Below are positions 1-64,000 of a DNA stretch of 64,000 nt, in pieces (the first letter of the stretch is position 1; every line of letters starts with the position of its first letter). The DNA lies in assembly GCF_044341265.1 (NCBI RefSeq), contig NZ_JBIISA010000009.1, positions 49,077 to 113,076 on the forward strand. Direction: 5' to 3'. The notes under the pieces are model-generated. The model made no database searches, was not told the DNA's origin, and saw only the letters and a program-made list of their open reading frames with translations. A program made the position numbers and the translations under genes. This stretch comes from Flavobacterium sp. (GTDB lineage Bacteria; Bacteroidota; Bacteroidia; Flavobacteriales; Flavobacteriaceae).

Positions 1-214
1 GTTTTTCATCTAAAATTTGATGAATTTCTTTGGCTTCGTATAATGTTGGTGGAATTTGGTGCAAATCTAAAACCAATCCTGTATAGATTTTACTTTTCCC
101 AAATGGAACCGCAGCACGCATTCCGATTTTGATGTAATTGTACTCGGCTTCCGAAACGCTGTAGGTGAACGTTTTGGGTAAAGAAAGCGGTAAAATTACT
201 TCAATGAAATGCAT
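1..214 (-). CDS. priA: Primosomal protein N' (5' part; runs off the window edge)
   Basis: Manual translation from the ATG at 214: MHFIEVILPLSLPKTFTYSVSEAEYNYIKIGMRAAVPFGKSKIYTG, the typical PriA N-terminal 3'-DNA-binding domain. Confidence 0.9.
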   Translation of the reverse strand, partial: MHFIEVILPLSLPKTFTYSVSEAEYNYIKIGMRAAVPFGKSKIYTGLVLDLHQIPPTLYEAKEIHQILDEK

Positions 215-219
215 TTTTT

Positions 220-260
220 AGAATAAAGAGAATAGAAAATAGATGAAAGAGACTAAAACT
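220..260. repeat. Degenerate ~7-bp purine-rich tandem repeat
   Basis: agaataa agagaat agaaaat agatgaa agagact between priA and the DUF2147 gene. Confidence 0.5.
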
Positions 261-262
261 AA

Positions 263-724
263 CTAACTTTTCACTCGTTTCCAATATTGGGTTCTTCCTA
301 AAAGAGAAATTCCAATATAACCCCGAACTTTTAGTTTGTCATTGCCTTCCAATGTGATATAACATTTGTATAGCTTACCGTTTTTTGGATCTAAAATTTT
401 TCCACCACTATATTCTTCGCCATCTTTAGTCAATCCTTTGATAAAAATCAAGCCCATAATTGGTTTATCTTTATCTGTTCCTTGACATAATGTACATTTT
501 TTGAATCGATGTTCAGCTTCTAAAATTTCAACGATTCTTCCGTAGATTTTTCCGTCTACTTCATAGATTTCTACAATGCTCTTTTCTTTACCAGTTTCAT
601 CATCAATAGTTTTCCATTTTCCTAAAACAGATTGACTTTGCACTATTTGAAAAAACAAAACAAAAAGTAAAACTAAACTATTCTTGAGTTTGAACATTTT
701 TAACGTCTTCATAACTGGATTCAT
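263..724 (-). CDS. DUF2147 domain protein (secreted)
   Basis: Signal peptide, then GKWKTIDDETG...GGKILDPKNGKLYKC...LKVRGYIGISLLGRTQYW. Confidence 0.85.
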   Translation of the reverse strand: MNPVMKTLKMFKLKNSLVLLFVLFFQIVQSQSVLGKWKTIDDETGKEKSIVEIYEVDGKIYGRIVEILEAEHRFKKCTLCQGTDKDKPIMGLIFIKGLTKDGEEYSGGKILDPKNGKLYKCYITLEGNDKLKVRGYIGISLLGRTQYWKRVKS

Positions 725-767
725 TTTTTAATTGTGATTTTTTATTATTGACTTATGACTTAATATA

Positions 768-1712
768 TTAATTTGAACTATTTTCTGCTTCTAATTCGAG
801 TGCTTTTTCTCTTTTCAGTTTTTGAATTAAGGCATTCAATTCGAATCCTAATAAAAGAATCATACAATTAATCCAAATGTAAAACATTACTACTAAAAGT
901 GTCCCAATAGAACCATAAAGTTCATTGTATTTTGAGAATTTTACTACCCAAATTCCGAAGACATAGGAAGATAAAATGATTAAAATTGTTGTAAAAACCG
1001 AACCTATTGAAATAAAGGCACGTTTGCCATTTCTTTTAATTCCGAATTTAAAGAGCAATGAAGTTGTGATTAGAATCATCAGAATTAAGAAAATATAACG
1101 ACTCATTTCAATTATTGGAATATTTTCTGAAAGTACATCTTGAATTTTAGTTTTTTGAATTAAAACCTCAAAGATTACGATTGTTGCAACAGTAATTATC
1201 AATAGTAAAGAAAGTAAAATTGACATTCCGAGCGAAACAAAATATTGTCTAAAAAAGGCACGTTTTAAAGTGATATGCTGTGAGTTTTCAAATCCTCCTA
1301 ATATTGCGTTTACACCATTAGTCATTAATAAAATAGCCATTACAACCCCAGTCGAAATTAATCCTGAATTACTATTATGAAGAATATCATCTATAATTTT
1401 TGATATTGCATCATAAGTTGTTGGTGGAACGCCATCTTTAACAAATCCGAGGAAATCTTCTTGAAAACCTTCAATTGGAATGTACGGAATCAAATTCAGA
1501 ATAAACAAAGCAAAAGGAAACAACGCCATAAAGAAACTGAAGGCAATTGCAGCAGCACGATAAGACAAAGCGCCTTCTATAATTCCTGTAATGTATAACT
1601 CTAAAAGTTCATATAACGACAACCCATGTAGCCAAGGCAATTTGATTGAATTACCAAAAGCTATAAGTTGCTTAATTACTGGAAAACCTTTTATTTTTTC
1701 TTCGAGAGTCAT
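768..1712 (-). CDS. YihY/virulence factor BrkB family membrane protein
   Basis: RAAAIAFSFFMALFP and YNELYGSIGTLLVVMFYIW motifs; multiple TM segments. Confidence 0.85.
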   Translation of the reverse strand: MTLEEKIKGFPVIKQLIAFGNSIKLPWLHGLSLYELLELYITGIIEGALSYRAAAIAFSFFMALFPFALFILNLIPYIPIEGFQEDFLGFVKDGVPPTTYDAISKIIDDILHNSNSGLISTGVVMAILLMTNGVNAILGGFENSQHITLKRAFFRQYFVSLGMSILLSLLLIITVATIVIFEVLIQKTKIQDVLSENIPIIEMSRYIFLILMILITTSLLFKFGIKRNGKRAFISIGSVFTTILIILSSYVFGIWVVKFSKYNELYGSIGTLLVVMFYIWINCMILLLGFELNALIQKLKREKALELEAENSSN

Positions 1713-1716
1713 TTTT

Positions 1717-2574
1717 TTAGATTGCTTTTAAGCTTAAATCCATGTTATAAACAGAATGTGTCAAAGCACCAGATGAAATGTAATTCACTCCACACTCAGC
1801 ATATTGACGAATGGTATTTTCATTGATGTTTCCTGATGATTCAGTTAAACATTTTGTTCCAATTAATTCGACAGCTTTTTTGGTATCATCAAAATTAAAA
1901 TTGTCGATTAAAATTCTATAAACCCCATCGTTTTGCAAAATTTCTTTTATTTCATCAAGATTTCTAGCTTCAACTATAATTTTTAAATCTTTATTGTTGG
2001 CTTTTAGATATTCTTTTGTTTTGTTGATTGCTTTTGTAATTCCACCAGCAAAATCGTTGTGATTGTCTTTTAGCATTACCATATCGTACAAAGCAAATCG
2101 GTGATTTTCACCTCCACCAATTTTTACAGCCCATTTTTCACAAGCTCTAAAACCTGGCGTTGTTTTTCTTGTGTCGAGAACTTTTGTATTTGTTCCTTCC
2201 AGCAAATCAACATATTTTCTTGTTTTAGTTGCAATCGCACTCATTCTTTGCATCGAATTCAACACTAATCGTTCTGCTTTTAAAATTGATTGCGAACTTC
2301 CCGAAACATGGAAAACTACGTCGCCATATTTCACTGTTGAACCATCATTGATAAACGTTTCTACTTTCATGTTGGCATCAACATAATTGAAAACCATTTT
2401 AGCAAACTCTACTCCGGCAATAATTCCATTGTCTTTTACTAATAGTTTAGCTTTTCCTTGTGCATCAGCCGGAATACATGCTAGTGAAGAATGATCGCCA
2501 TCGCCAACATCTTCTCGAATGGCATTTTGTATAATTAATTGGAGTTCGTTTTGAATTTGTGCTTCTGAAATCAT
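1717..2574 (-). CDS. nadC: Nicotinate-nucleotide diphosphorylase (carboxylating)
   Basis: EDVGDGDH, LDTRKTTPG, GGGENHR, MLKDNH, ILIDNF, ISSGALTHS motifs. Confidence 0.97.
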   Translation of the reverse strand: MISEAQIQNELQLIIQNAIREDVGDGDHSSLACIPADAQGKAKLLVKDNGIIAGVEFAKMVFNYVDANMKVETFINDGSTVKYGDVVFHVSGSSQSILKAERLVLNSMQRMSAIATKTRKYVDLLEGTNTKVLDTRKTTPGFRACEKWAVKIGGGENHRFALYDMVMLKDNHNDFAGGITKAINKTKEYLKANNKDLKIIVEARNLDEIKEILQNDGVYRILIDNFNFDDTKKAVELIGTKCLTESSGNINENTIRQYAECGVNYISSGALTHSVYNMDLSLKAI

Positions 2575-2714
2575 AATCTAAATTTGAATGGCTAAAATAA
2601 TTAAAAATGTTGATTTGCGTTATGATATAAATCTGAAATTATAAATAGATTAACTAAAAATATTCAATTACATTTTTTTATACATTTGATAGCCTTTAAT
2701 AACTTCAAAAACTC

Positions 2715-4355
2715 ATGAAGAATAGTAATTATTTTATACTTTCTCTTTACATTCTTCTGCTGATTAACGGCTGCAAATCTATTGTCACAAAGCAAATTAA
2801 AAAAAACAGCATTGTCGAAGAAGTTGAAGCAAAAATTCCACCATTTGAATATAGAAGATCTGAACAAGATTCTATTTTATTGAAACGTTTTTTAGGTCAT
2901 TACAAAGATATTTATAATAAAGACTCAACACAGTTAAATTATTATAGTGCCGAAATATTTTACGAAAAAGATTCCATTTTTAAAGTTATAAATCTTTATG
3001 GAGAGTATGTTGGAGCAACCTATAATCCAGTTGCTGAAAGTCATATTGTTTATAGAAATAACTTGTATAAGGAATATATTAGTGGCGAAACCTTTAGAAT
3101 TGATAAATTATCGCCTTCTAAATACCTTTTATATACCGATGATTATAATAGATTATCAAGTAATTTTCATTTTTATAACGTAACATTTAACAACGATTCT
3201 ATAGTAATTGAAGAAACTAGAGAACACAAAAATTTCATTTATAGTTTTATTGACAAGAAAAAAGAATCAATGGATAACTATCTTGAAGAGATAAAAAATT
3301 CAAGAAAATTGGAAAAAAATGAACTTTATCAACTTGGAATAGATTCTACAAAAGTTGAAGTCAATGAAAAATATTACAGATCACCTGATGCCTTTTTATC
3401 TAGAGAAAATCCATACTATTATGGCTCGATTTATTATCGTCAAAAATATGGTGATGAAACTATGAAAGTGCTTCAATTCAATCATAATGACACTATAAAA
3501 GAAATTACTTTAGGAATAGTTGGAGGTGATTCTGATAGTTATAAAATGACTTCAGAGTTTGTAAACGATTCAATTTTCATTCAATCACTTGTTAATCAAG
3601 AAACTATTGTAGACACCAATGATACAATGGGATATGCATTTGACTCTATTGTGACAAAATTCAAATACAATGAAAGATTTGAATTAGATACCTTTATTAA
3701 AGACACTTTTAAATATAAAAAATACCAATTCAAAAAATATGGTGCTCCAGCAGAAAATCATATTTATTATAGTAAGCCAATCAAAATCAATAATCTTGAA
3801 TGTTATTGGGAGACTAAAGTCGAAATTACTTTTGATGACAATAAAAAACCTTTAAAAGCCAAAAATATTACACGAAAATTAATCAATAGTAAAACTAGAA
3901 AGACTCTTTTGATTTCTCAACCAGACATGATTATTCGTGATGAAAAGAGTTTATTCTATTCGTCATCTGATGATTTTAAAGATTTCAATTTTGATGGATA
4001 TGCAGATTTTTCAATTTATAACTCTACAAGTTCAGGAGCTAGTCATGCATTTTATGACAACTATCTATTCAATCCTAAGACTAAGAAATTTGATTACAGC
4101 AAAAAACTATCTGGTTCAGAAATAACTGTCGATAACAAATTAAGAACCATAACTTTATACTACAATATGGGAAGGTCTTATCATGTTGAACATATCATCC
4201 ATTATGATTTAAAAGGTAAAATTCTATTTGAAGAAAAATTCATTGAAGAATTATTAAAAGAAAAAAACGCAGACGAATATTACTATTTGAAAACGTATCA
4301 AAAAATTAAAAAAAATAAAATTATTTTGAAAGAAATAGAAAAAGAAAAAATCTGA
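2715..4355 (+). CDS. Hypothetical lipoprotein; C-terminal region has a DxNxDG motif (XAC2610-like)
   Basis: 546-aa ORF; lipobox-like LLLINGC; DFNFDGYADF...YLFNPKTKKF near the C-terminus; very AT-rich. Confidence 0.7.
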   Translation: MKNSNYFILSLYILLLINGCKSIVTKQIKKNSIVEEVEAKIPPFEYRRSEQDSILLKRFLGHYKDIYNKDSTQLNYYSAEIFYEKDSIFKVINLYGEYVGATYNPVAESHIVYRNNLYKEYISGETFRIDKLSPSKYLLYTDDYNRLSSNFHFYNVTFNNDSIVIEETREHKNFIYSFIDKKKESMDNYLEEIKNSRKLEKNELYQLGIDSTKVEVNEKYYRSPDAFLSRENPYYYGSIYYRQKYGDETMKVLQFNHNDTIKEITLGIVGGDSDSYKMTSEFVNDSIFIQSLVNQETIVDTNDTMGYAFDSIVTKFKYNERFELDTFIKDTFKYKKYQFKKYGAPAENHIYYSKPIKINNLECYWETKVEITFDDNKKPLKAKNITRKLINSKTRKTLLISQPDMIIRDEKSLFYSSSDDFKDFNFDGYADFSIYNSTSSGASHAFYDNYLFNPKTKKFDYSKKLSGSEITVDNKLRTITLYYNMGRSYHVEHIIHYDLKGKILFEEKFIEELLKEKNADEYYYLKTYQKIKKNKIILKEIEKEKI

Positions 4356-4424
4356 GCAGATAAAACTGTAATTCTTACAAATATTTACTACATTTACTTA
4401 TTAGCAATATTAAAACCATAAATC

Positions 4425-4535
4425 ATGGCAAAAAGTCAAGACGCAAAGAAAACCGTAAAAAAGGAACCTCTTAAAACGGCGAAAGAGAAAAAAGAAGAAA
4501 AAAGAATTAAGAAAAACACTCCGAAAAGAGATTAA
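4425..4535 (+). CDS. Small Lys-rich protein, 36 aa (not in the ORF track)
   Basis: MAKSQDAKKTVKKEPLKTAKEKKEEKRIKKNTPKRD*; A-rich initiation context; followed at once by a strong terminator. Confidence 0.7.
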   Translation: MAKSQDAKKTVKKEPLKTAKEKKEEKRIKKNTPKRD

Positions 4536-4539
4536 ATAG

Positions 4540-4571
4540 AAAAGGCACAAATTTTAAAGTTTGTGCCTTTT
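4540..4571. terminator. Bidirectional intrinsic terminator
   Basis: aaaaggcacaaa-ttttaaag-tttgtgcctttt, perfect 12-bp stem between convergent genes. Confidence 0.85.
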
Positions 4572-4588
4572 AATTTTTGAAATTTATA

Positions 4589-5065
4589 TTAAAATTTATA
4601 TTCAGTTCCAATGAATATTCCGCTAATGCTTACATCTCCCATTCCCATGGAATATTTTGCATTTATTCCGAAATCCTCTGAAATTTCATAAGTAGCACCA
4701 AAATCTAAATTTAGTTTAAATTGATCTTCTGTTGCATCAAGATAATAATTCAAACTTGGTCCAGCTAAAACACCAAATTTTTCAGAAACAGAATATTTTC
4801 CTAAGATAGGAACACTCAAAAAATTGAAATCTGTAATAGCTACAAACAAAAGTTCTGGTTGCACAGAAAAAGATTCTGAAACTCCAATATTTGCAAATCC
4901 ACCTGCAAAGTATCCTGTTTCACTTGCTGTTGCAGTTGTTCCTCCAATTTTTACTTTAACTGTTGCTATGTCAACACCAGCTTTTGCACCAAAAGTTGTT
5001 TCTTGTGCATTTGAATAAAAAATTGTTCCTAATAAAATTGCTGTAAAAAATAATTTTTTCATCAT
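4589..5065 (-). CDS. Small outer-membrane beta-barrel protein (PorT/porin-like family)
   Basis: Signal peptide, FGAKAG, VQPELLF, alternating beta-strand pattern, C-terminal aromatic YKF. Confidence 0.75.
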   Translation of the reverse strand: MMKKLFFTAILLGTIFYSNAQETTFGAKAGVDIATVKVKIGGTTATASETGYFAGGFANIGVSESFSVQPELLFVAITDFNFLSVPILGKYSVSEKFGVLAGPSLNYYLDATEDQFKLNLDFGATYEISEDFGINAKYSMGMGDVSISGIFIGTEYKF

Positions 5066-5140
5066 GAAAATATTTAAAGATTAGTATGATGTAAAACTAT
5101 TTTACTTTGAAAAAACATGAAATACGTATAAAATCGTATT

Positions 5141-6544
5141 TTAAACTTCATCAGGAAATATCTTTCCAGGATTTAAAATATTGTTTGGGTCAAAGACATA
5201 TTTAATGCGTTCCATTAATTCTAAATGAACTTTTGAAAAAGCAATATCCATAAAGTTTTTTTGAACAAAACCAATTCCGTGTTCGCCAGAAAGTGTTCCT
5301 TTTAGAGCAACAGTTAATTCAAATATTTCACGAATTCCTTTAGGCACTTCTTTCTCCCAATTTTCATCATTCATTTCACCTTTAATGATATTTACATGCA
5401 AATTTCCATCACCTGCATGACCATAACAAACCGATTTGAATCCGTATTTATTTCCTATTTTTTTGATTCCGTTTAATAATTCAGGTAACACATATCTAGG
5501 AACAACAGTATCTTCTTCTTTATAAATTGAATTCGATTTTACTGCTTCAGCAACAGAACGTCTCATTTTCCAAAGTGCATTTTTTTGATCTTCAGTATCA
5601 GCAAATAAAACCTCATCTATTTCAAATTGTTCCACAACTGACATAATTTTTTCAGCTTCCGAAAAAAGAATTTCTGGATAATTTCCGTCAACTTCAATCA
5701 ATAAATGTGCTTGAACATTGTCTTTGACAGTGATGTTGATATTGTCATTGTATTTCAATGTCCAATCAATGGCATCGCGTTCCATAAACTCTAAAGCACT
5801 TGGAATAATTCCGGCTCTAAAAATGGCAGAAACGGCTTCACACGCTTGACTTGCTTTGAAAAAAGGAACCAACATTAAAACATTATGTGTGTTTTGAGGA
5901 AGAAGTTTGAGTACAATTTTAGTAATAACACCCAAAGTACCTTCACTACCAACCATTAGTTGAGTAAGATTATATCCTGTAGAATTTTTTAAGGTATTTG
6001 CACCTGTCCAGATGATCTCTCCGTTGGGTAAAACTACTTCCAAGTTTATTACATAATCCTTAGTAACACCATATTTAACGGCACGAGCACCACCAGAATT
6101 TTCAGCAACATTTCCTCCAATCCAGCAACTTCCTTGACTACTTGGATCGACTGGATAAAACAAACCTTTCTCTGCAACTGCTTCACGTAAAACTTGAGTA
6201 ATTACTGCAGGCTCGGCAGTAACTTGAAGGTTTTGTTCGTCAATTTCAATTATTTTGTTCAAACGTTCCATTGAAAGCCCAATTCCTTGATAAATAGACA
6301 AAGCACCGCCACTCAATCCAGTTCTTGCACCGATTGGTGTTGTTGGAATTTTATATTCGTTGGCAACTTTCAAGATTTCTGAAATTTCCTTAGTATTTGC
6401 TGGTTTTAATACAACATTTGGAGGAAAAACATAATCTTCGGTTTCATCGTGACCATAATGATTGCGCGTTTCTATATCGGTAAAAATATAAGACTCACCT
6501 ACTATAGACGTTAGCTTATTTAATATTTCTGGATTTAATTGCAT
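5141..6544 (-). CDS. FAD-binding oxidoreductase (GlcD/D-lactate dehydrogenase family)
   Basis: GARTGLSGGA, IGGNVAENSGG, GSEGTLG, GHAGDGNLH, SGEHGIG, LNPGK motifs. Confidence 0.9.
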   Translation of the reverse strand: MQLNPEILNKLTSIVGESYIFTDIETRNHYGHDETEDYVFPPNVVLKPANTKEISEILKVANEYKIPTTPIGARTGLSGGALSIYQGIGLSMERLNKIIEIDEQNLQVTAEPAVITQVLREAVAEKGLFYPVDPSSQGSCWIGGNVAENSGGARAVKYGVTKDYVINLEVVLPNGEIIWTGANTLKNSTGYNLTQLMVGSEGTLGVITKIVLKLLPQNTHNVLMLVPFFKASQACEAVSAIFRAGIIPSALEFMERDAIDWTLKYNDNINITVKDNVQAHLLIEVDGNYPEILFSEAEKIMSVVEQFEIDEVLFADTEDQKNALWKMRRSVAEAVKSNSIYKEEDTVVPRYVLPELLNGIKKIGNKYGFKSVCYGHAGDGNLHVNIIKGEMNDENWEKEVPKGIREIFELTVALKGTLSGEHGIGFVQKNFMDIAFSKVHLELMERIKYVFDPNNILNPGKIFPDEV

Positions 6545-6564
6545 TTTGTATAAATTGTGAAGTA

Positions 6565-6605
6565 AAAATAGAAAAAGAAAATAGAATAGAGAATAAAGAA
6601 AATAG
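6565..6605. repeat. Degenerate ~7-bp purine-rich tandem repeat
   Basis: aaaatagaaaaagaaaatagaatagagaataaagaaaatag. Confidence 0.5.
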
Positions 6606-6666
6606 ATTTTTAAAGCTTAATTGCTTTTGAAATTTTTCATTTACAAAATACGACCTCAAACTAGCC

Positions 6667-7877
6667 TTAATCTATCTTTTTTTTCAAATTTGGTAAAAAA
6701 TAACAAATGATACCTATTAGTGGAAGGAAAGAACAAACGTGGTAAACGTATTGTATTGAAGTTGCATCGGCAAGTTTTCCAAGTAAAGCTGAGCCTAATG
6801 CACCCATTCCGAAGGCAAAACCATAGAATAATCCGGAGACCATTCCGAGTTTTTTGGGAACTAACTCTTGCGCATAAACCAAAATTGCAGGAAAAGCTGA
6901 AGAAATGATTATTCCGATTACAACCATTAAAACATCAGTCCAAAATAAATCTACATAAGGTAATGCTAAAGCAAATGGAAATGCTCCAAAAACTGATAAC
7001 CAAATAACATATTTCCTTCCAATTTTATCGCCTAAAGGTCCACCAAGAATGGTTCCAACTGCATACGAAAACAAGTAAATAAACATGTGAAACTGCGCTT
7101 GTTTTATAGTTAACCCAAATTTATCAATGATATAAAATTGATAATAACTTGAAAGACTTGCCGAATAGAAAAACTTTGAAAAAATTACTATTAATAAAAT
7201 CGCAATAGAAATTTGAACTTTCTTTTTAGGCAGATTGTGCAAATCGATGAAAGGTTGGACTTTATTTTTTCTAAAAACAAGATGTTCTTTGTACCAAAAG
7301 GCAATTTTGCTTAAAATAAGTAGTCCTAAAGCGGCAACAATAACAAACCAAAGGATATACTTTTGAGAATTAGGAACAACAATTAAAGCAACCAAAAGTG
7401 GTCCAAGAGCCGTTCCGAAGTTGCCTCCTACTTGAAAAATAGATTGTGCCAAACCGCGTTTTCCGCCAGAAGCTAAATTAGAAATTCGAGCCGACTCAGG
7501 ATGAAAAATAGACGAACCAGTTCCAATTAAAACTACAGAAGCAATTATCCAATAAAAATTATTGGCAAAAGAAATTGAAATGATTCCTGCCATTGAAAAA
7601 AGCATTCCATAAATTTGAGAAAATGTTTTGGATTTTTATCGGTGTAATAACCAACCAAAGGTTGAAAAATTGAGGCAGAAAATTGAAAAGCAAAAGTGAT
7701 TAATCCGATTTGAGAAAATGTTAGATGATAACTTTCCTTAATTATTGGATAAATAGATGGAATAATGGCTTGAATTAAATCGTTGAGCAAGTGAGCAAAA
7801 CTGATAGAAAACAGAATAGAGTAAACCGTTTTATTAAGTAAATCCTCTTTGTTTAATGTTGCAGATTGATTTTGCAC
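6667..7877 (-). pseudogene. fsr: Fsr-type (fosmidomycin resistance) MFS transporter split by a 1-bp deletion near 7625, or a sequencing error
   Basis: Two overlapping ORFs (7545-7949, 6667-7605) carry consecutive Fsr segments (AHLLNDLIQ...QPLVGYYTDK; IFHPESAR, GPLGDKIGRK). Restoring one C in aaa-cat-ttt gives NPKPFSQIYGMLFSMAG in frame. Likely GTG start at 7877, downstream of a TATTTTTG -7 box. Confidence 0.8.
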
Positions 7878-7994
7878 AGTTGTAAATTTTGATACTGCAA
7901 AAATACTTTTTTTAACGGCAAAGAAGCAAAATTTTATTGCAAAGTTCATAACGAAAATATTTTACCTAAATTTGTAATAGAAATACCATTACTA

Positions 7995-9077
7995 TTGGAA
8001 CAATCATCAAAAAAATCGGCTTTATCGGAAAAAGATGGCGTTAATCAACCACAGAGTTTGAGTAATTCTTCGGTTGAAGTAATTAAACAAATGCGAAGAA
8101 AACAACCTTCTGCGCAAGAGTTGATTGATGGTATTTTGGCAAAAGATAAAGTAGCTTTAAGTCGAGCCATTACACTCGTAGAAAGTACCAATCCTGAACA
8201 TTTAGAAAAAGCTAATGCTATAATTCAAGCGTGTTTACCTCATGCCAATAAATCAATACGCATAGGAATTACAGGCGTTCCTGGAGTAGGAAAAAGTACT
8301 TTTATAGAAGCTTTTGGAAAACATATCACTTCCTTAGGAAGAAAAGTTGCCGTTTTGGCTGTCGATCCAAGTAGTACCATTTCTCACGGAAGTATTCTTG
8401 GTGATAAAACCCGAATGGAAGAATTGGTAAAAGATGAAAATGCATTTATTCGTCCGAGTGCTTCTGGTGAAACACTTGGCGGAGTTGCAAGAAAAACACG
8501 TGAAACCATAATTCTTTGTGAAGCCTGCGGATTTGATACAATTATCATTGAAACTGTTGGCGTTGGACAGAGCGAAACTGCTGTTCATAGTATGGTGGAT
8601 TTCTTTTTACTTTTGAAAATTTCTGGTGCAGGTGATGAATTACAAGGCATAAAACGTGGTATCATGGAAATGGCAGATGCAATTGTAATCAATAAAGCCG
8701 ATGGTGATAATATTGCAAAAGCTAAATTAGCCAAAACGGAATTCAACAGAGCATTACATTTATTCCCAGCAAAGCAAAGTGGATGGATTCCAACTGCGGC
8801 AACTTGTAGTTCTTATACCAAAGAAGGAATTGATGAGGTCTGGAAAACCATTTCAGATTATTTCGAATTGGTAAAAACGAATCATTATTTTCAAGAAAAA
8901 CGTCAAAATCAGAACCAATTTTGGATGATGGAAACTATAAATGAGCAATTAAAATCAAACTTCTACAATCATCCAGAAATTATTAAACAATTAGAAGAAA
9001 ACAAAAAAGCAGTGCAAAACGATGAAATTTCACCCTTTGCAGCTGCTATGAATTTGTTGAAAAAGTATTTTAGATAA
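7995..9077 (+). CDS. meaB: Methylmalonyl-CoA mutase-associated GTPase MeaB/ArgK
   Basis: GITGVPGVGKST, AVDPSS, LGDKTRM, ETVGVGQSE, GAGDELQGIKRGIME, NKAD. Confidence 0.93.
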   Translation: MEQSSKKSALSEKDGVNQPQSLSNSSVEVIKQMRRKQPSAQELIDGILAKDKVALSRAITLVESTNPEHLEKANAIIQACLPHANKSIRIGITGVPGVGKSTFIEAFGKHITSLGRKVAVLAVDPSSTISHGSILGDKTRMEELVKDENAFIRPSASGETLGGVARKTRETIILCEACGFDTIIIETVGVGQSETAVHSMVDFFLLLKISGAGDELQGIKRGIMEMADAIVINKADGDNIAKAKLAKTEFNRALHLFPAKQSGWIPTAATCSSYTKEGIDEVWKTISDYFELVKTNHYFQEKRQNQNQFWMMETINEQLKSNFYNHPEIIKQLEENKKAVQNDEISPFAAAMNLLKKYFR

Positions 9078-9305
9078 TTACTCTTCGTAAGCTTCCATTT
9101 CTTTATCGTAGAATTCTCCTGCTAGTGTAATTAAATGTTCCATTTCCGATTCTAATTCGGTTTCGTCTTCTCCTTCTAAATCTTCTAAAAACTCCACTTC
9201 ATCGTCTTTCAAATTGATTATAAAACGTGGAAAATCTAAATGTATAACGAATATATCATCTGGAAAATCGGAGTTGTCGGCTAGTACAAACTTTGGTAAT
9301 TGCAT
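9078..9305 (-). CDS. Conserved acidic hypothetical protein (75 aa)
   Basis: Clean ORF MQLPKFVLADNS...PRFII, co-oriented 12 bp downstream of the HNH gene. Confidence 0.7.
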   Translation of the reverse strand: MQLPKFVLADNSDFPDDIFVIHLDFPRFIINLKDDEVEFLEDLEGEDETELESEMEHLITLAGEFYDKEMEAYEE

Positions 9306-9317
9306 AGTATTTATTTT

Positions 9318-9896
9318 TTAAACTTTAATGTGTCCCCAATTTTCACCGGTTCTTATGCGATATAATTGTTGGGTTGTGATATTGAATTGTTTTGCAATCA
9401 TCACCAAACGAGTTTTATTGTCTGGTCGTTGCAACATTTTTTTTATTCTTATTACTTGTGTTGAAGTTAACTTAGCTCCATCAGCTTTTTTGTTAAATTC
9501 GATAATTCGAGCTTTATTTGCTATTACGTTAGGGTTTTTTGATTGAAAATCAATTTGTTCTCTTCTTGTTGCCCATATCAAATTTTCAACTCTATCATTG
9601 TCTTTACTAAAGTCTAAATGTATTACCATGGTTCGTTCTGGATTATCATTTGGAATAAAATATTGAGCTACTAATTTATAAACTAGAAAACCTTTGTCTT
9701 TTCGTTTGCCATTTTCTCTAGTTTGATACCTAAAAACTCTGAAACCTTCAGTTATCGCGCATTTTATTTCTCTTCCACTCAAAAAATCATCTGTATAACT
9801 AATGATTCTTCCTTGATTGGAAACAGCATATTTCTTTTGCAATGGATGTTCAATAATAATTTGTTTGAACTCTTCTCCTCTATTCAGTTGTATCAT
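9318..9896 (-). CDS. NUMOD4 + HNH-like domain protein with a C-terminal HTH-like tail
   Basis: YAVSNQGRI (NUMOD4), VIHLDFSKDNDRVENLIWAT (HNH_3-like), IAKQFNITTQQLYRIRTGENWGH (HTH). Confidence 0.75.
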   Translation of the reverse strand: MIQLNRGEEFKQIIIEHPLQKKYAVSNQGRIISYTDDFLSGREIKCAITEGFRVFRYQTRENGKRKDKGFLVYKLVAQYFIPNDNPERTMVIHLDFSKDNDRVENLIWATRREQIDFQSKNPNVIANKARIIEFNKKADGAKLTSTQVIRIKKMLQRPDNKTRLVMIAKQFNITTQQLYRIRTGENWGHIKV

Positions 9897-11286
9897 TTGA
9901 GGTTGATTTTAAACTATCTTTCAAAATTAATGATTTTGTTAGATAATGAAAACGAATGTACAAAAATAATGCAGCTGCTGTTAATCCTGCTAAAAGCCCT
10001 AACCAAACACCAACAGCTTTCAAATCAGTATATTCTCCTAAATAATAAGATATTGGAAACCCAATTATCCAATAAGCTACAAACGTAATATACATAGGAA
10101 TTTTCACATCTTGCAATCCGCGTAAAGCTCCAAGAACCACCACTTGAATTCCATCAGAAATTTGAAAAACAGCTGCAACTAATAATAATTTAGCAGCAAT
10201 AGTTACAACTTCGGTATTATCAACAAGTTGAACTTGGTCTTTCATATCCATAAATAATGGCGGTAAAATTTGATGAAAAGCTACAAACAATATGGCAAAA
10301 ACTACTTCAATTATTATGGCTAATAAAAAAATAGAACGAGCAACCACAACCAAATTTCTATAATCTTGTAATCCTTTTTGATTACTAATTCTAATCATTG
10401 AAACTACGCTTAATCCCATAGCAAACATAAAGGTCATTGAAGCTAAACTCAAAGCAATTTGATTAGCAGCTTGACTCGTTTTTCCGATGTTTCCACAAAG
10501 CCAAATTGCTGCGGTAAATAATACTACTTCGAATAACATTTGCATTGCTGAAGGCAATCCTAGATTTACAATTTTGACAATGGTTGCTTTCTTAATTTCA
10601 TCAAAACTAAATCCTTTAAAATACTGTTTCAAGCGTTCTTGTTTTGCCAAAATGAAGTGCATAAAAACTACCATCGCAATTCTGGAAATTACAGTTCCAA
10701 GAGCGGCGCCAATAATTCCCATTTTTGGAAAAATCCAAATTCCGTAGATTAATAAATAATTGATGATAACGTGAATAATATTTGCTCCAACAATGGCATA
10801 CATCGAATATTTTGTCATTGACAAACCATCGGCAAACTGCTTGTATCCTTGATAAATTATTAGTGGAACTAACGAAAAAGCTACCCAATCTAAATATGGT
10901 TTAGCCAATTCAATCACTTCTTTTGGTTGGTGTAGCATTTCCATAATTGGTTTGGCCAAAACAACCATTCCGAATAATGCGAAACCTAAAATGGTACACA
11001 AAAGCATTCCGTGATGAAAAGCCGATCGAATTTTATCGTTATCTTTTTCTGCATCAGCTTCACCAACAATTGTTGTTAAAGCAGTTGAAAACCCTATACC
11101 AATTGACATCGCAACAAAAATTAAACTATTTCCAAGTGAAACCGCAGCCAATTCTGTTGAACCCAACTTTCCAACCATAATATTATCGACAATTCCAATC
11201 AACGTATGACCAAGCATACCCAAAATTACTGGATAAGCAAGTTGAAGGTTGTAACGAAACTCTTTGGTATATTGAGATAAATTCAC
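9880..11286 (-). CDS. MATE family multidrug efflux transporter
   Basis: LAYPVILG...VDNIMVGKLG, GLPSAMQ, FQISDGIQVVVLGALRGLQD; about 12 TM segments; GTG start after a TATCTTTG box. Confidence 0.92.
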   Translation of the reverse strand: MNLSQYTKEFRYNLQLAYPVILGMLGHTLIGIVDNIMVGKLGSTELAAVSLGNSLIFVAMSIGIGFSTALTTIVGEADAEKDNDKIRSAFHHGMLLCTILGFALFGMVVLAKPIMEMLHQPKEVIELAKPYLDWVAFSLVPLIIYQGYKQFADGLSMTKYSMYAIVGANIIHVIINYLLIYGIWIFPKMGIIGAALGTVISRIAMVVFMHFILAKQERLKQYFKGFSFDEIKKATIVKIVNLGLPSAMQMLFEVVLFTAAIWLCGNIGKTSQAANQIALSLASMTFMFAMGLSVVSMIRISNQKGLQDYRNLVVVARSIFLLAIIIEVVFAILFVAFHQILPPLFMDMKDQVQLVDNTEVVTIAAKLLLVAAVFQISDGIQVVVLGALRGLQDVKIPMYITFVAYWIIGFPISYYLGEYTDLKAVGVWLGLLAGLTAAALFLYIRFHYLTKSLILKDSLKSTSNDTTE

Positions 11287-11368
11287 GGTGCATTTTTTGA
11301 GTGCGCAAAGATAATAGAAAGGAACACAGATTTTAGAAATTTTAGAAATTAATAAAATCTTGTTTTTT

Positions 11369-12244
11369 TTAACCTTTCAATTGTTCTCTATAAACATCAA
11401 TATTTGCTGCAACTTTTGGATCTAACTCTGGTTCGGTAATGTCTGTTAATTTTTGCATTTCTTCCCAAATGGTTTTCGCTACAATATAACGTGCAACACC
11501 TTTATCATCTGCAGGAATAACATACCAAGGCGCATAATCTTTAGAAGTCATGTTAATTGCTTCTTCGTAATACTTCATATAATCATCCCAACGTTCGCGC
11601 TCTTTTAAATCACCTGTTGAAAATTTCCAATTATCTTCTGGATTTTCCAAACGCTTTAATAATCTTAAACGCTGCTCTTCTTTACTCATGTGAAAATAAA
11701 ATTTCAAAATTTTAGTACCATTCTGAGAGATATGTTTTTCAAAATTGTTGATTTGCTCAAAACGATTTTCCCAAAATTGTGGCGTAATATCTTCTACTTT
11801 TTCGATTCCAGGAAGGTTTTCAAATAAAATATATTCTGGATGAACTCTAGTCACCAATACGTTTTCATAATGTGTTCTGTTGAAAACAGCAAATTTCCCT
11901 TTCTCAGGTAAAGCCAAATAGTGACGCCATAAATAATCATGCTCCAACTCTGTAGAATTTGGGGTTTTAAAACTATGAACCACAACACCACGTGGATTAA
12001 ATTCTTTAAAAACCTCACGAATCAAACTATCCTTTCCGCTGGTGTCCATTCCTTGCAAGCATATTAAAAAGGCATGACGATTGTGTGCATACATAGCATC
12101 TTGCTTTTTACTCAACTTTATCTGAACTTTGTCCAACTCTACTTCCTCTTGCTCTTTATCTGTATCAATATCTAATTTTGTTGGGATTTTTGACAAATTT
12201 ATGTTTCCAACAACTTTAAAATCTTCTATGTTAATTGATTTCAT
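11369..12244 (-). CDS. ppk2: Polyphosphate kinase 2 family protein
   Basis: LQGMDTSGKDS, FNRTHYENVL, WKFSTGDLKER, PWYVIPADDK. Confidence 0.9.
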   Translation of the reverse strand: MKSINIEDFKVVGNINLSKIPTKLDIDTDKEQEEVELDKVQIKLSKKQDAMYAHNRHAFLICLQGMDTSGKDSLIREVFKEFNPRGVVVHSFKTPNSTELEHDYLWRHYLALPEKGKFAVFNRTHYENVLVTRVHPEYILFENLPGIEKVEDITPQFWENRFEQINNFEKHISQNGTKILKFYFHMSKEEQRLRLLKRLENPEDNWKFSTGDLKERERWDDYMKYYEEAINMTSKDYAPWYVIPADDKGVARYIVAKTIWEEMQKLTDITEPELDPKVAANIDVYREQLKG

Positions 12245-12303
12245 TTTTAATTCATTTAATTATTGTAAAAATAGTATTTTTGGTTTCTCATACACTACAC
12301 AAA

Positions 12304-13137
12304 ATGGAAAAATTTCAACTTACACTATTATTTAAAATCATTGGTCTTGGCTCTGCTTCTGGATTGATTTATCAAGATAATACTATTTTTGCAATTGGAG
12401 ACAATAGTTCGTATTTATATGAATATCAAATGTCTAACAATAAACTTGAACGCCATGCTTTGGCAGAAAACTCAGAAGAAAATATTCCTAAAAGTATTAA
12501 ACCCGATTTTGAAGCCATTACAAAATATCAAGATAGTTTATACCTTTTTGGTTCAGGTTCAACAGCAAATAGAACTATTATGGTTCAAGTTGATGCTAAA
12601 TCTAAAAGTGTAATTAAATCGCAAGATTTATCCGATTTATATTTGGCTATGCAATCTTTTGGAAAAATAGCAGAAGAAGATTTTAATTTAGAAGGTGCTA
12701 TTTTTAATGGTGAAACTTGGTTTCTATTTAACAGAGGTAATGGAAAAACCAACAAAAATGTAGTTTTTACTATCGACGGAAAAAACTTAGCCAACGAATT
12801 TAGAATTGTAGCCAATGAATACAAACTACCTAAAATAAAAGGTATAAGAACCAGTTTTACAGATGCCATTTTGGTTGACGACAAAATATATTTCTTAGCA
12901 ACTGCAGAGAATACTGACTCAACTTATAATGATGGTGAAGTTCTTGGAAGCATCGTAGGAAGAATTGATGTAAAGAAAATGAAAATTGATTTTACAAAGA
13001 AAATAACCGATACACAAAAATTTGAAGGAATAACGCTTTTCAAAAAATCGGAAAAAGAAATTGAATTTTTACTTTGCGAAGATAACGATACCGAAGTTTT
13101 AGAATCTAATATTTATAAGTTAGTGATTAGTAAATAG
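12304..13137 (+). CDS. DUF6929-like hypothetical protein
   Basis: GLGSASGL, KPDFEA, LFGSGST, FNLEGA, KFEGI motifs; start moved to 12304 (MEKFQL) to avoid head-to-head overlap with ppk2. Confidence 0.7.
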   Translation: MEKFQLTLLFKIIGLGSASGLIYQDNTIFAIGDNSSYLYEYQMSNNKLERHALAENSEENIPKSIKPDFEAITKYQDSLYLFGSGSTANRTIMVQVDAKSKSVIKSQDLSDLYLAMQSFGKIAEEDFNLEGAIFNGETWFLFNRGNGKTNKNVVFTIDGKNLANEFRIVANEYKLPKIKGIRTSFTDAILVDDKIYFLATAENTDSTYNDGEVLGSIVGRIDVKKMKIDFTKKITDTQKFEGITLFKKSEKEIEFLLCEDNDTEVLESNIYKLVISK

Positions 13138-13167
13138 TGATTAGTTGTTAGTTGTTGGTCGTTAGTC
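13121..13167. repeat. 7-bp tandem repeat overlapping a stop codon
   Basis: tagtgattag...tagtgat tagttgt tagttgt tggtcgt tagtc. Confidence 0.6.
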
Positions 13168-13257
13168 AAGAGATAATCAGAATTTAATACTATAACTGAA
13201 AGTAAGGCGATTTTCTGAAAACTGAAAACCGTTAACTGAAAACTTTTTTCATCTCTT

Positions 13258-13290
13258 CCCAACCTTTTTATAAAAAATGTTCTCTTTATA
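13258..13290 (+). promoter_or_regulatory. Candidate ECF-sigma (autoregulatory) promoter
   Basis: CCAACC-ttttttataaaaaatg-TTCTCT just upstream of the ECF gene; resembles the generic ECF -35 AAC / -10 (G/T)TC layout. Confidence 0.35.
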
Positions 13291-13305
13291 ATAAATACCT
13301 TTATT

Positions 13306-13842
13306 GTGATAAACGAAACGATACTTATTAACTGCCGAAAAATGCAACGCGATGCACAGCGACAAGTTTACGAACTGATGTCGCCTAAGTTGTATCGCAC
13401 TTGTAAAAGGTATTTAAAAAAGGAAGAAGAAATTGAAGAAGTATTAGCCGATGCTTTCTACACTATTTTTACCAAAATGGATCAATTGAAAGAATTGGGT
13501 GCTTTTGAAGCTTGGGCAAGAAAAATTACTGTAAATCAATGTTTGCATCAATTGAAAAGAAATGTAAACTTTAATATATACATTGAAGACGCAAGTATCC
13601 AACTGCAACCTGAAACGTTGCCGGAAACTCATTTGGAAGAAGAAGATTTGTTGAATTTACTCAATTTTATTCCAGAAGGATGCAAAACTATTTTTAACCT
13701 CTTTGTGATTGAAGGTTACGGTCATAAAGAAATAGCAAACATGCTAAAAATATCGGAAGGAACATCAAAATCACAATTGAATGTGGCTAAAACCAAACTG
13801 AAAGAATTAGTCAACAATCATTATTATCAACAAGTAAAATAA
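13306..13842 (+). CDS. ECF-type RNA polymerase sigma factor
   Basis: Region 2 (EEVLADAF...FEAWARKITVN) and region 4 (FNLFVIEGYGHKEIANMLKISEGTSKSQL). Confidence 0.93.
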   Translation: MINETILINCRKMQRDAQRQVYELMSPKLYRTCKRYLKKEEEIEEVLADAFYTIFTKMDQLKELGAFEAWARKITVNQCLHQLKRNVNFNIYIEDASIQLQPETLPETHLEEEDLLNLLNFIPEGCKTIFNLFVIEGYGHKEIANMLKISEGTSKSQLNVAKTKLKELVNNHYYQQVK

Positions 13843-13845
13843 GTC

Positions 13846-14757
13846 ATGGACAATCAAGATAATTTATTCAACAAAATAAAATCGGCTGCTGAAAATGCTG
13901 AAACCAAAGATTTTCCCTCGATGGAAAAAGTTTGGTCGAGAATTGATGCAAAACTAGATACCAAAGTTGAAAAGAAACATAACAACAATTGGAAGAAACT
14001 TTTAGTTGCAGCCTCAATTGTATTATTAGTTACCATTGGTTATCAGTTTTTTAAAACCGAAAAAGAAATAGTTTCACCCAATAATGAAATCGTAACAAAA
14101 GAAGTTGAAAGGCCAATAATTCAAGATTCATTAGAAAATCAAAATGGCATAGTCTCTACAGAAATTGAAAATCCGAATATTAAAGAAAATGCGGATGAAA
14201 TTTTGAAAGAGCAAATTGCAAAACCGAATACAGTAGTTATCGCTGATAAAGCCGAAGAAAAAGGTAATGCAAAGAGTTATAATGATGTTATGGAAGTACC
14301 AAGTGCAGTAAAGCATAATCAAGCTCCTAGAAATTCTAATACTACTTGGTATGGCAATAACAATTTTGAATCACGTGGAGTAACTTATGAAGAAGTTAAG
14401 GTTGAAAAGAAGGAGGATAATTTAAAAAAGAATAAGGATACTAAAAAACTAGATCCAATTGTTGTAGTAGATGGTGAAGTTACGAGAGATAAATTATCAA
14501 ATATTACTGATGAAGATATAGAAATTATTTTAGAACTACCGGAACCTCTCTACATCATCAATAAAATATATTACACCGAGCAAGAATTATTTGGTCCGAA
14601 TCCGACGAGTCCATATGCGCCTTTGAATAAACAAAAGATTGAAAGTATTTCTATTTTACCTCCAGAAAAAGCAGTTTCAATTTATGGAGAAAAAGGAAAA
14701 AAAGGTGTTGTAATTGTAACAACAAAAGACGGAAAACCTTTGCCTAAAAAGGAATAA
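13846..14757 (+). CDS. Putative anti-sigma factor (single TM) with a C-terminal TonB plug-like segment
   Basis: Directly follows the ECF gene; VWSRI anti-sigma-like N-terminus, one TM (LLVAASIVLLVTIGY), C-terminal PLYIIN...YGEKGKKGVVIVTTK. Confidence 0.7.
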   Translation: MDNQDNLFNKIKSAAENAETKDFPSMEKVWSRIDAKLDTKVEKKHNNNWKKLLVAASIVLLVTIGYQFFKTEKEIVSPNNEIVTKEVERPIIQDSLENQNGIVSTEIENPNIKENADEILKEQIAKPNTVVIADKAEEKGNAKSYNDVMEVPSAVKHNQAPRNSNTTWYGNNNFESRGVTYEEVKVEKKEDNLKKNKDTKKLDPIVVVDGEVTRDKLSNITDEDIEIILELPEPLYIINKIYYTEQELFGPNPTSPYAPLNKQKIESISILPPEKAVSIYGEKGKKGVVIVTTKDGKPLPKKE

Positions 14758-14788
14758 ACCATTTTATCATACTAAAAAAAATCAAACC

Positions 14789-15184
14789 ATGAAAAGTCTT
14801 AAACTTATTTCATTAGCCATAACTATGTTTTGTTGTTTCCTTAGTTTTAGCCAAGAAAAAACAATAACAGGAACCGTTTCTGATGAAAACGCAGTACTTC
14901 CATTTGTAGTTGTTCAAATAAAAGAAACTAAAACGTTTACTCATACCGATTTCGATGGAAAATTTTCTATCAAAGCAAAGGTTGGAGAAACATTACTTTT
15001 TAGCTTTATCGGATACGATTCTGTTAAAGTAAAAATAAAGAAGCGAACAAATACCTTAAACATAGTTTTAATAAGTAATACCATTTTATTACAAGAAACT
15101 TATCCGATTGAGAGTTCCATTAGAAAACAAAAAAATCAAACAGAAATAATCAAAATTTCAAAAGAAGCTATTGAAAAAACGTAG
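14789..15184 (+). CDS. Stand-alone CarboxypepD_reg-like (SusC N-terminal-type) domain protein
   Basis: Signal peptide + TITGTVSD...LPFVVVQIK...TDFDGKFSI...FSFIGY. Confidence 0.75.
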   Translation: MKSLKLISLAITMFCCFLSFSQEKTITGTVSDENAVLPFVVVQIKETKTFTHTDFDGKFSIKAKVGETLLFSFIGYDSVKVKIKKRTNTLNIVLISNTILLQETYPIESSIRKQKNQTEIIKISKEAIEKT

Positions 15185-15229
15185 CTAGAATAACACTTCA
15201 CACATAGTCTAACCTTAAAATTTAATATT

Positions 15230-17413
15230 ATGAAAAATTTAAAAGTATTTTCATCAGCCATTGCTATGCTTATATGTTTCTTAACATTTGGGCAAGAAAA
15301 AAACATCACTGGAATAGTCTCAGATGATTTAGTACCACTTCCTGGTATCAATGTATTTATAAAAAGTACAAATAAAAGTGTACAAACCGACGTTGATGGA
15401 AAATATTCCATAAAAGCTAAAGCAGGTGATATCTTAAGTTTTCAATACATCGGTTATGAAACAAAAAACATAACTGTTGGAAGTTCTGATGTAATTAATG
15501 TAAAACTAAATAAAAGTTCAACAGTACTAGAAGAAGTGGTTATAACACAAGGTTATCGTACAAAAATAAAAAAAACTGCTGCTGTTGCATCTTCTACCAA
15601 AGTTTCTTCTCAAACAATAGAAAATCGACCAAACAGTAACGTTATTAATACTTTACAAGGTCAGTTAGCAGGCGTAAATATCTCAACAGGGAATGGACAA
15701 CCAGGAACTAAATCAACAGTAGTAATAAGAGGATTTGGTTCTACAGGAAGTAATATAGATCCTTTGTATGTTATTGATGGTTTCCCAGTTGATAGCAAAA
15801 AATTTAAATCTTTAAAACCAGAAAACATTGTTACTCTACAAGTTTTAAAAGATTCTAAAGCAATTTCAGAATATGGTTCTAGAGGATCGAATGGTGTTAT
15901 AATTATTAGAACTGATAAAAATCTTTCTAAAAAAGAAATTGAAAAACTAAAATTAGAAGCAAATCAAAACTTACCTATTGATGTCCTTGCAAAATATGAA
16001 AGCCAAGAAGATTACGAATCATTTGTAGAAAACCCATTTGAAAGTCCGAAAACCGCACCGCTTTCAACTTTTTCTATCGACGTTGATAATGCTTCATATA
16101 CAAATGTTCGTCGTTTTATTAATAACGGTCAAGTTGTTCCAAAAGACGCTGTAAGAGTGGAAGAAATGGTAAACTTTTTTAAGTATAATTACCCACAACC
16201 TTTGAGAGAAAATCCGTTTTCAATTAATACTGAATATAGTGATTGTCCATGGAATTCAAACAATAAATTGGTTCGTATTGGTTTACAAGGAAAAATAATT
16301 GAAACTGATAATTTACCATTATCTAATTTAGTTTTTTTAATTGACGTTTCGGGTTCAATGAGTGATCCTAACAAATTGCCATTACTAAAACAATCTTTAA
16401 AAATATTAGTAAAACAATTACGAAATGAAGATAAAATTTCAATGGTGGTCTATGCTGGTGCTGCAGGTTTGGTTTTACCTCCAACTTCAGGAAAAGACAA
16501 AAAAACAATCATCGATGCATTAGATAAATTACAATCTGGAGGAAGCACTGCTGGTGGTGCCGGAATTGAATTGGCTTACAAAGTAGCTCAAGAAAATTTC
16601 ATAAAAGGTGGAAACAACAGAGTAATTCTTGCAACAGATGGTGATTTTAATGTTGGTTCTTCTTCCGATTCTGATATGCAAACGCTAATTGAAGAGAAAA
16701 GAAAATCAGGTGTTTACTTAACATGTTTAGGCTATGGAATGGGAAATTACAAAGACAGTAAATTAGAAACTTTAGCCGACAAAGGAAACGGAAATTATGC
16801 TTACATCGATAACATTCAAGAAGCTAATCGTTTTCTTGGAAAAGAGTTTAAAGGTTCCATGTTTGCCATTGCTAAAGATGTGAAAATTCAGATAGAATTC
16901 AATCCAAAACATGTTCAAGCCTATCGATTGATTGGTTATGAAAACAGAAAATTACGTGATGAAGATTTTACAAATGACACTATCGATGCAGGAGAATTAG
17001 GAAGTGGTCATACGGTTACTGCTTTGTATGAAATCATTCCACGTGGTGTGAAAAGTGATTTATATAACGAACCAACAGATTTAAAATACAGTGTTATGGC
17101 AGAACCATCATCTAAAAATTATAGTGAAGAATTAGCAACAATTAAATTCCGTTATAAAAAACCTGATGGCGATAAAAGTATTGAAATAGGTGCGATTATT
17201 GCCAATAAATCAAATGATTTACAAAGTACATCAGAAGATTTTAAATTTTGTGCTTCTGTAGCTTGGTTCGGATTAAAATTAAGAGATTCAAAACTAGTAG
17301 TAAATAAATCTAATGATGCTATTTTAGAGCTTGCTAATCAAGGTTTAACCAATGATACAGAAGGTTACAGATCTGAATTTATTAGATTAATTGAGAGTAG
17401 TACAAACTTATAA
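15230..17413 (+). CDS. YfbK-like vWA protein with N-terminal CarboxypepD_reg and TonB plug domains
   Basis: ITGIVSD..TDVDGKYSI; PLYVIDG..YGSRGSNGVIII (plug); STFSIDVDNASY, MIDAS FLIDVSGSM, GGSTAGG, ILATDGDFNVG, ELGSGHTVTALYEI. Confidence 0.88.
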   Translation: MKNLKVFSSAIAMLICFLTFGQEKNITGIVSDDLVPLPGINVFIKSTNKSVQTDVDGKYSIKAKAGDILSFQYIGYETKNITVGSSDVINVKLNKSSTVLEEVVITQGYRTKIKKTAAVASSTKVSSQTIENRPNSNVINTLQGQLAGVNISTGNGQPGTKSTVVIRGFGSTGSNIDPLYVIDGFPVDSKKFKSLKPENIVTLQVLKDSKAISEYGSRGSNGVIIIRTDKNLSKKEIEKLKLEANQNLPIDVLAKYESQEDYESFVENPFESPKTAPLSTFSIDVDNASYTNVRRFINNGQVVPKDAVRVEEMVNFFKYNYPQPLRENPFSINTEYSDCPWNSNNKLVRIGLQGKIIETDNLPLSNLVFLIDVSGSMSDPNKLPLLKQSLKILVKQLRNEDKISMVVYAGAAGLVLPPTSGKDKKTIIDALDKLQSGGSTAGGAGIELAYKVAQENFIKGGNNRVILATDGDFNVGSSSDSDMQTLIEEKRKSGVYLTCLGYGMGNYKDSKLETLADKGNGNYAYIDNIQEANRFLGKEFKGSMFAIAKDVKIQIEFNPKHVQAYRLIGYENRKLRDEDFTNDTIDAGELGSGHTVTALYEIIPRGVKSDLYNEPTDLKYSVMAEPSSKNYSEELATIKFRYKKPDGDKSIEIGAIIANKSNDLQSTSEDFKFCASVAWFGLKLRDSKLVVNKSNDAILELANQGLTNDTEGYRSEFIRLIESSTNL

Positions 17414-17415
17414 AA

Positions 17416-17430
17416 AGGCACAGTTATTGT
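17416..17430 (+). promoter_or_regulatory. Possible sigma54 -24/-12 box
   Basis: AGGCAC-agtta-TTGT with canonical GG-N10-G spacing, 27 bp before the next ATG. Confidence 0.3.
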
Positions 17431-17457
17431 GTAATAATAAAATTTAAAACAATTATT

Positions 17458-17811
17458 ATGAAGTCTAGAATATTATTGTTAGTCATTCTTTTTACTGCTT
17501 CAAATCACTTTAGTAATGATTTTAATAAAAATAATAAATTGAATGATACTTTTTTAATTCAAAAATCAATTAAAATTTATTTATTAGGCGGAATAGTATC
17601 AGCTATTACTCAAAAAGAAATAGATTTTGCAAAAAAATATAACATTGTATTTCATGATTTTGGTTGTGTACCGCCAACAAATTTAGCTTTTTATGAGTCT
17701 GAAAATCAAAAAGCTTTTGACTTACTAAATTTAAAATTTGGAATTAAATGGCAAAACGAAATAAAAGAAAACGCATTAGGTTTTAAGAAATGGAAAGAAA
17801 AAAATAATTAG
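17458..17811 (+). CDS. FEKKY-domain-like secreted protein
   Basis: GGIVSAIT..DFAKKYNIVFHDFGCV...LNLKFGIKW pattern. Confidence 0.6.
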   Translation: MKSRILLLVILFTASNHFSNDFNKNNKLNDTFLIQKSIKIYLLGGIVSAITQKEIDFAKKYNIVFHDFGCVPPTNLAFYESENQKAFDLLNLKFGIKWQNEIKENALGFKKWKEKNN

Positions 17812-17831
17812 GTTAAATTGGTTAATTAAAA

Positions 17832-17864
17832 AAACCCGATAAGTTCATAGAATTTATCGGGTTT
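17832..17864. terminator. Bidirectional intrinsic terminator
   Basis: aaacccgataa...ttatcgggttt, 11-bp stem between convergent genes. Confidence 0.8.
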
Positions 17865-17880
17865 AATTTATAAGCTAGTC

Positions 17881-17914
17881 TTAATACTTAATACTAAAAT
17901 CTTAATACTTAAAA
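17881..17914. repeat. 7-bp tandem repeat (TTAATAC)n
   Basis: ttaatac ttaatac taaaatc ttaatac ttaaaa. Confidence 0.65.
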
Positions 17915-19549
17915 TTACTTCTCAATTTCTTTCAAAGAATCCATTTTCTTGTGAGCTAAGAAACCTTTTATGTCTTCAAAATGCTCTTTCACTCGTTTGT
18001 TTCCAAATTCAAATACTTTGGTAGCCAATCCGTCAAGGAAATCTCTATCGTGAGAAACTAAGATTAAAGTACCATCAAAATCACGCAAAGCATCTTTGAT
18101 AATGTCTTTGGTTTTCATATCTAAGTGATTTGATGGCTCATCCAAAATCAATAGATTTACAGGTTCCAACAATAATTTTATCATTGCCAAACGCGTTTTT
18201 TCACCACCAGAAAGTACTTTTACTTTTTTGGTTGTATCGTCTCCATGAAACATAAAAGCTCCAAGAATATTTTTAATTTGAGTACGAACATCACCAACTG
18301 CAATGTTATCAATTGTTTCAAAAATAGTAGCGTTTTCGTCTAATAATGCAGCTTGATTTTGAGCAAAGTAACCAATTTGAGCATTATGACCAACCTCAAC
18401 CGATCCACTATTGATTTCGATTTCTTTCATGATGGCTTTAATCATAGTTGATTTTCCTTCACCATTTTTTCCAACAAATGCTACTTTATCGCCGCGTTCA
18501 ATTACGATATTGGCATCTTTGAAAATCAATTTATCGCCATACGATTTCTCTAAATCTTTAACAATTACTGGATATTGACCTGAACGAATTGATGGTGGAA
18601 ATTTCAACTTCAAAGCCGAATTATCAATTTCATCCACTTCGATAGGAACAATTTTTTCTAACATTCTAACATGCGATTGAACGGCATCGGTTTTAGAAAA
18701 AGTACCACGAAATCTATCAATAAATGCCTGATTATCTGCTATGTATTTCTGTTGTTCATCGTATGCTTTTTGCTGGTGAACTCTTCTATCTTTTCTTAAT
18801 TCTAAATAATGAGAATACTTGGCTTTGTAGTCATAAATTCTTCCCATTGTAACTTCGATAGTTCGGTTTGTAATGTTATCTACAAAGGCTCTATCGTGCG
18901 AAATTACCATTACGGCTTTAGCTTGATTGATCAAAAAATCCTCCAACCATTCGATACTATCCATATCTAAGTGATTGGTTGGCTCATCCAGAAGAATCAA
19001 ATCTGGTTTTGTTAGTAAGATTTTTGCTAATTCAATTCGCATTCTCCAACCTCCAGAAAATTCTTTTGTTGGACGATTGAAATCTTCTCTTTCAAATCCT
19101 AATCCTTTTAATATTTTTTCAACTTCAGCTTCATAGTTTACTTCTTCAATTGAATAGTATTTTTCAGATAACTCCGAAACTCTTTCAATCAATTTCATAT
19201 AGTCATCACTTTCATAATCGGTACGAATGGTCAATTGTTCGTTGATTTCGTCGATTTCTTTTTTCATATTCAACACCGCAGCAAACGCTTTTGATGTTTC
19301 TTCCATTACCGTACAATTATCTTCTGTTAATAAATGTTGAGGCAAATAGGCAACAACTGCATCACTTGGAGCTGAAATATTTCCGCGTGTTGGTTTATTT
19401 GCACCGGCAACAATTTTTAACAAAGTAGATTTTCCTGCTCCATTTTTACCCATTAAGGCAATTTTATCAGTTTCATTGATAGCAAATGTTACTTCACTAA
19501 AAAGAGTTGTTCCACCAAATTCAACGGCAATATCGTTAACTGTAATCAT
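17915..19549 (-). CDS. ABC-F family ATP-binding protein (ribosome-associated)
   Basis: Two NBDs (GKNGAGKST, FSGGWRMR, LLDEPTNHLD; GKNGEGKST, LSGGEKTR, LDEPSNHLD); no TM segments. Confidence 0.93.
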   Translation of the reverse strand: MITVNDIAVEFGGTTLFSEVTFAINETDKIALMGKNGAGKSTLLKIVAGANKPTRGNISAPSDAVVAYLPQHLLTEDNCTVMEETSKAFAAVLNMKKEIDEINEQLTIRTDYESDDYMKLIERVSELSEKYYSIEEVNYEAEVEKILKGLGFEREDFNRPTKEFSGGWRMRIELAKILLTKPDLILLDEPTNHLDMDSIEWLEDFLINQAKAVMVISHDRAFVDNITNRTIEVTMGRIYDYKAKYSHYLELRKDRRVHQQKAYDEQQKYIADNQAFIDRFRGTFSKTDAVQSHVRMLEKIVPIEVDEIDNSALKLKFPPSIRSGQYPVIVKDLEKSYGDKLIFKDANIVIERGDKVAFVGKNGEGKSTMIKAIMKEIEINSGSVEVGHNAQIGYFAQNQAALLDENATIFETIDNIAVGDVRTQIKNILGAFMFHGDDTTKKVKVLSGGEKTRLAMIKLLLEPVNLLILDEPSNHLDMKTKDIIKDALRDFDGTLILVSHDRDFLDGLATKVFEFGNKRVKEHFEDIKGFLAHKKMDSLKEIEK

Positions 19550-19550
19550 T

Positions 19551-19590
19551 TTAGATTGTTAGATTTTTAGATAATTAGATTATCAGATTT
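19551..19590. repeat. 8-bp tandem repeat (TTAGATnn)x5
   Basis: ttagattg ttagattt ttagataa ttagatta tcagattt. Confidence 0.7.
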
Positions 19591-19784
19591 TTTTTTGAAG
19601 GTGCAAAGATAGATTAATTAAGGAATTTATCAATTTCAATATCAGAAAAAAAAGGTTTGTTTTTCAATGATTTATTAATTGAAATGCTAATTTTTTAAAG
19701 TTTAAATAATTCGGAAGATTTAGTTACACAATTTGAAAGGCAAAAAATAAATTTAGAGTAATTTTGAAAATCTAATGAACCCTT

Positions 19785-21008
19785 ATGCCATTAATTGACT
19801 ATAGTTTTTTAAGCAAAATTTTACCGAAAGCGAAGATTAAAAAATCCTTCCAAAAAGCGAAACAATCTTATCTTATTCGAATAAGAATAGCTACTTCATT
19901 ATTTTTCTTCGGAATGGGTTTTTGCTTTGCAACTTGGGCAAGTAGAATTCCTGATTTAAAATTAAGCTTGAATTTAAGCGAATCTGATTTAGGTTCAATT
20001 TTATTTGCTTTACCGGCAGGTCAATTAATTGCTATGCCATTGTCCGGAATAGTTGTTGCAAAATATGGTAGTAGAAAAATAGCCATTTTAGGACTTTTTG
20101 TTTATGCTTTTTTCTTGACTTTATTGGGTTTACCGACAGAAAGTTGGCAATTAGCTTTAGGTTTATTTCTCTTCGGTTTTTTTGGTAATTTTTGCAATAT
20201 TGCTGTTAATAGCCAAGGCGTTTTTACACAACAATTATTTGACAAACCTATCACAGGTTCATTTCATGGTTCATGGAGTTTAGCAGGATTTTCAGGAGCT
20301 TTATTGGCATTGTTGATGCTGTTTTTAAAACTAACTCCATTTCAACATTTCCTAATAGTTTTATTGATTATCACAATATTAATTGCAACTAATTATAATT
20401 ATTTAGTAAAAGTCAAACCTCAAAAACCAGTAGAAAAAGAGAAAACCTCATTCTTCAAAATTCAAGATAAGACTTTGATTTGGTATGGATTGATTTGCTT
20501 TTTATGCATGGCAAGTGAAGGAATAATGTTTGATTGGAGTGGCGTTTATTTCAAAGAAATAGTAAAAGCTCCAGGCGCATTAGCTATTTTGGGTTACACT
20601 TCCTTTATGATAACTATGGCAATTGGACGATTTTTGAGCGATATTTTAGTTCGAAAATTTGGTTCAAGAAATGTGATTCTTACCAGTGGATTTGTGATAT
20701 CAATCGGATTATATTGCGCTGTTTTATTTCCTTATTTGATTCCCTGTACAATGGCTTTTATGTTAGTTGGATTTGGAGTTTCCAATGTAATTCCGATTGT
20801 TTTTAATGCCGCTGGAAACAGTAAAAAAGTTACAACAAGTGTTGCATTGACAATAGTCTCAAGCATCAGCTTTGTCGGATTTTTAATTGGACCACCAATA
20901 ATAGGTTACATCGCCGAACTTACAAGCTTGAAATATTCGTTTGCCTTTATTGGAGTTTTTGGCGTCTTAATTTCGACTTTATCCTATAAACTGAAGTTGT
21001 TTAGATAG
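19785..21008 (+). CDS. MFS transporter (YbjJ-like)
   Basis: FATWASRIP, FHGSWSLAG, MASEGIMFDWSGVY, GPPIIGYIAE; about 12 TM segments. Confidence 0.88.
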   Translation: MPLIDYSFLSKILPKAKIKKSFQKAKQSYLIRIRIATSLFFFGMGFCFATWASRIPDLKLSLNLSESDLGSILFALPAGQLIAMPLSGIVVAKYGSRKIAILGLFVYAFFLTLLGLPTESWQLALGLFLFGFFGNFCNIAVNSQGVFTQQLFDKPITGSFHGSWSLAGFSGALLALLMLFLKLTPFQHFLIVLLIITILIATNYNYLVKVKPQKPVEKEKTSFFKIQDKTLIWYGLICFLCMASEGIMFDWSGVYFKEIVKAPGALAILGYTSFMITMAIGRFLSDILVRKFGSRNVILTSGFVISIGLYCAVLFPYLIPCTMAFMLVGFGVSNVIPIVFNAAGNSKKVTTSVALTIVSSISFVGFLIGPPIIGYIAELTSLKYSFAFIGVFGVLISTLSYKLKLFR

Positions 21009-21010
21009 AA

Positions 21011-21532
21011 TTATTGAATATCCGAATTTTCAATTAATTTGATTAATTCTTCTTTCTTTTCAGAATATTTTTCAAAACCACAGTTAGTTCCCATTTTTGA
21101 ATAATACTTTGTATAATTTTCAAATTGATTTTTATAATACTCAGATTTTAAATAAAAATATAAAGTTTCATTATCTAAAACATCTAATTTTTCTGAGGAA
21201 AGTTTGTTTAATTTGTATTCAGAATTAAGATTATTTATTTCTTTTATAAATTTGTCTTGAACAGTAACTTTCTCTTCTTTATTTTTTGACTTTAAGTCTA
21301 TAAATAATTTATCAAGTTTTATTGTTATTTGATTTAATGTATCCAATTTCCCTGATTTATAACCAAAATCTTCTTGTTTTGCACTAATTGCTTCAGAAAT
21401 TTGCTTAACTTGAATTTCATAAAAACTAGAAGTTTCTTTTAAATTTTCAAGAAGTAAACTTTCTGTAGTAAACTTTTCCTTCTTACAAGAAAAACATAGT
21501 AGAACTAAAAATAGAATTACAATTTTATTCAT
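21011..21532 (-). CDS. Hypothetical lipoprotein
   Basis: MNKIVILFLVLLCFSC lipoprotein signal from the ATG at 21532; helical and very AT-rich. Confidence 0.6.
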   Translation of the reverse strand: MNKIVILFLVLLCFSCKKEKFTTESLLLENLKETSSFYEIQVKQISEAISAKQEDFGYKSGKLDTLNQITIKLDKLFIDLKSKNKEEKVTVQDKFIKEINNLNSEYKLNKLSSEKLDVLDNETLYFYLKSEYYKNQFENYTKYYSKMGTNCGFEKYSEKKEELIKLIENSDIQ

Positions 21533-21563
21533 ATATTCATAATTAGTTTTCTTTAAATAGCTT

Positions 21564-21917
21564 TTAATCAGCAACAAAATAATCTAAATCATTATGTCTT
21601 GGTACAATATAAACTCGTTCCCAAACATCTCCATCAAGAATTTTCCACGAATGACCTTCGCCATCAATATCTTTTGCAATTAGAATAATTCCTGGCTCAA
21701 TTATAAACGTATTTCCTTCGGAAGTTGTGAACTCTAGTTTTCCTTTTAAAGTTACTACAAATTGTTCTCTTGGTGCTGTGTGTTGCTCTTGTTGCCAAGG
21801 TTCAATCTTGGTTTGAATGTTGAAATATTCGACTTCAATTTTATGGTATTCTGGCAAAGTTCCTGATTCAAAATAGGAATTTCCAAGATCATCATTTAGT
21901 AATCGAATTGCTTTCAT
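21564..21917 (-). CDS. Cupin-fold hypothetical protein
   Basis: HTAPREQFVVTLKG...EPGIILIAKDIDGEGHSW cupin-like motif. Confidence 0.75.
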   Translation of the reverse strand: MKAIRLLNDDLGNSYFESGTLPEYHKIEVEYFNIQTKIEPWQQEQHTAPREQFVVTLKGKLEFTTSEGNTFIIEPGIILIAKDIDGEGHSWKILDGDVWERVYIVPRHNDLDYFVAD

Positions 21918-21924
21918 ATTTAAT

Positions 21925-22140
21925 TTACAAACTCAATCTAAATTCCTCAATTACGGGACTTGCTTTTCCGTAATCAACTTCTTGGATAAATAATTCTGCT
22001 ACTCTTGAAGTTTGAATACTTGGCAAAACATTCGCTTGATTGTTATGTCTTAAAACTGTATTTATCCCGACTGCTTCTATTTTTTCTTGTAATGAAATAG
22101 CTAGAACTTCTTCTCCTGAAAATATTTTGATTAAACCCAT
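21925..22140 (-). CDS. DUF2007-like small protein (putative signal-transducing protein)
   Basis: 71 aa: IFSGEEVLAISLQEKIEAVGI...ELFIQEVDY. Confidence 0.65.
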   Translation of the reverse strand: MGLIKIFSGEEVLAISLQEKIEAVGINTVLRHNNQANVLPSIQTSRVAELFIQEVDYGKASPVIEEFRLSL

Positions 22141-22196
22141 TTTTGTATTTTATATTGTATAGATGTATAATGTAAACTGCAACTTATTACTGAAAA

Positions 22197-22817
22197 CTAC
22201 TCCTCGTCTTCCATTTCGAAGAAAAGCGGTTCAATCATGATTTTATCTGCTAAAGTTTCTACTCTTTCAGTGATTTCTGAGCAAAAGAAAATGCGTTGTG
22301 TTTTCTCTACACTTGCAGAAAGTCTAAGAATTATTGCATCCATTCGGTTTCTGAATAGCATATCTGCGTCATCAACGATAAACATTTTTATTGTATTCAT
22401 ATTGAATCCTGCAGATGAAAATAAGGCGTTGATTTTATTTGGTGTTCCAATAAGTATATCTAAACCCATAGAAATTACATTTTTGTCATAATCGGTATCG
22501 CCTTTGTCATGAACTCCAAAAATACTTAAGTCAGTATAATTTCCGTATTTCAAGAAAAGCTCTTCCATTTCTAGAACTCGTTCTTTGTTTTCAACAATGA
22601 TTAAGGCACGAGTACTTTCGTCGTGGGTTTTTTCTAATCGCTGAATCACATTTAAAACAATAGTTGTAGTTTTTCCTGTTCTGCTTGGTGATTGAATTAC
22701 TGCGTCTTTTCCACTTTTAATAGTTGAAAATGTTTCTTGTTGCATTTCATTTGCTTCGATTAACTCGTTTTCAATTAGTGCTTGCTGTAAGTTTGGGTTT
22801 ATTTTTTTTAATTGCAT
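22197..22817 (-). CDS. Single-domain, degenerate DEAD-box-like protein
   Basis: Q-motif-like ANEMQ, SPSRTGKT (Walker A variant), GTPNK, IVDDAD; no HELICc domain. Confidence 0.75.
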   Translation of the reverse strand: MQLKKINPNLQQALIENELIEANEMQQETFSTIKSGKDAVIQSPSRTGKTTTIVLNVIQRLEKTHDESTRALIIVENKERVLEMEELFLKYGNYTDLSIFGVHDKGDTDYDKNVISMGLDILIGTPNKINALFSSAGFNMNTIKMFIVDDADMLFRNRMDAIILRLSASVEKTQRIFFCSEITERVETLADKIMIEPLFFEMEDEE

Positions 22818-22824
22818 TTCTTTT

Positions 22825-22889
22825 AGTTGTCGGTTGTCAGTTGTCGGTTGTCAGTTCTTTTTAATGACTGATAACAGATAACTGACAAC
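22825..22889. repeat. Heptamer tandem arms in inverted orientation
   Basis: (agttgtc ggttgtc)x2 agtt - 9-nt spacer - actgata acagata actgaca ac; the arms are reverse complements over 10 bp. Confidence 0.75.
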
Positions 22890-22892
22890 AAT

Positions 22893-24056
22893 TTATTTAC
22901 TTGCGAATAACTTCACGTCTGTTTCAGAAATTTCGTTTCCTCCTAATATTATTAAGCGTTCTACTACGTTTCTTAATTCACGAATGTTACCTGTCCAATC
23001 GTATTCTTGTAACAATTTGGTAGCTTCAGTTGAAAATGTTTTTTGAGCATTTCCTTGTTCTTCAGCTATTTTTGAGGCAAAATGTTCGATTAGCAAAGGT
23101 ATGTCATCTCGTCGATCATTCAATGCTGGAACTTTAATTAAAATTACCGCCAATCTGTGGTATAAATCTTCACGGAAACGTCCTTCTTCAATTTCTTTTT
23201 TCAAATCTTTGTTGGTTGCAGCAACTACACGAACATTGACTTTTATATCTTTATCAGCACCAACTCTTTGAATCAAACTTTCTTGTAAAGCTCTTAAAAC
23301 TTTAGCTTGTGCTGCCAAACTCATATCTCCAATTTCATCAAGAAAAATAGTTCCACCATCGGCTGCTTCGAATTTTCCTGCACGGTCTTTTACAGCTGAT
23401 GTAAACGCACCTTTTACGTGACCAAACAACTCACTTTCAATCAATTCGGATGGAATTGCAGCACAGTTTACTTCGATTAATGGATAAGCCGCTCTTTCGC
23501 TTTTTTCGTGTAATTGATGAGCTACTAATTCTTTTCCAGTTCCGTTTGGACCTGTGATTAAAACTCTTGCGTCAGTTTGAGCTACTTTTTCAATCATCTG
23601 TTTGATGTGATTGATTGGTTCTGAATTTCCAATCATTTCGTAGTTTTTGCTGACTTTTTTCTTTAGAATTTTGTTTTCAACAACCAATTGTTTTTTGTCT
23701 AAAGCATTACGAACTGTATTCAAAAGACGATTTAAATCGGGTGGTTTTGAAATATAATCGAATGCTCCAAGACGCATAGTATTGATAGCTGTTTCCATAT
23801 CACCGTGACCTGAAATCATTACGATTGGAATTTCGGGTTTGATTTTTTTTACGGCTTCTAATAATTCTTCGCCGTCCATTTTTGGCATTTTGATGTCGCA
23901 AAGTACCAAATCGTAATCTGAATTTTTTATTTTTTCAAGTCCTTGAACGCCATCTTCGGCTTCTTCTACTTGGTAAGTATCATTTTCTTCAGAAAGAATT
24001 TTGGTTAAAACTCTTCTGATGGATGCTTCGTCTTCTATTATTAATATTTTTGACAT
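22893..24056 (-). CDS. Sigma54-interacting response regulator (REC + AAA+), no C-terminal HTH
   Basis: ILIIEDE..LVLCDIKMPKMDG; GPNGTGKE, ESELFGHVKGAFTSA, LFLDEIGD-like IFLDEIGD, WTGNIRELRN; ends about 20 aa later. Confidence 0.9.
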   Translation of the reverse strand: MSKILIIEDEASIRRVLTKILSEENDTYQVEEAEDGVQGLEKIKNSDYDLVLCDIKMPKMDGEELLEAVKKIKPEIPIVMISGHGDMETAINTMRLGAFDYISKPPDLNRLLNTVRNALDKKQLVVENKILKKKVSKNYEMIGNSEPINHIKQMIEKVAQTDARVLITGPNGTGKELVAHQLHEKSERAAYPLIEVNCAAIPSELIESELFGHVKGAFTSAVKDRAGKFEAADGGTIFLDEIGDMSLAAQAKVLRALQESLIQRVGADKDIKVNVRVVAATNKDLKKEIEEGRFREDLYHRLAVILIKVPALNDRRDDIPLLIEHFASKIAEEQGNAQKTFSTEATKLLQEYDWTGNIRELRNVVERLIILGGNEISETDVKLFASK

Positions 24057-24125
24057 ACTTTTTTATATGTTGTAAATTGGATATTGAGTGTTCAAAGGTA
24101 ACAAAAATTAAAATGGTTTTTCTCT

Positions 24126-24168
24126 TAGCCCTGATTGGAGCAGTTACCTTGTAACGCGGAAAGCAGGA
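24126..24168 (+). ncRNA. Flavo-1-like structured repeat/RNA (copy 1)
   Basis: tagccctgat-tggagca-gttac ctt gtaac-gcggaaagcagga; conserved ends shared with the copies at 29075 and 36654. Confidence 0.55.
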
Positions 24169-24212
24169 ATAAGGATTACTGATAAAGCCCAAGCTATTCG
24201 CTTCAAATAATT

Positions 24213-24614
24213 TTACTTTTTCTTTATAACAGCAATACCTGAAAAGGATACCGCTTGAAAAGTTTGATTAGGTTCTGTTGTAAAAACCAATCCCATTTCT
24301 CTTGTTACATAACCTTTTTTAATTCCGATTACGGCATCACAACATTTTGATTTTGCTAGATTAGTAAGTGTTTTTAGTTGGTCTTCTTCTCTTCCTGTGT
24401 ATTCAGCTTGTACCTCTATTAAACCTATTCTTTCATATTCAAAATTAACTGGTTCGCCTTCAAAAAGTAATTGAACTTCGGTTGGTGGTGATGGACAATT
24501 ATCTTTGTAATCAGTTTTTAACGGAGTAAAAATTTCATGAGGACTATATCCAACACACGAATGAAGCAAAATAGATACAATTGCTAAAGAAAATAATCGA
24601 AAAAAGATTTTCAT
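24213..24614 (-). CDS. Hypothetical lipoprotein (possibly YbjQ/RcsF-like fold)
   Basis: LLHSC lipobox; YERIGLIEV...LAKSKCCDAVIGIK. Confidence 0.6.
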   Translation of the reverse strand: MKIFFRLFSLAIVSILLHSCVGYSPHEIFTPLKTDYKDNCPSPPTEVQLLFEGEPVNFEYERIGLIEVQAEYTGREEDQLKTLTNLAKSKCCDAVIGIKKGYVTREMGLVFTTEPNQTFQAVSFSGIAVIKKK

Positions 24615-24619
24615 TTTAA

Positions 24620-25927
24620 TTAATATTTAAGCCATTTATAAAGTTCTTTCCAAGATGGTTTTTTACCGTACATTAGAATTCCGACGCGGTAAATTTTACT
24701 TGCGAACCAAACTACACCAAGAAATGTACCAAAAAGTAAGGTCATTGAAATGGCAATTTGCCACCAAGGCACGCCAAAAGGAATACGCATCATCATTACG
24801 ATTGGTGATGTAAGTGGAATCATTGAAAAAACAGTTGCCACAGTTCCGTGAGGATCGTTTATTACAGTGAAAAATCCAATATAAACTCCAAGAATTAAAG
24901 GCATTATTATTGGCAGCAAGAATTGTTGCGAATCAGTTTCATTATCAACAGCTGCACCAATGGATGCGTAAAATGAACTATAAAGAAAGTAGCCACCAAT
25001 GAAGTAGAAAATGAACGAAACTAGAATGGTTGCTATTGGCAAATTCCACAACTCTTTGATATACATTTGAATATTGCTACCCATTCCTTTTTGAGCCATT
25101 TGCATTGCTTCTTGAGTTTGTGCCGATGATGTTGCTCCCATTTGAACTCCAAAAATAGACGACATTATAAACATCGCTGTCATACCAAGTAATGCCCAAA
25201 TCATGAATTGCAAGATTCCTGCTAATGAGGTTCCAATAATTTTTCCCATCATTAATTGGAAAGGTTTTACTGATGAAATGATTACTTCAATAATACGAGA
25301 CGTTTTTTCTTCAATAACGCTTCGCATAACCATATTTCCGTAGATAACAATGAACATCATGATTAAATATCCGAAAGCACCACCGATTCCTATTTTGATT
25401 TCGTTTAACCCTTTCAAGGCAGTTTCACCCGATGCTTTGTTTAGTTTTATAGAAACATCTGCTTTCGATTGATTGATTTTTAAGGTATCTAAACCTTGTT
25501 TTTGATAATTTTCAGCCGTAATTCTTTTAGCTATCACGTCTTCAATATCTTCAACGAACATCACACCTGGACTATCATTTGAAACATATTGAATGTTCTT
25601 TTGAAGTGAAGTATTATCAGTAGATTTTGGAATGATTAGAAGCCCTTCATAGCTTTCGCTGATGATGCTGTCTTTTAAAATTTTTAAATCTACATTGGAT
25701 AGATTTAGGTATTTGTATTCGTCATCGCTTTTGAAATCATTGAAAAATCTTCCGGTTTCGTCGTGTATGGCAATGGTTTTTAAATCAGCTTTCATTTGAC
25801 TCAGATAACCAACAAAAACTCCAATTCCGACAAATAACAACGGACTCAAAAACGTCATTACAATGAAGGATTTATTGCGAACTTTGGCAATGAATTCTCT
25901 TTTTATGATTAGTAGTAGCTTGCTCAT
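24620..25927 (-). CDS. ABC-2 type transporter permease (NatB-like)
   Basis: REFIAKVR, VMRSVIEEKTSRIIEVIISS, GKIIG, IPLTSPIVMMMR. Confidence 0.9.
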   Translation of the reverse strand: MSKLLLIIKREFIAKVRNKSFIVMTFLSPLLFVGIGVFVGYLSQMKADLKTIAIHDETGRFFNDFKSDDEYKYLNLSNVDLKILKDSIISESYEGLLIIPKSTDNTSLQKNIQYVSNDSPGVMFVEDIEDVIAKRITAENYQKQGLDTLKINQSKADVSIKLNKASGETALKGLNEIKIGIGGAFGYLIMMFIVIYGNMVMRSVIEEKTSRIIEVIISSVKPFQLMMGKIIGTSLAGILQFMIWALLGMTAMFIMSSIFGVQMGATSSAQTQEAMQMAQKGMGSNIQMYIKELWNLPIATILVSFIFYFIGGYFLYSSFYASIGAAVDNETDSQQFLLPIIMPLILGVYIGFFTVINDPHGTVATVFSMIPLTSPIVMMMRIPFGVPWWQIAISMTLLFGTFLGVVWFASKIYRVGILMYGKKPSWKELYKWLKY

Positions 25928-25930
25928 TTT

Positions 25931-26016
25931 TTAGATTATTGGATTTTTAGATTATTGGATTATTGGATTTTTAAGCTTGATAAAGAAATCAGAAAATCCA
26001 AAAATCTAACCATCTA
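25931..26016. repeat. Tandem repeat arms in inverted orientation
   Basis: ttagattattggattt repeats on the left; aatccaaaaatctaa on the right (14/15 reverse-complement match). Confidence 0.7.
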
Positions 26017-26934
26017 TTCAGTAACTGTTTTAATAAAAATATCGTTTACACTTGGGATTTTTTCCATAAAATGGGTTACTTGTCCGCGTTGAATTAAGGT
26101 ATTTAATAATTCATTTGGAGTTGCAGTTCCAAGGTTGATTTCTAGTTTTAATTCATCGTTTAGTGATTTGAAATCAGTTTGAGAAAGTGTGAATTTTTGT
26201 GATAAATCATACATCAAACCTTCGATATTGTTGCTTAGAATTCCGACTTCGTAACTGTTGGTTCTGAATTGTTTTTTGACATCGGTTAATTTTCCTTCAA
26301 TCAATTTATTGGATTTGTGAATTAATGCAATGTAATCGCACATTTCTTCAACGCTTTCCATTCGGTGTGTTGAAAAAATTACAGACGTTCCTTGCTTGTT
26401 CAATTCGATGATTTCATCTTTAATCAAATTGGCATTTACTGGATCAAATCCTGAGAAAGGTTCGTCTAGAATTAATAATTTTGGTTTGTGTAAAACCGTT
26501 ACTACAAATTGCACTTTTTGAGCCATTCCTTTGGAAAGTTCTTGCATTTTCTTATTCCACCAACCTTGAATTTCTAATCGATCAAACCAATAATCTAATT
26601 GCGTTTTGGCTTCTTGCTTAGTTAAACCTTTTAGTTGAGCTAAATACAAGCATTGCTCACCAACTTTCATAGTTTTGTACAAACCACGTTCTTCTGGCAT
26701 ATATCCAATGAAGGCAACGTGTTCTGGTTTTAAAGGTTCGCCATCTAGGATTACTTCACCACTATCGGGCATTGTAATTTGGTTGATGATTCTAATTAAG
26801 GATGTTTTTCCGGCGCCATTTGGACCAAGAAGTCCGTAGATGCTGCCTTTTGGAACTGAAAGAGAAACTTCGTTTAGCGCGGTATAATCACCATATTGCT
26901 TTACGACATTTTTTACTTCAAGTATATTGCTCAT
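26014..26934 (-). CDS. ABC transporter ATP-binding protein (NatA-like, DUF4162 tail)
   Basis: GPNGAGKT, GYMPEERGLY, LSKGMAQK, ILDEPFSGFD; start placed at MSNILEV (26934). Confidence 0.92.
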   Translation of the reverse strand: MSNILEVKNVVKQYGDYTALNEVSLSVPKGSIYGLLGPNGAGKTSLIRIINQITMPDSGEVILDGEPLKPEHVAFIGYMPEERGLYKTMKVGEQCLYLAQLKGLTKQEAKTQLDYWFDRLEIQGWWNKKMQELSKGMAQKVQFVVTVLHKPKLLILDEPFSGFDPVNANLIKDEIIELNKQGTSVIFSTHRMESVEEMCDYIALIHKSNKLIEGKLTDVKKQFRTNSYEVGILSNNIEGLMYDLSQKFTLSQTDFKSLNDELKLEINLGTATPNELLNTLIQRGQVTHFMEKIPSVNDIFIKTVTE

Positions 26935-27097
26935 TATGAAAATTAATTTGTGTAAAAGTACAGAATTAGTAGCTATTTGAAAGTTTTTGTTACAAAAAAA
27001 ACCCACCCTTATTTTGACACAAGGATGGGAAAAATTGCTATGAAAAAGAAATTACCTGTTTCCAAGTAATTAGTCAAATGTAGAAATAATTTTATAA

Positions 27098-28222
27098 TTA
27101 TGAAAACATATCTTTAACTTTTTCAAAAAAAGATTTATCGCTCTTTTCTGGATGCGGAATAAAGTTATCATCAGTCAGCGATTTCTCAAAGAATTGTCGT
27201 TGTTCTTTGTTTAATGTCTTTGGTGTCCAAACGTTTACGTGAACTAATAAATCACCACTTCCGTAGCTGTTTAAACTCGGAATTCCCTTACCTTTTAGTC
27301 GTAAAATCTTACCCGACTGGATTCCTTCTTCTAGTTTGATACGAACTTTTCCGTTTACGGCTTCAATTTCTTTAGAAACTCCTAAAGCGGCTTCTGGGTA
27401 ACTTATATATAAATCATAGTGAAGATTTTCACCTTCACGTTTCAAAAATTCGTGTTCTAATTCTTCAATTGCTACAATTAAGTCACCTGCAATTCCGTTT
27501 CCTGGTGCGTCATTTCCTTTTCCAGAAACTTTAAGCTGCATTCCATCAACAACTCCTGCTGGAATTTTGATTGAAACAGTTTCATCTTCGAGAATCATTC
27601 CGTGCGCATCAGCATTGTTGGGTTTGCTTTCAATAGTTTGTCCTGCACCACCACATGTTGGACAAGTAGTAGCTGTTTGCATTCTACCCAAAATAGTGTT
27701 AGTAACTCTCAAAACCTGACCTTGACCATTACATGCCGAACAAGTTTTATATTTAACGCCTGGCGCTTGTATTTTTCTTTTAACTTTTACTTTTTTCTCA
27801 ACACCATTGGCAACTTCTTCTAAAGTTAATTTAACTTTGATACGAAGATTGCTTCCTTTTACACGACGTTGTCCACCTGAGTTTCCACCGAAACCACCAC
27901 TGAATCCGCCACCGCCAAAAGCACTTCCAAAAATATCACCGAATTGGCTGAAAATATCATCCATATTCATGTGACCGCCACCACCATAACCTCCAGCGCC
28001 ATCGAATGCTTGATGTCCGTATTGGTCGTATTTTGCTTTTTTGTTTGGATCGCTTAAAACTTCGTATGCTTCTGCACAAAGTTTGAAATTTTCCTCTGCT
28101 TCTGCATTTCCTGGATTTTTATCAGGATGAAATTCTATAGCTTTCTTTCGATAGGCTTTTTTAATTTCTTCTGGTGTGGCACTTTTTGTGATGCCTAATA
28201 TTTCGTAAAAATCTTTTTTCAT
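27098..28222 (-). CDS. dnaJ: Chaperone DnaJ
   Basis: J-domain HPD, G/F-rich linker, CSACNGQG and CPTCGGAG Zn-finger repeats. Confidence 0.97.
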
Positions 28223-28228
28223 GTTCTT

Positions 28229-28258
28229 GTATTAAGATTTAAGTATTAAGAATTAAGA
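28229..28258. repeat. 7-bp tandem repeat
   Basis: gtattaa gatttaa gtattaa gaattaa. Confidence 0.65.
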
Positions 28259-28288
28259 CCAAGTCAAAACCCAATACATAAAAATATA

Positions 28289-28891
28289 TTATTGTCCTAA
28301 AATAACCTTTGGGAAACGAATTATCTTGTCTCCTAATTTGTAACCTTTTTCTATTACGTCAACGATTTTTCCTTTTAAATCGTCTGATGGTGCTGGAATT
28401 TGGGTAATTGCTTCTGCAAAATCGGCATTGAAAGCATCACCTGTTCTAATGTCAAGTTCTTCTAATCCTTTGGAAACTAGTGTTGATTTTAATTTTTCAT
28501 GAATTAATTCAACTCCTTTTAATAAAACCTCGTCTTCAGATTTTGCTATTTGAATCATAGCTCTGTCAAAATCGTCAAGAACTGGCAACATGGCTTGTAG
28601 CACTTCTTGATTGGCAGTTCTAAATAAATCGATGCGTTCTTTTGATGTACGTTTTTTATAGTTTTCGAATTCCGCAAAAAGGCGTAGAAATTTATCTTTT
28701 TCTTTTGCTAATTCTTCTTCTAATTTTTGCTCAACGGTTAATTCTTCAGCGGCTTCAACTCCTGGAGTTGCTTCTTCAGTAGGATTTCCTTCTGATTGGG
28801 TTGCCATTTCATTTTCATTTTCAAGAATTTCTTTATCAGTATTTTCAGTACTCATTGTGCTTTTATTTTTAAATATATTTTTGATGTTCAT
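28289..28891 (-). CDS. grpE: Nucleotide exchange factor GrpE
   Basis: LRLFAEFENYKKR, LPVLDDFDRA, EKGYKLGDKIIRFPKV. Start at 28891 or 28855; the track start (28954) lies upstream of the promoter. Confidence 0.95.
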   Translation of the reverse strand: MNIKNIFKNKSTMSTENTDKEILENENEMATQSEGNPTEEATPGVEAAEELTVEQKLEEELAKEKDKFLRLFAEFENYKKRTSKERIDLFRTANQEVLQAMLPVLDDFDRAMIQIAKSEDEVLLKGVELIHEKLKSTLVSKGLEELDIRTGDAFNADFAEAITQIPAPSDDLKGKIVDVIEKGYKLGDKIIRFPKVILGQ

Positions 28892-28920
28892 TGTTGGTTT
28901 TTTGTTCCGAAGAATTTGGT

Positions 28921-28961
28921 TGCAAAAGTACTGCCATTTCTTTAAAAATGTCAAATTGTCA
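28921..28961 (-). promoter_or_regulatory. grpE-dnaJ promoter: TTTG-N21-TACTTTTG overlapping a sigma54-like TGGCA-N7-TTGCA, with an upstream TGACA direct repeat
   Basis: Minus strand reads TGACAattTGACA-tttttaaagaaa-TGGCAGTACTTTTGCA. Confidence 0.55.
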
Positions 28962-29074
28962 CATATTTTTTACCACAAAGTCACGAATAAAATACAAAGA
29001 GCATAAAGTTAAAATTTGTTATTTTATGAAAATATCTTGTAGAAAACTGAATTTAGAAGCCTAAAGATTGAGTT

Positions 29075-29120
29075 TAGCCGTGATGGGATCTCGTCTATTG
29101 GGACGAGAGGACAGCGCGAA
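29075..29120 (+). ncRNA. Flavo-1-like structured repeat/RNA (copy 2)
   Basis: tagccgtgat-ggga-tctcgtc tattgg gacgaga-ggacagcgcgaa; perfect 7-bp inner stem. Confidence 0.5.
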
Positions 29121-29262
29121 AATGGATTAAAAAATGCCTGAAGTGATGCTTCTTAAAAACTTTAATAAAACTTTAAGAGTTTTGCTACTCGAAATCGTTA
29201 TATTTGGATTTATAAAAGGTTATGATTCGCTGAAAAGCAAAAGATATTATTAATTCAAGTTG

Positions 29263-29293
29263 AAAAAAGTTCTAGTAAAAGCTAGAACTTTTT
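29263..29293. terminator. Intrinsic terminator after the TIGR01777 gene
   Basis: aaaaaagttctag-taaaag-ctagaactttttt. Confidence 0.8.
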
Positions 29294-30199
29294 TTATTTT
29301 ATGATATTTTCAAGCGCTTCTTTAACTGTTGGAAATTGAAATTTGAATCCTAATTCTTGTGCTCTTTTTGGAAGAATATTCTTGTTGTTGAAAAGCAGAA
29401 TATGCATTTCACCAAGGATTAATTTCATTACGAATTGAGGAACATTTGGCAAAAACAAAGGTCTTTTTAGCTGTTTTGCAATGGCTTTAGTTAACTCTTG
29501 ATTGCTAATTGGATTTGGTGAAACTGCATTGATAATACCTTCTGTTTGATTTTGAATCACAAAATAATAAAGATTGGCAACATCGGTTAAATGAATCCAT
29601 GATTGCACTTGTTTTCCGGAGCCAAAACCTGAACCAACATACATTTTGATAGGTTTTATCATTTCGATAAGCGCACCACCTTTTTCGGAAAAAACAACGC
29701 CAGTTCTAAGTTTAGCTACTTTTAAATTTAATAGTTTGAATTGATCGGCGCTTTCCTCCCATTTTATAACAACATTACCTAGAAAAGTAGTGTCGATTTC
29801 TGTAGACGACTCATCATATATTTTAGAATAACTATCAGGATAAATGGCTGTTCCTGATGCTGAGATAAAGTGTTTTACTTGATTGGGTGCTTTCCTTATC
29901 AGATTGAAAAGTAAATTAGCAGATAATACACGACTTTCTATCAACTCTTGTTTGTAAGCATTTGTCCAACGTTGTGAAATAGATGCACCAGCAAGATGCA
30001 CAATAGTATCAACACCATCGAGGCAATTGTCATCGATTTTTCCTTCTTGTGGATTCCAATAAAAGCCGTAATAATTGGTTTTATTTTGGATTTTTTGTGG
30101 TGACGTTGTAAGATAGTGAACGACATGATTGTTTTCAAGAAGCAACGCTACCAATTCTTTACCTATTAAACCTGTTGCACCTGTAATTAAAACTTTCAT
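29294..30199 (-). CDS. TIGR01777 family NAD-dependent epimerase/oxidoreductase
   Basis: ITGATGLIG, HLAGASI, LRTGVVFS, QSWIHLTD, NAVSPNP. Confidence 0.92.
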   Translation of the reverse strand: MKVLITGATGLIGKELVALLLENNHVVHYLTTSPQKIQNKTNYYGFYWNPQEGKIDDNCLDGVDTIVHLAGASISQRWTNAYKQELIESRVLSANLLFNLIRKAPNQVKHFISASGTAIYPDSYSKIYDESSTEIDTTFLGNVVIKWEESADQFKLLNLKVAKLRTGVVFSEKGGALIEMIKPIKMYVGSGFGSGKQVQSWIHLTDVANLYYFVIQNQTEGIINAVSPNPISNQELTKAIAKQLKRPLFLPNVPQFVMKLILGEMHILLFNNKNILPKRAQELGFKFQFPTVKEALENIIK

Positions 30200-30340
30200 T
30201 TTCTTTTTTATTCAAAATTACGATTTATGATTCTAAAATGTACGTTAATTGTTATTGGTTTAACTTTTGTTGAATTATTGAAAATAAAAAATCCCAACTT
30301 TCGCTGGGATTTTCGTTACAACTAAAACTATAAATAAATT

Positions 30341-31075
30341 CTAAATACTTGAAGAAACACTTCCTCCTGAATCTTCTTTTTTGATGATGGTTTTGGGTTT
30401 GGAATTGTATTCAATTGAACCTCCACTATCGGCATCAGCATTTAAACTTACAATTGGATGAACAGTTATTGAAGCTGCGCTATCTGCATGAGAAGTTACT
30501 TCGTTTGCTAATAAATTTGATGCATCAATGTTTGCACCACTATCAGCATGAGTTTTAAGTTTTAATGCTTTTCCTTCTGCTTTAATTTCAGCACCACTAT
30601 CGGCATGAAGTTCTATAGCATCATATTCTAAAACAACATCTATATTTGAACCGCTATCTGCTTCTAATTTGATAGTTGTATTTCCTAGCAAAGTGTTTTT
30701 GCTTGTAACTTCTGCTCCACTATCTGCAGAAATACCTTCAATTTTAGGCATACGAATTCTAACAGTTTCAGCACTTGTATTATTGATACTTCCTTCAAAT
30801 TTTACAATTAATGTTCCATTTTCAACTTTGGTAATCAATTGTTTCTGAAGATTTTGATCGGTTTCTACCTCAACCATTATATTTTCTCCTTGCTCTAAAA
30901 TAAGTTCAATTCCGTGACTAACATCAACTTTAGTGAATTTATCAGATATGATTCTTTTCTCTTTAGTCACATTTCCATTTCCCTCAATTCCCATTTGATA
31001 TTTACAAGAGGAAAACAATACTGCTACAACAGCTGCGACCAATATTTTTGTACAAAAAACTATAAATTTTATCAT
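30341..31075 (-). CDS. GIN/DUF2807 (putative adhesin head) lipoprotein
   Basis: LFSSC lipobox, IEGNGNVTKE, and ADSG repeats at about 19-aa spacing. Confidence 0.85.
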   Translation of the reverse strand: MIKFIVFCTKILVAAVVAVLFSSCKYQMGIEGNGNVTKEKRIISDKFTKVDVSHGIELILEQGENIMVEVETDQNLQKQLITKVENGTLIVKFEGSINNTSAETVRIRMPKIEGISADSGAEVTSKNTLLGNTTIKLEADSGSNIDVVLEYDAIELHADSGAEIKAEGKALKLKTHADSGANIDASNLLANEVTSHADSAASITVHPIVSLNADADSGGSIEYNSKPKTIIKKEDSGGSVSSSI

Positions 31076-31077
31076 AA

Positions 31078-32823
31078 CTATTTAGTTTTAATGATTATTC
31101 CGTCTTTGTTGATTGTTAAGCTTCCTGGCTCATTTTTTCCTGTAGTGGTTTGAATCACTTCTTTACCATTTACTTTTACAGAAACCGTTTTGATAGAATC
31201 ATTTTCTTCAATTACACTAATGTCTTCTGTTTCGCCTTCATTGTTTTGAGAATCATCATTTGGACAATTTAAACAATCTAGTTCGGTACCTTTTACTTTA
31301 TATTTATAACCTTCTGGACCATAGTAGTAATCGAAATCTGCATTGTGTCCGCTTAAATAAGCTTGTACATTTTCGTTTGGATAATAAACAATTCCTTCAG
31401 GTAAATAAAGATAAACCTCAACCATTTGACCTCTAAATTTATTTTTTGTTTCTGTAGTAAAATAGTTATCTAAAATTAATTCATTACCAACTATTTTGTA
31501 ATTGTATTTAATTTTTTGAGCTCTTTGATTTGCTTCAGTAAACGATTTTCCTTGCGCTAATTTCTCAATTTGAACATATGGGAAAGCTTTATCCGTTTTT
31601 TTCAAATGAATGGTAACATTCGTAGAGTGAATTACTTCATTTCCAAGTGAATCTTGTACAATTCTATATTCGCTTCTATCTTCAATTCTTTTTGAATAAA
31701 AATCATTGTAAGCAAAACTTACTTTCAAAGTATCCGTTGCTGCAACAGTCATACTTTGTTTTTCTAATGCTTTTCCTGAATAAGCTAATTGATTCGCTTC
31801 GCTGATAATAATTGATATTGATATTCCAATAGCAATAATCCAAATGGCTAACAAACTATATTTAGCAATGCTTCCAATTGATTTTAAGTTAGTTACTAAT
31901 AATTTTAAACCTAAAATTAGAAGAAAAAACAATGGAATTCCTGCTGCGAAAAAAAATAATATTCCTTGAGCCCAAATTGGAGTTTCTAATCCAATTGGAG
32001 TTTTAATAAATTCAACAATCTTGTTATCTGGCATTGATGATGAAAATAACATTACCACAGATGTAACTGAAACAACCAATAAAACAATTGAAGAAAAAAC
32101 AACTATTAAAGCACCTAAGACTTTAGCAAAAGCTCCAAAAACTGATGTAAAAGCACCTCCTAATTTAGAACCTGCTGATTCGGCTGTTGACTTTAAATGG
32201 TTTCCCATTTTATCGTAATCTGCATTTTTTATTTTATCAGATACGTTTTCAAACTCTTCTCTAACTTTTTTTTCAATGTTGGAAATCGTTACCGGTTCGC
32301 CTGTCATTTCTAATTTTTCAGAGGTTGTAATGGCTTTTGGAGTGGCAATCCATAGAATTAAATACACTATTAAAAACCAACCTGCTGTAGCAAGAGTAAG
32401 AATTATAAAAATTACTTTTATCCAAACTGCCTCAATACCAGTATAATAACTTAATCCTGTACAAACTCCAGCAATCAAACCTCGATCTTTATCGCGGTAC
32501 AATTTTTTAGTTTTATTTGGAATATAAAATGATTCACTTTTTGGAGTTTCAGCATCATCGTCAATACGATAATCTTCTGGTTGTCCCATAACGGCAACTA
32601 CTTGATCAACATCAACATTATTGATAACATGTTTGTCGCTTTTTTGTCTTTCTGTAAAAAGCTCAGCCACACGCATTTCAATATCTTTCATGATTTCATC
32701 TTTACCTGATGAATTAGAAAGTGAACGTTTTATAGCATCAAAATATCTTGATAACTTTTGGTATGCATCTTCATCTATGTGAAAGAATAAACCACCTATA
32801 TTAATATTTACTGTTTTGTTCAT
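31078..32823 (-). CDS. PspC domain-containing membrane protein
   Basis: MNKTVNINIGG N-terminus; KLYRDKDRGLIAGVCTGLSYY (PspC); several TM segments. Confidence 0.9.
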   Translation of the reverse strand: MNKTVNINIGGLFFHIDEDAYQKLSRYFDAIKRSLSNSSGKDEIMKDIEMRVAELFTERQKSDKHVINNVDVDQVVAVMGQPEDYRIDDDAETPKSESFYIPNKTKKLYRDKDRGLIAGVCTGLSYYTGIEAVWIKVIFIILTLATAGWFLIVYLILWIATPKAITTSEKLEMTGEPVTISNIEKKVREEFENVSDKIKNADYDKMGNHLKSTAESAGSKLGGAFTSVFGAFAKVLGALIVVFSSIVLLVVSVTSVVMLFSSSMPDNKIVEFIKTPIGLETPIWAQGILFFFAAGIPLFFLLILGLKLLVTNLKSIGSIAKYSLLAIWIIAIGISISIIISEANQLAYSGKALEKQSMTVAATDTLKVSFAYNDFYSKRIEDRSEYRIVQDSLGNEVIHSTNVTIHLKKTDKAFPYVQIEKLAQGKSFTEANQRAQKIKYNYKIVGNELILDNYFTTETKNKFRGQMVEVYLYLPEGIVYYPNENVQAYLSGHNADFDYYYGPEGYKYKVKGTELDCLNCPNDDSQNNEGETEDISVIEENDSIKTVSVKVNGKEVIQTTTGKNEPGSLTINKDGIIIKTK

Positions 32824-32828
32824 GATTG

Positions 32829-33158
32829 TTATTTTTGATTGGTTATGATGTTTACGGCGTCAGAAAGTTCTGTCCAAGTTCCGTTTAATTCGTTTAAAAA
32901 TGTTTTTCCTAATTCGGTCAACTCATAATATTTTCTTGGCGGACCTGAAGTTGATTCTTCCCAACGATAGTTGAGTAAACCGTCATTTTTTAATCTTGTC
33001 AATAGCGGATAAACTGTTCCCTCTACTACAAGCAATTTTGCGTTTTTTAAAGTGTCTAGTATTTCAGATGTGTAGGCTTCTTTTTCTTTTAAAACAGATA
33101 AGATGCAGAACTCTAAAACACCTTTTCGCATTTGGGCTTTTGTGTTTTCAATGTTCAT
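32829..33158 (-). CDS. PadR family transcriptional regulator
   Basis: MRKGVLEFCIL, EGTVYPLLTRLK, GPPRKYYELT. Confidence 0.93.
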   Translation of the reverse strand: MNIENTKAQMRKGVLEFCILSVLKEKEAYTSEILDTLKNAKLLVVEGTVYPLLTRLKNDGLLNYRWEESTSGPPRKYYELTELGKTFLNELNGTWTELSDAVNIITNQK

Positions 33159-33227
33159 AATTCGATTTTGATTTTTTAATTAAACTGTTCATTTTTTTTG
33201 ATTGATTTTATTGATGATTGAAACTTA

Positions 33228-33683
33228 TTATTTAAAGAAAGGTATTGTTAAAGGATATTTATAACGCTCACCATTAGAAGCTTTTACTGCGGCATATATA
33301 ATTAGTATGAATTCAAATACTTTTAGAAACATAAAAAGTACAAAGGCTACAATTGCAATCCCGATGAAGGTTGTGATTTCTTGATTTCTAAAACTATTGA
33401 ATTCAATTTCAAAATTACTAAAGGTGCAATTGGTTCCTATCAAATCTACAAATCCATAGATTAAAAGCGGTAAAGAAATTAAAACTAAAATTAAACTATA
33501 CATAAAAACGCTTAACTGAAAATTCAATATTTGTTTTCCGTTGTAGTCTACAAATTCAGAATCATTTTTTTTAGCACTCCATATAATTATAGGAGCAATA
33601 AAATTTCCTAATGGAAAAACATATTGAGCAAAAGAGCTCAAATGTGTTACTGATGCAATGGTACGTTCGTTGTTTGATGTCAT
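33228..33683 (-). CDS. DUF4870 membrane protein
   Basis: HLSSF..PLGNFIAPIIIW, GKQILNFQLS, YKYPLTIPF. Confidence 0.88.
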   Translation of the reverse strand: MTSNNERTIASVTHLSSFAQYVFPLGNFIAPIIIWSAKKNDSEFVDYNGKQILNFQLSVFMYSLILVLISLPLLIYGFVDLIGTNCTFSNFEIEFNSFRNQEITTFIGIAIVAFVLFMFLKVFEFILIIYAAVKASNGERYKYPLTIPFFK

Positions 33684-33756
33684 TTTATTTTGATTTATGA
33701 TTGATGATTAAAATTTGATTTCAACAATACTATAGATAGCTTATTAATTTCTTATA

Positions 33757-33848
33757 CAAAGATACAACCAAAAAAAGGTATTATGCATTACAAAGTACTT
33801 AAATTTAACATTTTATTAACATTAAGGTTTTAGTATGAGTGCATACTA
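33757..33848. promoter_or_regulatory. Divergent promoter region with candidate operator palindromes
   Basis: Minus-strand TATCTTTG (33757-33764); gtattatgcattac (33778-33791); TAGTATG-agtg-CATACTA (33831-33848); TTAACATT direct repeat with 11-bp period. Confidence 0.45.
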
Positions 33849-33881
33849 TTTTTTGTATATTTACAACAAAATCAATACTTC

Positions 33882-34334
33882 ATGGAATTTTCACCTTTAA
33901 AATTGAATACTTTTTTATTTTTCAAATTACCTTCTGCATTTTGGTGCGGAGTAAGAACAAAATACATTTCACCTGAAAAATGTGTTGCGACAGTAAAACA
34001 CCGTTGGTTTAATCAGAATCCGTTTAATTCAATGTATTTTGCGGTTCAAGCTATGGCAGCAGAGCTTACTACTGGTGCTTTAGTTATGTATCAAATAAAG
34101 AAAAGTGGTAAAAATATTTCGATGTTAGTGGCTAATAACAAAGGTAATTTCACAAAAAAAGCAAAAGGAAGAATTACTTTTACTTGTAATGATGGCACTA
34201 TAATTGAAGATGCTATCAAGAAAACCATAGCAACTGGAGAAGGACAAACACTTTGGCTAAAATCAATAGGCGTTGATGAAAAAGGTGACCAAGTTTCTGA
34301 AATGGATTTCGAATGGAGTGTCCGTGTGAAATAA
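33882..34334 (+). CDS. DUF4442 / hotdog-fold thioesterase-like protein
   Basis: FKLPSAFWCG, NQNPFNSMYFAVQAMAAEL, KKAKGRITF. Confidence 0.85.
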   Translation: MEFSPLKLNTFLFFKLPSAFWCGVRTKYISPEKCVATVKHRWFNQNPFNSMYFAVQAMAAELTTGALVMYQIKKSGKNISMLVANNKGNFTKKAKGRITFTCNDGTIIEDAIKKTIATGEGQTLWLKSIGVDEKGDQVSEMDFEWSVRVK

Positions 34335-34400
34335 TTATGATAGATTTTATAATTCTATTAACATTGCTTTTTATAAATTTGACCTCAAATTAAATACCTA

Positions 34401-35234
34401 ATGAAAAAAACAATCTTCCTTACCTTATTATTGATAACTACTCTCTCCTATTCTCAGAAGAAAGAAAAAGTAAAAGGTTCAAAAATTGTAACTACAGAAA
34501 TTAAAAAAATAGAGCCTTTTGAAGCTATAGAAGTTTTAGATAATATCGAAGTTTTTATTGTAAAAGGAACTGAATGTGGATTAGAAATTGAAGCCGACGA
34601 TAATTTACATGATGCTATTGATATTGTTTTAAATGGTTCAACTTTAAAATTATCTACTTTAAAAAATGCTTTTGGTTATAAAAAATTAAGTGTTAGAATT
34701 ACTTATAATGACAGTTTCAAATCAATTATTACAAGAAATGAATCTAGTGTAACCGCACTAGCTGATATTGAACTAGAAAATATTACTCTTAAAAGTTATG
34801 ATGAATCCAAATTGTTCATCAATTCAAAAGCAAAGAATTTTACTTTAATTATGGATGATAAATCTAAAATTGAATTGAATTCAAAAGCGGATAAATCTGC
34901 CATAACTTTAAGTAAAAACGCTAAACTAAAAGCTTTAATTACTTCAAAAGATTTAACCTTTGACATGTATCAAAAAACGGATGCTGTTGTAGAAGGAGAT
35001 GTTGACGATTTAAAACTTCGTTTAGATAATAATGCAACATTTGATGGAAAAAAATTAACTTCAAAAAATGTTTCCGTTATTTCGGAATCATACACTAATG
35101 TTAGTGTTTTATGTACTTCAAATATAATTATAGAAGCATCAGGAAAATCGGAAATTGATTTGTATGGTGATCAAAAAGTAGAATTAAAACGATTTGTTGA
35201 CAGTGCTGTTTTGAAGAAAAGGCCGACAAAATAA
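34401..35234 (+). CDS. GIN/DUF2807 domain protein
   Basis: Signal peptide, KVKGSKIVTTE, EADDNLH, then beta-repeat region. Confidence 0.75.
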   Translation: MKKTIFLTLLLITTLSYSQKKEKVKGSKIVTTEIKKIEPFEAIEVLDNIEVFIVKGTECGLEIEADDNLHDAIDIVLNGSTLKLSTLKNAFGYKKLSVRITYNDSFKSIITRNESSVTALADIELENITLKSYDESKLFINSKAKNFTLIMDDKSKIELNSKADKSAITLSKNAKLKALITSKDLTFDMYQKTDAVVEGDVDDLKLRLDNNATFDGKKLTSKNVSVISESYTNVSVLCTSNIIIEASGKSEIDLYGDQKVELKRFVDSAVLKKRPTK

Positions 35235-35315
35235 ATTTTTCTAAAAAATAGTTTTCAAAATCTTTGTAAACTTGATTATTGTTATATATTTGCACTCGGA
35301 ATTTATAACAAATTT

Positions 35316-35390
35316 CGGGGTGTAGCGTAGCCCGGTTATCGCGCCTGCTTTGGGAGCAGGAGGCCGCAGGTTCGAATCCTGCCACCCCGA
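35316..35390 (+). tRNA. tRNA-Pro (anticodon TGG); CCA not encoded
   Basis: Acceptor cggggtg/caccccg, anticodon arm cctgc-ttTGGga-gcagg, T-arm gcagg-ttcgaat-cctgc; TATATTTG box at 35285-35292. Confidence 0.97.
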
Positions 35391-35392
35391 CA

Positions 35393-35426
35393 AAAAGCTG
35401 AACTTTTATTAGTTCGGCTTTTTTTA
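35393..35426 (+). terminator. Intrinsic terminator after the tRNA
   Basis: aaaagctgaact-tttatt-agttcggcttttttt. Confidence 0.8.
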
Positions 35427-35531
35427 TTTTCAATAATTAAAATTTATATTAAAATAGTTTTTTGTCAACTACTTTACATTAAAATATTTTAAGAAAAACT
35501 TACCTTTGCATTTCATAAAAACAAACTAGTC

Positions 35532-36479
35532 ATGTCTGATACAATAGAAAAAGTAAAATGTCTTATAATAGGTTCTGGTCCTGCTGGTTATACAGCGGCA
35601 ATTTATGCAGCTAGAGCTAATATGAATCCGGTTCTTTATCAAGGAACGCAACCTGGTGGTCAATTAACAACTACCAATGAAGTAGAAAACTGGCCTGGAA
35701 ATCCTGAAGGAATCACTGGACCACAAATGATGGTTGGTATTGAAGAACAAGCCAAACGTTTTGGTACTGATGTTCGTGATGGTTGGGCTACAAAAGTAGA
35801 TTTCTCTGGAGATATTCATAAAGTGTGGATTAATAACACTAAAGAAATTCACTGTGAAACCGTAATTATATCAACTGGTGCAACGGCAAAATATTTAGGT
35901 CTTCCATCTGAACAACATTATTTGAATATGGGTGGCGGAGTTTCTGCGTGTGCGGTTTGCGACGGATTTTTCTACAGAAATCAAGAAGTTGTTATTGTTG
36001 GCGCAGGTGATTCTGCTTGTGAAGAAGCACATTATTTATCTAAATTGTGTAAAAAAGTTACGATGTTGGTAAGAAGTGAGAAATTTAGAGCTTCTAAAAT
36101 CATGGAACAACGTGTTAGAAATACTGAAAATATCACAATTTTAATGAACCACGATACCGTTGAAGTATTAGGTGATGGTCAAGTTGTTACTAGCGTAAAA
36201 GCTTTAAACAAAACTACCAATGAAGAAATTGAAATACCTGCAACTGGATTTTTTGTAGCTATTGGACACAAACCAAATACTGATATTTTTAAAGACTATT
36301 TAACATTAGACGAAACAGGTTATATTATTAATATTCCTGGAACTTCTAAAACTAATGTTGCTGGAGTTTTTGTAGGCGGTGATGCTGCTGATCACGTTTA
36401 CAGACAAGCTATTACTGCTGCTGGAACTGGTTGTATGGCGGCTTTGGATGCTGAAAGATATTTAGCTGCTAAGGAGTAA
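35532..36479 (+). CDS. trxB: Thioredoxin-disulfide reductase
   Basis: IIGSGPAGYTAA, GGQLTTT, redox CAVC, VGAGDSACEEA, QAITAAGTGCMAA. Confidence 0.96.
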   Translation: MSDTIEKVKCLIIGSGPAGYTAAIYAARANMNPVLYQGTQPGGQLTTTNEVENWPGNPEGITGPQMMVGIEEQAKRFGTDVRDGWATKVDFSGDIHKVWINNTKEIHCETVIISTGATAKYLGLPSEQHYLNMGGGVSACAVCDGFFYRNQEVVIVGAGDSACEEAHYLSKLCKKVTMLVRSEKFRASKIMEQRVRNTENITILMNHDTVEVLGDGQVVTSVKALNKTTNEEIEIPATGFFVAIGHKPNTDIFKDYLTLDETGYIINIPGTSKTNVAGVFVGGDAADHVYRQAITAAGTGCMAALDAERYLAAKE

Positions 36480-36485
36480 TTTTTT

Positions 36486-36513
36486 CACACGAATTTCACG
36501 AATTTTCACGAAT
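36486..36513. repeat. CACGAATT tandem repeat (9-10 bp period)
   Basis: cacacgaattt cacgaatttt cacgaat. Confidence 0.7.
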
Positions 36514-36571
36514 GCTTTAAACATAGATTTACTACGTCTGTTCGACCTTTGGTCTCGAGTCACGAATTATA

Positions 36572-36602
36572 AAAGCTGTTCCTATTTTGGAATGGCTTTT
36601 TT
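36572..36602 (+). terminator. Intrinsic terminator after trxB
   Basis: aaagctgttcc-tatttt-ggaatggcttttt. Confidence 0.7.
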
Positions 36603-36653
36603 ATTTAGAAAAAAGTCTTTTGAAAACTGATTTAGAATTTAAAGTATATCTAT

Positions 36654-36740
36654 TAGCCCTGATAGTAATGAAAATTATTTTTTTTGTTGCCTGAGGCTCT
36701 CGAAGGCAACAAAAGAAATGATTGTAATGGATAGCAGGAA
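36654..36740 (+). ncRNA. Flavo-1-like structured repeat/RNA (copy 3) with a nested REP-like hairpin
   Basis: tagccctgat...tgttgcct gaggctctcga aggcaaca...atggatagcaggaa. Confidence 0.55.
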
Positions 36741-36852
36741 AACGGAAACCAAAAACTCCCAAGCATTTCGCTACTGATATTTATCAGCACAAGTCCTAAA
36801 AACAAAAAAACCGAACATTACTGCTCGGTTATTGTATATTGAATAATTGAAA

Positions 36853-38601
36853 TTAGTCATTCATAGAAATCAAAAACTCTTCATTATTTCTAGTTTTCTT
36901 GATTTTATCGTTTATGGTATCCATTGCTTCTACTGGGTTCATGTCGGCTAGGAATTTACGTAGAATCCACATGCGTTTTAATGTGTTTTCGTCTAATAAT
37001 AAATCGTCGCGACGCGTACTCGATGAAGTTAAATCGATGGCTGGGAAAATTCTACGATTAGCAATTTTTCTGTCTAATTGTAATTCCATATTACCTGTTC
37101 CTTTGAATTCTTCGAAGATTACTTCGTCCATTTTTGAACCGGTTTCAGTTAAAGCCGTTGCGATGATACTCAACGAACCACCGTTTTCTACATTACGAGC
37201 TGCTCCGAAGAAACGTTTTGGTTTTTGCAATGCATTGGCATCAACTCCACCCGAAAGTACTTTTCCTGATGCAGGTTGAACCGTATTGTAAGCTCTTGCC
37301 AAACGTGTAATCGAATCTAAAAGAATCACTACATCGTGACCACATTCTACCAAACGTTTCGATTTTTCAAGAACAATATTAGCGATTTTAACGTGTTCCA
37401 TTGGTTCACGGTCGAAAGTTGAAGCGATAACTTCACCACGAACGCTACGTTGCATATCGGTAACCTCTTCTGGACGTTCGTCTATCAATAAAACAATTAA
37501 ATAAACCTCTGGATGATTAGCAGCAATGGCATTGGCAATGTCTTTTAACAACATTGTTTTACCTGTTTTTGGTTGCGCCACAATCATTCCACGTTGTCCT
37601 TTTCCTATTGGTGAGAATAAATCGATTATTCTTGTAGAAGTGCTGGCTTGTCTGTCGGCAATTCTGAATTTTTCTTGAGGAAATATTGGGGTTAAATGAT
37701 CAAACGAAACTCTATCACGAACGACTTGCGGATCGTGACCATTTATTTTTAAAACTCTTACTAATGGGAAAAACTTTTCACCTTCTTTTGGAGGACGCAC
37801 CACTCCTTTTACAGTATCACCAGTTTTTAATCCGAACAAACGAATTTGTGAGGTTGACAAATAAATATCATCTGGTGAAGCTAAGTAATTATAATCTGAT
37901 GAACGCAAAAATCCGTATCCATCGGGCATCATTTCTAAAACGCCTTCACTCTCAATGATTCCGTCAAATTCGTAATCAGCATCACGGAAGTTGGGTTTGT
38001 TTTTATTCTTGAAATTAGGATTTTGATTCGGATTCTGATTTGGATTTCCGTTACCATTACCGTTTTGATTTGGATTCTGGTTTGGGTTTTGATTCGGATT
38101 TTGGTTTTTATGCTTCTGATTCGGATTTTGATGTTTTACAGGAGCATTTTCTGTACCTTCTTGAATTCCTTCAGTTGAAGTTTCTTCTTCTTTTGGAGTA
38201 ATTTCTGCTGTATTTTCTTCTGATGTAACCTTTGTAGGTTTTACAAACTTAGGTTTCTTTTGAAATTTTTCAGGTTTGGAAGCTACTTCGTTTATAGGAG
38301 CAATTTCTTCCTGAATTGAAGGTTCTACTTGTTCAACAGGAGTTTCAGAAAATAAGTCTTTCGATTTTTTTTCAATTTTCGGAGAAGCATCAGGAGCGAT
38401 TCTAGCTCTTTTTGGTTTTTCTTCTTTTGGTGCAGCTACTTTTTCCTGAGAAGTATCAGATGAAGTTGCGGCTTGATGTTGTAAGATTTGCTCAATTAAA
38501 GCATCTTTCTTTACACCGTTAAATTTTATGGTTTTGGCCAATTTGGCAATTTCTTGAAGTTCAGATAACTTCATTCCTTTTAATGCAGAACTATCAAACA
38601 T
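36853..38601 (-). CDS. rho: Transcription termination factor Rho with a long N-terminal low-complexity insertion
   Basis: [50 protein letters not shown]; QNPN repeats. Confidence 0.98.
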
Positions 38602-38784
38602 AAATGTTTATATATATTTTAATGGATTGAATGACAATACAAAATGTGTGGTGATTTTTTTTATTGGAACCTCCGTGTTTTTGAAGTACTTACGGATTTG
38701 TTATGCAATAATACGAATAATTTTCTATCAAGCAATAGTTTTTTAAAAAAAGAAAATATATTTTTGCGTTATAAATAAGTAATA

Positions 38785-39198
38785 ATGTTACAAAGAATTC
38801 AAACCGTTTATTTAGCTATTGTATTCATTCTTGTAGGAGTGCTTCCATTTGTATTTCCGCTTTGGAAATTTGAAGGTGGAAAAGAATTCTATTTTATGAG
38901 TGAAATGCTATACCAAATTTTGTTTGGATTGAGTACAGCTCTAACTGTTTTGAGTATAATATCGTTTAAGAAAAGACAACAACAATTTGTTTTTAACAGA
39001 TTGAATATGATATTAAATTTAATTTTATTAGGATTATTTGTTTATCGTTCACTAAATTTATCTGGAGAAACTCCTGTAGTTTCTGAGAAAGGTATTGGGA
39101 TGTTTCTACCTATCATTTCTATCGTTATGCTGGTTTTGGCCAACAAAGCCATCAAGAAGGATGAAGATCTCGTAAAATCTGTTGACCGATTGAGATAA
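38785..39198 (+). CDS. DUF4293 family membrane protein
   Basis: MLQRIQTVYL...FKKRQQQ...LANKAIKKDEDLVKSVDRLR. Confidence 0.92.
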   Translation: MLQRIQTVYLAIVFILVGVLPFVFPLWKFEGGKEFYFMSEMLYQILFGLSTALTVLSIISFKKRQQQFVFNRLNMILNLILLGLFVYRSLNLSGETPVVSEKGIGMFLPIISIVMLVLANKAIKKDEDLVKSVDRLR

Positions 39199-39228
39199 AC
39201 CTATAAACTTAGTTTATTAGTGCGAAGA

Positions 39229-39258
39229 AAATCCTGAACGAAAGTTTGGGATTTTTTT
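39229..39258 (+). terminator. Intrinsic terminator after DUF4293
   Basis: aaaatcctgaac-gaaa-gtttgggattttttt. Confidence 0.8.
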
Positions 39259-39263
39259 GGTTT

Positions 39264-39284
39264 AATCTGAACTTGTTTCAGATT
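39264..39284. repeat. REP-like palindrome (CTGAACTTGTTTCAG family)
   Basis: aatctgaa-cttgt-ttcagatt; same core as the copies at 43677 and 44601. Confidence 0.6.
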
Positions 39285-39354
39285 CTAAAATATATAAACT
39301 ACATACAGATAAACGTGTATTTACTTCAAAATTCTAGATATTGAAAAAAGGCTA

Positions 39355-40065
39355 TTAGCTAATATTTTTTTTAATCTTTATTTGTCTTATTTGATTATCA
39401 AGTAGGTTAACATATAGGATTTTCCCTTCCAATACATCTTCAAGATTCAAAATAACCTTAATTGTTTCGGTCGTAATATAACTACCAATTATTCCACAAA
39501 TAGGGCTAATTACACCTATTTCAGAACAACTTTCACTTTTTAAGTAGTCGTTAAAATCAAAAATATCTTTCAAACTAAAGTCATTTAAATAATGAAAAAC
39601 TGTTATATATCCTTGCCAATCTGAAACTGCTCCATGAACTAATACTTTTTTATGTTCAGCACAATAATCATTTATTATTGTTCTACTCATACCTTGATCT
39701 GTGCAATCGCAAATTATTTGATACTTTTTAGCAATTTCTGTAACAGAATTTTTCTCAATCTTTTTCTCAATTCTATTTATAATAATATTAGGATTTTGCA
39801 GTCTTAGTTTTTCCGCCAATACCGAAACCTTGCTTTTTCCAATATCGCTAGGTGTAAAAAGTATCTGCCTATGTAAATTAGATACTTCTACTTTATCAAA
39901 GTCACATATACCGATAGTTCCTACTCCCATTGCAACTAAATATGATGCAACAATAACTCCTAAACCACCTGCTCCAGCTATTAAAACAGAGGCATTTGCT
40001 AAATGTTTCTGCCCAGATTCACCTATTTCAGGAAGAATAATTTGCTTTTGGTATCTTTCTGTCAT
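39355..40065 (-). CDS. ThiF/MoeB/HesA (E1-like) adenylyltransferase lacking the Zn-binding CxxC pairs
   Basis: GAGGLG (aa 31-36), DFDKVEVSNLHRQ, GKSKV, DCTD, SC180SEIG at the MoeB catalytic-Cys position; start overlaps the DUF4132 stop (ATGA). Confidence 0.88.
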   Translation of the reverse strand: MTERYQKQIILPEIGESGQKHLANASVLIAGAGGLGVIVASYLVAMGVGTIGICDFDKVEVSNLHRQILFTPSDIGKSKVSVLAEKLRLQNPNIIINRIEKKIEKNSVTEIAKKYQIICDCTDQGMSRTIINDYCAEHKKVLVHGAVSDWQGYITVFHYLNDFSLKDIFDFNDYLKSESCSEIGVISPICGIIGSYITTETIKVILNLEDVLEGKILYVNLLDNQIRQIKIKKNIS

Positions 40066-42632
40066 CTATTTATTTGCGAGGTGATTGTAGTATCAGTTAT
40101 CTTATCATCATTGGCAAGTAAAAGTGCTTTAGATATAATTACCGACAATCCGTTATCGCCTTCAAAAGGTAAAAACAAATTATTATTTGTTTCTTTTAAA
40201 CTTCTATCGGGAACGATACATAAATATTGGTCATTAGGTTCCATCAAAATATTAGTACTCCCAATATGAATTTTATAGGTTCTTATTTTGCCTTTAACAA
40301 CCACAAATCTATCCTCAATGTGCGTTACAGAAGCTATTTTTAATCTAGGAATAAGTCCAAGTAAAATCTCTTTTCTGTTTTTGGCAATTTCTGATAAATC
40401 ACCAAAAGAATAAGACTGCCAATAATCTCTGTAAGTAGGTAAGCCTCCTGAGTCGCTCCAAGTAGGATCGTTACCAACGCTAGATACACCCACAAACAAA
40501 TCAACATCTCGCATAACTTCTGAAAATGCAATAGCTGGAATATCAACTAAATCAACTAATTCATTCGTTTCCGTATTTATGAAACGTATTTGGTCTGTTG
40601 TAACATAATTCCAAATTCCAGTTGCATTGAATTGGTCATCTGCATTTAAACTATTTACCCAAAATTCTGCACAAAGCTTATATTCAGGTAAATATAGTTT
40701 AGCAACATCATCGTCACCACCATCCCATGCACCTATTAATTTAGCTTTCCAATTTCTTCCTTTTGCTAGAGTAACATATTGATGTTGCTTCAAAATATGC
40801 GATGCCATCCGATTGCTATATGTCCTAGTGTTAACTTCGGCATCAGTTAACAAATAAATTTCTCGGTAAGCTTGCTTAAATGGTTGTTGAATTTGACCTT
40901 CCATTAAGAAATTTCTCCAATTTTTAACTTCTTGAGTGCTACTAGTAGCCGGATGCCAAAGTGAAACATGAGTGAACTTTTCTAATTCCAACTCTTCAAA
41001 ATCAATTGTATAGAATTGATCTTTTAGGTAAATTGCCAAAACATTTTTTGAATTATTTGAAAAATTAAAAATTATTTTTTGAATCACAAAAGAGAGTAAT
41101 CCATGTTGTTGATATTTTTCTTTAAAGTAATCTAAACTCATTACTCTGTCGCATCTAAGCATCCTGTCAATACGTTCCTTTTGTGCAGATGTGGTTTGGT
41201 CAATTTGCTTTTGTATGCTTTTTAGTTTTTTTAATTTGGCATCAAATTTATCTTTAACCAATTGCGGAACAGATTTCTGCTCTGTACCATCGGCTTTATA
41301 CCATTTGATAATTGATTTACCCATCCCGATGAGCGAAAGAGTTCCTTTAATTTCATCAAATTGATAAGTAAATTCATGATTTTCTAGTTTAAAATCATCT
41401 ACAGCTAAATCTTCAATTTCTGAGGAAGAAACCCCTAATTTAGTAGCTGCTTCTGCTATATACTTTTCAATTAATGCTAAAGTATTATTTTGTTTAATTT
41501 TTAATCTTAACCTAGATAATTGTGCTATACCGTCTAAACCTTTTGAAGCAAATAAAGTATATAAACACGCATTGCCTAATCCAGCCGAAGCTGGTCCTTT
41601 TTCGGGAATTTTTTTAAAACATCTTTCAGATAACTTACTTATAGTAATTATAGTGTTGCTATCATAATACCATGAAGACATCCATACAAAGCCTTTTAAA
41701 ATATCTACATTCGGACTTGATAAAAATTCTATTGAATTATATTGGTATTCTTGTTTATAATAAATTTGAGTATGTGTAGTAATTGTTTCCTTTAAATTTA
41801 TGATTTCTTGAAACCATTCTTGTGTTACTTTTTTAAACTTATCCGAACCTATTTTATCCATTGTTATTTTGGCTTCAGCTAAAAATTTTTGTGTAGGTTT
41901 TGCACCTGTAGCTTTTTGAGCCAATTGCATAAGTGTAAACCAATTTTGCTGGTCTTCCTTTTTGATTTGATCTAAAATTGCATTTCCAATATTTTTAAAA
42001 TTGTCTTCACCAACAAAATATGTTGGTTTTACTGAATTCTCGTCATTTTCACTTTTAAATAAAAAGGATTTTATTTTTTCTTCTAATTTTAGTTGGTCTT
42101 TGTAATAATAAGAATTTGTCTCTTTTTCAAAACTTAAAATATCTTCCAGTATCGTTTTGATTGTGTTAGGAATATCAACATCAGGGTAATTAAACTCAAT
42201 TTGTTTAAAAAAACCTGCTAAAGGCCACCAATGCATTTTATCATAGCCTTTCTCTGGAAAACTATTTTTAAAGGAACTGTACAAAGAAACAATTGTTCCT
42301 TCTGTAAATTTCATTTTACTTCTAAAAAGTGCGGGAATCATTTGGTTGGCCAATTGAAAATCTTTAGTTTCTTTTTTGGAACCTTTTTGATAGCCTTTAA
42401 AGTTGCTATTCAAGGATTCTGTCAAGAAAACTATAAATAATCCTTTTTTCTCGTCATCCCATTTTTTGATTATCTGGTTGTAACTTTCAATATTGGAGAA
42501 ATTAACAGTATAAAAATAAGAGGATTCTTTTGTAGCTTCTTCAACACAATTTTCGAAAACTGTGATGAATTCATTTGATTGCTGTTCTCCTTGGATTCCA
42601 AAAGCAGATTTTAATTTATCTAAAATTCCCAT
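40062..42632 (-). CDS. DUF4132 domain-containing protein (856 aa)
   Basis: IEDLAV...SLWHP...QQPFKQAYREIY (DUF4132), FSEVMRDVDLFVGVSSVGNDP, C-terminal YKIHIGSTNILMEPNDQYLCIVP...PFEGD. Confidence 0.85.
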   Translation of the reverse strand: MGILDKLKSAFGIQGEQQSNEFITVFENCVEEATKESSYFYTVNFSNIESYNQIIKKWDDEKKGLFIVFLTESLNSNFKGYQKGSKKETKDFQLANQMIPALFRSKMKFTEGTIVSLYSSFKNSFPEKGYDKMHWWPLAGFFKQIEFNYPDVDIPNTIKTILEDILSFEKETNSYYYKDQLKLEEKIKSFLFKSENDENSVKPTYFVGEDNFKNIGNAILDQIKKEDQQNWFTLMQLAQKATGAKPTQKFLAEAKITMDKIGSDKFKKVTQEWFQEIINLKETITTHTQIYYKQEYQYNSIEFLSSPNVDILKGFVWMSSWYYDSNTIITISKLSERCFKKIPEKGPASAGLGNACLYTLFASKGLDGIAQLSRLRLKIKQNNTLALIEKYIAEAATKLGVSSSEIEDLAVDDFKLENHEFTYQFDEIKGTLSLIGMGKSIIKWYKADGTEQKSVPQLVKDKFDAKLKKLKSIQKQIDQTTSAQKERIDRMLRCDRVMSLDYFKEKYQQHGLLSFVIQKIIFNFSNNSKNVLAIYLKDQFYTIDFEELELEKFTHVSLWHPATSSTQEVKNWRNFLMEGQIQQPFKQAYREIYLLTDAEVNTRTYSNRMASHILKQHQYVTLAKGRNWKAKLIGAWDGGDDDVAKLYLPEYKLCAEFWVNSLNADDQFNATGIWNYVTTDQIRFINTETNELVDLVDIPAIAFSEVMRDVDLFVGVSSVGNDPTWSDSGGLPTYRDYWQSYSFGDLSEIAKNRKEILLGLIPRLKIASVTHIEDRFVVVKGKIRTYKIHIGSTNILMEPNDQYLCIVPDRSLKETNNNLFLPFEGDNGLSVIISKALLLANDDKITDTTITSQINR

Positions 42633-42643
42633 AATTTAAAAAA

Positions 42644-43033
42644 TTAACCACCGACCAAAGGTGTAAGTTTAACAAAAGAAATAATTGATTGATTATTTAG
42701 ATTTACTATTTGACTTAATTCTTCTAATTGTTGATTGTCAACTAATATAAAAAAACCATTTTTTTGAAATGCATCTAAAGCAACATATATTTGTTTTTCA
42801 ACATCGATGATTTGCTTCGGCTTTAGTTTAAAACCATTAAGAGTCCTTTCAGCATCTGAAGGTTTCACCAAACCATTGAAATAATCGGGAAATTTCTTAT
42901 TGTAGATTTCTATTTCATGCGTTACTCTCTTTTCTATGAGTTCTTGGGTTGTAATGGATAATCTTTCGATTTCTATTTCAAATTGATTGGTAACTGTTCC
43001 ATTTAATTGTTCGTCTTTGATAAGTACATTCAT
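42644..43033 (-). CDS. Putative ubiquitin-like (beta-grasp) protein with C-terminal di-Gly
   Basis: 129 aa ending SFVKLTPLVGG*; beta-alpha-(insert)-beta pattern (ITTQELIEKRV, FFILVDNQQL); first gene of the operon containing the E1-like gene. Confidence 0.7.
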   Translation of the reverse strand: MNVLIKDEQLNGTVTNQFEIEIERLSITTQELIEKRVTHEIEIYNKKFPDYFNGLVKPSDAERTLNGFKLKPKQIIDVEKQIYVALDAFQKNGFFILVDNQQLEELSQIVNLNNQSIISFVKLTPLVGG

Positions 43034-43179
43034 ATATTTTACGTTTTAAAATATCAGCTAACATCAAAAATATGCGTAATTTCCGCAAATTGCAGTATTA
43101 AACTTTCTCAAAGTAACAAATTATTTTCAACTTAAAAAAACCTGACATCAGGAATATATAGATAGTTCGCGAACTGTCA

Positions 43180-43674
43180 CTATCGTTTCCCTATTTCCAC
43201 AATCTCCAAACTCTGAATTTTATCTCCATCGATTTCAAATCGTAACATTGTTCGCACTTGATGAAATCCTGAAATACCACACGCACCTGGATTCATGTGT
43301 AGTAAATTCAATGTTTTATCAAATTGCACCTTTAATATATGGGAGTGTCCGCAGATGAACAATTTTGGAGGATTCAATTTTAGTTCCTCACGAACAGCCT
43401 GATTGTATTTTCCGGGATAACCTCCAATATGTGTAATCCAAACATCAACTCCTTCGCACAAAAATCTATTATTTAATGGAAATTCCATTCTAGCTTTGTC
43501 GTCGTCTATGTTTCCGTAAACCGCTCGAAGTGGTTTTAGTTTTTTGATGGTATCGGTTACAACCAAATCACCAATATCGCCAGCATGCCAAACTTCATCT
43601 GCTTGATTTACATATTTTAAAATAGTATCATCTATATGACTGTGCGTATCGGAAAGTAAAAGGATTTTTTTCAT
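43180..43674 (-). CDS. Metallophosphoesterase (YfcE family)
   Basis: LSDTHS, HAGDIG, VYGNID, ITHIG, CGHSH, HMNPGACG. Confidence 0.92.
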   Translation of the reverse strand: MKKILLLSDTHSHIDDTILKYVNQADEVWHAGDIGDLVVTDTIKKLKPLRAVYGNIDDDKARMEFPLNNRFLCEGVDVWITHIGGYPGKYNQAVREELKLNPPKLFICGHSHILKVQFDKTLNLLHMNPGACGISGFHQVRTMLRFEIDGDKIQSLEIVEIGKR

Positions 43675-43696
43675 TTATGCTGAACTTGTTTCAGTA
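43669..43696. repeat. 28-bp inverted repeat, left copy
   Basis: tttcatttatgctgaacttgtttcagta; exact reverse complement of 44601-44628. Confidence 0.85.
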
Positions 43697-43796
43697 ATTA
43701 TTTGCCACAAAGACACTAAGTCGCAAAGTTAATTATTTAGGAAAACTTTAAACATTCAATCTATTAAAATCTTTGTAAATTTGCAAAAGTGTTTTA

Positions 43797-43828
43797 AACT
43801 GAACACTGCCAACTGAACACTGAATACT
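43797..43828. repeat. ACTGAAC-type heptamer repeat
   Basis: aactgaacactgccaactgaacactgaatact; related in reverse complement to 62692-62722. Confidence 0.65.
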
Positions 43829-43833
43829 AAATT

Positions 43834-44583
43834 TTGAGATACTTTCTAGAATTTGCTTACAAAGGAACTAACTATCACGGATGGCAATATCAGCCAAACG
43901 CAACTTCTGTTCAAGAAACTTTGACCAAAGCACTTTCCACGATTTTGAAAACAGAAATTGAATTAGTTGGTGCAGGCCGAACGGATTCTGGTGTTCATGC
44001 CAAGCAAATGTTTGCACATTTTGATTTTGACCAAGAAATTGATATTCCTTATTTAAGTCATAAACTCAATTCATTTTTACCAAAAGATATCGCCATTTTG
44101 AACATACATAAAGTTCACGATGAAGCTCATGCCCGATTTGACGCAAAAAAACGAACTTACGAATACCATATTCATACCAAAAAAGATGCATTCGAAAGTG
44201 ACGATTCATGGTACTATCAAAATGATTTGAACCTTGACAAAATGAATGAAGCTTGCAAAATTCTATTCAATTACATTGATTTTGAGTGTTTTTCAAAAGT
44301 ACATACGGATGTAAACACTTTTAACTGTAAGATTTTTGAAGCTAATTGGACCAAGAATGATAATCGATTAGTATTCACAATTTCAGCAGATCGATTTCTG
44401 AGAAATATGGTTCGAGCAATTGTTGGAACTATGGTAAATATAGGATTAGAAAAAGTATCTTTGCAAGACTTTATTCAAATAATTGAAAGCAAAGACCGAA
44501 AAAAAGCTGGATTTTCAGTTCCTGCACACGGATTGTATTTGACGAAAGTGGAATATCCTTATCTAGTGATTAGTGAAAAGTAA
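43834..44583 (+). CDS. truA: tRNA pseudouridine(38-40) synthase
   Basis: YKGTNYHGWQ, GAGRTDSGVHA, FHA-like AHARFDA, ADRFLRNMVRAIVG, PAHGLYL; TTG start. Confidence 0.96.
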   Translation: MRYFLEFAYKGTNYHGWQYQPNATSVQETLTKALSTILKTEIELVGAGRTDSGVHAKQMFAHFDFDQEIDIPYLSHKLNSFLPKDIAILNIHKVHDEAHARFDAKKRTYEYHIHTKKDAFESDDSWYYQNDLNLDKMNEACKILFNYIDFECFSKVHTDVNTFNCKIFEANWTKNDNRLVFTISADRFLRNMVRAIVGTMVNIGLEKVSLQDFIQIIESKDRKKAGFSVPAHGLYLTKVEYPYLVISEK

Positions 44584-44600
44584 AGAATGAATATTAAAGA

Positions 44601-44628
44601 TACTGAAACAAGTTCAGCATAAATGAAA
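44601..44628. repeat. 28-bp inverted repeat, right copy
   Basis: tactgaaacaagttcagcataaatgaaa; includes the ATG of the next ABC gene. Confidence 0.85.
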
Positions 44629-46377
44629 GCAAAAGCATTCGACATACGTTTATTTAAACGTATTTTAAAATATACAAAACCCTATAAAACAGTTTTTTAT
44701 GGTGTAATTGCTGCTGCGGTTTTGTTAGCGATTTTTGCTTCATTACGACCATTTTTATTGAAACAAACCGTTGACCATTATATAAAACCTCATGATCAAA
44801 ATGGGTTGTTACTTTATGTTTCATTGATGGGTGTTGTCTTATTATTAGAAGGTGTTTTCCAGTTTTTCTTTGTTTTATGGGCAAATTTATTAGGTCAAAA
44901 TATTATTAAAGATATTCGTTCTAAACTTTTCAAACATATGTTGAGTTTTAGAATGAAATATTTTGACAATGCACCTGTTGGACAATTAGTTACGCGTTCC
45001 GTTTCGGATATTGAACAAATTGCGAGAATCTTTAGTCAAGGTTTGTTTATGATTATCAGTGATTTGCTAAAAATGCTTGCTTGTCTAATCATTATGTTTT
45101 ACATGAATTGGAAACTAACTTGGATTGTAATTGCAGCTATGCCAATTTTGGTTTACATCACAAGAATTTTCCAACGTAAAATGCAAGTGGCTTTTGAAGA
45201 AGTAAGAAATCAAGTGGCAAATTTGAATACGTTTGTTCAAGAACGTGTAACCGGAATGAAAATCGTGCAACTGTTTAATCGTGAAGATATTGAATATCAA
45301 AAATTTAAAGACATTAATCAAAAACACAATGTTGCTTGGATTAAAACCATTTTATACAACTCTATTTTCTTTCCCATCGCCGATATTATTTCGTCGTTAA
45401 CATTAGGATTTGTAGTGCTTTATGGAGGTTTCCATATTTTAGATGGCGATAAGTTTACTACGTTTGGAGATTTATTCTCCTATACAATGTTCATTGGTAT
45501 GTTGTTCAATCCGTTGCGTCAAATTGCAGATAAATTCAACGAGATGCAAATGGGAATGATTGCTGCCAACAGAGTTTTTGATATTTTAGACACAGAAGAA
45601 GATGTGCAACAAACTGGAACTATCGAAGCCAAACATTTTGCTGGAAACATCCGTTTTGAAAACGTTCGATTCAGTTACATTAAAGATGAGGAAGTTTTAA
45701 AAGGTATTTCATTGGAAGTAAAATCAGGTGAAACTATCGCGATTGTGGGTTCAACAGGTGCTGGAAAATCTACAATTATTAATTTGTTGAATCGTTTTTA
45801 CGAAATCAATTCAGGAACAATATCAATTGACAATCAAGATATTAACACCTTTACTTTAGAAAGTTTACGTGCACAAATTGCAGTGGTTTTGCAAGATGTA
45901 TTCCTATTTGCTGATACAATCTATAACAATATTACTTTAAATAATACTAATGTTTCTCGTGAAGAAGTTATTGCTGCTTCCAAGAAAATAGGTGTTCACG
46001 AATTCATTATGAGTTTGCCTGACGGTTATGATTATAATGTAAAAGAACGCGGCGTGATGTTATCGTCTGGGCAACGCCAATTGATTGCTTTTTTACGTGC
46101 TTATGTTAGCAATCCGAGTATTCTTATTTTGGACGAAGCTACTTCTTCTATTGATACCTATTCTGAAGAATTGATTCAAAGAGCAACAGAAACTATTACA
46201 AAAGATAGAACTTCTATAGTGATTGCGCATAGATTGGCAACCATTGTAAATGCTGACAAAATTATCGTTATGGATAAAGGTCAAATTGTAGAATCTGGAA
46301 CGCATCAAGAATTGGTTACCAAAGAAAATGGTTATTACAAGAACTTGTACGATTCACAATTTTCTGAAGCAATCTAA
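44623..46377 (+). CDS. ABC exporter, fused permease/ATPase (MsbA/MdlB-like)
   Basis: Six TM segments + GSTGAGKST, LSSGQRQL, ILDEATSSID. Confidence 0.93.
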   Translation: MKAKAFDIRLFKRILKYTKPYKTVFYGVIAAAVLLAIFASLRPFLLKQTVDHYIKPHDQNGLLLYVSLMGVVLLLEGVFQFFFVLWANLLGQNIIKDIRSKLFKHMLSFRMKYFDNAPVGQLVTRSVSDIEQIARIFSQGLFMIISDLLKMLACLIIMFYMNWKLTWIVIAAMPILVYITRIFQRKMQVAFEEVRNQVANLNTFVQERVTGMKIVQLFNREDIEYQKFKDINQKHNVAWIKTILYNSIFFPIADIISSLTLGFVVLYGGFHILDGDKFTTFGDLFSYTMFIGMLFNPLRQIADKFNEMQMGMIAANRVFDILDTEEDVQQTGTIEAKHFAGNIRFENVRFSYIKDEEVLKGISLEVKSGETIAIVGSTGAGKSTIINLLNRFYEINSGTISIDNQDINTFTLESLRAQIAVVLQDVFLFADTIYNNITLNNTNVSREEVIAASKKIGVHEFIMSLPDGYDYNVKERGVMLSSGQRQLIAFLRAYVSNPSILILDEATSSIDTYSEELIQRATETITKDRTSIVIAHRLATIVNADKIIVMDKGQIVESGTHQELVTKENGYYKNLYDSQFSEAI

Positions 46378-46422
46378 AAACCATTTCGTTTTTATTATAT
46401 TTGATAAAAATTAAATAAAACT

Positions 46423-47061
46423 ATGGCATTTACTATTGCAATTTCAGACGAAAGAACTCCTTTAAAAAACAATACTTGGTTAAAAATTTTCATCGGATTT
46501 TTTCTGATAAATTGGATTAATTCATACGTAGGAAATACCGATACAGCCAATTGGATTTTAGAAAACACCTTAGTCTTTCTATTTCTAGGTTTTATGATTT
46601 TTACCTATAAAAAATTCATATTCAGCGATTTAAGTTATTTATTAGTTTGCATTTACTTATGTCTTCACGTTTATGGTTCCAAATATACATATGCAGAAAA
46701 CCCTTTTGGCTATTGGCTGAAAGATGCTTTAGATTTATCTCGAAATCATTATGATAGAATTGTTCATTTTAGTTTCGGATTTTTATTGGCTTACCCAATG
46801 CGCGAAATGTTTTTGAAATGGTTAAAATTTCCTTCGTGGGTTGCTTGGACATTACCTATTGAAGTTACACTTTCTATTAGTGGTTTTTACGAGTTGATAG
46901 AATGGGCTGTTGCAGATGTTTTCTTCAAAGCGCAAGGTGATGCGTATCTTGGAACTCAAGGCGATATTTGGGATGCACAAAAAGATATTTTCTTAGCATT
47001 TTCAGGAGCCATTATTGCGACAACTATTGTTTCTATAATTAAAAGAATGATTTCAAAATAA
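46423..47061 (+). CDS. DUF2238 (YjdF) membrane protein
   Basis: WILEN, LHVYGSKYTY, RNHYDRIVHF, YELIEW, GTQGDIWDAQKD. Confidence 0.9.
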   Translation: MAFTIAISDERTPLKNNTWLKIFIGFFLINWINSYVGNTDTANWILENTLVFLFLGFMIFTYKKFIFSDLSYLLVCIYLCLHVYGSKYTYAENPFGYWLKDALDLSRNHYDRIVHFSFGFLLAYPMREMFLKWLKFPSWVAWTLPIEVTLSISGFYELIEWAVADVFFKAQGDAYLGTQGDIWDAQKDIFLAFSGAIIATTIVSIIKRMISK

Positions 47062-47072
47062 ATGGTATTTTT

Positions 47073-47582
47073 ATGAAATTTAAAAAAATTAAATCAAGAA
47101 TTGAAGTCTTTCACAGAGAGGGAAAAACAATTGAAGCAGCTAAATGGTTGCTGAAAATGTTTGATATTCAAGATCATAATTTAAAAGGATTTGCACTTAG
47201 AGAAAAAGCGGAACCAAATTACATTCTCTTAACTGCAGAAGGCGATTTTGGAGAACAACAAGTCATAAGAGTCCCTGAAAATATTTTTCAATTTTCGTTA
47301 CCTTTAGTTCTTACACTAATTACGCACGAAATGGTTCATGTGCGTCAAAAATCAAGAAAACCATATGTTGAAGACCGATTAGAACGTGAATGGCAGGCCT
47401 ATTACGAAATGCTTTTTCATAAAATCTTTCCAAATTATCTAGAAGTTTCTAATTTTCACAAACGTTTTTTTGCCAACAAAGCATATGATTACTATAGAAG
47501 AATGGGTGAAGGTTCCGAATTACAAGCAAAATATGCCAATCAAAAAAAGGAAATGGAAGATTTGATTGCTTCTTTAGGCTAG
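47073..47582 (+). CDS. Hypothetical protein with an HExxH motif
   Basis: LITHEMVHVRQ followed by REWQAY. Confidence 0.65.
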   Translation: MKFKKIKSRIEVFHREGKTIEAAKWLLKMFDIQDHNLKGFALREKAEPNYILLTAEGDFGEQQVIRVPENIFQFSLPLVLTLITHEMVHVRQKSRKPYVEDRLEREWQAYYEMLFHKIFPNYLEVSNFHKRFFANKAYDYYRRMGEGSELQAKYANQKKEMEDLIASLG

Positions 47583-47594
47583 AAGTTGTAACCA

Positions 47595-47626
47595 TTTAAA
47601 CACTTAAACTTTTAAACTATTAAACT
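47595..47626. repeat. 8-bp tandem repeat
   Basis: tttaaaca cttaaact tttaaact attaaact. Confidence 0.6.
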
Positions 47627-47745
47627 CATATACTTTTAAAGTTTTTTACTAATTTTGCAATCTAAATTAATTAAAAAATCACACGTATAATGACACGAGC
47701 GCAAGCGACTGCATTTTGTACAAATAAAAAATAAACACGAACAAA

Positions 47746-49134
47746 ATGAAATACGATATTATTGTTTTAGGAAGTGGTCCAGGCGGTTATGTTACAGCAA
47801 TCCGTGCTTCACAATTGGGCTTTAAAGTAGCTGTTATTGAAAAAGAAAGTCTTGGTGGAATTTGCCTTAATTGGGGTTGTATTCCAACAAAAGCGCTTTT
47901 AAAATCGGCTCAAGTATTTGATTACCTAAAACATGCTTCCGATTATGGATTAATTATTAAAGAATTTGACAAAGACTTTTCTGCTGTTGTAAAACGTTCA
48001 CGTGATGTTGCCGACGGAATGAGCAAAGGAGTTCAATTCTTAATGAAAAAAAATAAAATCGATGTTATTGATGGTTTTGGTAAAATAAAACCAGGTAAAA
48101 AAGTAGATGTAACAGCTGCTGACGGAAAAGTTACTGAATATTCTGCAGACCACATCATTATTGCAACTGGAGCTCGTTCAAGAGAATTACCAAATCTTCC
48201 TCAAGATGGTGTAAAAGTTATTGGATACAGACAAGCAATGACCTTACCTACTCAACCAAAGAAAATGATTGTAGTTGGTTCTGGTGCGATTGGAGTTGAA
48301 TTTGCTCATTTCTACAATTCAATGGGAACAGAAGTTACTATTGTTGAATTTATGCCAAATATTGTTCCGGTTGAAGACGAAGATATTTCGAAACAAATGG
48401 AACGTTCTATGAAGAAAGCTGGTGTAAATATCATGACAAATTCTTCTGTAGAGCGCATTGACACTTCTGGAAATGGGGTAAAAGCTTATGTAAAAACAGC
48501 TAAAGGTGAAGAAGTTCTTGAAGCTGATATTTTACTTTCTGCAGTTGGAATTAAAACAAATATCGAAAATATTGGTCTTGAAGAAGTTGGAATTGCAACA
48601 GATAGAGACAAAATTTTAGTAAACGCGTACAACCAAACTAATGTTCCAGGATATTATGCTATTGGCGATGTAACTCCAGGTCAAGCCTTGGCACACGTTG
48701 CTTCTGCTGAAGGAATTAATTGTGTTGAAAAAATTGCAGGTTTACACGTAGAACCAATCGATTACGGAAACGTTCCTGGTTGTACTTATGCAACTCCAGA
48801 AATTGCATCTGTTGGTTTAACTGAAAAACAAGCTAAAGAAAAAGGATACGAATTGAAAATTGGTAAATTTCCATTCTCAGCTTCAGGGAAAGCCACTGCT
48901 GCTGGAACAAAAGATGGTTTTGTAAAAGTAATTTTCGATGCAAAATATGGTGAATGGTTAGGTTGCCACATGATTGGTGCTGGTGTAACGGATATGATTG
49001 CAGAAGCAGTTGTAGCAAGAAAACTAGAAACTACTGGTCACGAAATTTTAAAAGCAATTCATCCACATCCTACTATGAGTGAAGCTGTTATGGAAGCTGT
49101 AGCTGCTGCTTATGATGAAGTAATACATTTGTAA
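47746..49134 (+). CDS. lpdA: Dihydrolipoyl dehydrogenase
   Basis: GSGPGGY, GGICLNWGCIPTK, GSGAIGVE, HPHPTMSE. Confidence 0.97.
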   Translation: MKYDIIVLGSGPGGYVTAIRASQLGFKVAVIEKESLGGICLNWGCIPTKALLKSAQVFDYLKHASDYGLIIKEFDKDFSAVVKRSRDVADGMSKGVQFLMKKNKIDVIDGFGKIKPGKKVDVTAADGKVTEYSADHIIIATGARSRELPNLPQDGVKVIGYRQAMTLPTQPKKMIVVGSGAIGVEFAHFYNSMGTEVTIVEFMPNIVPVEDEDISKQMERSMKKAGVNIMTNSSVERIDTSGNGVKAYVKTAKGEEVLEADILLSAVGIKTNIENIGLEEVGIATDRDKILVNAYNQTNVPGYYAIGDVTPGQALAHVASAEGINCVEKIAGLHVEPIDYGNVPGCTYATPEIASVGLTEKQAKEKGYELKIGKFPFSASGKATAAGTKDGFVKVIFDAKYGEWLGCHMIGAGVTDMIAEAVVARKLETTGHEILKAIHPHPTMSEAVMEAVAAAYDEVIHL

Positions 49135-49157
49135 GTAAGAAATACAAAGTTTAAATC

Positions 49158-49191
49158 AATCCGTTTAGTTTAATAGCTAAACGGATTTTTT
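49158..49191 (+). terminator. Intrinsic terminator after lpdA
   Basis: aatccgtttag-tttaatag-ctaaacggatttttt. Confidence 0.85.
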
Positions 49192-49361
49192 ATTTTGAGG
49201 AAATGTATAAATTGACCACAAAATTATGTAACAAAGTAAGTTTAGTTAAAGTTAGCTTTGCACCGCTAAAAATAGCATACCTTTACAAGAATAGAAATTA
49301 GAAAAGTATATGATATAAATCAACAACTAGCTAATACGCTACTGTAAAATAGATTTATATT

Positions 49362-49925
49362 ATGAAAATACACATAAAATACATGGTTTCACTTCGTTGT
49401 AAAATGGCAGTGAAGGAAGAACTAGACAAATTAAAACTGAAACACACTTCAATAGAGCTAGGTGAAGTAAATCTAAAGAAAGATATTTCTGGTGATGAAA
49501 GAGAATTTTTAAGAAAAGGACTTTTAAAAAAAGGACTTGAACTCATAGATGACAAGAAGTCATTGCTTATTGAGAAAACTAAAACTACTATTATTGAGAT
49601 TATTCACTATTCTGAAAAATATCCCAAAGTGAACTATTCGGATTATATAAGTGAAAAATTAGACTATAACTACAACCATCTTGCTTCTCTTTTTTCTGAA
49701 ATTAATGGTACTACAATTGCCAATTATATCATCATAAATAAAATTGAACGAGTAAAGGAATTGTTATTATATGACGAATTAAGTCTTACAGAGATTAGTT
49801 TAATGATGGAATACAGTAGCGTAGCCCACTTGTCGCATCAGTTTAAAAAAATTACTGGTTTAACTCCTACTTATTTCAAAAAAATAAAAAAACACAAAAA
49901 AAGAATCATGTTGGAGGAATTATAG
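49362..49925 (+). CDS. AraC-family regulator with a short N-terminal HMA-like segment
   Basis: IKYMVSLRCKM N-terminus; C-terminal ELSLTEISLMMEYSSVAHLSHQFKKITGLTPTYF. Confidence 0.88.
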   Translation: MKIHIKYMVSLRCKMAVKEELDKLKLKHTSIELGEVNLKKDISGDEREFLRKGLLKKGLELIDDKKSLLIEKTKTTIIEIIHYSEKYPKVNYSDYISEKLDYNYNHLASLFSEINGTTIANYIIINKIERVKELLLYDELSLTEISLMMEYSSVAHLSHQFKKITGLTPTYFKKIKKHKKRIMLEEL

Positions 49926-50063
49926 AATTTCTTTATTACTTCAAAATAATTAAATCTGTTTGTTTACTCAAATAGATTTTTTTGTTCATTTTTTTTACAA
50001 TATATTCAATAAAATGTTGTAACTTTATTATAATCGTTTCATAATGAAACTAATTCTTTAAAA

Positions 50064-50846
50064 ATGGACATGATTTCGAAGTTTATAGAATCTTTAAAAT
50101 CGTTCTTTATTGAAATCGGTGAACTCTCCTATTTCACTGGTAAATTTTTTGTTGAAGTTTTCAAACGTCCATTTGAATTCAAAGAATTTATTCGACAATG
50201 CTACTACATGGGAAATCGTTCCTTATTACTAGTTGGAGTAACTGGATTTATTATCGGATTAGTTTTTACCTTACAATCACGACCAACTTTAGAAGAATTT
50301 GGTGCTGCTTCCTGGATTCCTTCAATGGTGAGTGTTTCATTAATTCGTGAAATAGGTCCAATTATAACAGCTTTGATTTGCGCAGGAAGAATTGGATCAG
50401 GAATTGGAGCCGAATTGGGTTCTATGCGAGTTACAGAACAAATTGATGCCATGGAAGTTTCGGGAACAAATCCTTATAAATATTTAGTAGTTACTCGAGT
50501 TTTAGCCACAACATTGATGCTACCTCTTTTAGTCTTTTTTGGAGATGTAATAGGAATTTATGGTTCTTATTTAGTTGAGAATCTCAAAGCGGATGTCTCT
50601 TTAACACTATATATCAATCAAGTAATAAATATTTTAGAATTTAGTGACGTAATTCCATCAACTATCAAAAGTTTTTTCTTTGGATTTGCCATCGGAATTG
50701 TAGGATGTTTTAAAGGATACAATTGTAAAAAAGGAACTGCAGGAGTTGGAAAAGCAGCTAATGAAGCAGTTGTTTTCATTTCTATGTTGCTGTTTATTAT
50801 TGACTTCATAGCGGTTTTTGTAACTAATATATTTTATGATTTATGA
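50064..50846 (+). CDS. mlaE: MlaE-family ABC permease
   Basis: REIGPIITALICAGRIGSGIGAELGSMRVTEQIDAMEV, GVGKA. Confidence 0.92.
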   Translation: MDMISKFIESLKSFFIEIGELSYFTGKFFVEVFKRPFEFKEFIRQCYYMGNRSLLLVGVTGFIIGLVFTLQSRPTLEEFGAASWIPSMVSVSLIREIGPIITALICAGRIGSGIGAELGSMRVTEQIDAMEVSGTNPYKYLVVTRVLATTLMLPLLVFFGDVIGIYGSYLVENLKADVSLTLYINQVINILEFSDVIPSTIKSFFFGFAIGIVGCFKGYNCKKGTAGVGKAANEAVVFISMLLFIIDFIAVFVTNIFYDL

Positions 50847-51592
50847 TGCAAAAAACGAACATAAAACCAATTATAGAAGTAAAAGATTTACACAAAAGTT
50901 ATGGAACGAATCATGTTTTAGATGGATTTCATTTAGACTTATATGAAGGTGAAAATCTTGTAGTTATGGGTAAATCGGGTTCAGGTAAATCGGTGATGAT
51001 AAAATGTTTAATCGGATTAGAACAATCTGATAGCGGTTCGATTATTATCATGGACAAAAACATGAACGATATTCATAGAGAAGATTTAGATGAAATTAGA
51101 ACCGAAGTTGGATTTCTTTTTCAAGGAAGTGCTTTGTATGATTCAATGTCAGTAAGAGAAAATTTAGAATTTCCGTTACGAAGACATACCAAAAAATTTG
51201 GAGTAATTGAAGATACAACTCCACTTGTCATGGAAGCTTTAGAAAATGTAGGCTTGGCAAATACAATCAATTTAATGCCAAACGAACTATCTGGCGGAAT
51301 GAAACGAAGAATAGCTTTAGCACGAACTTTAATTCTAAAACCTAAAATAATTTTATACGATGAGCCTACAACTGGTTTAGATCCAATCACATCAAAAGAA
51401 ATTATTATGTTAATGAAATCAATTCAAGAAAAATATAAAACTTCATCAATTATAATTACGCATGATATTGACTGTGCAAGAGTTATTGCAAATCGAATGA
51501 TTTTATTAATCGACGGAATTAATTATGCTGAAGGAACTTTTGCAGAATTGTCTGCCTCTAAAGATCCTAAAATTGAAGCTTTTTTTAAATAA
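50843..51592 (+). CDS. MlaF-like ABC ATP-binding protein
   Basis: GKSGSGKS, FQGSALYDS, LSGGMKRR, YDEPTTGLDP; 4-bp overlap with mlaE. Confidence 0.9.
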   Translation: MMQKTNIKPIIEVKDLHKSYGTNHVLDGFHLDLYEGENLVVMGKSGSGKSVMIKCLIGLEQSDSGSIIIMDKNMNDIHREDLDEIRTEVGFLFQGSALYDSMSVRENLEFPLRRHTKKFGVIEDTTPLVMEALENVGLANTINLMPNELSGGMKRRIALARTLILKPKIILYDEPTTGLDPITSKEIIMLMKSIQEKYKTSSIIITHDIDCARVIANRMILLIDGINYAEGTFAELSASKDPKIEAFFK

Positions 51593-51600
51593 AATATAAA

Positions 51601-52557
51601 ATGGAAAAAACAACAAATCAAAAAATCAAGCTTGGAATATTTGTCATAATTGGCTCATTATTTTTCATAATTGCTATCTATTTTATTGGCAATAAAAAAG
51701 ATATGTTCAATGAAACTATTCAAATAAGTGCTGTTTTCAAAAATGTAAATGGTTTACAACATGGAAATAACGTTCGTTTTTCAGGAATAAACGTTGGAAC
51801 TGTGAAAAAAATAATTATTGTAAATGATTCACTTATAAAAGTTGATATGCTAATCGAGGAAGATATTGCATCCCATATTAAAAAAGATGCGATGGCTTCA
51901 ATAGGTTCAGATGGTTTGGTCGGAAACATGATTGTAAATATAATTCCAGGTAAAAAATCTAATGAAATGGTTAAAGATGGTGATGTCATTTTATCAGAAA
52001 ATAAAGCATCAACCGACGAGATTCTGAAAACTATAAATTCTACAAGTGAAAATGCTAAGTTAATTACAGATAATTTAGTAAAAATCACCAATCAAATTAA
52101 TAGTAAAAAAGGTACTATCGGAATGTTAATAAACGATACCGTAATGAGTGACGATTTGAAACAAACAATTTATAATTTAAAAGTTACAACCCAAAGTACT
52201 TCAAAATCAATGGCTAATTTGAATAAAATAATCAATGATTTAAACAATAAAGACAACGTTGTTGGAGCATTAAAAGATACTGTCACAGGAAGAAAAATCA
52301 AAATGATTATTGTGAATTTAGAAAAATCTAGTGAACAAATCAATAAAACAATAACTAATTTAAAAGACGGAAAAGGAGCTTTAAATTACCTTTCAAATGA
52401 TCCTAAATTGGTAAAACAAATTGATTCAACTATGATTAATTTAAACCAAGCAAGTAGTAAACTGAACGAAAACTTGGAAGCTTTGAAGCACAATTTCTTT
52501 TTCAGAGGATATTTCAAAAAACAAGAAAAAGCTAAAGCTAAAGCCGCAAAAAAATAA
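51601..52557 (+). CDS. mlaD: MlaD/MCE domain protein
   Basis: N-terminal TM, GLQHGNNVRFSGINVGTV, IGSDGLVGN, helical tail. Confidence 0.88.
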   Translation: MEKTTNQKIKLGIFVIIGSLFFIIAIYFIGNKKDMFNETIQISAVFKNVNGLQHGNNVRFSGINVGTVKKIIIVNDSLIKVDMLIEEDIASHIKKDAMASIGSDGLVGNMIVNIIPGKKSNEMVKDGDVILSENKASTDEILKTINSTSENAKLITDNLVKITNQINSKKGTIGMLINDTVMSDDLKQTIYNLKVTTQSTSKSMANLNKIINDLNNKDNVVGALKDTVTGRKIKMIIVNLEKSSEQINKTITNLKDGKGALNYLSNDPKLVKQIDSTMINLNQASSKLNENLEALKHNFFFRGYFKKQEKAKAKAAKK

Positions 52558-52583
52558 AACACAACATCAACTTACAAAGATAT

Positions 52584-52613
52584 AATCCTCAATTACAAAA
52601 GTAGTTGAGGATT
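52584..52613. terminator. Terminator hairpin, copy A of a 30-bp direct repeat
   Basis: aatcctcaattacaaaagtagttgaggatt. Confidence 0.75.
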
Positions 52614-52670
52614 ATTTTATACTATTTAATAAAATATATCGTTTTCAGAGGAAATCAAAACTATAACCAA

Positions 52671-53384
52671 ATGAAAAACTTTTTCTTATTAATTTGTTGC
52701 TTATTTAGCAGCATTGTATTCTCTCAAAACGCTATTAATGATGACAATACCATAAGTGTTGTTGGAGTTGGAACCAAATCAACTTTTCCAAATGCTGCAC
52801 ATATTACTATTGCCGTTAGATTTGTAAAACCAGCACTTCGTGATGCTATGAACGAAACTCAAAAAACTTCAAAAGACGTACTTACAATAATTAAAAAATA
52901 CGTTTCAGACACTACTGATATTAAGGTAAGTCTTATCTATACTGACAAAGAATTCAAATATGACAATGCTCAAAAGAAAGAAGTTTTTGTAGGTTTTGAA
53001 TCCAATCAAAAAATTATTTTTACTCTCAAAGACATCAAAAGAATGCAAGATTTTACCGAAGAAATTCTAAAAACTAAAATCTACGAAATTGAAAAAGTAG
53101 CTTATTTCCATACAGAAGCTGCTACTTTTATGAAACAAGCTCAAGAACTTGCCGTTGCTGATGCGATTGAAACAACCGAAAGATTAGCTAGAGCCGCAAA
53201 ACTAAAAGTTGGAAAAATTACATATCTTAAATCCACTAACAGTCCTGTGAATGCAATTAATATGTCGGTAAACTCAGGAAATCTTCAAACGTATAATAAA
53301 AGTATGGGAGGCGAAGGCGTTTCGGCAAGCGGACAATTACTGAATTATACAGCAAATGTAAATATGAATACCAAGATTGATTAA
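52671..53384 (+). CDS. SIMPL/DUF541 periplasmic protein
   Basis: Signal peptide from MKNFFLL; ISVVGVG...PNAAHI, AQELAVADA...LARAAKLKVGKI. Confidence 0.85.
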   Translation: MKNFFLLICCLFSSIVFSQNAINDDNTISVVGVGTKSTFPNAAHITIAVRFVKPALRDAMNETQKTSKDVLTIIKKYVSDTTDIKVSLIYTDKEFKYDNAQKKEVFVGFESNQKIIFTLKDIKRMQDFTEEILKTKIYEIEKVAYFHTEAATFMKQAQELAVADAIETTERLARAAKLKVGKITYLKSTNSPVNAINMSVNSGNLQTYNKSMGGEGVSASGQLLNYTANVNMNTKID

Positions 53385-53404
53385 TATTTTTGATGCCAAA
53401 TACG

Positions 53405-53434
53405 AATCCTCAATTGCAAAAGTAGTTGAGGATT
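53405..53434. terminator. Terminator hairpin, copy B (29/30 identical to copy A)
   Basis: aatcctcaattgcaaaagtagttgaggatt followed by a T-run. Confidence 0.8.
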
Positions 53435-53465
53435 TTTTTATATTTGATAGATTAAAATACAACAA

Positions 53466-53819
53466 ATGGACAAACCAAAATCTACCGACGAGTACATTTC
53501 TAGCTTTCCAGCAGCAACACAAATTATCTTACAAGAAGTTAGAAAAACTATAAAAAGTGCCGCACCAAACGCCAATGAAAGCATTAGTTATGGAATGCCT
53601 GCTTATAAATTAAATGGAAAAGCTTTGGTCTATTTTGCTGGTTACAAAAACCATATTGGATTTTACGCAACACCAACTGGACATGCTGAATTTACTGAAG
53701 AATTAGCTAAATATAAACAAGGTAAAGGTTCGGTTCAGTTTCCTATAAACGAACCAATGCCATTAGATTTGATAACAAAAATTGTGAAATTTAGAGTTTC
53801 AGAAGTACTCAAAAAATAA
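53466..53819 (+). CDS. DUF1801/YdhG family protein
   Basis: DEYI, ESISYGMPAY, FAGYKNHIGFY, KGSVQFP. Confidence 0.9.
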   Translation: MDKPKSTDEYISSFPAATQIILQEVRKTIKSAAPNANESISYGMPAYKLNGKALVYFAGYKNHIGFYATPTGHAEFTEELAKYKQGKGSVQFPINEPMPLDLITKIVKFRVSEVLKK

Positions 53820-53820
53820 T

Positions 53821-54942
53821 TTAAATCCCTTTCAAACCATCAATCAAAGCATCAATATCTTCTTTGGTATTGTAATGACTGAAAGAAATTCTTAAACTTG
53901 GTTTTTTCAAATCTTCTTCTGCTAGAATTTCTGATAATACGTGTGATGGTTTTACGCTTCCGCTTTGGCAGGCGCTTCCGCGAGAAACAGCGATTCCTTT
54001 CATGTCTAAATTAAATAAAATCATAGCCGTTTTTTCTTCTGAAAAAGGAAGTAAAACATTCAAAATATTATAAAAAGTATCACTTCCGTTAACTTTAATT
54101 TCTGGAAAATGGAGTTTTAATTGTGTTTCACAATAGTTCTTCAAATCTGAAATAGCTTGTCGTTCTTCCACTAAATGTTCATAAGATAGTTCTAATGCTT
54201 TAGCCATTCCAGCTACTTGATGCACCGCTTCAGTTCCGGCACGAAGTCCTTTTTCTTGCTCGCCACCATATAAAAAAGGCTGCAAAACAATACCTTTCTT
54301 TACATAAGCAAATCCTGCTCCTTTTGGTCCATGAAATTTATGCGCACTTGCAACTGCGAAATCAATAGGAAGTTCGTGTAAATTAAACTCCTTTTTTCCA
54401 ACAGATTGCACCGTATCACAATGAAATAAAGCATCATGCTGATGACAAATTCTACCTACTTTTTCAATATCTAAAACAGCACCAATTTCATTATTCACGT
54501 GCATTAATGTTACTAAAGTCTTTCCGCTTTTAGCCAATAACGTTACCAAATGCGTAATATCAATAGTTCCAGAAGGCAAAATATTTACGTAATCAACTTC
54601 TATTCCGAATTGCTTTTGCAAATTTTTAACCGTGTACAAAGTAGCGTGATGTTCTACCTTACTAGTTATGATTCTTTCTACTTTCAAGTCATTTACAGCG
54701 CTTTTAAGAATCCAATTGGTAGCTTCGGTAGCATTAGCGGTAAAAATAATTTCTTGCGCATTACAACCCATAAGTTTGGCAACAGACTTTCTTGAAGTTT
54801 CTAAAATCGTTTTTGCACTTCTACCAAAACTGTGTGTAGACGATGGATTTCCAAAATCATTTTGAAGTACACCAATCATCTCATTGATTACTTCTTGTCG
54901 AACTTGTGTTGTTGCAGCGTTATCGAGGTATATTTTTTTCAT
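53821..54942 (-). CDS. Cysteine desulfurase (IscS/NifS family)
   Basis: YLDNAATT, GNPSS, HVNNEIG, SAHKFHGPKG, SRGSACQSG. Confidence 0.93.
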   Translation of the reverse strand: MKKIYLDNAATTQVRQEVINEMIGVLQNDFGNPSSTHSFGRSAKTILETSRKSVAKLMGCNAQEIIFTANATEATNWILKSAVNDLKVERIITSKVEHHATLYTVKNLQKQFGIEVDYVNILPSGTIDITHLVTLLAKSGKTLVTLMHVNNEIGAVLDIEKVGRICHQHDALFHCDTVQSVGKKEFNLHELPIDFAVASAHKFHGPKGAGFAYVKKGIVLQPFLYGGEQEKGLRAGTEAVHQVAGMAKALELSYEHLVEERQAISDLKNYCETQLKLHFPEIKVNGSDTFYNILNVLLPFSEEKTAMILFNLDMKGIAVSRGSACQSGSVKPSHVLSEILAEEDLKKPSLRISFSHYNTKEDIDALIDGLKGI

Positions 54943-55023
54943 GAATTCTAAACTAGTTTCAACATCTTTTTGTGTTGAATTTACATTTCTATTTGGATAT
55001 TATAAATGCAAAAATACTGATTA

Positions 55024-55596
55024 TTATTTTACATTTTGCTTAAAATAAACTTCAGTTGCACCCAATCCATATTTTTGATAATTGGCATCTTGGAACGAAA
55101 TATTCTCATATCGTTTTAACATAAAATCCAATTCGGCTTTCAAAACTCCTTCACCAACACCATGTATAAAAACGATTTTCGGAATGCGATTTCTTATAGC
55201 AAATTCAATGTGTCTTTTTGCTGTTTCTGTTTGTATATTGAGGATATCAAAATTGTTCATTCCACGAAAATTTTTAACTAATTTTTCGATGTGCAAATCA
55301 AATTCTGGGATGCCTTTTTCGATCTTATCCGACTTAAAAACCGAAACATTATTCTTTTTTTTAGGTGTTGAATCAATATTTTTTTTATGTAAAGCATCAG
55401 TTGTATTGATTGAACCTAAATAATTGGTATTGTTTTCTTTAATCAATTCGTTGACAAAATATGTCATCATAAATCCATCTGTAGTTTCGATGGTTACATC
55501 ATTATTTTCAACAGCAATAACAACTCCATTTATTGCCTCATCTAAAACCGAAACCTTATCGCCTACTTCAAATTTTTTCGCTGTCATTTTCATCAT
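55024..55596 (-). CDS. Smr/MutS2-related protein
   Basis: KOW-like FEVGDKVSVLD; EFDLHIE; FIHGVGEGVLK; YGLGATEV. Confidence 0.88.
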   Translation of the reverse strand: MMKMTAKKFEVGDKVSVLDEAINGVVIAVENNDVTIETTDGFMMTYFVNELIKENNTNYLGSINTTDALHKKNIDSTPKKKNNVSVFKSDKIEKGIPEFDLHIEKLVKNFRGMNNFDILNIQTETAKRHIEFAIRNRIPKIVFIHGVGEGVLKAELDFMLKRYENISFQDANYQKYGLGATEVYFKQNVK

Positions 55597-55756
55597 CTTT
55601 TGGTGGAACTTTTGCTGATAATTTCATCATGCCAAACATAAAAATTAGGACGGCAATTATCGTGATATACAGGTTTGGCTTCTCACTATTTTGGTTCCAA
55701 AAAGCAACAAAAAAAGCAATCAGCAAAATGGGAATTAATAATTTTTTCATCATCAT
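55568..55756 (-). CDS. Small two-TM hypothetical protein
   Basis: 62 aa with two hydrophobic segments and a charged tail; overlaps the Smr start. Confidence 0.6.
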   Translation of the reverse strand: MMMKKLLIPILLIAFFVAFWNQNSEKPNLYITIIAVLIFMFGMMKLSAKVPPKDDENDSEKI

Positions 55757-55847
55757 TATTTTAAAAAATCAAAAATAGAAAACTTAATATTAGAATGATG
55801 TATTTTAATTTTTTATTTGTAAAATTGTAGAGTAATAAATCAGAACG

Positions 55848-56129
55848 ATGGAAGAATATATGCTGCCTTGTTTTTTTAAATCCTACACCGGACTAGATTG
55901 TATTGGTTGTGGAATTCAACGCTCCATTAATTTTCTGTTTCATGGAGAGTTTATAAAAGCACTCGAGATTTTTCCGGCTATTTATACCACAATCCTATTC
56001 TTTGTATTTATTGGATTGCACCTTTTAGACAAAAGAAGAGAATACCATAAAATGGTAATATTTTTAGCTATTGCAAATGCTAGTATTATGATTATTTCTT
56101 ATGTTTACAAAATGAAATTTCTTTATTAA
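55848..56129 (+). CDS. DUF2752 protein
   Basis: LPCFFKSYTGLDCIGCGIQRS. Confidence 0.88.
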   Translation: MEEYMLPCFFKSYTGLDCIGCGIQRSINFLFHGEFIKALEIFPAIYTTILFFVFIGLHLLDKRREYHKMVIFLAIANASIMIISYVYKMKFLY

Positions 56130-56155
56130 ACTTTAAAACCAAAAACTATATAAAA

Positions 56156-56488
56156 ATGGAAAATCGAAAATTACCCAACGCAACCGCAGTTTTAGTCTTA
56201 GGAATATTATCAATTCTTTTATGTTGGTGCTATGGTATCATAGGATTGATTCTAAGTATCATAGGACTAGCTATTTCAAGAAAAGATTTTGCAATGTACA
56301 ATGCTGCTCCTCAAGATTTTGACAATTATCAAAACTTGAACATCGGTAGAATTCTTTCAATAATTGGAATCGTTCTGAACATTCTTGTACTTGCTTATTT
56401 CATTTGGATTATTTCAATGATTGGAATGGATGCATTAAGTGATCCTGCAGTATTACAAGAAAGAATTAAAGAATTACAAGGAAACTAA
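56156..56488 (+). CDS. CCC-motif / DUF4190-like membrane protein
   Basis: LPNATAVLVLGILSILLCWCYG...GRILSIIG. Confidence 0.85.
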   Translation: MENRKLPNATAVLVLGILSILLCWCYGIIGLILSIIGLAISRKDFAMYNAAPQDFDNYQNLNIGRILSIIGIVLNILVLAYFIWIISMIGMDALSDPAVLQERIKELQGN

Positions 56489-56495
56489 TTCACAT

Positions 56496-56534
56496 AAAAA
56501 AACCGTCTCGTTTTACACAAGACGGTTTTTTTTT
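56496..56534. terminator. Bidirectional intrinsic terminator
   Basis: aaaaaaccgtct...agacggttttttt. Confidence 0.82.
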
Positions 56535-56551
56535 ATATTATTTTTTAAAAT

Positions 56552-57010
56552 TTACATTCCACCTGCCATTGAAGCAAAGAAAGCAATCATCCCTATAGCA
56601 ATGATTATGTATAAAGAAATTAAAACAATAATCATTATTCCTAAAAATTTGTGATGTTTACCTAATTGAACAAAAGCTTCTGATAGCGTATCTGAATTTC
56701 TATAATTCAAAGCATCTTTCATTTTTTTTGCATAATTGTAAAGATACAATATTGGAAAAAAATATATAACTGCCATCACAATATAGAAAATAGATATAAA
56801 TCCTTTCATAGCACCAAAAGGATTCATTCCTGTTCTGCTATACGGATCTTCTGGTATCAAAGCCATTGCTGAACCCATAAAAATAGCCGCAAGAACCATA
56901 AAACCGACTCCTATAAATCCGATAATAGCTAAAAAAGTTGACCATTTAGCACTTTCTCTTAATCCTGCAACCGCTTGTTCATTTAATTGTAAGTTGATTT
57001 GGTTTTCCAT
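56552..57010 (-). CDS. DUF5362 membrane protein
   Basis: LRESAKWSTFLAIIGF, YFFPILYLYNYA. Confidence 0.82.
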   Translation of the reverse strand: MENQINLQLNEQAVAGLRESAKWSTFLAIIGFIGVGFMVLAAIFMGSAMALIPEDPYSRTGMNPFGAMKGFISIFYIVMAVIYFFPILYLYNYAKKMKDALNYRNSDTLSEAFVQLGKHHKFLGIMIIVLISLYIIIAIGMIAFFASMAGGM

Positions 57011-57045
57011 AAAATAGTTGTTTTGGTTATTGGTTGGTTAAAATT

Positions 57046-58326
57046 TTACTTTTCAAATTGCTTCAAAGTAGTGATAATAATCGAAATACAATCAAACAAT
57101 TGTTCTTCGTTCATTACTAATGGCGGAGCAAAACGAATAATGTTTCCGTGAGTTGGTTTAGCTAACAAACCGTTATCTCTCAAAGCAAGGCAAATATTCC
57201 AAGCTGTGTCACTTTCTTCAGTATCGTTGATTACAATCGCATTCAATAATCCTTTTCCACGAACTAAAGTTGCGATATTGGATGATTCAACAAATTCTCC
57301 TATTTTTTCTCTGAAAATTTTCCCTAAACGACGTGCATTTTGAGATAAATTTTCATCATTAACAACTTCCAAAGCAGCAATAGCAACAGCTCCTGCAACA
57401 GGATTTCCACCAAAAGTAGAACCATGCTGACCTGGTTTGATAACATTCATAATGTGATCATTAGCCAAAACAGCCGAAACTGGATAAGCACCACCTGATA
57501 AAGCTTTTCCAAGAATCAAAATATCTGGAGCTACATAAGTTGCTTGTTTTTCGCAGGCATTTTCGCAAGTACAATTTCCGCAAACTGCCAATATTGAACC
57601 TGTTCTTGCAATTCCGGTTTGAACCTCATCTGCGATAAACAAAACGTTGTTAGCTGAACAAAGTGCTTTAGCTTTCGCCAAATAATCTTCTGCTGGTGTA
57701 TAAACTCCAGCTTCACCTTGAATTGGTTCTACAAGGAAACCTGCAATATTTTTAGACGATTTAAGCGCGTTTTCTAACGCTTCGATGTCATCGTAAGGAA
57801 TTTTGATAAATCCTGCTGTATAAGGTCCGAAATTCTTTCTTGCGTTTTCATCATTTGAAAAAGAAATGATAGTCGTAGTTCTTCCGTGGAAATTTCCGTC
57901 ACAAACGATAATTTGTGCTTCGTTTTCATTAATTCCTTTTTTCTCATACGCCCATTTTCTACAAAGTTTCAAAGCCGTTTCTACCGCTTCAGCACCAGTA
58001 TTCATTGGAAGTACTTTATCAAATCCGAAGTATTTTGTTACAAATTCTTCATAAACTCCCAACTTATCGTTGTAAAAAGCTCTTGAAGTTAAAGTTAAAG
58101 TCTGCGCTTGATTAACCATTGCTCCCACAATTTTCGGATGACAATGCCCTTGATTTACAGCAGAATAAGCCGAAAGAAAATCGTAATATTTTTTTCCTTC
58201 AACATCCCAAACATAAACACCTTCTCCTCTACTCAAAACTACTGGTAGTGGATGATAATTGTGAGCTCCATATTTATCTTCTAATGCAATAGCATCGGCA
58301 GAACTCATTTTTTCTAAAACTGACAT
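57046..58326 (-). CDS. rocD: Ornithine aminotransferase
   Basis: [59 protein letters not shown]. Confidence 0.95.
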
Positions 58327-58426
58327 AATTTTTCTTTTTTTACCCAAACTCGTTATGGGCTATTCTAAAATATCAATTCCTTCTTGTGGAGAGAAATCAT
58401 CCATAAACTTTAGCAAAAGTAGTAAA

Positions 58427-58466
58427 AAAGATTGTTAGATTATTAGATTGTTAGACTCTTAGATTC
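58427..58466. repeat. 8-bp tandem repeat (TTAGAnTn)
   Basis: ttagatta ttagattg ttagactc ttagattc; same unit as 19551-19590. Confidence 0.65.
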
Positions 58467-58472
58467 TTTTTA

Positions 58473-59201
58473 TTATTTCTTAATTTTTTCCAAAATATCA
58501 TTCATCATTTCGATTTGCACTTTTTGAATTTCGATTAATTCTTGTTGTTGGTGCATGATTAGATGATCTAATTTTTCGTCGAGCATTCTTATTTCGAGTT
58601 CCGATTTTAGGTTTATCATGTAATCTTTTTTGGCTCTTTCTCGGTCTTTTTCTTCTTGACGGTTTTGACTCATCATGATAACTGGAGCTTGAAGCGCCGC
58701 CAAACAAGACAAAATCAAATTCAGTAAAATAAATGGATAGGGATCAAATCCTTTGTTCATCAACAAGTATACATTGGACGCTATCCAAATCACAATAAAG
58801 ATAAAAAACGAAATTATAAACGTCCAACTTCCACCAAAAGCAGCTACTTTATCAGCAATCACTTGACCATACGTTCGATTATCTACTTTATCTTCTACTT
58901 TGTTTACAAAAGACTTATTGCCTTTAATAGATTTGACAACTTTCTTTTGTAAATCAGTAAGTTCACCAACTTCCGATTGAAGGAATTTAGAAATATACTT
59001 CTCACGATAAATGTTCAATTCGCTATCTGCAATAAATTGATTGGAATCGAAGTCGGGATGCTCTTCTTTGATAATATTCAAAATAGGAATGCGTATAGAA
59101 TTTCCCAAAACTTTTTCTTTCTGTGGGAATTCTATTCCTGAAATAGCGCTAGTAAATGTTGCTTTATCTTTCATAAATAATTTATTGATTTGCTTGTACA
59201 A
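58473..59201 (-). CDS. DUF1003 membrane protein
   Basis: ADKVAAFGGSW, FDPYPFILLNLILSCLAALQAPVIMMSQNRQ. Confidence 0.92.
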   Translation of the reverse strand: MYKQINKLFMKDKATFTSAISGIEFPQKEKVLGNSIRIPILNIIKEEHPDFDSNQFIADSELNIYREKYISKFLQSEVGELTDLQKKVVKSIKGNKSFVNKVEDKVDNRTYGQVIADKVAAFGGSWTFIISFFIFIVIWIASNVYLLMNKGFDPYPFILLNLILSCLAALQAPVIMMSQNRQEEKDRERAKKDYMINLKSELEIRMLDEKLDHLIMHQQQELIEIQKVQIEMMNDILEKIKK

Positions 59202-59261
59202 ACTTCAAGCTAATAATTTCAAATTTTAAATTCTTGCTAATTTACGATATTTTAAAAACAA

Positions 59262-59292
59262 AAAACCTCACTTCAATTAAGAAATGAGGTTT
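59262..59292 (-). terminator. Intrinsic terminator after osmC
   Basis: aaaacctca...tgaggttt stem. Confidence 0.7.
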
Positions 59293-59312
59293 CTATTAAC
59301 TATTTAAATCAA

Positions 59313-59723
59313 TTAAACTAAAGTAGCCGTTGAAGTGATTTCTGTGTTGAACAACTTAGAAATTGGGCAATTTTTCTCTGCTTTAGTAACTAATGCTTGA
59401 AAATCTTCGTCAGAAATTCCTGGAATTTTTGCTTCAACTGTTAAATGTGAACTTACAATGGAACCAGTTACTAAATTGATATCACATTTGGTTTGAATAT
59501 TTTCTACTGTAAAACCATCTTCTGTAAAAAATGCTGACAATTGCATAGTAAAACAACCTGCATGAGCAGCAGCAACCAACTCTTCTGGATTAGTTCCAAC
59601 GCCATCTTCAAAACGTGAATTGAATGAATATTGTGTATTATTTAATGTGGTACTTTGAGTAGTAAGCGAACCTTTTCCTTCTTTTACCGAACCTTGCCAT
59701 TGGGCTGTTGCATTTCTTTTCAT
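59313..59723 (-). CDS. osmC: OsmC family peroxiredoxin
   Basis: GTNPEELVAAAHAGCF and AEKNCPISK (two Cys). Confidence 0.92.
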   Translation of the reverse strand: MKRNATAQWQGSVKEGKGSLTTQSTTLNNTQYSFNSRFEDGVGTNPEELVAAAHAGCFTMQLSAFFTEDGFTVENIQTKCDINLVTGSIVSSHLTVEAKIPGISDEDFQALVTKAEKNCPISKLFNTEITSTATLV

Positions 59724-59852
59724 AACTTTTTAATTTTAAATTTTACCAAAATTAAATAATGTTTGTTACAAGAATGTTACATAATTATTGTTATTTCTAA
59801 TAAAAGAATAGCTTTTTCCTTCTGGAAGTTACATTTGTAGTCTCTTATAACT

Positions 59853-59880
59853 TTTTACTTTTTACTTTGTACTTCGTACT
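59853..59880. repeat. 7-bp tandem repeat
   Basis: ttttact ttttact ttgtact tcgtact. Confidence 0.65.
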
Positions 59881-59882
59881 TT

Positions 59883-60422
59883 CTACTCATACATTTCTAA
59901 CAACTTTGTAACCGTATTCCAATTTCTGATGGTTGCAGTTACGTTTAGTTTTTTCTCGATGTATTTTTGGTCAAGTCTGGTTTTTCCTGCGCCTATGTCG
60001 TATTTTATGAAAATTCTGTTGCCATCGATTACAGCTTCATCGGGTTTGAATTGGCTGATTTTTAATTCGTTTATAGCGGAACTTGACAATTCTTTAGAAA
60101 TAAAAGCCACATACAATTTCTTAGTATCAACGTCTTTTTGTTTCAAAAAAGGATTGTTTTTAAAACACAATTCCAAATCATTTTTACCGATTACAATCAC
60201 CGGAACTTCGTGACCAAAGGTTTTGAAGATTTCTTGTTTGATTTTGAAACCCACACCAAAACCGCTTTCTTCCTCGGTTTCTACAAAGACATTGCCACTT
60301 TGGATATAAGTAACCACATTAGTAAACCCAATGGTTTCTAAGGTAGTTTTTAATGCTTCCATTTTTATCATGTTGTGTCCTGAGACGTTGATGCCGCGAA
60401 GTAATGCTAGGTGTTTAGTCAT
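59883..60422 (-). CDS. DUF1697 protein
   Basis: LALLRGINVSG, TYIQSGNV, TIRNWNT. Confidence 0.93.
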   Translation of the reverse strand: MTKHLALLRGINVSGHNMIKMEALKTTLETIGFTNVVTYIQSGNVFVETEEESGFGVGFKIKQEIFKTFGHEVPVIVIGKNDLELCFKNNPFLKQKDVDTKKLYVAFISKELSSSAINELKISQFKPDEAVIDGNRIFIKYDIGAGKTRLDQKYIEKKLNVTATIRNWNTVTKLLEMYE

Positions 60423-60514
60423 AGTTACAAAATTATCAATATTATTAACCCATATGGAATAATTGCAAAATTACAGAAAGCAAACTACAAGTTCTTATCA
60501 ATTACATTTTATTA

Positions 60515-60584
60515 ATCCCGTAGGGATAAAATTTGGGTAAAGAAAATAACTTCCTTAAGAAAAAATCCCGTAGGGATGATATTT
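60515..60584. repeat. Hairpin doublet flanking tnpA (left)
   Basis: atcccgtagggat at 60515 and 60565, followed by gatattt. Confidence 0.8.
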
Positions 60585-61044
60585 AGATTGGTTCTTTAAA
60601 AATATAATGCTCATCATACTCTATTTCAAATACTTTCAAAAATTTCAGATATTCGTCTCTAAAAGTTTCTTTTTTGTGATGATTCTCTTGATTTTGAATG
60701 TAATTAATGACATTATTGACGTGTGATTTGGAATATGAAAATGCGCCATATCCTTCTTGCCATTCAAATTTTACTTTTAAAAACTTCTTTTCATTTATCC
60801 ATTTGGAAGAACTGCCTTTAATATCTTGCAATAAATCAGAAATTGATTGTGTTGGTCGCATTCCAATAAAAATATGCAAATGATCAGGCATTCCATTAAT
60901 AGCAAGTAATTTATGATTGTTAGCTTTAATAATACCTGAAATATATTGATATAATTCCTCTTTGAATGATGCATGGATTAGTCCGTTACGGAATTTTACT
61001 GCAAAAACAAATTGAACATGTATTTGTGTGTAGGTATTTGCCAT
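60583..61044 (-). mobile_element. tnpA: Y1 HUH transposase TnpA (IS200/IS605 or REP-associated type), no tnpB
   Basis: HUH motif MPDHLH, WQEGYGAFS, catalytic Tyr in YIQNQ; flanked by palindromes. Confidence 0.9.
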
Positions 61045-61048
61045 TTTT

Positions 61049-61121
61049 AAATATCGTCCCTATGGGACTTCGCATACTATTGAATTAATTTTATCTACCA
61101 GAATTTAATCCCTAACGGGAT
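61049..61121. repeat. Hairpin doublet flanking tnpA (right, inverted copy)
   Basis: aaatatc-gtccctatgggac...taccagaattt-atccctaacgggat. Confidence 0.75.
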
Positions 61122-61274
61122 TTAGTGAATTGCTAAATTATAAAAATACTTTTATTCATTGTTACTTTAAATTTTAGGATATTGATAATGAAACTAATTT
61201 TCATAAAAACATAAAATAAATAAAATTTTCCTAAACCCAATCCAAAAAACAAACCAATACATTATTTTTGCCTC

Positions 61275-62693
61275 ATGGGAAAAAAGAAGACAGACAGAAT
61301 TATATTTGAAAACGTTACCGTGCTTGATGCTGGTGCCAAAGGTGTTTCGGTAGCCAAAGCTCCTGAAGGACAAGTAATATTTATACCAAACGTTGTGCCT
61401 GGCGATGTGGTGGATGTGCAAACGTTCAAGAAACGTAAATCGTATTTTGAAGGAAAAGCAATAAAATTTCACTCCTTTTCAGAAAATCGTATTGAACCAG
61501 TTTGTGAGCATTTTGGTGCTTGTGGCGGTTGTAAATGGCAAAACATGAAGTATGAACAACAATTGTTTTATAAAAATAATGAAGTCTTCAATAACCTAAA
61601 ACGCATTGGCAAAATCGATTTGCCTGAATTTGAACCTATTTTAGGTTCAGAAAAACAATTGTTCTACAGAAACAAAATGGAATTCGGATTTTCTGACACA
61701 CGTTGGTTGACCGAAAGTCAGATTCAATCGAGTGATGAAAATTTGAGCAAGAAAAATGCTTTAGGTTTTCACGTTCCGAAAATGTGGGACAAAATTCTAG
61801 ATATTGAAAAATGTTGGTTGCAAGAAGATCCATCAAACGATATTAGAAATTCGATAAAAGAATTTGCCGATAAAAACGGAATGACGTTCTTCAATGCTAG
61901 AAATCACGAAGGTTTGTTGCGAACTTTAATGATTAGAACCGCTTCGACTGGTGAAATTATGGTGTTGATTCAGTTTTTTGAAGACGACAAAGCCAATCGT
62001 GAGTTGATGATGGATTTCATTCACGAGAAATTCCCACAAATTACTTCGTTGCAATATGTAATCAATAGCAAAGCTAACGACACACTTTACGACCAAGACA
62101 TCAAATTATATAAAGGAAGAAATTATATTTTGGAAGAAATGGAAGGTTTGAAATTTAGCATCAACGCTAAATCATTTTACCAAACCAATTCCGACCAAGC
62201 GTATGAATTATACAAAATCACAAGAGATTTCGCTGGTTTAACTGGCAACGAAGTAGTTTATGATTTATATACTGGAACTGGAACCATTGCGCAATTTGTT
62301 TCTAAAAAAGCGAAAAAAGTTATTGGTGTAGAAGCCGTTCCAGAAGCAATTGCCGATGCTAAAGAAAATGCGAAACGCAATGAAATTACCAATTGTGAGT
62401 TTTATGTTGGAGATATGAAAAACGTTTTCAATGACGATTTTATAGCAAAACATGGCAAACCAGACGTAATTATCACCGATCCACCAAGAGACGGAATGCA
62501 TAAAGACGTTGTTGAAATGTTATTAAAAACTGGCGCTCCAAAAATTGTTTATGTAAGTTGTAATTCGGCTACACAAGCAAGAGATTTGGCTTTGATGGAC
62601 GAAATGTATAAAGTTACTCGTGTGCGACCTGTAGATATGTTTCCTCAAACGCATCACGTGGAAAATGTTGTACTTTTGGAACTTAGAAAATAG
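61275..62693 (+). CDS. rlmD: 23S rRNA (uracil-5)-methyltransferase RlmD
   Basis: TRAM domain, CEHFGACGGCKWQ Fe-S motif, FYQTN, DLYTGTGTI, DPPR, YVSCN, DMFPQTHHVE. Confidence 0.94.
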   Translation: MGKKKTDRIIFENVTVLDAGAKGVSVAKAPEGQVIFIPNVVPGDVVDVQTFKKRKSYFEGKAIKFHSFSENRIEPVCEHFGACGGCKWQNMKYEQQLFYKNNEVFNNLKRIGKIDLPEFEPILGSEKQLFYRNKMEFGFSDTRWLTESQIQSSDENLSKKNALGFHVPKMWDKILDIEKCWLQEDPSNDIRNSIKEFADKNGMTFFNARNHEGLLRTLMIRTASTGEIMVLIQFFEDDKANRELMMDFIHEKFPQITSLQYVINSKANDTLYDQDIKLYKGRNYILEEMEGLKFSINAKSFYQTNSDQAYELYKITRDFAGLTGNEVVYDLYTGTGTIAQFVSKKAKKVIGVEAVPEAIADAKENAKRNEITNCEFYVGDMKNVFNDDFIAKHGKPDVIITDPPRDGMHKDVVEMLLKTGAPKIVYVSCNSATQARDLALMDEMYKVTRVRPVDMFPQTHHVENVVLLELRK

Positions 62694-62722
62694 TGTTCAG
62701 TATTCAGTCGCAGTGTTCAGTT
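62692..62722. repeat. GTTCAGT-type heptamer repeat
   Basis: agtgttcagtattcagtcgcagtgttcagtt. Confidence 0.65.
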
Positions 62723-62743
62723 ATTTAGTTTGAAATTAAACCT

Positions 62744-63274
62744 ATGAAAAAGATATTTTTGTTATTGTTTGTGTTTTCGCTTTTAGGATGTGAGAAGGAT
62801 GATATTTGTGATGAAAATACGCCTACTACACCTAGATTAGTCATTGAATTTTATGATTTTAATGCATCCACTGAGACTTTGAAGAGTGTAACTAAACTTA
62901 AAGTTAAAAGTGATGATGTAGCTGAAGGAGTAATTTTTAATGAGTCACTTACAACTCCAGATAGATATTTATCAAACTCATCAAAAATATTTTTACCTCT
63001 TAAAACTACTGATGTAACAACAAAATATAGTTTTACCCATAATTTTGGTGTCGCTGGCAGTGAAAACACCGATATTTTAGAATTCAAATACTCAAAGCAA
63101 GATTTTTATGTTTCACGCGCTTGTGGTTTTAAAACTTTATTTACATTAATTCCAACAAATCCAATAATTCAAACTGAACCTGTTGTAGCTGATGGTACTT
63201 GGATAAAAAATATAGTTATTGTAAAATCAAATCTAGAAAACGAAAATGAAGTACATGTTAAAATATTCTTTTAG
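62744..63274 (+). CDS. DUF6452-like lipoprotein
   Basis: LLGCEKDDIC, TPRLVIEFY, YVSRACGFK. Confidence 0.8.
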   Translation: MKKIFLLLFVFSLLGCEKDDICDENTPTTPRLVIEFYDFNASTETLKSVTKLKVKSDDVAEGVIFNESLTTPDRYLSNSSKIFLPLKTTDVTTKYSFTHNFGVAGSENTDILEFKYSKQDFYVSRACGFKTLFTLIPTNPIIQTEPVVADGTWIKNIVIVKSNLENENEVHVKIFF

Positions 63275-63977
63275 TCTACTATTGCTTGTAGCTTCGTTTT
63301 TGGGAAATGCTCAAGAAGTGAAAGTCAAAGACAGTATCAAACCAAAAACAGAACGTTATGGTTTGAGAGTTGGTGTTGATTTATTCAAATTAACGCGTTC
63401 CTTTTATGAAAAAGACTATCGTGGAATTGAATTAGTTGGTGATTTTAAATTGACTAGAAAGCACTACATAGCAGCAGAAATTGGAACAGAAAACAAAACT
63501 GTAGATGATGACCGATTGAATTTTACTACCAAAGGAACTTACTTAAAAGCAGGTTTTGATTTTAATGGATATGAAAATTGGTTAGGCATGAACAACATGC
63601 TATACGTGGGTATGCGCTACGGATTTAGTTCGTTTAGCCAAACCTTAAACTCTTACACTATTTACAATCCGAATCCTTATTTTGGACAAGCTCCAGAAAT
63701 ACCATCAGGTGAAAAATTCAATGGACTTACAGCGCAATGGGTTGAAGTTTTAGCTGGTGCAAAAGCAGAAATGTTTAAAAATTTCTATGTTGGAATGAGT
63801 GTACGATTAAACTATTTAGTTTCCAACAAAAAACCAGATGGATTTGATAATCTTTACATTCCAGGTTTTAATAGAACCTATGACGGAAAATTTGGCGTAG
63901 GAATAAACTACACTGTTTCTTATTTTGTTCCTATTTTTAAATCTGAGGTTAAACCTAAAGAAGGAAAAAAGAAATAA
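63246..63977 (+). CDS. DUF6048-like outer-membrane beta-barrel protein
   Basis: Signal peptide, YGLRVGVDL, GTYLKAGFD, NLYIPGFNRT. Confidence 0.78.
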   Translation: MKYMLKYSFSLLLLVASFLGNAQEVKVKDSIKPKTERYGLRVGVDLFKLTRSFYEKDYRGIELVGDFKLTRKHYIAAEIGTENKTVDDDRLNFTTKGTYLKAGFDFNGYENWLGMNNMLYVGMRYGFSSFSQTLNSYTIYNPNPYFGQAPEIPSGEKFNGLTAQWVEVLAGAKAEMFKNFYVGMSVRLNYLVSNKKPDGFDNLYIPGFNRTYDGKFGVGINYTVSYFVPIFKSEVKPKEGKKK

Positions 63978-64000
63978 TTAATTTATCTCCTTCACTCCTT

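Follow-up and report, generated by a model that had tools for sequence, protein, structure and literature searches.

The operon at positions 39355 to 43033 of the window, by which we mean the whole 64,000-nucleotide stretch of Flavobacterium sp. contig NZ_JBIISA010000009.1 analyzed here, encodes a ubiquitin-like protein (Ubl) ending in Gly-Gly, a large DUF4132/DUF7737 partner and a MoeB/ThiF-type E1 enzyme. It belongs to a module that is accessory, mobile and widespread, in which the unit under selection is the Ubl–DUF4132 pair and ThiF is apparently an optional, portable third gene, replaceable by the MoeB of the host. Our preferred reading, which we put forward tentatively, is that the operon is the E1-carrying version of this two-gene module, in which the E1 would activate the Ubl and the Ubl would react covalently with the DUF4132 protein.

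Organization of the operon

The genes, domains and candidate catalytic codons lie at the following positions of the window:

42644..43033, minus strand: Ubl gene, 129 aa (ORF listing and translation)
40062..42632, minus strand: partner gene (helical-repeat/DUF4132/DUF7737), 856 aa (ORF listing and Pfam)
40749..41288, minus strand: DUF4132 domain, residues 449-628 of the partner (PF13569, E = 2.5e-36)
40071..40385, minus strand: DUF7737 domain, residues 750-854 of the partner (PF24879, E = 8e-39)
40218..40220, minus strand: codon of Cys805 within QYLCIVP, the putative acceptor of the Ubl C-terminus once activated (alignment)
39355..40065, minus strand: E1 gene (MoeB/ThiF-type adenylyltransferase), 236 aa (Pfam ThiF)
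39526..39528, minus strand: codon of E1 Cys180, counterpart of MoeB Cys187 and ThiF Cys184 (alignment with 1jw9_B)

The ORF coordinates bear out the coupled minus-strand arrangement given in a preliminary description of this DNA, with a gap of 11 nt between the Ubl and partner genes and a 4-nt overlap, ATGA, between the partner and E1 genes. We judge the genes to be real because all three are conserved, in the same order, in many genomes. The flanks of the cassette in the window are rho, DUF4293, a YfcE-type phosphoesterase, truA and an ABC exporter; scanning 33-50 kb of the window revealed no E2, JAB, rhodanese, thi or moa genes, in agreement with what had been described.

A small protein with a predicted beta-grasp fold

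The translated small protein ends in ...TPLVGG, leaving a free L-V-G-G before the stop codon. It has no Pfam family match at E ≤ 0.1, PF02597 (ThiS/MoaD) included, and no match among PDB sequences; its own family is large and unnamed, comprising 994 clusters at 50% identity (E ≤ 1e-3). The AF2 model (pLDDT 84) is a beta-grasp with the order strand-strand-helix-(insert)-helix-strand, the insert (residues ~47-77) being conserved. Nearly all top Foldseek matches are MOCS2A/MoaD, ubiquitin, SUMO, NEDD8 and Urm1, with probabilities up to 1.0 and an E value of only ~0.02, MOCS2A/MoaD being the best. An exact GG end is present in 141 of the 150 best cluster representatives of the family, at identities down to 36%, and the invariant residues are F89, L126, G128 and G129. 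Conservation of an exact GG-stop across divergent sequences is a hallmark of E1 substrates, and the pattern indicates that the free GG end is under selection. The proposed identity of the small protein, a beta-grasp Ubl with a GG end, is thus upheld by the model, the structural matches and the family ends.

The E1 and its possible substrates

The E1 matches Pfam ThiF (PF00899) with E = 2.7e-66 and 223.6 bits (cut-off 28.1) and falls below the NCBIfam cut-offs for both the MoeB subfamily (215.8 versus 266) and the ThiF equivalog (209.1 versus 275). Its alignment with E. coli MoeB (1jw9_B, E = 4.9e-35) spans the whole protein and places SC180SEIG opposite TC187VEAG of MoeB. The ATP-site residues and Cys180, whose integrity had been noted before, are invariant in all 25 cassette ThiFs compared, the nucleotide-binding set comprising G31, G33, G36, D55, D57, N63, Q67, K79 and D123; the counterpart of Cys180 is also invariant in 20/20 host MoeBs. 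Judged by these residues, the cassette E1 is predicted to be catalytically intact. A rhodanese domain is absent according to Pfam and NCBIfam, as are both CxxC zinc motifs of E. coli MoeB/ThiF; the latter absence is not diagnostic of the cassette E1, because Bacteroidota host MoeBs likewise lack the CxxC zinc sites. In the tree, cassette ThiFs fall outside the clade of host MoeB-rhodanese proteins and recur in several families.

Genome-wide, ThiS/MoaD (zero PF02597 matches), MoaE and Prok-E2_B are all absent. Since the genome lacks ThiS/MoaD as well as MoaE, the Ubl is the only evident E1 substrate. The genome's sole Prok-JAB is found on a different contig, next to a Cap2-like E1 fusion with which it makes up the one Cap2/Cap3-like pair of the genome; the module itself has no linked deconjugating peptidase, and no fourth gene is conserved across 80 loci.

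A two-gene module that borrows or carries its E1

In 75 of the same 80 loci the DUF4132-DUF7737 gene comes immediately after the Ubl gene; these loci are mostly in Bacteroidota, and the pair also occurs in Deinococcus and Novosphingobium. Beyond the pair no neighbor is conserved, and the flanks vary from locus to locus. About a third of the loci (27-30/80) have ThiF after the pair, so its linkage is recurrent and not a peculiarity of this genome. The operon had been proposed as a three-gene system; the tie between Ubl and DUF4132 stands, whereas ThiF is not an obligate member.

The distribution of host enzymes complements that of the cassette ThiF. A host MoeB-type E1 is present in 33 of the 35 genomes with ThiF-less cassettes and missing in two; no other full-length MoeB-type E1 is found in 17 of the 30 genomes with ThiF-bearing cassettes (17/30 versus 2/35, Fisher p = 6e-6, a test confounded by phylogeny and incomplete MAGs). 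The same pattern is seen within Kordia, where one genome, without a host MoeB, has kept the cassette ThiF and another, which has a host MoeB, is left with a 40-residue remnant of it. The module therefore appears to need an E1. Its occurrence is patchy (11/401 Bacteroidota genomes, every flank different); within the same genus 3-4 of 36 genomes have it, with surroundings that change from one to the next, and it is also carried on megaplasmids.

The partner and its GG-linked cysteine

The partner consists of an N-terminal ARM/HEAT-like helical-repeat half followed by DUF4132 (PF13569, 125.7 bits) and DUF7737 (PF24879, 132.2 bits; both cut-offs 27). Its AF2 model (pLDDT 83) gives only weak helical-repeat matches in Foldseek and none for the C-terminal half, and the PDB holds no sequence or fold match. 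An alignment of 42 sequences reveals many invariant polar residues in this C-terminal half, including the DUF4132 motifs WHP559-561, R573, QPxKQAxRE and SNR. The DUF7737 motif Y-K-I-H789-x-G-S792 is common to all forms, whether their Ubl ends in GG or in G-x-x-W.

Two DUF7737 residues, N794 and C805, are found only where the Ubl ends in GG. Cys805 is invariant in 42/42 short-form partners of GG-ending Ubls, and Novosphingobium and D. radiodurans DRA0166, with Ubls that also end in GG, have the same cysteine. All nine partners of G-x-x-W-ending Ubls have Ser, Asn or Ala at this position and keep every other invariant DUF4132/DUF7737 residue. In the tree, the G-x-x-W forms constitute a single clade, sister to Deinococcus, and the joint occurrence of Cys and GG comes down to a single independent event, or perhaps two. 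A Ubl gene is missing next to two of the Cys-bearing DUF4132 genes. In the G-x-x-W lineages, where the partner has no Cys, the pair presumably works non-covalently.

DUF7737 was also considered as an E2 homolog and rejected, as hhalign against E2s gave a probability <1%, and its profile is similar to no PDB or Pfam family. The suggestion that the DUF4132 protein serves as acceptor or unconventional E2 thus fares unevenly: the restriction of the cysteine to GG-ending partners fits, and E2 homology was not found in DUF7737.

Comparison with known systems

One likeness is to the dual-function, E1-only Ubl systems SAMP-UbaA (Haloferax), TtuB-TtuC (Thermus) and Urm1-Uba4 (eukaryotes), which also combine a MoeB-type E1 with a beta-grasp protein bearing a free GG and have no recognizable E2 or E3; the NCBIfam UbaA model matches the cassette E1 with E = 1.5e-47, below its cut-off. 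Unlike SAMP, TtuB and Urm1, the cassette Ubl belongs to an unnamed family of its own, marked by an insert of ~30 residues and unmatched by PF02597, is fixed beside one large DUF4132-DUF7737 partner with a GG-linked Cys, and has no tRNA-thiolation or Moco partner or JAMM peptidase linked to it. The pairs MoaD-MoaE/MoeB, ThiS-ThiG/ThiF and CysO-CysM/MoeZ share with it a small GG-ended carrier gene beside a large-partner gene and an E1 that is often encoded elsewhere. The cassette partner, however, is unrelated to MoaE, ThiG and CysM, and the cassette differs from such carrier-synthase pairs in being mobile and patchy, in having sister forms without GG and in residing in a host without MoaE and ThiS/MoaD. 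The Ubl conjugation systems of bacterial defense, Bil, Bub and CBASS Cap2/Cap3, likewise feature an accessory operon with Ubl and E1 genes, and PADLOC E1-E2 models match the E1 core, yet the cassette has neither an E2 domain nor a linked JAB or other peptidase.

Individual domains and genes have relatives in well-studied bacteria. E. coli YehH (MolR) and YehI, of the yehF-yehQ cluster, share the DUF4132 domain with the cassette partner; YehI differs in ending at DUF4132, without DUF7737 or the Cys, and in its context of WGR, MoxR, VWA and SWIM genes, and its small neighbor YehK is unrelated to the cassette Ubl. D. radiodurans DR_A0165 and DR_A0166, in contrast, are orthologs of Ubl and partner. 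DR_A0165 (SEP068184) is matched by the Ubl HMM (E = 1e-16) and ends in LAGG; DR_A0166 (DRA0166) carries the motif FLCIVP with its Cys, and differs from the cassette partner in being a long form of 1626 aa with a DUF5724-like N-terminus and no adjacent E1.

The only experimental data on an ortholog point to induction by DNA damage and oxidative stress (PMC8533742, PMC9650054). For the drA0165-drA0166 operon, an RDRM motif and a ChIP peak of DdrO are documented, and the induction of DRA0166 by mitomycin C depends on IrrE (PMC8533742). Oxidants and gamma rays induce DR_A0165, and cells from which it is deleted resist oxidative stress better (PMC9650054). One paper took the pair for a hypothetical operon within the DdrO regulon (PMC8533742), and the other took DR_A0165 for a Deinococcus-specific stress peptide (PMC9650054); neither PMC8533742 nor PMC9650054 recognized the ubiquitin-like fold and GG end. 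The two-gene module is nowhere described in published work as a ubiquitin-like system.

Defense context

A comparison with PADLOC-DB 2.0 gave no defense-system match for the operon: neither the Ubl nor the partner is matched, and E1-E2 models match the E1 only partly, aligning with the adenylation core alone. Some immediate neighbors of the module match type I restriction, MADS, AriA, SoFic, PtuA, AbiEi and DRT models, and in one Flavobacterium the module abuts McrBC and an AAA_15/HNH pair; most are ordinary genes, tRNA synthetases and TrmD among them, and no defense family accounts for more than 3 of the 133 neighbors. Phage-encoded relatives of the module were searched for and not found. The anti-phage role proposed earlier therefore gains little from the survey, defense neighbors being a minority and both phage relatives and PADLOC matches being absent.

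Mechanism and alternative readings

In the covalent reading, the Gly-Gly carboxylate of the Ubl would be adenylated by a MoeB/ThiF-type E1, its own in this operon and the host MoeB elsewhere, as the chemistry of the family and the genomic complementarity suggest. The activated C-terminus would then be passed to the invariant Cys805 of DUF7737 as a thioester, a step to which the co-occurrence of Cys and GG points. Speculatively, the Ubl might stay on the partner, or pass on to a lysine, either of the partner or of another protein, and so switch the activity of the DUF4132 core. In a more distant reading, which we consider very unlikely, the Ubl, its GG tail fitting a pocket, would serve the DUF4132 protein only as a chaperone or as a subunit bound non-covalently, and ThiF would be a passenger or a housekeeping gene that was displaced. 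In its favor, pairs of the G-x-x-W type do without a GG end, and two thirds of the cassettes have no E1 of their own; yet the GG-stop is conserved across hundreds of divergent clusters, and ThiF is translationally coupled to the pair through the ATGA overlap, recurs in several families, and is kept where the host E1 is missing and, in this genome, where there is no other substrate.

The same E1 chemistry could instead serve a sulfur carrier, a somewhat unlikely alternative in which the E1 adenylates the Ubl, a persulfide converts its C-terminus into a thiocarboxylate, and DUF4132-DUF7737 is the 'synthase' that uses the sulfur; Cys805 would then form an acyl-disulfide or carry the persulfide. 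MoaE, ThiG, CysM and TtuA use sulfur from their carriers in this way. The cassette E1 is closest to sulfur-transfer E1s, namely MoeB and ThiF, and ThiF-less cassettes co-occur with host MoeB-rhodanese proteins, which are sulfur-transfer E1s as well; MOCS2A/MoaD is the best structural match of the Ubl. The kinship of the E1 and this structural match suit a sulfur carrier just as well as they do the covalent reading. In addition, the small carrier gene beside a large partner mirrors moaD-moaE, and no E2 or peptidase is linked. These points have to be set against a cassette E1 without a rhodanese domain, a partner that resembles no known sulfur-insertion or sulfur-using enzyme by Pfam, PDB sequence or fold, and a patchy, mobile distribution that is unusual for biosynthesis. 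Moreover, the G-x-x-W sister forms cannot carry sulfur yet keep the other invariant DUF4132/DUF7737 residues, and the core activity therefore needs no sulfur donor. An anti-phage or conflict system, which we regard as unlikely, is compatible with either chemistry: infection or DNA damage would be sensed, and Ubl attachment would arm or restrain a DUF4132 effector. Its accessory, mobile character (few genomes of the genus, varied context, megaplasmids), the McrBC and AAA_15/HNH neighbors, the neighbors matching defense models, and the DNA-damage induction of the Deinococcus ortholog, a behavior shared with many prophage- or defense-linked genes (PMC8533742), would fit. Mostly ordinary neighbors, the lack of PADLOC matches and phage-encoded relatives, the housekeeping flanks in this window, and oxidative stress as the sole published deletion phenotype (PMC9650054) speak against it.

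Returning to the covalent reading, a stress or DNA-damage response or a genetic conflict is a more likely physiological setting for the module than cofactor synthesis. If a bolder and rather doubtful extension of this reading holds, DUF7737 would be a Ubl-thioester carrier with a new, non-UBC fold, and the pair would represent an undescribed bacterial ubiquitin-like conjugation system spanning several phyla, served by a MoeB-type E1 of its own or borrowed from the host, and induced by DNA damage and oxidative stress.

Gene organization and surroundings

A ubiquitin-like protein (Ubl), a large partner protein and an E1-type enzyme are encoded in the window by three minus-strand genes, and the open reading frames, the 11-nt gap between Ubl and partner genes and the 4-nt overlap (ATGA) between partner and ThiF genes were confirmed exactly as the preliminary description had given them.

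Genes of the cassette, from ORF listing and translation
42644-43033, minus strand, Ubl gene, 129 aa
40062-42632, minus strand, DUF4132-DUF7737 partner gene, 856 aa
39355-40065, minus strand, ThiF/E1 gene, 236 aa

In a Pfam search, the partner was assigned DUF4132 and DUF7737 and the third protein ThiF, and no Pfam family matched Ubl. In NCBIfam the E1 is nearest to MoeB and ThiF models, with scores under the cut-offs. With PADLOC, generic E1-E2 models aligned to the adenylation core of the E1 only, and Ubl and its partner had no match at all, in keeping with the novelty that had been proposed for the system. The cassette has ordinary neighbours: rho and a DUF4293 gene flank one end, and genes for a YfcE-type phosphoesterase, TruA (truA) and an ABC exporter the other. 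The phosphoesterase gene (43180-43674), upstream of the cassette, was rejected as a member of the module, as its adjacency to the cassette is not conserved elsewhere.

A REP-like element of 33 nt (GGATTTTTTT..TTTA..CTGAACTTGTTTCAG) occurs as a direct repeat, 88% identical, at 39249-39281 and 43662-43694, the copies flanking a 4.4-kb segment made up of the cassette and the phosphoesterase gene; a further copy, the third, is found in inverted orientation at 44601-44628, ahead of the ABC exporter. These copies could mark an insertion boundary or simply belong to a dispersed terminator/REP family.

The small protein is ubiquitin-like and its GG end is conserved

Searching 1.84 billion cluster representatives at E<=1e-3 yielded 994 clusters related to Ubl; an exact GG end, mostly L-[VI]-G-G, is present in 141 of the 150 best representatives, and most of those without it are fragmentary or frameshifted. 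In an alignment of 46 sequences with identity down to 36%, F89, L126, G128 and G129 are invariant. The AF2 model (pLDDT 84) adopts a beta-grasp fold, in which an insert at residues 47-77, conserved in sequence with the pattern GLVQP..E..LNG, is poorly ordered. Foldseek matches in the PDB are mostly MoaD/MOCS2A, ubiquitin, SUMO, NEDD8, ISG15 and Urm1, with E-values of only ~0.02; we therefore base the fold on the agreement among them and on no single match. Model, structural neighbours and family-wide GG end thus concur with the earlier reading of Ubl as a GG-ended beta-grasp protein, and on this modelled fold we regard it as ubiquitin-like, with a free GG end under selection. E. coli YehK, considered as a possible relative, has no similarity to Ubl.

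The pair is conserved and ThiF is optional

A locus scan using one genome per species and a 10-sequence alignment as query located Ubl relatives in at least 540 species, of which the best 80 loci were inspected with 10-kb flanks each. These are mostly from Bacteroidota, along with single MAGs labelled Leptospirales, cyanobacteria and Janthinobacterium. Ubl lies directly upstream of a ~850-aa DUF4132-DUF7737 gene at 75 of the 80 loci, the remainder being contig ends or broken genes, and a ThiF gene follows the pair at 27-30 of the 80. The linkage to ThiF is therefore not unique to this genome, a possibility raised in the preliminary description, and the trio represents one version of what is basically a two-gene module. 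Beyond the pair and ThiF, each other gene family appears in at most 9 of the 80 loci, and flanks vary everywhere. Distribution is sparse: within the genus Flavobacterium Ubl is found in only 3-4 of 36 genomes, where two further trios stand in unrelated contexts, and in an even sample of Bacteroidota 11 of 401 genomes encode a family member. The Ubl-DUF4132 pair is also present on megaplasmids, and tblastn against 50,697 phage records returned no relatives of the partner.

Several loci depart from the simple arrangement. In some, such as L056 (1166-8306), a single Ubl gene precedes two tandem DUF4132-DUF7737 genes, with ThiF after them at L056; in others, such as L156 on a Fulvitalea plasmid, a pair with a long-form partner and a pair with a short-form partner adjoin, and L083 is a further locus of these unusual kinds. 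In Flavobacterium G022, a relative genome, an AAA_15 ATPase, an HNH-like gene, McrB, McrC, Ubl, DUF4132 and ThiF lie in this order on one strand (L010, 9307-15929), McrC and the trio being only 9 nt apart, and the whole may represent a composite defence island. What looked like a fusion of DUF4132 and Ubl (P0274, 969 aa) was discarded as a gene-calling artefact, its middle part being garbled by frameshifts.

Cassettes without ThiF mostly occur in genomes with another E1

The window's E1 served as query against 65 cassette-bearing genomes, in which full-length MoeB-type matches were counted. Where the cassette carries its own ThiF, another such E1 was found in 13 genomes and none in 17, the window's genome included; where it does not, another was found in 33 genomes and none in 2, both MAGs. 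The association gives p = 6e-6 in Fisher's exact test, a value uncorrected for phylogeny and subject to noise from MAG incompleteness. The additional host E1 is usually a MoeB-rhodanese protein of 350-410 aa, and in a tree these host proteins form one clade, with the cassette ThiFs outside it, shorter and faster-evolving. Two Kordia genomes follow the same pattern: K. aestuariivivens, which lacks a host MoeB-type E1, retains the cassette ThiF; in Kordia sp. PBSAbac3 a host MoeB is present, and the cassette ThiF after DUF4132 is reduced to its last 40 residues.

The window's own genome (3.58 Mb, 100% complete) contains neither a ThiS/MoaD-family gene nor MoaE, so that the GG-ended Ubl is the only evident substrate of its E1. 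Judged by its residues, the active site of the enzyme is intact: all 25 cassette ThiFs compared share the residues of the ATP site and Cys180, which corresponds to MoeB Cys187. The CxxC zinc motifs are missing from the window's E1 and likewise from the host MoeBs of the phylum, and their absence is therefore not special to this enzyme. Elsewhere in the same genome, on contig C70 at ~67770-69845 (L003, 568-2640; L157), a ThiF/E1 core occurs in a 536-aa ORF, and the gene directly after it encodes a Prok-JAB protein of 152 aa; this pair resembles a Cap2/Cap3-like E1(-E2)/peptidase, probably belongs to a CBASS-type system and has no relation to the cassette.

The partner protein and its cysteine 805

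The AF2 model of the partner (pLDDT 83) comprises an N-terminal half of ARM/HEAT-like helical repeats and an alpha/beta C-terminal half, formed by DUF4132 and then DUF7737, which is unmatched among PDB sequences, PDB folds and viral folds; with the whole model, Foldseek returned only weak helical-repeat matches in the PDB and nothing meaningful among viral structures. Invariant polar residues crowd the C-terminal half, among them on the DUF4132 side WHP559-561, R573, Q583, K586, Q587, R590, E591, Y593, S606-N607-R608 and H612, and further along E705, R708, D709, D711, R784, Y786, K787, H789, S792, N794 and C805, a density resembling that of an enzyme or a precise binding module. Our literature search on DUF4132, YehI, MolR, MoxR and SWIM found nothing mechanistic. 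Short-form partners also share an N-terminal M-G-[IL]-[LF]-D-K-[IL]-K motif (42600-42632 in the window), modelled with low confidence as a short helix, for which roles as amphipathic anchor, degron or modification site are conceivable.

Cys805 in DUF7737 is present in 42 of 42 short-form partners of GG-ended Ubls. It is also kept in Novosphingobium (Ubl ...LKGG, partner YLCIVP) and in the long-form DRA0166 of D. radiodurans (Ubl ...LAGG, partner FLCIVP). A sister Ubl subfamily (HMM E ~1e-13 to 1e-19) ends in G-x-[YIL]-W followed by a stop, not in GG, and pairs with long DUF5724-DUF4132-DUF7737 proteins of ~1,650-1,750 aa. Nine such partners were inspected, drawn from Flavobacteriaceae, Bacteroides finegoldii and Chondrinema; all nine have Ser, Asn or Ala in place of Cys805, and most have lost N794 too. 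They retain the Y-x-[IV]-H-[LI]-G-S motif and the remainder of DUF7737. An Acetobacter plasmid DUF4132-DUF7737 gene has no Ubl neighbour and no Cys, and two Cys-bearing DUF4132 genes have no adjacent Ubl. In our tree the G-x-x-W forms make up a single clade, sister to Deinococcus, and the pattern therefore represents one joint loss, or two counting Acetobacter, not many independent events. The covariation is thus suggestive of a link between Cys805 and the GG end.

We take the spacing H789-x4-N794-x10-C805 to resemble, loosely, the HPN...C site of UBC enzymes. The three residues follow a run of short strands and precede two helices, and this order of helix, strands and helices is itself loosely UBC-like. 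The DUF7737 alignment was compared by hhalign with three eukaryotic E2s, whose sequences were entered by hand, and with four Cap2-type Prok-E2_B domains from genomes, giving probabilities of 0.3% and 0.04% for the two sets; searches of PDB sequences and Pfam with the DUF7737 profile were empty. These comparisons do not support membership of DUF7737 among the E2s, and the resemblance is kept as an idea only. An E2-like role in a different fold is no more than conceivable; a cysteine that accompanies GG-ended partners would be consistent with the earlier suggestion of an acceptor or an unconventional E2.

Possible mechanisms

In the scheme we propose, the E1, either the cassette's own or that of the host, probably adenylates the GG end of Ubl, and the activated end might then react with Cys805 of the partner; later events and the activity of DUF4132 itself are speculative. 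The main rival is that Ubl acts as a thiocarboxylate sulfur carrier supplying a DUF4132-catalysed reaction, and the data fit both. We lean towards covalent Ubl-partner chemistry because the sister forms that cannot be activated retain the whole DUF4132/DUF7737 core, which suggests that the covalent step would serve regulation, as an addition to a core reaction of another kind. A role of the cassette in defence is conceivable, but defence genes are only a minority of its neighbours.

The Deinococcus orthologue

DR_A0165 of D. radiodurans (134 aa, GG end) is a clear member of the Ubl family, with DR_A0166 as its partner. A 2021 study reported an RDRM motif at -83 and a ChIP signal for DdrO binding at DR_A0165/DR_A0166, strong derepression on DdrO depletion and IrrE-dependent induction of DRA0166-V5 by mitomycin C, and placed E. 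coli MolR in the LexA regulon (PMC8533742). In another study DR_A0165, as 'SEP068184', was upregulated after oxidants and gamma rays, its deletion raised oxidative-stress resistance, and the protein co-purified with many cytoplasmic proteins, Trx1 among them (PMC9650054). That study called it Deinococcus-specific and found no RDRM, in disagreement with the former (PMC9650054; PMC8533742), and neither recognised its ubiquitin-like nature. The pair (L148, 916-7406) lies between trxC (DR_A0164, a reported interactor) and a DUF99 gene, and modA and a thiS-thiG-thiD cluster are located a few kb away.

Implications

The module varies the Ubl/E1 theme of prokaryotes by joining it to a new family of partners, and we found no paper describing it as a Ubl system. 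The MolR/YehI family, DUF4132, comprises thousands of proteins and has no known function; its tie to a dedicated Ubl partner, an apparent need for an E1 and one candidate reactive cysteine offer a functional handle. The window's trio is the cleanest version to reconstitute, because it carries its own E1 in a host lacking a competing ThiS/MoaD pathway. D. radiodurans is genetically tractable, and its pair, whose members have until now passed for a stress peptide peculiar to the species and for a hypothetical protein, is open to reinterpretation. If the chemistry is sulfur transfer, it would point to an unknown thiolated product; if Ubl is conjugated, bacteria would possess a Ubl system in which no E2 can be recognised, bearing on how ubiquitin signalling arose from sulfur carriers.
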